From an uncultured Gammaproteobacteria bacterium (GTDB lineage: Bacteria; Patescibacteriota; Patescibacteriia; UBA11705; JABHMO01), in NCBI GenBank assembly GCA_964362205.1, contig CAYIDA010000005.1:64001-82409 (forward strand): a DNA stretch of 18,409 bases, given 5' to 3'. The number at the start of each line of letters is the position of its first letter. Positions within the stretch are counted from its first letter, which is position 1. The notes under the pieces were generated by a model that saw nothing but the letters and a program-made list of their open reading frames with translations, had not been told where the DNA came from and made no database searches. The position numbers were made by a program, and so were the translations under genes. Positions 1 through 18,409 of this stretch are shown piece by piece.

Positions 1-874
1 TTAAATCTTTCTGCGACAATCCCTCATACATTGTTCGATCAATATCAACGAACACGCCCACGCGTTTATTTTTTTCTTGATAATAATTCGGCAGATAACG
101 CACAGGCAAATGTTCAACGATGGCTGACTCAATGTTATTTTGCCATTGATGAACCGTTGTTTTGTTTGGAGGAAATTCTTGACTTAAATTTTTCGGCAGG
201 GAGAGGCGTTCGCCGAAAGACAGGATAATACTGCCCGGCGCGAGGTGATGTTGATCTGGGAAAACGCGTTCCGCGTTAACAATCGAGACCGGTACGATGT
301 CAATGTGACTGGAGAGAGCGATCCGAGCGGCGCCAGTGTGGAAATAATGCAGAACGTGCAGAATTTCAATGTGTCCTTCAGGAAAAATAATTAAATTTTT
401 TCCTTCGCGCAAAAATTTGATAGCCAGTTCAATCGCCTGTTGCTTGGAATGGCCTTTTGGATAGCGCTCATCATCCACTGGATCGCGCCTGACATCGACG
501 GTTTCCATTTTCTTCATCCAAATCGCCAATAGCCAATTAAATTGTTGAAGCGGAGCAGTAAATAAAATTGAGTCAGAACCGAGAGTTGTCAACACGAGAA
601 ACCCGTCCATGTGGCTGGGATGATTGGAAGCGTAAATTGCCGGAGAAAAAATATTGTGTTGTTTTTTAACAATGATTTTAATATTGTTTAAACTTAAAAC
701 AGCTTCAACAACCCAGACAGCGACACGGCGCCAGAGGACCCCGCGTTTTTTTGGTTGAACGAATTGTTCAATAAATAAAACAAAAGGCAACAATACAGTA
801 ATAAAAAGCCCCAAATCAAAACTCATCATCAAACTGTGGAAGCGTTGAAGTTTTCCGTAATTAATTTTATCCAT
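1..874 (-). CDS. plsC: 1-acyl-sn-glycerol-3-phosphate (lysophospholipid) acyltransferase, PlsC family; 3' end (protein C-terminus) runs off the window
   Basis: I hand-translated the minus strand from the ATG at the complement of 872-874 and it stays open to position 1. The N-terminal TM segment is followed by the acyltransferase motif I (NHPSHMDG, HxxxxD type) and, about 70 aa later, motif III (IIFPEGHIE, FPEG type). It is absent from the ORF track only because it has no in-window stop. The C-terminal extension contains a possible HAD motif I (VGVFVDIDRT). Confidence 0.8.
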   Translation of the reverse strand, partial: MDKINYGKLQRFHSLMMSFDLGLFITVLLPFVLFIEQFVQPKKRGVLWRRVAVWVVEAVLSLNNIKIIVKKQHNIFSPAIYASNHPSHMDGFLVLTTLGSDSILFTAPLQQFNWLLAIWMKKMETVDVRRDPVDDERYPKGHSKQQAIELAIKFLREGKNLIIFPEGHIEILHVLHYFHTGAARIALSSHIDIVPVSIVNAERVFPDQHHLAPGSIILSFGERLSLPKNLSQEFPPNKTTVHQWQNNIESAIVEHLPVRYLPNYYQEKNKRVGVFVDIDRTMYEGLSQKDL

Positions 875-1064
875 ATTGATTTCATTATACAATTTTTTAC
901 AATTAACGGCAATTCATGAGCGCCTCTCTTAATGGTCATTCCGGACACAGACATCCAGCGGAAAACTAAACATCTTAATTGTGTGATTCGGAATCTCACG
1001 TCCGCAGTTACTGTATTATTCTGAAACGTAGCGTATTCTGCAATTAAAACAGAGACTTGATTTT

Positions 1065-1094
1065 TTGAATAGTTAGCGGTAAGATTTGTTTAAT
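1065..1094 (+). promoter_or_regulatory. possible sigma70 promoter (TTGAAT-17/18-TTTAAT) for the DjlA-like operon
   Basis: The hexamers and spacing were read directly. The -10 is weak, so support is low. Confidence 0.2.
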
Positions 1095-1142
1095 TAACAA
1101 GAAGCTGTACTTTACAACACATTTTGACAAGAGGAGGAAAAG

Positions 1143-2099
1143 ATGTTGATGCGAATATTATTGGTATTGCTTGTGATTTTCGTGATTTGGATAGGAATCA
1201 AGATTTTGGTCAGAGCCGTGCCGGAACTTTTTTCTAACCCTAATCGCCGCAAACTTAATAATGTTGGCGGAAGATTGCCGATCATCAGTTCAGGCGGAAT
1301 CGGTTCACTGGCAAAAATATTTTTACTTTTGAATATCGCTCCCGCGATCGCCGGATCAGTGGCCAGGCGCGAGCAAGTAAATATTTTGAAAGGCAAAATT
1401 AAAACTTTGCGCGAACGCGGAAAAAAGTTAGCGCTGGTTGAAATCAAACGTTTAGCCGTTATGACCAAATCATTGGACGAGCAACTTGATGATTGGGACG
1501 CGCGAGTTGAACGAAATGAGTTTGAATTCGTTGAACTGCAAGCCAGCATTGATCAATTAGGTCGCAATTTTAAAAAATACGTTGACGCGTATGTGGAAAC
1601 AGATTTGTTATTGGACAAGTGTTTTGAACTCTTGAAACAGGCGGCCGCAGCGACTCAAAATCAAGATGATTTGAAAGCACTCGCAGATCTTGAAGATGAA
1701 TTCAATCGTTGTCGCGCCGCAAGTTTTATTTTCGGGCAGGTCAAGGAACTGGATGATTTGTTTTCAGCGCTGAAAGAAAAAGAAAAAATTCTGACAGAAC
1801 ATATCGGACCTGCGCCAACTGACGCCAATGTTCAAGAAAATGAAATGAGTTATTATGAAATTCTTGGCGTTGATCCAGCCGCGACCTTGGCGGAAATTGC
1901 AACCGCTTATCGCCGCGAGATTAATCGCTGGCATCCGGACAAGAAAAACGCGCAAGTGGATAAGATTGAAGATGCTGATATCAAAGAAATGGTTCAAGAT
2001 GAAATTGAACGTCTTTTCCGCAGAGTGCGGGAAGCGTACGAGGTTTTGTCTGACCCGATTAAACGCGCGGCGTATGATGCCACGAGGAGGATAAAATAA
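1143..2099 (+). CDS. membrane-anchored J-domain co-chaperone (DjlA-like: N-terminal TM, central coiled/TerB-like region, C-terminal J domain)
   Basis: GAGGAGG Shine-Dalgarno at 1131-1138, ATG at 1143. N-terminus MLMRILLVLLVIFVIWIGIKILV is a TM helix. C-terminal YYEILGV...HPDK...AYEVLSDPIKRAAYD is a canonical J domain with the HPD motif and an extended helix II-III loop. Confidence 0.85.
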   Translation: MLMRILLVLLVIFVIWIGIKILVRAVPELFSNPNRRKLNNVGGRLPIISSGGIGSLAKIFLLLNIAPAIAGSVARREQVNILKGKIKTLRERGKKLALVEIKRLAVMTKSLDEQLDDWDARVERNEFEFVELQASIDQLGRNFKKYVDAYVETDLLLDKCFELLKQAAAATQNQDDLKALADLEDEFNRCRAASFIFGQVKELDDLFSALKEKEKILTEHIGPAPTDANVQENEMSYYEILGVDPAATLAEIATAYRREINRWHPDKKNAQVDKIEDADIKEMVQDEIERLFRRVREAYEVLSDPIKRAAYDATRRIK

Positions 2100-2941
2100 T
2101 GGCGGATATTGTGAAAAGAGCCGGCGGCCAAGGAAGTTTGGCCAGAAAGATGGAAGAACTGAATTCGTCCGCAAAACAATCGCTTCCCTTGCCCGCATCA
2201 GAGACCAAGAGCAGTGGCGATTTGCAAGTGGCGTTTGCGTTTGACACTACTTGCAGCATGTTTCGGTTTTTTAAAGCCGGAAAAGAAGCGATCAAAAAAA
2301 TTGTTGCTGAAGTAAAAGCCAAACGTCCGACCGCTGAATTTTGTTACATTGCCTACAAGAATCATGGCGATGAACAATATTTTGGCGGTTCGTATCCATT
2401 TTTTGCTACGGAATTTTCTTCCAATGCTGAAAGTTTGATTCAGTCGCTTGAGCGAATTGATAATAGCGGCGGCGGAGACGGGCTAACGGCGATTGAAGAT
2501 GTTTTGCATTTTTTGGCGGGTGAAGTTTATTGGGCCGACAAAGCAACCAAAGTTGTCGTGCTGATTGGCGATATGCCGCCACACGGAGTCATTGACTCGA
2601 TCTCGCAATGTCCGCATGAATACGACTATCGCGATGAAGCGGAAAAATTGAAGAGAAAAGGAGTTAAAATTTATTCCGTGCACTGTTTTGACGAAAGAGA
2701 TTTGGTTGGCGAGCGCGCGCAAAAAACGCAGGAATTTTTCAAGCAAATCGCGGCAGACAATGGCGGAAAATATTTGACGATGCAAAATATCGATGAAGTC
2801 GCGCAACTGCTTATCGGTATTTGCATGAAGGAAACCGGACACTTGTCAGCATTTATTCGTGAGCTGAAAAGTCGGGGTCAGTTGACTCCGGCTACTGAAC
2901 GCAAACTTCGTTTGCTGGAGGGAAGACGCGATGGCAGATGA
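2099..2941 (+). CDS. von Willebrand factor A (vWA/MIDAS) domain protein
   Basis: The start overlaps the upstream stop (TAATG at 2097-2101). VAFAFDTTCSM is a DxTxS-type MIDAS motif, followed by GGGDGLTA and then VVVLIGDMPPHG, which matches a vWA fold in both order and spacing. Confidence 0.65.
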   Translation: MADIVKRAGGQGSLARKMEELNSSAKQSLPLPASETKSSGDLQVAFAFDTTCSMFRFFKAGKEAIKKIVAEVKAKRPTAEFCYIAYKNHGDEQYFGGSYPFFATEFSSNAESLIQSLERIDNSGGGDGLTAIEDVLHFLAGEVYWADKATKVVVLIGDMPPHGVIDSISQCPHEYDYRDEAEKLKRKGVKIYSVHCFDERDLVGERAQKTQEFFKQIAADNGGKYLTMQNIDEVAQLLIGICMKETGHLSAFIRELKSRGQLTPATERKLRLLEGRRDGR

Positions 2942-3209
2942 AAAGAAAGTTGAAGATAAGGTGTTCAGGGTTATTGAAGAAGGTATTGATTTAGTTTTTA
3001 ATTTTGGGAAGAGAGCGGTTACCGAAGGGTTGAAGGAAGTTTTTGAGATTAAAACCGGCGATCCGGTAAAGGATGAAGCTGAAGTAGCCACTAGGATGAA
3101 AAGATTGAAGCGGGAAGCAAAGGCAAGAATGCGTGATTTGGTCGATGGTCTCTGGAAAGATGATGATGATAAAGGGCCGCCGGACAAAAAAGACAAAGTT
3201 GATCCATGA
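2931..3209 (+). CDS. small highly charged (acidic/Lys-rich) hypothetical protein, 92 aa
   Basis: The ATG overlaps the 3' end of the vWA gene by 11 nt (ATGGCAGATGA), and the ORF continues in the operon frame. I recognise no domain. Confidence 0.5.
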   Translation: MADEKKVEDKVFRVIEEGIDLVFNFGKRAVTEGLKEVFEIKTGDPVKDEAEVATRMKRLKREAKARMRDLVDGLWKDDDDKGPPDKKDKVDP

Positions 3210-3219
3210 TTTCAACTGT

Positions 3220-3244
3220 CGGGCAAGAATCAATTTCTTGCCCG
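3220..3244 (+). terminator. perfect 10-bp hairpin (CGGGCAAGAA/TTCTTGCCCG) with a weak U-tract; intra-operon attenuator or partial terminator
   Basis: The inverted repeat was read directly. It is followed by TTCACTTCAGAATTT. Confidence 0.35.
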
Positions 3245-3346
3245 TTCACTTCAGAATTTAATTGTGGCTACGAATTATTGGTTGTGATTGTAATTCTACT
3301 AAGCGCAATTAAAAATTGAAGCGAATGTTCATTACAAGGAGGTGAA

Positions 3347-4039
3347 ATGGCAATTCTATGCTGTTATGTTTGCGATCAAACAATTAACGGTCAATACTAC
3401 AAAGATGATCACGGGCAGCTCTGCTTTAATTGCCATGAGCCAAAAGTAAAATGTTTTACTTGTGGGAAACAATTGGCCGTGGGCAAAGAGATGAGATTGG
3501 CTGATTACAGGGTTACGTGTCCGGTTTGTTATGCGGAAGCTGTTTTCGCGATTGAACAAGAATTTGTTAGTGGATTGGAAAAGATATTGAAAAGATCCGG
3601 TTGGTATCCCTCCGGCAAAATAATTTTTGAGATTGTTGATCTGCCTCGACTTATGATAGAAAATGGCAATAGCAGTCGGACAATGTTGGGCACGTGCAAT
3701 ACGAATGTCTGCTTCAATTTGAATGTCAGGGTTTCAATTGAACATCGAGTAAGAGCTTTGTTCGGCTTACCGAGGACATTGTTTATTTGTACTTTGACTC
3801 ATGAACTTTTTCACGCTTGGCTGAACGAAAATATTGATCGAAACGTTTTTTCGGCCGAAGAAACAGAATGGCTCTGCGAACACGGTTCTTATTTGTTCGC
3901 ATTGGAAATGAAGTTTGATGAATTTTGGATAAGGAAAGTTGTGTCAAGTCGCGACAGTTTTCAAGTTGACAGTAGTTTTAAAAACAAGTATGATGTTTTA
4001 TCAGCCAGAGAGTTTGTTGGCAGATTGAGAAGCGCGTAA
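3347..4039 (+). CDS. LIM-type double zinc-finger protein fused to a DA1-like HExxH zinc metallopeptidase
   Basis: AGGAGG Shine-Dalgarno at 3337-3342. The N-terminus has about eight Cys/His ligands (CxxC-x15-HxxxC-xxC-x6-CxxC-x17-CxxC), which is LIM-like. The C-terminal half contains THELFHAWLNE, i.e. HExxH plus a downstream E. This closely resembles the HEMMHAWL motif of plant DA1 peptidases. Confidence 0.7.
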   Translation: MAILCCYVCDQTINGQYYKDDHGQLCFNCHEPKVKCFTCGKQLAVGKEMRLADYRVTCPVCYAEAVFAIEQEFVSGLEKILKRSGWYPSGKIIFEIVDLPRLMIENGNSSRTMLGTCNTNVCFNLNVRVSIEHRVRALFGLPRTLFICTLTHELFHAWLNENIDRNVFSAEETEWLCEHGSYLFALEMKFDEFWIRKVVSSRDSFQVDSSFKNKYDVLSAREFVGRLRSA

Positions 4040-4121
4040 GCAGTAACGGGTTCACCCGAAACTCTTGCGCACAAGTAGTTTCTGGGATTGGCGCCAGCCA
4101 AAATAACAAAGGAGGTGCGTG

Positions 4122-4367
4122 ATGCTGGCAAAAATATTGATTCTCGTAGTGCTGATTCTGATTGTCGCTTTGATTGGCAGTGGGGTGGCGCTCATCGCCG
4201 GCTGGTGGCAGCCGCAAAAGGATGCGAGCGGAAACGTGGTGCCGCTTTCAGGAAAAGAGAAAGTGGGAGTTGGTGTCGTTGTGGTGAGCGTGGTCGTTGG
4301 TTTCCTCACCTTGCTTCTTTCCTCGGAGCATCCGTGGGTGAAGAAAATCAAGGGCGTTGCCAAGTAA
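4122..4367 (+). CDS. small two-TM membrane protein (holin-like topology), 81 aa
   Basis: AGGAGG at 4110-4115, ATG at 4122 (the ORF track used GTG at 4119). Two hydrophobic helices are followed by a Lys-rich C-terminus. Confidence 0.55.
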   Translation: MLAKILILVVLILIVALIGSGVALIAGWWQPQKDASGNVVPLSGKEKVGVGVVVVSVVVGFLTLLLSSEHPWVKKIKGVAK

Positions 4368-4388
4368 TTATTTAGTTCTTTGATTGAA

Positions 4389-4414
4389 GGGAGCGGATCA
4401 CAATATCCGCTCCC
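4389..4414 (+). terminator. 10-bp perfect hairpin (GGGAGCGGAT-cacaat-ATCCGCTCCC) downstream of the small TM gene; the U-tract is imperfect
   Basis: The inverted repeat was read directly. It is followed by AAATCTAATTTTG. Confidence 0.35.
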
Positions 4415-4501
4415 AAATCTAATTTTGAATAACCATGTTTGTTTTTAATAAATTGAGAATGAACATGGTTCTTTGAAAACTGCCAACGAAAGGAGGCAAA
4501 A

Positions 4502-5647
4502 ATGAAAAGGCTCAGTAAATTGATGTGGGGTCTGTTTTTTATCGGTTTGGCCATTTTCTTGATTATCGGTCTTGTTAGATACGCGCCGCTTTTTGGATTT
4601 TTATTGATTTATCCGTATGCATTGGATCAGGTTTTGGGATTTGGTCTTAATCCTCATTTAACCAGGGCTTTGGCGCTCGCTGTCGGTTTTATTTTTTGGT
4701 ATGTGATTTTTTATTTTTTCTTGAGCCGCGACGGATCGAAGCGACTCATCGGATTCACTTTGATCGCTACGATATATGTCAGCAATTCGTTGATTATGTA
4801 TTTTATCACGCGTGATAATGTGGTGGATATTTTTACCGGCGAGAGAGCGTTCTGCCTTGAAGATCAGATGACCGGACGAATCAAGATTTACAGTCAGTCG
4901 CTTTTTGATCAACTTGGAAAGAAAACTGTCCGTTGTACAGATGATCAAATTGAGCGGTATGAAATTGAAAAAAAATTTAAACCCGATCAAAATTCAGAAG
5001 TAATGATAGATCAAGTGGTAAAAGGATTCATCAGTCCGAAGAGTGGGCGTGCTTTATTCTATTATTGTCTTGATACTGACGGCAAAGAAAGATTTTTTGT
5101 TGTTTCCGGACACTGCCCTTGGGGCGGTGGTAAACTGGAGCCGGTAACGAATGAAATAATGAAAAAAGTTGAAGAGCAGAAGAAACAGAAACAACAGAAA
5201 CAACAGGAAGAACAAAGTAAACTCGACTTGGAAAACAAATACGCGCAGTCAGCTGTAGAAAATCAGCAAATGAAATTAAAAACTCAACAAATTGTTGATG
5301 AGAATCAGCAGATGAAAGATAAAACCGAGCAACTGGCGATAGAAAATCAGCAAATAAAGGAAAATATTTTGCGGTTATCATTGGAAAGCGCAATCGGAGA
5401 GATTCGCAATGAGGAAGTTTCGAAAATTCGCGAAAGCACTGAAGAAGATATAAAAATTAAGGTATTTTGGGGAGTTGTTGCTTTTCTTATTTTTGCCTCA
5501 ATTTTATTCGGCACCGCGCTTACCGTGATGGAAACCGACAAAGATAGCGAGGAAGAATTAAAAGCTAAGTTAATCATTCAAGTTATTAGTTTGTTTCTTA
5601 TGTTCTTAGTGGTAGGCGGTTACGTCTTTTACCTTGTGAATGATTAG
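4502..5647 (+). CDS. polytopic membrane protein with a Cys-containing central domain, Gln-rich coiled-coil repeats and two C-terminal TM helices
   Basis: AGGAGG at 4491-4496. Three N-terminal TM segments are followed by a soluble region containing four Cys (FCLED, RCTDD, YYCLD, GHCPWGGG). Then come KQKQQKQQEEQ low complexity and three copies of ENQQMK-type 13-15-aa repeats, and finally two TM helices. Confidence 0.6.
   Translation: MKRLSKLMWGLFFIGLAIFLIIGLVRYAPLFGFLLIYPYALDQVLGFGLNPHLTRALALAVGFIFWYVIFYFFLSRDGSKRLIGFTLIATIYVSNSLIMYFITRDNVVDIFTGERAFCLEDQMTGRIKIYSQSLFDQLGKKTVRCTDDQIERYEIEKKFKPDQNSEVMIDQVVKGFISPKSGRALFYYCLDTDGKERFFVVSGHCPWGGGKLEPVTNEIMKKVEEQKKQKQQKQQEEQSKLDLENKYAQSAVENQQMKLKTQQIVDENQQMKDKTEQLAIENQQIKENILRLSLESAIGEIRNEEVSKIRESTEEDIKIKVFWGVVAFLIFASILFGTALTVMETDKDSEEELKAKLIIQVISLFLMFLVVGGYVFYLVND
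5260..5370 (+). repeat. about 3 imperfect in-frame tandem repeats (about 39-45 nt) encoding ENQQ(M/I)K coiled-coil repeats
   Basis: Copies of gaaaatcagcaaatgaa / gagaatcagcagatgaaa / gaaaatcagcaaataaag were read directly. Confidence 0.5.
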
Positions 5648-5683
5648 TTTAAAACCATTTAATATTGCCAAATTAAGATTCAT

Positions 5684-5713
5684 ATCCGTTGTTCTCAAAC
5701 AGCGGATTTTTAT
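5684..5713 (+). terminator. rho-independent terminator (ATCCGTTGTT-ctca-AACAGCGGAT followed by TTTTTAT)
   Basis: A 10-bp stem with one G-U pair and a 4-nt loop, followed by a U-tract, immediately after the stop of the membrane-protein gene. Confidence 0.7.
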
Positions 5714-5729
5714 GTGGATAAAGTTACGG

Positions 5730-5758
5730 TTGACAGAATTATAATTATGCTGTATGAT
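5730..5758 (+). promoter_or_regulatory. sigma70 promoter TTGACA-17-TATGAT
   Basis: Consensus -35, 17-nt spacer and 5/6 -10, positioned 58 nt upstream of the receiver-domain start codon. Confidence 0.6.
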
Positions 5759-5816
5759 TATGTTCGTCGCTTTTGGCGACGTTTGTTCTTTCAAGGGAAG
5801 GAAAGGAGCAGTGTTC

Positions 5817-6185
5817 ATGACGAACAAGGTGCGCAAAGTACTTTTGGTGGATGACGATCAAGCGATCTCCGAGGCGATCAAAGAAGCGTTAATGAGAGTT
5901 GGCATCAAGGTTGTCCACGCGGAAACGGTTGAGTCAGCGGAAAACATTTTTGACGAACACTCGTTTGACGCAGTTCTTCTCGACGCTAATGTTAATGGTG
6001 GAATAGACAATTCAGTTCGTTTCTTGGGGAAAATGAGAAATAACGGCTATCTCGGGATGGTGGTTGGTATTTCAGGGTGCGATGACTCAAACACTGTTTT
6101 GCGACAACATGGCGCTCAGCGTTGCATCTCAAAAATGTCGGTAGTGAGAAATTTATGGGGGCTGTTCAAACCCGACCAAGCGTAA
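5817..6185 (+). CDS. stand-alone response-regulator receiver (CheY-like REC) domain protein
   Basis: AAGGAG at 5803-5808 and ATG at 5817. The ORF-track start at 5754 lies inside the promoter. VLLVDDD is the acid pocket, AVLLDANV the phospho-acceptor Asp, VVGISG the Thr/Ser position, and FKP the conserved Lys-Pro. I see no output domain. Confidence 0.75.
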   Translation: MTNKVRKVLLVDDDQAISEAIKEALMRVGIKVVHAETVESAENIFDEHSFDAVLLDANVNGGIDNSVRFLGKMRNNGYLGMVVGISGCDDSNTVLRQHGAQRCISKMSVVRNLWGLFKPDQA

Positions 6186-6193
6186 GTAATTGA

Positions 6194-6222
6194 ATAGCAG
6201 TTCAAAACTGCTATTTTTTATT
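6194..6222 (+). terminator. rho-independent terminator (ATAGCAGTT-caa-AACTGCTAT followed by TTTTTTATTT)
   Basis: A perfect 9-bp stem, a 3-nt loop and a U-tract directly after the receiver-gene stop. Confidence 0.75.
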
Positions 6223-6240
6223 TAATTTTACGAAAAACGA

Positions 6241-6269
6241 TTGACAAGATTATTTTTTTGTGCTATACT
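6241..6269 (+). promoter_or_regulatory. perfect consensus sigma70 promoter TTGACA-17-TATACT
   Basis: Read directly. It is followed by the AAGGAGG Shine-Dalgarno at 6306-6312 and the ATG at 6318. Confidence 0.65.
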
Positions 6270-6317
6270 GATTAAGTTAAATAGTTCATTTTTTACTACA
6301 ACAACAAGGAGGTTGAG

Positions 6318-6848
6318 ATGACGCCGTACTACCTGAAGAGCGGGCCAAAGGCTGGCCAAGCCATGGAAGCCGTAATGTTCGAGCTCGACGGTTACTATCG
6401 TCTGGAAGCGGTTTTGCGGAAAAATGATGGTAGCAAAGACTGGTTGCGTCGAGTGAAGGACTTGATGCGTCGAGCTGATAGTCCGGTGATCGTGGCAAAG
6501 TGCGAGTGTGGTTCGATTGCGACACATGTCGGTGTGGCGATTCGTGACTGCGGTGTCACGATTTTGAACACTTCTTGTGTTCAATGCCACGATCAGTTCG
6601 AAGGGTTCGCGACCGCAGTGCCTTTGAAGTTCTCGAGCATTCGAGAATACTTCAGGCACGAGATCGACCGCAAGCAATTTTTGCGCGCTCTGCGTTCTGC
6701 TTGCGGACTGATCGAGAGCGGTCAGATCCCGCCACAGACTGCGTGCGACGTGTTTTATTCGTCAACTCCTCCTTCACCAGTGCCCGCACAAAAAAAAATC
6801 ACACCTCCTCCAATCATTCAACAACCGGAACAACTTCCCTTGTTCTAG
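6318..6848 (+). CDS. GC-rich orphan hypothetical protein, 176 aa, Cys/His cluster and Pro-rich tail
   Basis: Strong Shine-Dalgarno. GC is about 55-58% against a flanking background of about 38%, with GC-rich codon usage (CTG, GCC, CGT). KCECGS...H...DCG...SCVQCHDQ is a possible metal-binding cluster. The C-terminus TPPSPVPAQKKITPPPIIQQPEQLPLF is Pro-rich. Confidence 0.6.
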   Translation: MTPYYLKSGPKAGQAMEAVMFELDGYYRLEAVLRKNDGSKDWLRRVKDLMRRADSPVIVAKCECGSIATHVGVAIRDCGVTILNTSCVQCHDQFEGFATAVPLKFSSIREYFRHEIDRKQFLRALRSACGLIESGQIPPQTACDVFYSSTPPSPVPAQKKITPPPIIQQPEQLPLF

Positions 6849-6853
6849 AAATC

Positions 6854-6888
6854 AGCCAGCGCGTCATACGCGTCTGGCTGTTCTTTTT
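6854..6888 (+). terminator. rho-independent terminator (CAGCCAGCGCGT-cat-ACGCG(t)CTGGCTG followed by TTCTTTTT)
   Basis: A 12-bp stem with one bulge, followed by a U-tract, 6 nt after the stop. Confidence 0.7.
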
Positions 6889-7059
6889 GGTTAAATTAAC
6901 GGTCACGTACATTAAACAGTAACGTTAATTTTAATGTAAAGAAATCAAAAAATCATTGACATTCATACACAGCTATTGCGGAATAGTACAGTTTTGTTAT
7001 TATTAGTATTAGAACAATGCTCGCATGGAGATTGTTCTGTCTAATAAATATTATTTTTT

Positions 7060-7284
7060 ATGAAAAAAGTCATCTTCAACATCGTGGCTGTAGTCATTCT
7101 TCTAACGGTTGGAGCGGTGGTTGGTTATTATTTCGGTTATCAAACCGGATACAAAGACAGCAGCGCGAATCAAACTATAGTTAATCCTCTTGAGAAAGCA
7201 GCTGATGCCGCGAATAGTTATAAAAATCCTTTTGAATATCAAAATCCTTTTGATCAGATCAAACTCAATCCGTTCGCGAAGTAA
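7060..7284 (+). CDS. small N-terminally anchored protein with NPF repeats, 74 aa
   Basis: An N-terminal TM or signal-anchor (IFNIVAVVILLTVGAVVGYYFGY) followed by the repeats NPFEYQNPFDQIKLNPF. No Shine-Dalgarno is present. Confidence 0.45.
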   Translation: MKKVIFNIVAVVILLTVGAVVGYYFGYQTGYKDSSANQTIVNPLEKAADAANSYKNPFEYQNPFDQIKLNPFAK

Positions 7285-7314
7285 TTTTGAAGTTTAATGA
7301 TTTAAAATAATTAT

Positions 7315-9459
7315 ATGAAGCTTAAACACTTCTTTATCATCGGAGCTTGTTCGGTTGTGGTGATATTTTCAATGTCGTTTTTAGTCGTGCAAGCGCAGAA
7401 TGTTTCACAGAGCGCTTCTTCTTCAGTTTCTTCAATTTCCTTTCCGATTGCGGAATTGGGAAATTGTTCGTCCATTGCTGATTGCAAAACTTATTGTGAT
7501 GATTTGGACAACGTCAATGCCTGTCTTGATTATGCGTTGAAAAACGATTTGATGCCGAAAGAGCAGGTTGAAGTTATAAAAAACGAAACAAAAGTTGATG
7601 GTCCAGGCGGTTGCGCAGACAGAAAACAATGCGCCGCGTATTGCGACCAGGAAGAAAATTTTGAAGAATGTGTTTCGTTCGCAGAAAAAAATAAAATAAT
7701 TTCACCGGAAGAATCCAAGGCAGCCAAGAAGCTTGGCCCGAAGATGGTTGGTCCCGGCGGTTGCAAAGGCAAAGATGAATGCAAAGCTTATTGTGATGAA
7801 CCGAATAATCAGGCAGAGTGTTTAGCGTTTTCGGAAAAGAATGGTCTCATCAGCAAAGAAGAGGCCGCGAAAATAAAAAAGATGGGACCACTGAAAGAAG
7901 GTCCGGGCGGCTGTAAAGGAAAAAAAGAATGCGATAATTATTGCGGAAATCCGGTTAATGCTGAAGTCTGTATTGCTTTTGCAGAAAAGAACGGGCTCAT
8001 TAGTTCTGATGAGGCAAAAAAAACAAAAAAGTTTATTCCGAAAGATGAAGGACCTGGTGGTTGTCATGGGCCGGTTGAATGTAAGACTTTTTGTGATCAG
8101 CCTGATAACCAGGAAACATGTTTAGCTTTTTCGGAGAAGTATGAGCTGATGAGCAAAGAAGAAATTGCTCAAGCCAGAAAAATGGGACCGCTCAAAGAAG
8201 GTCCGGGCGGTTGCAAAGGCCCGGACGAATGCAAAGCTTTTTGCGATAAACAGGAGAATCAAGAGACCTGCGTTAATTTTTCTCTTGAACATGGTCTCAT
8301 GAGCAAAGAGCAAGCTGAAATGGTTAAAAATGGTCCAAGTATAAAAGGCGGACCGGGGGGATGCCAAGGGAAAGAGGAGTGTGACAGCTTCTGCCAAAAA
8401 ACAGAAAACACTGAAACGTGTATTAACTTTTCTGTTGAAAACGGATTTATGAGCAAGGATGAAGCGGACAGGATTAAACAAGGCGCAGTGCCGATTACCC
8501 CGAATGGAAACTGTAAAGAAAAAGATGGAAATTGTCCGGCCATGGATGCTCCGGGGACTCCGTTTACGGAAAATGATTGCCAAGGCGATGATTGTCCGGA
8601 TATTAATGTTTCAGGACCTAGGGTAAACGAGCAGAGTTGCCAAGGTGAGGATTGTGAAGATTTTGGTTTGCAGGATAAACCGCAGCCGCAGGGCATGATG
8701 CAAAAATTTAAAAATGGCATTGGAGTAATGAAGAAATTTATTTCTCCTGATGATCCGAATATTGTGCCGAACTGTAAGGGCGATGAGTGCAAGATTAAGC
8801 TGGAGCAGGTTGAAGACGAGGGAGTAGGCGAAGGCGGGCAAGCGGTTCAGCCTAGCCAACCAACAAACTCCTCAGCACAACAACCTCAAGGAATGATGCA
8901 AAAATTTAAAAAGTTTATTTCTTCTGATGATACCGATATTGTGCCGAATTGCAAAGGCGATGAATGCAAAATAAAGCTTGAACAAGTTGAAGATGAAGGC
9001 GTTGGTGAAGGTGGGCAAGCCGTTCAGTCTGGACAACCGAACAAACAAGCAATGCCGTTAAAACCGTATAATAAAATACCGTCGGGTGATCCGGCCTTGG
9101 CGCCGAACTGTCAAGGCGGTAATTGTAAGAGTAAAATTGAATCAAAGAATGCGCCCTCCGACCCCGCAGCTGACGGGGCAGGCGAGGCTCCTGCCTCCGT
9201 TGGAACTACGGCAGGCAAGCAGGGTGATAAACAGGGTGACAAAGGCGAGAACGGACAAGCAGTTCAGTCTGGTCAACCGAACAAACAAGCAACGTCGTTA
9301 AAACCGTATAATAAAATACCTTCGGGTGATCCTGCTTTGGCGCCGAACTGTCAAGGCGATGGTTGTAAAACAAACATTAAACCGATGAAACAGCCAGTGG
9401 TTGAAAACGGGCAATCTTTTCCCAAGAATGAACCTGCGGAAATAAAAACCAATCAATAA
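7315..9459 (+). CDS. secreted cysteine-rich tandem-repeat surface protein, 714 aa
   Basis: Signal peptide with an AQA cleavage site. Then about seven 50-aa modules of the form GPGGCxGxxECxxYCDxPxNxxxCxxFxEKNGLISxEEAxxIKKxGP, each with four Cys. A C-terminal region holds two further repeat families (QPQGMMQKFK...NCKGDECKIKLEQVEDEGVGEGGQAVQ x2 and GQAVQSGQPNKQAxxLKPYNKIPSGDPALAPNCQGxxCK x2). Confidence 0.8.
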   Translation: MKLKHFFIIGACSVVVIFSMSFLVVQAQNVSQSASSSVSSISFPIAELGNCSSIADCKTYCDDLDNVNACLDYALKNDLMPKEQVEVIKNETKVDGPGGCADRKQCAAYCDQEENFEECVSFAEKNKIISPEESKAAKKLGPKMVGPGGCKGKDECKAYCDEPNNQAECLAFSEKNGLISKEEAAKIKKMGPLKEGPGGCKGKKECDNYCGNPVNAEVCIAFAEKNGLISSDEAKKTKKFIPKDEGPGGCHGPVECKTFCDQPDNQETCLAFSEKYELMSKEEIAQARKMGPLKEGPGGCKGPDECKAFCDKQENQETCVNFSLEHGLMSKEQAEMVKNGPSIKGGPGGCQGKEECDSFCQKTENTETCINFSVENGFMSKDEADRIKQGAVPITPNGNCKEKDGNCPAMDAPGTPFTENDCQGDDCPDINVSGPRVNEQSCQGEDCEDFGLQDKPQPQGMMQKFKNGIGVMKKFISPDDPNIVPNCKGDECKIKLEQVEDEGVGEGGQAVQPSQPTNSSAQQPQGMMQKFKKFISSDDTDIVPNCKGDECKIKLEQVEDEGVGEGGQAVQSGQPNKQAMPLKPYNKIPSGDPALAPNCQGGNCKSKIESKNAPSDPAADGAGEAPASVGTTAGKQGDKQGDKGENGQAVQSGQPNKQATSLKPYNKIPSGDPALAPNCQGDGCKTNIKPMKQPVVENGQSFPKNEPAEIKTNQ
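7450..8520 (+). repeat. seven in-frame tandem repeats, 150-nt period (GPGGC... 4-Cys module)
   Basis: GGTCCnGGnGGnTGC recurs at about 7601, 7750, 7900, 8050, 8200 and 8350. Confidence 0.75.
8689..9036 (+). repeat. two copies of an about 150-nt coding repeat; the protein is identical over NCKGDECKIKLEQVEDEGVGEGGQAVQ while the DNA differs at many synonymous sites
   Basis: The copies at 8689-8850 and 8887-9036 were compared by eye. Third-position differences include aag/aaa, gag/gaa and ctg/ctt. Confidence 0.6.
9013..9368 (+). repeat. two near-identical about 115-nt DNA repeats (9013-9128 and 9253-9368) encoding GQAVQSGQPNKQA..LKPYNKIPSGDPALAPNCQG
   Basis: Read directly. They are about 90% identical at the DNA level and separated by a Gly/Asp/Lys-rich linker. 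Confidence 0.6.
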
Positions 9460-9468
9460 TAATTTATA

Positions 9469-9510
9469 AAAAGAATTGTCTCGCGAAGCTGGGGCAATTC
9501 TTTGTTTTAA
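9469..9510 (+). terminator. possible terminator: 8-bp stem AAGAATTG/CAATTCTT with a large 18-nt loop, followed by TGTTTT
   Basis: Read directly. It is weak because of the large loop. Confidence 0.3.
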
Positions 9511-9529
9511 ACGGATTTTGTGATATAAT
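9501..9529 (+). promoter_or_regulatory. promoter with an extended -10 (TGaTATAAT) and a weak -35 (TTTGTT/TTGTTT)
   Basis: TATAAT at 9524-9529 is preceded by TGa, about 25 nt upstream of the ATG at 9554. The leader is short and has no clear Shine-Dalgarno. Confidence 0.45.
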
Positions 9530-9553
9530 ATGGCGGAAAGTTATTAAAGAACC

Positions 9554-12500
9554 ATGCTGTCTGGATTACCAAAAATTTCCGGAGAAGCAAAAACGATCTC
9601 TGCGGAAGCAGCGCAAAAACAAAGCGTTAATGATCGGTATTTTTGGTATTATAGAAATGTAAAATATTTTGTCAAAGACGGAGAAGAGCGATTGGGTTTT
9701 GGTCACGCTGATGTCAGAAATTTACGGGAGTATTTGCGTGAGGTCAAACAGAGCGGGAATCAAATTGAATATTTGGCCTTGCTTCAGTTTATCGGAAATG
9801 AGCGGAGCTCTGGAATGGACAAATTTGAATCTTCTGATTATAGTGTTGCAGGAAGTCAGCTCAAATTGAATTTAGATGAACTGGCGAGCATACTGCGCGC
9901 ACAGGAATTAAAAAAAATGGTAGCCGAAGAAAAAATTCCAATCGATCCGACGAATGTTGCTGATCTTGAAAAGAATGTTCATTTACTGTTAGATATTTTA
10001 GCCTGCAAAAATGAAATTGGCGGAGAGGCGGTGATCGAAAAAGCAATGACATTGATTCTTTCATGTTTAAGCGAACAGGAAAGATGGGGGTTTTCAATAA
10101 TCAGGACTGAATGCCGCGGTTTTATTGAAAGGTTTCTATCTGAATATGTTAACGTTTTGGCGGTTGATAATAAGGAGCAGGAATTAAAAAACAAGATTGA
10201 CCGAACTAATCTGGTTGGACCATGGAAAACACAACTGGAGGCTTTGGTCGAAAAATTAACAGTCAACACTAAACGTTATCGAGGTGATATAGGCGATAAT
10301 CTGATAAGGATGTTCGATCGCTTTGGATTGACTGCCGGAAAAAACTTTTTAAAAATGTTTATCAAGGCTACGGTTGACTTTTTACCGGCGCGCGATGAAG
10401 ATCATCAGGCTTTTGAATTGTTGTCAAAAAAATATAAAATCAATGAAAAAGTTTTGGCAGCGTTGCGTCGTATCGAGGACCCGCGGCAGAGATTTGAGGA
10501 AGCGAAAAAAATTTGTGAAACTGTCGGCGCTGATGTTGTTCTCGATCATATTTATGAGTTGAATTTACCGTCCGGGCAGGAAGAACAATTGCTTGAAGTA
10601 ATGGCTGAAATTGATCCGGAATCGGTTTTGCATCACGCGCGATATATTGATTTTGAGAATTTGAAAAATCGCCATGAAGTTTATTTCGCGCTATTGGTAA
10701 ATTCAACTGAACTTTTTGTCAATTATTTGGATGAATTGAATATTGATCGTGAAGAACTGGCGGAACTGATGTTGAAGGCGGCGGACAGCCGACCGCTCGA
10801 TATTTTGGTGAATTTTGATTTGATCATGAAAAAAGTTCCGACCTTTGCCTCAGAGTTGGTTGCAAAAATAAAAACCGGATTTGAATCAATCGAGCATACT
10901 GACGCGGAGATCCTGAATCAGTTGACCGATATAAGAATAAAAAGCCGGCCGGAAGCCAGCAGTTTGGTTTCTTCCTTGCGCACGCAGGCTATAATCAATT
11001 CGTCTGATTTGCTAATGAGTAGACTTGATTTTAATGCTACTTCGAATTACGCGGAAAAAACCAAGTTGGCTGAAGACGCGAAGATGTTTTTAGCTGAATG
11101 CGGGCAAAAAAAGGGCGTGCGCGATGTTTTGGAATATACATATTCTCGCCATCCGGAAATGCATGATCGCATAATAAGAGGATCTTTTGGTGAGACAAAG
11201 GGCGGACTTCCGCCCGCTTCTCCTGACGCTGTGTTATTGATATTGAAGGAATTGATTGATGATGATGATTTTTATGGTGCGTCAGAGATTATTCTCGGTC
11301 GAGAAGTCAGTGAAATGAGTTTAGCTGGCCGGAAGGAAATTGGTGAGATGGTAAAAATGTTAATCAGGGATACTGAATATAGCGACATGGGCGTGTTCAA
11401 ATATTATGGAGCCGGTTGGATTAATCATAAGGAGCTTCAGAACTATTTTGATGAAAAAATCGAACAAAATGTTTTGGATATAGTTGATTTCAACGAAGAA
11501 GATGCCAATCTTCAACATTTTTTGACTGACCAACAAAAAGAGCGGATCATTGAACTATTGGTTGAAAATTCACCGGCTGTATTGGCGAAAAATTTTTATC
11601 GGTTGCGGGTGACCAATGGAAAGACCGAGCATGAAGCTGTGCGCAAATATATGGCTGATGGCAAACAGCCGTTTTGTCTTTTCCAAACACCGGCTGAAGC
11701 CATCGGTTTTCTCTCGAAAAAGTCTTATGGCAGATGCTGGAACGAGGATGGTTCGAAAAAAATAGTGGCGGAAATGATTGCCATGAATAAATTTATCCAA
11801 GGATTGCATAATCCTGAAATTGAGAAAATGTTGTCAGAAAAAGAATATACAACGCGAAATCTATCAGAGAGAAATTTGTTTTTGATGGATGCGTTTATGA
11901 AAAGATATCGGCAGGTTTTTGAAGAGTTGGTAGCGCTCGATGATCGTGGTTTTTATTGGATTGATGTTTTTTTCGCGGTCAAGGATGAAGGCGATTTTCC
12001 GAAGTTGGCGAAAATAATAGCGGAAGCAGTGAAGATGGACAAGGATTATGCCAAGGGAGTTGCGGCAATGGAAAAAGACAGAGGCAGAGATAGAGATGCG
12101 TCTAGACCTACTATGAAACTTATGTATTGGGATAATGATAAACTAGGTCGAACTCATTCTCCGAAATATAAATGGCGGCAGAGCTTTCGTGAAAATCATC
12201 CGGAGCCGCCAAGCTCGTACCATCGTGGCTATTTAATTGGGATGGCGCTTCGCCTTGATACCACTTATCATGGAATAATCGAGAAAATGGAGAAATTGGA
12301 AAAAAACCTCAATCAAGACATTGAAAGCAATGATCCTTTTGCTCCAATCCAGTTTATACATTCGGAAGAGGCATTTTTTAGATTGAGGTTTCTTGAAGAA
12401 AATAAAACATCGATAAACAGATTGATTGTATTCGCTAAGCAAAAATCCATTAGCGATATTTTTAGCGTGCTTGAAACGATTTGTCAGCTCAATAAAAGTG

Positions 12501-14176
12501 AACAAAGTGTTTTTTTAAACAAGACTGATTGGGAAGAAATAATAAAAGGATTTGACGCAACAGAGATTTTGAATATTTATTTGAAATATTGCGCTCAAGG
12601 GTTGATTCGTCCGTCGGAAAGCGAAAGCGTGAAAGTTTTTAGAGAATACTTGGGCATATTTGGCGCGCTTGACTCGGTTTGTCTCTTTAAAAAGTTTATG
12701 TTTCTGCGCGCTGGTCATGAACCGGATGGTGAATTGAAAGAAATCGGCGTTGAAACTACTGGTAATCAAGGTCTGCGGCAGTTTATTGAAAAATATTATG
12801 ATTTGCGCGATCGTTTTATTTTGCAAGGGGAGTTTAAGCAGGCTGATTGGAATTTAGAAAACAGGCTTGTCTTGGAATTACTTAGCGTTTATAGTGACTT
12901 TGATCTTGGTAAGTGGAAAGGCAGTGACGAAAGATTTAAGGAATTAATTGAAAAATTTACTTTGGCAAAAAAAGAGGGCAGGACGGCGCCGCTTGATAGC
13001 GCATTTGTTGTTCAAAAAATTAGCGTGGCAGAATTGGTTGATTTTGATGCGGAAAACATTACTTTGAGCGCGGAGGCGACTGATCGTTTCAAGACGCTCG
13101 TTGACAGCAGTTCGCGAAGTTACTTGGCTCGCAGATCAGAGGAGGAGCAACTGCAGGTTTTTTCCCGTAGCTGTCTCAATAATATTGAGGAGGAATTACG
13201 ACGATTACAAAGAAAATTAACTGTGGCTGAAAAAGAAACTGATGAGAAAACTAATTTTCGGCAAGATGGTTTGAGCCGGCAAATAGACATAATTAAGCGG
13301 TTGGGAAACGCGGTCGAAACGGCGAAAACTTCGGAAGAATTGTTACGGACGTTGCTTGATTTTGAAACAATCAATGACAGAAAGAGCGACAATAATATTA
13401 CCACGACGATTATTCGCGAGATTGTTTTCGCGCGGGCACGTGTTGATCACGAAGACTATTTCAGTGAATTTATGAAAACCAGTTCAAAAGACAAACCGGG
13501 GAAAAGCGATTTGGAAAAAATGGTTGAGTTTGTGAATAATATTCTAAAACAGCATGTTTGGCCGACGCTTGATTTACCGGCCAGCCATAATAAAAAACTG
13601 TCAAAAATATTCAATGTCAGCGAATTAAAAAAAGAAATCAGCCGTCTTGATGAGATGCTCAGCGGCAAGAAGCGCGAATTGCTTTGTGTGCCAACCAGAG
13701 AAATGCTCGGAGAATTCAGTGGTTACTATGCCAATGCTTGTTGGAATGCGCTTGAAAATATCATGGAGAAAAATCCGGCTATGACGGCCGTGGCGTTTGT
13801 TTCCAATCCTGAAGACCGGAAGCATCGCCGTTTGGCCGGCGCCACCCTGCTGATTGAAACTACGGTTGATGGTAAAAAGGCGATGATTGTTCGCGGACTA
13901 AATCCAAGCCAGAATGTTATTGAACAGCTTAGCGCGGAAAACTTCACTGAAGAATTTATTGAAAAGTATTTACTGCCGATTTGCCGCGAGAAGGGGATTG
14001 ATTTACTGATTTGTCCGCTGTATAACCATCACGCGTTAACTAATCGCCCGTCCATTGAAGAATATTTGAAAAAGAAATATCAGAACACTCAACGCGTCAA
14101 GCTTGATGAGACGGTTAATTTCAATGGTTATGATATTACAAAGAGTTGCGTGGTTTTGAGAGATATTTCACAATAA
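9554..14176 (+). CDS. giant orphan hypothetical protein, 1540 aa, mostly alpha-helical and charged, with no TM or signal peptide
   Basis: A single uninterrupted 4.6-kb ORF with AT-rich codon usage matching the flanking genes. I find no P-loop or HExxH. The C-terminal region has a Cys...His arrangement (YYANACWNALEN ... PLYNHHALTN, about 97 aa apart) reminiscent of papain-like or transglutaminase-like cysteine peptidases. That last point is speculative. Confidence 0.75.
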   Translation: MLSGLPKISGEAKTISAEAAQKQSVNDRYFWYYRNVKYFVKDGEERLGFGHADVRNLREYLREVKQSGNQIEYLALLQFIGNERSSGMDKFESSDYSVAGSQLKLNLDELASILRAQELKKMVAEEKIPIDPTNVADLEKNVHLLLDILACKNEIGGEAVIEKAMTLILSCLSEQERWGFSIIRTECRGFIERFLSEYVNVLAVDNKEQELKNKIDRTNLVGPWKTQLEALVEKLTVNTKRYRGDIGDNLIRMFDRFGLTAGKNFLKMFIKATVDFLPARDEDHQAFELLSKKYKINEKVLAALRRIEDPRQRFEEAKKICETVGADVVLDHIYELNLPSGQEEQLLEVMAEIDPESVLHHARYIDFENLKNRHEVYFALLVNSTELFVNYLDELNIDREELAELMLKAADSRPLDILVNFDLIMKKVPTFASELVAKIKTGFESIEHTDAEILNQLTDIRIKSRPEASSLVSSLRTQAIINSSDLLMSRLDFNATSNYAEKTKLAEDAKMFLAECGQKKGVRDVLEYTYSRHPEMHDRIIRGSFGETKGGLPPASPDAVLLILKELIDDDDFYGASEIILGREVSEMSLAGRKEIGEMVKMLIRDTEYSDMGVFKYYGAGWINHKELQNYFDEKIEQNVLDIVDFNEEDANLQHFLTDQQKERIIELLVENSPAVLAKNFYRLRVTNGKTEHEAVRKYMADGKQPFCLFQTPAEAIGFLSKKSYGRCWNEDGSKKIVAEMIAMNKFIQGLHNPEIEKMLSEKEYTTRNLSERNLFLMDAFMKRYRQVFEELVALDDRGFYWIDVFFAVKDEGDFPKLAKIIAEAVKMDKDYAKGVAAMEKDRGRDRDASRPTMKLMYWDNDKLGRTHSPKYKWRQSFRENHPEPPSSYHRGYLIGMALRLDTTYHGIIEKMEKLEKNLNQDIESNDPFAPIQFIHSEEAFFRLRFLEENKTSINRLIVFAKQKSISDIFSVLETICQLNKSEQSVFLNKTDWEEIIKGFDATEILNIYLKYCAQGLIRPSESESVKVFREYLGIFGALDSVCLFKKFMFLRAGHEPDGELKEIGVETTGNQGLRQFIEKYYDLRDRFILQGEFKQADWNLENRLVLELLSVYSDFDLGKWKGSDERFKELIEKFTLAKKEGRTAPLDSAFVVQKISVAELVDFDAENITLSAEATDRFKTLVDSSSRSYLARRSEEEQLQVFSRSCLNNIEEELRRLQRKLTVAEKETDEKTNFRQDGLSRQIDIIKRLGNAVETAKTSEELLRTLLDFETINDRKSDNNITTTIIREIVFARARVDHEDYFSEFMKTSSKDKPGKSDLEKMVEFVNNILKQHVWPTLDLPASHNKKLSKIFNVSELKKEISRLDEMLSGKKRELLCVPTREMLGEFSGYYANACWNALENIMEKNPAMTAVAFVSNPEDRKHRRLAGATLLIETTVDGKKAMIVRGLNPSQNVIEQLSAENFTEEFIEKYLLPICREKGIDLLICPLYNHHALTNRPSIEEYLKKKYQNTQRVKLDETVNFNGYDITKSCVVLRDISQ

Positions 14177-14278
14177 TGATTGTTGAGATGTTTGGGAATT
14201 TGAGAAGTTTTAGATTTGCTTAAATGGTTTCATTATTATAACGATATCCCAACAATCCTAATTCCCCCAATTTTCTCA

Positions 14279-15199
14279 ATGATCTCATTAAATATGCCTT
14301 GGCTTTGGATCGTAATCTGTTCACAATTCGCCAATGCCGGCGCGCAACTGCTGGATAAATTTTTGCTGACTAAAAAGTTTCCCCGGCCGGCGGTTTTAAC
14401 GTTTTGGACAGCGGTGGCGAATTTGCTTGGCGTGGTTTTTGTTTTTTGGGATTTTGTTTTATTCCCCGGCTGGCCATTATTACTTCTATCGCTTGGTTCG
14501 GGCATTGCTTTCACGATTGCACTCCAATTCCTTTACGTCGGCCTTAAAACCGGTGAAGCCTCGCACATCGCGCCTCTCGTCGGCGGAGTGGTGGCAATTG
14601 CTTCTTTTGTAATTTCATATTTTTGGCTCGGCGAGCGTTTAACCTTTTATCAGCAGATAGCAGTGCTTTTATTGGTGATCGGATCGCTCCTTATTTCTTT
14701 TGAGAAAAGTAAAAAACATAATGGCTGGCACATCGGTATGCTCTGGGCGATTTTCAGCGGCGTATTTTTCGCTTTGTCTTATGTGATGTCTCGAGCCGTA
14801 TTTCTGGAAACAACGTTCAGCACCGGATTTGTTTGGGCGCGTATTGGATCGTTTGCCGCGGCCTTACCACTGCTTTTGTCAGCGCCGGTAAGGAAATCTT
14901 TGTTCGCAAAATCCGAGAAACAAAAAGAAAAATCAAGGTCAGGTATGGTTATTCTGGCAATAAACAAAGTTTTGGCAGCGCTATATTTTATTGGCATGAA
15001 CTATGCGATTTCTCTAGCCAGCGCCACGATCGTCAATGCTTTGGCCGGTCTACAATACGCGATTTTGTTAACCTTGATTTTTATTTGCACGAAGAAGTTA
15101 CCACAATTTTTTCGCGAACAGTTTACTGCGAGAGAATTTGTTCAAGAAGGAATCGCCATTGTTGTCATTATGGCGGGGTTGGCGTTTTTGGTGTTCTAA
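14279..15199 (+). CDS. EamA/DMT-superfamily transporter (10-TM permease)
   Basis: About ten hydrophobic helices with a central charged loop (KSEKQKEKSRS) between two 5-TM halves, as in EamA duplications. The start is uncertain: in-frame candidates are TTG 14216, ATG 14279 and ATG 14294. Confidence 0.65.
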   Translation: MISLNMPWLWIVICSQFANAGAQLLDKFLLTKKFPRPAVLTFWTAVANLLGVVFVFWDFVLFPGWPLLLLSLGSGIAFTIALQFLYVGLKTGEASHIAPLVGGVVAIASFVISYFWLGERLTFYQQIAVLLLVIGSLLISFEKSKKHNGWHIGMLWAIFSGVFFALSYVMSRAVFLETTFSTGFVWARIGSFAAALPLLLSAPVRKSLFAKSEKQKEKSRSGMVILAINKVLAALYFIGMNYAISLASATIVNALAGLQYAILLTLIFICTKKLPQFFREQFTAREFVQEGIAIVVIMAGLAFLVF

Positions 15200-15276
15200 T
15201 ATATTAGAAATGAGAGCGTTGTATACATTTTTAACATTTAATACTCTTAACTGATTTATGGTGATTACATTGCATT

Positions 15277-15418
15277 CCACGGGGTCCGGCCGTAAACCAC
15301 TCCTTCGTCGGGTTCACGGTAAAGGCGAACTCTTTTGGTTTACCCTGAACCGACGCGTAGCGTCTGGTTCAGGGCGTCAAAAAGTAACCCTGCGGAGCAT
15401 CGCGATAAACTAATTTAT
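15277..15418 (+). ncRNA. candidate structured RNA or cis-regulatory 5' leader (GC-rich, multi-hairpin) upstream of the glycoside-hydrolase-like gene
   Basis: About 55% GC in an AT-rich intergenic region. Pairings read directly: GTAAACC 15292-15298 with GGTTTAC 15337-15343; a 14-bp hairpin CCCTGAACCGACGC-gta-GCGTC(t)GGTTCAGGG at about 15343-15373; and a hairpin CGATAAA-ctaa-TTTATCG at 15401-15418 immediately before a GGGAGG Shine-Dalgarno and a 13-codon uORF (15438-15479). Confidence 0.35.
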
Positions 15419-15497
15419 CGGGAGGTTCATTGAATCCATGAATCAAACTGTAAACAACGCTACCAATTCTTGCATTTAATATTAAAATAAAAACAAC

Positions 15498-16502
15498 ATG
15501 GGAAAAATAAAAAAGAAAATTATTGAATATCTGATTGTTCTTTTGATTTTATTTGTCACGATAATTGGCGCGGGAACAATTTTGTATTTTTATGATTTTG
15601 GCCGTTCTGATTTTAAGCTGGGCGTAAATTTTTCAAAAAGTTACGCTGAATATCTTGGTTTGGATTGGCGGAAAACGTATTTAACGATTTTGGACGATTT
15701 AAAAATAAAAAATATTCGTTTGGCCGCTCCGTGGAACGAACTGGAAAAAGAAAAAGAGGTCTGGACGTTTAGCGACCTTGATTGGCAGGTGAAAGAAGCG
15801 GTCAAGAGAAACGTGGACGTTGTTTTGACCCTTGGTCGGCGCACGCCACACTGGCCGGAGTGCCATGATCCAAGTTGGCTGAAGAATTTGCCTGATGATT
15901 TGGTTGTTAAACGTCAGTTAAGCATGATACAAACCGTGATTGAACGTTATAAAAAATATGAGAACATAAAAATCTGGCAAGTGGAAAATGAACCGCTCCT
16001 CAATGTTTTCGGCGTTTGCCCGAAAAGTGATTTGGAATTGCTGAGAAAAGAAGTTGCGCTCGTGAAAACCTTGGATGATCGGCCGATCATGATTACTGAT
16101 AGCGGAGAACTTAGTTTGTGGATTGTGTCTGCGAATCTTGGCGACTTGTTCGGCTCCACTATGTATCGCGTGACTTACAATAAATGGCTGGGATATTTTT
16201 ATTATCATTTACCGCCGGCTTTTTATACATTAAAAGCGGCGATGGTTGGATTGCCTCTTGAAAATGCGATTGTTTCCGAGTTGCAGGCTGAACCTTGGGC
16301 GCCGAACGGTCTTTTGAATACTACACTCGAAGAACAACGTAAATCAATGGACGCTGGACGGCTTATGAATCATGTTGATTATGCCAAGCGAACAGGATTC
16401 AGTTCTGTTTATCTTTGGGGAGCGGAGTGGTGGCTTTGGCTGAAGGACGTGAAGCAGGATGATTCTCTCTGGTTAACTGCGCGACAGATATTCCATGAAT
16501 GA
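15498..16502 (+). CDS. membrane-anchored glycoside-hydrolase-like protein (TIM-barrel, clan GH-A-like, NEP catalytic motif)
   Basis: An N-terminal TM anchor, IKIWQVENEPLL (the N-E-P acid/base motif of GH5/GH-A enzymes), a downstream ITDSGE candidate nucleophile region and a Trp-rich C-terminus (VYLWGAEWWLWL). The family assignment is tentative. Confidence 0.5.
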   Translation: MGKIKKKIIEYLIVLLILFVTIIGAGTILYFYDFGRSDFKLGVNFSKSYAEYLGLDWRKTYLTILDDLKIKNIRLAAPWNELEKEKEVWTFSDLDWQVKEAVKRNVDVVLTLGRRTPHWPECHDPSWLKNLPDDLVVKRQLSMIQTVIERYKKYENIKIWQVENEPLLNVFGVCPKSDLELLRKEVALVKTLDDRPIMITDSGELSLWIVSANLGDLFGSTMYRVTYNKWLGYFYYHLPPAFYTLKAAMVGLPLENAIVSELQAEPWAPNGLLNTTLEEQRKSMDAGRLMNHVDYAKRTGFSSVYLWGAEWWLWLKDVKQDDSLWLTARQIFHE

Positions 16503-16540
16503 GAGAAATGAGGTATAATGTTGGTTGTTGAAAAGGAGGG

Positions 16541-16590
16541 AGGTAGGAAAGGTAGGGCGGTAGGAAAAGTAGGGCGGTAGGATGTAGGAT
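16541..16590 (+). repeat. purine- and G-rich array with six GTAGG motifs, including two exact copies of GTAGGGCGGTAGGA
   Basis: Read directly in the leader of the DJ-1 gene, downstream of a TATAAT at 16515-16520. The sequence GGtaGGGcGGtaGG fits a two-tetrad G-quadruplex pattern and occurs twice. Confidence 0.5.
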
Positions 16591-16610
16591 AATTAGAATA
16601 ATTTTATAAA

Positions 16611-17138
16611 ATGTTATTAAAACCGATAAAAGTAGTCATGTTGATCGCCCAGAAAGATTTTCGCGATGAAGAACTTTTTGATACGAAAAGCGTTCTGGAG
16701 CAAAACAATATTGATGTGCGGGTGGCTGCGCCAAGCAATGAATTGGCTGTAGGTAAACTGGGCGTGACTATTCAGCCTAATTTGAGTTTTTCGGAAATTG
16801 AACCGGCCAGATTCAACGCGATTATTTTGATTGGCGGACCGGGCGCTTATGATTTAATTGATGACGCGGACGTGCATGAATTGATTTTGAAATTCCATCA
16901 AAGTGGAAAAATCGTGGCCGCGATTTGCATTGCGCCTGCGATTTTGGCGCGCGCCGGATTATTGCAAGGCAAGAAAGCGACTATTCATCCTTCGGGACAA
17001 AATTTTTTGACAGAGGCCGGAGCGATTAATACTGAAGCTGATGTGGAGCGTGATGGAAATATTATCACAGCCAATGGTCCGGTGGTCGCCTCCATGTTCG
17101 GTCAAGCGATCGTTGATCAGTTGTTGTCTGTAAATTAA
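16611..17138 (+). CDS. DJ-1/PfpI family protein (class I glutamine-amidotransferase-like; YajL/DJ-1-type)
   Basis: AIILIGGPGA, KIVAAICIAPAILARAG (nucleophile-elbow Cys), ATIHP and VERDGNIITANGPVVASMFGQAIVDQL align motif-for-motif with DJ-1/YajL. Confidence 0.9.
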   Translation: MLLKPIKVVMLIAQKDFRDEELFDTKSVLEQNNIDVRVAAPSNELAVGKLGVTIQPNLSFSEIEPARFNAIILIGGPGAYDLIDDADVHELILKFHQSGKIVAAICIAPAILARAGLLQGKKATIHPSGQNFLTEAGAINTEADVERDGNIITANGPVVASMFGQAIVDQLLSVN

Positions 17139-17234
17139 GTTGATTCGGCTTCTCCTGGATAATACTGATGTACTGATTGCTACATGATTTACTGATTAGT
17201 TTGAAATAATATTTGAAATTTTGAATTTTATTTT

Positions 17235-17263
17235 CCGCCAGCGGCGGATCCGCCTTTGGCGGA
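17235..17263 (+). promoter_or_regulatory. pair of GC hairpins with alternative pairings (CCGCC-agc-GGCGG; TCCGCC-ttt-GGCGGA; alternative GGCG-gatc-CGCC); attenuator- or terminator-like
   Basis: Read directly. The following U-tract (TTTT at 17267) is displaced by GAGAG. Direct repeats TTTTGTGCTTA at 17267-17277 and 17281-17291 follow. Confidence 0.3.
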
Positions 17264-17298
17264 GAGTTTTGTGCTTAGTATTTTGTGCTTAAAATGTT

Positions 17299-17682
17299 AT
17301 GTCGCTCGAAATTGAAGAACGCACGTGCGGCAAGATCGTGGTGGCGGTGGTTTTTACCGGCATGACAATTTTTTCCGGAATAATGATCGCTACCGGAGTG
17401 AAAACCGCAAACATCGATAATCCGAAATACTCTGATTACGAGACAGAGCTAGTTGCCAGAGCAAAAGAAATTTACGCTCGGAAAGTTGAACAAGGGCTTG
17501 ATTTGACGAACGGTCCGTGCCTCAGCGATGAGCTTGATGGTGATTGGGTTTTGGATATAGCTCATGATCCGCGTGAAGCGGTGGATGAGTTGCTTGAAAA
17601 CGAGTGTCCGGCGTATCGAGATGGCAGGGCGGAACATTTCATTGAACTTGATGAAGAAGGGAAAGTTATAAAATTAAAATAA
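17299..17682 (+). CDS. hypothetical membrane-anchored protein, 127 aa
   Basis: One TM segment (IVVAVVFTGMTIFSGIMIATGV) and an acidic C-terminal domain with two Cys. No domain recognised. Confidence 0.55.
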   Translation: MSLEIEERTCGKIVVAVVFTGMTIFSGIMIATGVKTANIDNPKYSDYETELVARAKEIYARKVEQGLDLTNGPCLSDELDGDWVLDIAHDPREAVDELLENECPAYRDGRAEHFIELDEEGKVIKLK

Positions 17683-17684
17683 TT

Positions 17685-18290
17685 ATGAAGCCAAAATCAA
17701 ATTTTTTAATGGTTGTGTTGGCAGCGATGCTTTCCTTGGTTGTCTCGGTTAATGTGATTCAAGCGCAATCAGAAGCTAGCGATTCAAAATCAAAAATTTT
17801 TTTGGAAGAAAAGGCCGCGGTGATTGAACCCGGCGTTTTGCCTGATTCTTTTTGGTACTGGGCGGATATTTTCAGCGAGGAAGTTCAGTTTTTGTTCACG
17901 GTCGGCAAAGAGAGCAAAGGAGATTTTTTGTTGGGCGTGGCCGAAGAACGTTTAGCGGAAATGAAAAAATTAAGTGAAGAAGGTATTAATAATTACGCTG
18001 ATGATCTGACGAGTAAGCACGAAGTGGCGATAACAAAAGCTCAAGAATTGTTGGCGAAAGCCAAAACCAAAGGGCTTGAAGAAATCAAAGAAGGACAGAT
18101 TGATTTAGAAAAGAAAATTTTGTTGCAGGAAAATGAAATGAAAAAGCAAGCCAAAGGCGCGCCGAAAAAGTACGATGAGATTACTAATCAAGCCTTCAAT
18201 CGCGTTTCCGGTTTATTCAAAACAGCGTTAGGTCATTTATCATGGAAGAAAACTGAAATAAAAAAGCAAAAAGCGGAATTGTTTGAGTAA
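17685..18290 (+). CDS. secreted hypothetical protein with signal peptide, 201 aa (possibly DUF5667-like)
   Basis: The signal peptide ends VIQA-QS. The LPDSFWYW motif near the N-terminus resembles the conserved LPGxFxY motif of the DUF5667 family, which is common in small-genome bacteria. This is a weak call. The ATG lies 2 nt after the upstream stop. Confidence 0.55.
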   Translation: MKPKSNFLMVVLAAMLSLVVSVNVIQAQSEASDSKSKIFLEEKAAVIEPGVLPDSFWYWADIFSEEVQFLFTVGKESKGDFLLGVAEERLAEMKKLSEEGINNYADDLTSKHEVAITKAQELLAKAKTKGLEEIKEGQIDLEKKILLQENEMKKQAKGAPKKYDEITNQAFNRVSGLFKTALGHLSWKKTEIKKQKAELFE

Positions 18291-18305
18291 AAAAATAGTT
18301 CAAAA

Positions 18306-18375
18306 GCGCGAGATACAGGTAGGGGTAGAACACTGTTCTACTCCTACCTGCGTCTCGCGGTTTTATTTGTTTAAT
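18306..18375 (+). terminator. strong rho-independent terminator (about 25-bp near-perfect hairpin GCGCGAGATACAGGTAGGGGTAGAAC-act-GTTCTACTCCTACCTGCGTCTCGCG followed by GTTTTATTTGTTT)
   Basis: Read directly. About 22 of 25 positions pair, and a U-rich tract follows. Confidence 0.8.
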
Positions 18376-18409
18376 TTTAGCTGAAATATATATTGCTATT
18401 GACAAAATA

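What the first reader, a model, noticed from the sequence alone, without database searches (positions are those of the whole stretch)
6194..6888. GC-rich orphan gene as an insulated single-gene cassette (terminator, perfect consensus promoter, strong Shine-Dalgarno, ORF, terminator)
The 531-nt ORF runs at about 55-58% GC with GC-rich codon choice, against roughly 38% in the surrounding genes. That is a sharp compositional island suggesting horizontal acquisition, possibly from a high-GC host or phage. It is bracketed by two clean rho-independent terminators and driven by a textbook TTGACA-17-TATACT promoter, so it is built for strong independent expression. The protein has a Cys/His cluster and a Pro-rich tail, and I find no recognisable homology.
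Basis: seen in the sequence. Interest (0 to 1): 0.55.

Follow-up and report, generated by a model that had tools for sequence, protein, structure and literature searches.

The report
GC-rich gene for clamp-tailed zinc protein
The GC-rich "orphan" is not a recently imported gene but a long-resident, self-contained gene of a group of Patescibacteria, encoding a small, uncharacterised zinc-type protein whose flexible tail ends in the motif that proteins use to dock on the DNA sliding clamp.

Summary
The described features are real, but the numbers were overstated. The 531-nt ORF (6318-6848) is 52.4% GC against 41.6% for the window. It is the highest-GC stretch of its length here. The promoter (TTGACA-17-TGcTATACT), Shine-Dalgarno site and both terminators are present and conserved.

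Horizontal acquisition is not supported. Orthologues and distant homologues (28-79% identity) occupy the same chromosomal slot in about ten Patescibacteria lineages. Each has its own promoter, Shine-Dalgarno site and terminator, and each is well above its genome's GC (55.7% vs 31.5% in one case). Synonymous sites are saturated, and the gene evolves faster than its neighbours. The GC level is therefore maintained, not a fading import signature. No integration scars, tRNA genes or phage relatives were found.

The gene is not a strict orphan: a profile search found 27 clusters of 125-192 aa proteins. AlphaFold2 gives a confident model (pLDDT 90.7) with no match in PDB or BFVD. The protein is basic, has a CxC...CxxC/H site, and has a disordered tail ending in QLPLF, a canonical beta-clamp-binding motif. 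My best reading (inferred, about 0.4) is a strongly expressed, clamp-tethered zinc protein acting in DNA metabolism.

The parts
6192..6223 (+). Rho-independent terminator of the upstream response-regulator gene (hairpin 6192-6216 plus T run). It insulates the unit on its 5' side.
   Evidence: 11-bp stem; -11.7 kcal/mol, z = -4.8. The hairpin is invariant in four orthologous loci.
6224..6240 (+). A/T-rich stretch directly upstream of the -35 element (ATTTAATTTTAC...), conserved among close orthologues. It may be an UP-like element (inferred).
   Evidence: Alignment A1 shows these columns invariant. Function was not tested.
6241..6269 (+). Sigma-70-type promoter: TTGACA, 17-nt spacer, TGcTATACT (extended -10).
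   Evidence: 11/12 match, TG present. TTGAC and TGCTATAAT are conserved in orthologues. Equivalent promoters precede distant family members.
6306..6312 (+). Shine-Dalgarno sequence AAGGAGG, 5 nt before the ATG.
   Evidence: GGAGG is also present upstream of distant family members.
6318..6848 (+). Coding sequence for a 176-aa basic protein (pI 8.7), under purifying selection.
   Evidence: dN/dS is 0.10-0.19 and dS is 1.0-1.5 between lineages. Differences concentrate at codon position 3.
6318..6482 (+). Residues 1-55: N-terminal helical subdomain with the family motif PYxLxFGKFxGxAxExLMFxxxGYxxL. It weakly resembles ExoX-like_C / QSregVF_b.
   Evidence: Alignment A4; AF2 helices 16-19, 23-35 and 40-53. 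Six of 28 members give sub-threshold Pfam hits.
6483..6632 (+). Residues 56-105: beta-hairpin region carrying the putative metal site C62, C64, C87, C90 (codons 6501-6503, 6507-6509, 6576-6578, 6585-6587), followed by the conserved VPLKFSS motif.
   Evidence: C62 and C87 are invariant and C64 is at least 90% conserved. The fourth ligand is Cys, or His in three members. AF2 strands are 70-76 and 79-86, with helix 91-94.
6633..6767 (+). Residues 106-150: C-terminal helical subdomain (motifs DxxxFLRxLRxACGL and AxxFFYP).
   Evidence: pLDDT above 90.
6768..6830 (+). Residues 151-171: Pro/Lys-rich linker of variable length, predicted disordered.
   Evidence: pLDDT is 61-73. The region has indels and low conservation in alignments.
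6831..6845 (+). Residues 172-176: C-terminal QLPLF, matching the canonical beta-sliding-clamp binding motif QLxLF.
   Evidence: The motif is invariant in close orthologues (QLPLF or QIPLF) although the linker varies. The motif definition is from PMC11139829.
6853..6889 (+). Rho-independent terminator of the gene (hairpin 6853-6880, then TTCTTTTTG).
   Evidence: -19.9 kcal/mol, z = -5.5. Compensatory changes in orthologues are seen (columns 616/643 and 621/638).

Best explanation
The gene is a vertically inherited, lineage-specific gene of a Patescibacteria clade, kept as its own strongly signalled monocistronic unit.

Its GC excess has two sources. One is an Ala/Gly/Arg/Pro/Cys-rich protein. 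The other is synonymous-site composition that is actively maintained in every lineage. That maintenance is most likely selection linked to high expression (inferred), not a foreign origin.

The product is a small basic protein with a confidently predicted globular domain of about 150 aa. The domain resembles no solved structure and is built around a CxC...CxxC/H site that probably binds zinc. It is followed by a disordered linker and a C-terminal QLxLF motif.

The most likely mechanism (inferred) is that the tail docks into the peptide-binding pocket of the DnaN sliding clamp. This would tether the zinc domain to clamp-loaded DNA, where it acts in or regulates replication or repair.

What is shown: gene reality, conservation, synteny, transcription signals, the GC pattern, fold confidence and the presence of the motif. 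What is inferred: high expression, zinc binding, clamp binding and a role on DNA.
For: Coding and selection: dN/dS is 0.10-0.19 with dS of 1.0-1.5.

Synteny: the same slot is occupied in four close lineages and in distant ones, namely L013, L017, L018, L020, L025 and L027. The neighbouring genes EamA, GH and DJ-1 are 53-87% identical, and the target is always the most diverged of the set.

Transcription signals: every family member checked for signals has its own TTGAC-type promoter and GGAGG; all but one (L028) also show a recognisable terminator.

GC excess in every lineage:
- L027: 55.7% vs 31.5%, with GC3 of 0.72 vs 0.15-0.28 in its neighbours
- L017: 57.5% vs 36.7%
- L013: 53.7% vs 39.7%

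Decomposition in the window: amino-acid composition alone predicts 47.7% GC, against 38-46% for the other genes. Synonymous choice adds a further 4.8 points. NNY codons end in C in 65% of cases against 27% in the background (p = 3e-7). Four-fold GC3 is 47% against 50%.

Promoter link: the three + strand genes preceded by promoters matching at least 11/12 (target, response regulator, 81-aa gene) are the three with the highest GC3 of 16 genes. An exact count gives a chance of 1/560.

Metal site: C62 and C87 are invariant, and the fourth ligand swaps between Cys and His.

Charge: pI is 8.5-10 in 25 of 28 members.

Clamp motif: Q[LIVM]x[LM][FL], or its six-residue form, lies in the last 14 residues of 14 of 33 family sequences. 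Chance is 0.3% per 14-mer. In nine loci it occurs in 8 of 9 family ORFs and in 0 of 82 other ORFs of at least 120 aa. It matches the published definition, in which QLxLF is the highest-affinity form (PMC11139829).
Against: No experiment or complex model links the tail to DnaN. About half of the family sequences have a degenerate motif or no tail at all.

A high-affinity clamp ligand expressed strongly would be expected to compete with polymerases. A fast-evolving protein is also atypical for a highly expressed gene.

High expression is inferred only from the signals and codon pattern. Ribosomal-protein genes from the same genome could not be retrieved for comparison, and the glycolytic TIM gene in L018 does not share the NNY-C bias.

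In low-GC relatives the synonymous shift affects all codon classes and is larger than ordinary translational selection usually produces. The selective force is therefore not identified.

Zinc binding is inferred from the ligand pattern only, because the model coordinates could not be inspected.
Confidence: 0.45

Rival explanations
1. Recent horizontal acquisition: the ORF is a compositional island imported from a high-GC host or phage as a ready-made cassette.
For: It is the highest-GC stretch in the window. It has no annotated homologues. The slots on both sides of the gene vary between lineages.
Against: The gene is at the same locus, with the same GC excess, in all relatives, down to 28% identity. 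It is more diverged than its neighbours, not less. Four-fold GC3 equals the background in the window, L007, L013 and L018. No repeats, tRNA genes or integrase were found. No phage or viral hits were found. None of the host contigs examined is as GC-rich as the gene.
Confidence: 0.04
2. Ancient transfer into the clade's ancestor, with the foreign composition simply persisting since then.
For: The family is narrow (27 clusters among 1.84 billion representatives). One divergent member sits in a different, non-syntenic genome context (L028).
Against: Synonymous sites are saturated even between the closest lineages (dS of 1.0-1.5). Yet GC3 stays at 0.49-0.72 in hosts of 31-46% GC. A passive relic would have drifted to the host's composition, so the composition must be maintained whatever the ultimate origin.
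Confidence: 0.12
3. The GC richness reflects a functional RNA structure: the transcript is a dual-function or structure-stabilised RNA, in the way that rRNA and tRNA GC is independent of genome GC.
For: The window mRNA folds better than its shuffles. z is -4.3 with both dinucleotide shuffles and synonymous-codon shuffles. L017, L027 and L023 give z of -2.8 to -4.5. The family mean is -1.7, against -0.55 for 17 control genes.
Against: The signal is not family-wide: L007 gives +0.5, L013 gives 0.0 and L020 gives +0.7. RNAalifold on four orthologues gives a covariation term of +0.62 with many broken pairs, and only the terminator covaries. There is no Rfam match. dS is saturated.
Confidence: 0.07
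4. The conserved C-terminal hydrophobic motif is not a clamp-binding motif. It would instead dock on another partner (for example a protease adaptor as a degron, RNA polymerase, or a lineage-specific protein), and the zinc domain would act outside replication or repair, for example as a regulator working with the adjacent stand-alone receiver protein.
For: Many members have degenerate ends such as LPF, LPWL, NLL or PLFSS. A CheY-like receiver gene lies directly upstream in the window, L007, L011, L012 and L018, and it shares the codon bias. Strong expression and fast evolution fit a clamp ligand poorly.
Against: The exact QLxLF or QLxLxF form recurs in independent lineages, at the extreme C-terminus after a disordered linker, as in Pol II and Pol IV. 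The receiver gene is absent from L013, L017, L020, L025 and L027. The proteins are basic. The N-terminal motif weakly resembles a domain found on exonuclease X.
Confidence: 0.3

Closest known systems
Beta-clamp clients with a C-terminal clamp-binding motif (E. coli Pol II ...QLGLF, Pol IV ...QLVLGL)
   Same: The motif is of the QLxLF type and sits at the extreme C-terminus behind a flexible segment. It matches the Q-phi-x-[L/M]-[F/L] definition in PMC11139829.
   Different: The attached domain is a 150-aa zinc-type domain with no polymerase, nuclease or ATPase signature and no structural match. Binding has not been tested.
Small clamp-binding regulators of replication initiation: YabA (Firmicutes; zinc-binding C-terminal domain) and Hda (Proteobacteria). 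This comparison rests on my own knowledge plus the abstract of PMC5397184 listed.
   Same: They are small proteins that combine a clamp contact with, in YabA, a Cys/His zinc site. This makes them a plausible functional analogue in a phylum where no such regulator is known.
   Different: No sequence or profile similarity was found: there are no Pfam or NCBIfam hits. YabA has an N-terminal coiled coil and Hda is an AAA+ protein with an N-terminal motif. This is an analogy only.
ExoX-like_C (PF20600) / QSregVF_b (PF12843, formerly DUF3820) motif domain
   Same: The N-terminal FGK[FY]xG...[ED]xhhF...GYxYL pattern. Six of 28 family members give weak hits at the same N-terminal position.
   Different: All hits are below the gathering thresholds (best 21.2 bits against 22). 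The window protein itself gives no hit, and a profile of the N-terminus retrieved nothing.
Treble-clef / zinc-ribbon type Cys4 sites
   Same: A CxC knuckle before a beta-hairpin and a CxxC/H at the start of a short helix.
   Different: No significant structural or profile match to any zinc-finger family was found.
Genomic islands / horizontally acquired cassettes
   Same: A sharp GC peak confined to one gene with its own promoter and terminators.
   Different: The position is conserved in all relatives, there are no mobility features, and the composition is maintained rather than decaying.

Membership tests
Horizontally acquired island or cassette | Atypical base composition relative to the host genome | tested here: met
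   52.4% GC against 41.6%. It is the top 531-nt window, and z = 2.4 against the other genes.
Horizontally acquired island or cassette | Patchy presence: absent from the same locus in related genomes | tested here: not met
   The gene is present at the same slot in every related lineage recovered, from 79% down to 28% identity.
Horizontally acquired island or cassette | Mobility signatures such as flanking direct repeats, a tRNA target or an integrase/transposase | tested here: not met
   Only short AT-rich chance repeats were found. There are no tRNA genes and no integrase or transposase domains in the neighbours.
Horizontally acquired island or cassette | Donor-like codon usage, with the GC shift strongest at four-fold sites | tested here: not met
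   In the window, four-fold GC3 is 47% against 50% in the background, and the shift is confined to two-fold codons. In the low-GC relatives L017 and L027 all codon classes are shifted.
Beta-clamp-binding proteins (clamp-binding-motif clients) | Motif Q-phi-x-[L/M]-[F/L] or Q-phi-x-[L/M]-x-[F/L] (PMC11139829) | tested here: met
   The window protein ends in QLPLF-COOH. 14 of 33 family sequences match in their last 14 residues, against a chance of 0.3%. No other ORF of 82 in the nine loci matches.
Beta-clamp-binding proteins (clamp-binding-motif clients) | Motif lies in an accessible, disordered segment or terminus | tested here: met
   Tail residues 151-176 have pLDDT of 61-73, against above 90 for the domain. 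The linker varies in length and sequence.
Beta-clamp-binding proteins (clamp-binding-motif clients) | Physical binding to the DnaN hydrophobic pocket | not testable with these tools
YabA / Hda replication-initiation regulators | Sequence membership (Pfam or NCBIfam model hit) | tested here: not met
   No hit for the window protein or any of the 28 family members.
ExoX-like_C / QSregVF_b (PF20600 / PF12843) | Score at or above the Pfam gathering threshold | tested here: inconclusive
   The window protein gives no hit. The best member, P0015, scores 21.2 bits against a cut-off of 22 (E = 2.6e-4). Six of 28 members give weak hits, all at the N-terminus. An N-terminal profile search returned nothing.
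Zinc-binding Cys4/Cys3His domain | Four conserved metal ligands with Cys/His interchange | tested here: met
   C62 and C87 are invariant and C64 is at least 90% conserved. Position 90 is Cys in most members and His in P0011, P0018 and P0019.
Zinc-binding Cys4/Cys3His domain | Ligands converge in 3D, and metal is present | not testable with these tools
Structured or dual-function RNA | Conserved helices supported by covariation, and stability beyond composition across the family | tested here: inconclusive
   z ranges from -4.5 to +0.7 across the family, against a control mean of -0.55. The covariation term is +0.62. There is no Rfam hit.

The most novel reading that the evidence does not exclude
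This would be a previously undescribed, Patescibacteria-centred family of abundant sliding-clamp-binding zinc proteins with a new fold. It could be a lineage-specific regulator or accessory factor of replication or repair, taking the place that YabA or Hda hold elsewhere. Its coding sequence is held at about 50-57% GC by selection, whatever the genome's GC (31-46%). That would make it a natural test case for selection on GC content in streamlined genomes.
Probability: 0.3. Interest if true: 0.7.

Novelty: new variant of a known kind. Interest (0 to 1): 0.45.

Why it matters
Patescibacteria are largely uncultivated and have reduced genomes. How they control DNA replication and repair is poorly understood. 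A conserved, strongly signalled small protein carrying a canonical clamp-binding tail on a domain with no structural relatives is a concrete, testable candidate for a lineage-specific replisome-associated factor.

Separately, this gene keeps GC3 of 0.5-0.7 at a fixed chromosomal position while its neighbours drop to 0.15-0.28. That is a clean counter-example to the habit of reading single-gene GC peaks as horizontal transfer. It is also a possible handle on what selects for GC at synonymous sites.

Tried and rejected
Family and sequence searches:
- Pfam, NCBIfam, PHROGs and PADLOC gave nothing for the window protein.
- PDB sequence searches with profiles gave nothing meaningful.

Structure:
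- AF2 with only 4 sequences failed, with pLDDT 37. It succeeded with 28 sequences.
- The afdb50 library was unavailable.

Related loci and taxonomy:
- Two scans of the GTDB representative genomes found no relative, so the taxonomy could not be refined beyond the NCBI label 'Patescibacteria group bacterium'.
- A phage tblastn search and an IMG/VR scan found no relatives.

Other tests:
- A profile search with the N-terminus alone, meant to test the ExoX-like_C / QSregVF_b lead, gave no hits.
- Papers mentioning DUF3820 or PF12843 were uninformative.
- Flanking integration repeats: none convincing. tRNA genes: none. Rfam: none.
- A conserved downstream partner is rejected. The 'large protein' after the gene is a cytoplasmic giant protein in some lineages and an unrelated secreted 506-508-aa protein in others. 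In L025 and L027 it is absent.
- mRNA-structure selection as the cause of the high GC is inconsistent across the family and has no covariation support.
- Recent gene exchange between lineages is rejected, because the gene is more diverged than its neighbours.
- One script timed out without output.
Full report
OBSERVATION. The ORF at 6318-6848 (+) encodes 176 aa. Its GC content is 52.4% (GC1 55.9, GC2 44.6, GC3 56.5). The window is 41.6% GC and the other genes are 38-46%. It is the highest-GC 531-nt stretch in the window. Outside the ORF the maximum is 49.7%, with mean 41.5% and SD 3.0%. Against the other 15 genes z = 2.4.

The promoter is TTGACA (6241-6246), a 17-nt spacer, then TATACT (6264-6269), with a TG at 6261-6262. 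That is an 11/12 match. AAGGAGG lies 5 nt before the ATG. The upstream hairpin at 6192-6216 folds at -11.7 kcal/mol (z = -4.8). It is the terminator of the preceding receiver-domain gene. The downstream hairpin at 6853-6880 plus its T run folds at -19.9 kcal/mol (z = -5.5).

Such monocistronic units are not unique to this gene. Near-consensus promoters and terminators also flank the 81-aa gene at 4122-4367 and the response-regulator gene.

IS IT A REAL GENE? Yes. Four related lineages carry orthologues at 72-99% identity. Pairwise dN/dS is 0.10-0.19, and differences concentrate at codon position 3. dS is 1.0-1.5, which is essentially saturated.

IS IT A HORIZONTALLY ACQUIRED ISLAND? The evidence says no.

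(i) All four close lineages have the gene at the same place. The local order is DnaJ-VWA-small ORF-DA1-like-81/82-aa membrane protein-receiver-[gene]-74-aa protein-Cys-rich secreted protein.

(ii) A profile search of 1.84 billion representatives found 27 clusters of 125-192 aa proteins. I looked up the genomic context of seven distant members at 28-37% identity. Six lie in the same chromosomal neighbourhood of other Patescibacteria. That neighbourhood runs YibE_F-Zip-(guanylate cyclase-acyltransferase)-(receiver)-[gene]-(variable insert)-EamA-GH-like-DJ-1-x-DUF5667-peptidase M16-TIM-FBA. The seventh and most divergent, P0027, is in an unrelated context.

(iii) Relative to these genomes, the extra material in the window's lineage is the surrounding blocks: DnaJ...receiver upstream, and the 74-aa and Cys-rich proteins downstream. 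The gene itself is the constant anchor.

(iv) The gene is always the most diverged of the syntenic set. It is 72% identical where the neighbours are 75-87%, and 28-37% where they are 53-73%. There is therefore no sign of recent exchange.

(v) There are no flanking direct repeats, no tRNA genes and no mobility genes. There are no phage or viral relatives.

WHY IS IT GC-RICH? The excess is a property of the family, not of this genome:
- L007: 54.9% vs 41.9%
- L013: 53.7% vs 39.7%
- L017: 57.5% vs 36.7%
- L018: 50.5% vs 40.3%
- L020: 46.5% vs 41.1%
- L023: 56.7% vs 43.9%
- L025: 45.8% vs 39.2%
- L027: 55.7% vs 31.5%

In L027 the gene's GC3 is 0.72, while its eleven neighbours have 0.15-0.28. Synonymous sites are saturated even between the closest lineages, so a passive foreign signature would have decayed. 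The composition must be maintained.

In the window the excess can be split into two parts. The amino-acid composition alone predicts 47.7% GC under the background codon usage. Synonymous choice adds a further 4.8 points. The synonymous part is confined to two-fold codons. NNY codons end in C in 65% of cases against 27% (p = 3e-7), and CGT and GGT are preferred, with no ATA, AGA or TTA. Four-fold GC3 equals the background, at 47% against 50%. L007, L013 and L018 behave in the same way, and the adjacent receiver gene shares the NNY-C bias.

Three + strand genes in the window are preceded by promoters matching at least 11/12: the target, the receiver gene and the 81-aa gene. These are exactly the three highest-GC3 genes of 16. 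An exact count gives a chance of 1/560. I therefore infer that the synonymous composition is linked to expression.

There are caveats. In the low-GC relatives all codon classes are shifted, by more than ordinary translational selection usually gives. The TIM gene does not share the bias. I could not retrieve ribosomal-protein genes from the same genomes.

I tested an RNA-structure explanation. The window mRNA is more stable than its shuffles, with z = -4.3. However, the family ranges from -4.5 to +0.7, with mean -1.7, against -0.55 +/- 1.5 for 17 control genes. RNAalifold on four orthologues shows no net covariation inside the CDS. Only the terminator covaries. There is no Rfam hit. This explanation remains inconclusive and is not family-wide.

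WHAT IS THE PROTEIN? No curated family or solved structure matches by sequence. With 28 family sequences AlphaFold2 gives a confident model, with pLDDT 90.7 and pTM 0.79. Residues 1-150 are folded (helices 16-19, 23-35, 40-53; strands 70-76, 79-86, 99-102; helices 91-94, 106-111, 115-128, 139-146). Residues 151-176 have low confidence.

The alignment shows C62 and C87 invariant and C64 at least 90% conserved. Position 90 is Cys, or His in three members. This is the signature of a Cys4/Cys3His metal site, with a CxC knuckle before the hairpin and CxxC/H at the start of a helix. The proteins are basic, with pI of 8.5-10 in 25 of 28.

The N-terminal motif PYxLxFGKFxGxAxExLMFxxxGYxxL gives sub-threshold hits to QSregVF_b and ExoX-like_C in six of 28 members. 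The best is 21.2 bits against a cut-off of 22. An N-terminal profile search retrieved nothing. I treat this as a lead, not a finding.

THE TAIL. After a Pro/Lys-rich linker that varies in length and sequence, the close orthologues all end in QLPLF or QIPLF. Across the family the ends include QLQLF, QLCLF, QLKLF, QMNLF, QLELL, QLELPF and QLFLAF.

A 2024 review defines canonical beta-clamp-binding motifs as Q-phi-x-[L/M]-[F/L] and Q-phi-x-[L/M]-x-[F/L]. It states that QLxLF and QLxLxF are the highest-affinity forms, that the third position is tolerant, and that several motifs lie at C-termini (PMC11139829).

Fourteen of 33 family sequences match within their last 14 residues, 11 of them at the very end. 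Chance is 0.3% per 14-mer. In nine loci the pattern occurs in 8 of 9 family ORFs and in none of 82 other ORFs of at least 120 aa.

A conserved terminal short motif behind a disordered linker on a basic zinc domain is what a clamp-tethered DNA-associated factor would look like. This is my preferred mechanism, at about 0.4, and binding itself is untested. Against it, about half of the family has degenerate or missing tails. Strong expression of a high-affinity clamp ligand is also hard to reconcile with normal replication unless the protein is regulated.

NEIGHBOURS GIVE NO FIRM FUNCTIONAL PARTNER. The gene that follows differs between lineages:
- window and L020: a giant cytoplasmic protein of 1495-1540 aa
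- L007: a shortened 486-aa version of that protein
- L013: a weakly related 1274-aa protein
- L017 and L018: an unrelated signal-peptide protein of 506-508 aa
- L025 and L027: EamA follows directly
. The stand-alone receiver gene is upstream only in some lineages.

VERDICT. The sequence features are confirmed with corrected numbers. The horizontal-transfer reading is not supported. The gene is a conserved, self-contained unit encoding an uncharacterised family with a predicted new fold and a canonical clamp-binding tail. Its GC content is maintained by an unidentified, probably expression-linked, selective force. Interest is moderate. The finding as stated is largely explained away, but what replaces it is a testable candidate replisome-associated factor in an understudied phylum, together with an unusually clear case of gene-specific GC maintenance.

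Noticed in passing
window 4122-4367 (+), promoter 3966-3994: This is a second GC-rich small gene: an 81-aa protein with two hydrophobic segments, 53% GC and GC3 of 0.64. It has its own 11/12 promoter and an AAAGGAGG ribosome-binding site. It is conserved with the same GC excess in L007, L011 and L012 (GC3 0.59-0.70). The overlapping ORF at 4088-4375 in another frame is probably spurious.
   Followed up: partly
window 5814-6185 (+), promoter 5730-5758: A stand-alone CheY-like receiver-domain gene lies directly upstream. It has its own near-consensus promoter and terminator. It shares the NNY-C codon bias of the target (0.61 against about 0.27 in the background). It is adjacent to the family gene in some lineages (L007, L011, L012, L018) but not in others.
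   Followed up: partly
window 6956-7059 (hairpin arms 7011-7018 / 7031-7038): The conserved intergenic leader of the 74-aa membrane-protein gene has a TTGACA at 6956-6961. It also contains a hairpin, AGAACAAT...ATTGTTCT, that keeps pairing through changes on both arms in L007 and L011. The hairpin is followed by TCTAATAAAT and a T run just before the ATG. It may be an attenuator or a translational control element. There is no Rfam hit.
   Followed up: no
window 1143-6185 compared with L013, L017, L020, L025, L027: The block DnaJ-domain membrane protein, VWA protein, 92-aa protein, DA1-like/LIM-type Cys-rich putative peptidase, 81-aa membrane protein, 381-aa coiled-coil membrane protein and receiver is absent from more distant relatives. 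There the family gene follows Zip or the acyltransferase gene directly. This block, not the target gene, is the lineage-specific insertion. In L007 it is preceded by a Clp-like AAA protein and a 459-aa protein.
   Followed up: partly
window 7315-9459 (+): A 714-aa secreted protein is built of about seven repeats of a Cys-rich module (GPGGC.G..EC..[FY]C...N...C..F). It has a duplicated C-terminal segment (QPQGMMQKFK...NCKGDECKIKLEQVEDEGVGEGGQAVQ, twice). Its Gly/Ala/Pro-rich end produces a second local GC peak (about 53% at 9001-9450). It has no family match.
   Followed up: no
window 9554-14176 (+) compared with L007 13129-14589: The 1540-aa protein has no domain hits. In L007 it is replaced by a 486-aa version that joins its first 385 residues or so to its last 108 or so. 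This looks like an in-frame deletion of about 1050 residues. L020 has a 1495-aa homologue (33% identity over the C-terminal 600 aa).
   Followed up: partly
window 9675-9648 (- strand): The only perfect 12/12 promoter match in the window (TTGACA-16-TATAAT) lies on the minus strand inside the 5' end of the 1540-aa gene. It points back towards the 9460-9553 intergenic region. It could be an antisense or divergent promoter, or it could be chance.
   Followed up: no
window 6791-6799: An A9 homopolymer lies inside the tail-coding region (A7 in L011, absent in L007 and L012). A slip there would change the frame before the QLPLF motif. An alternative frame is open from 6575 to 6922. The tract is not conserved, so it is probably incidental.
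   Followed up: no
L028 8001-8579: The most divergent family member (P0027, E = 7e-5) has no tail. It sits in an unrelated context (MscL, ECF sigma factor, CCA-adding enzyme, PheRS, PEP-CTERM protein). That suggests the family extends outside the syntenic Patescibacteria clade. It is also above its contig's GC (52.8% against 46.1%).
   Followed up: no
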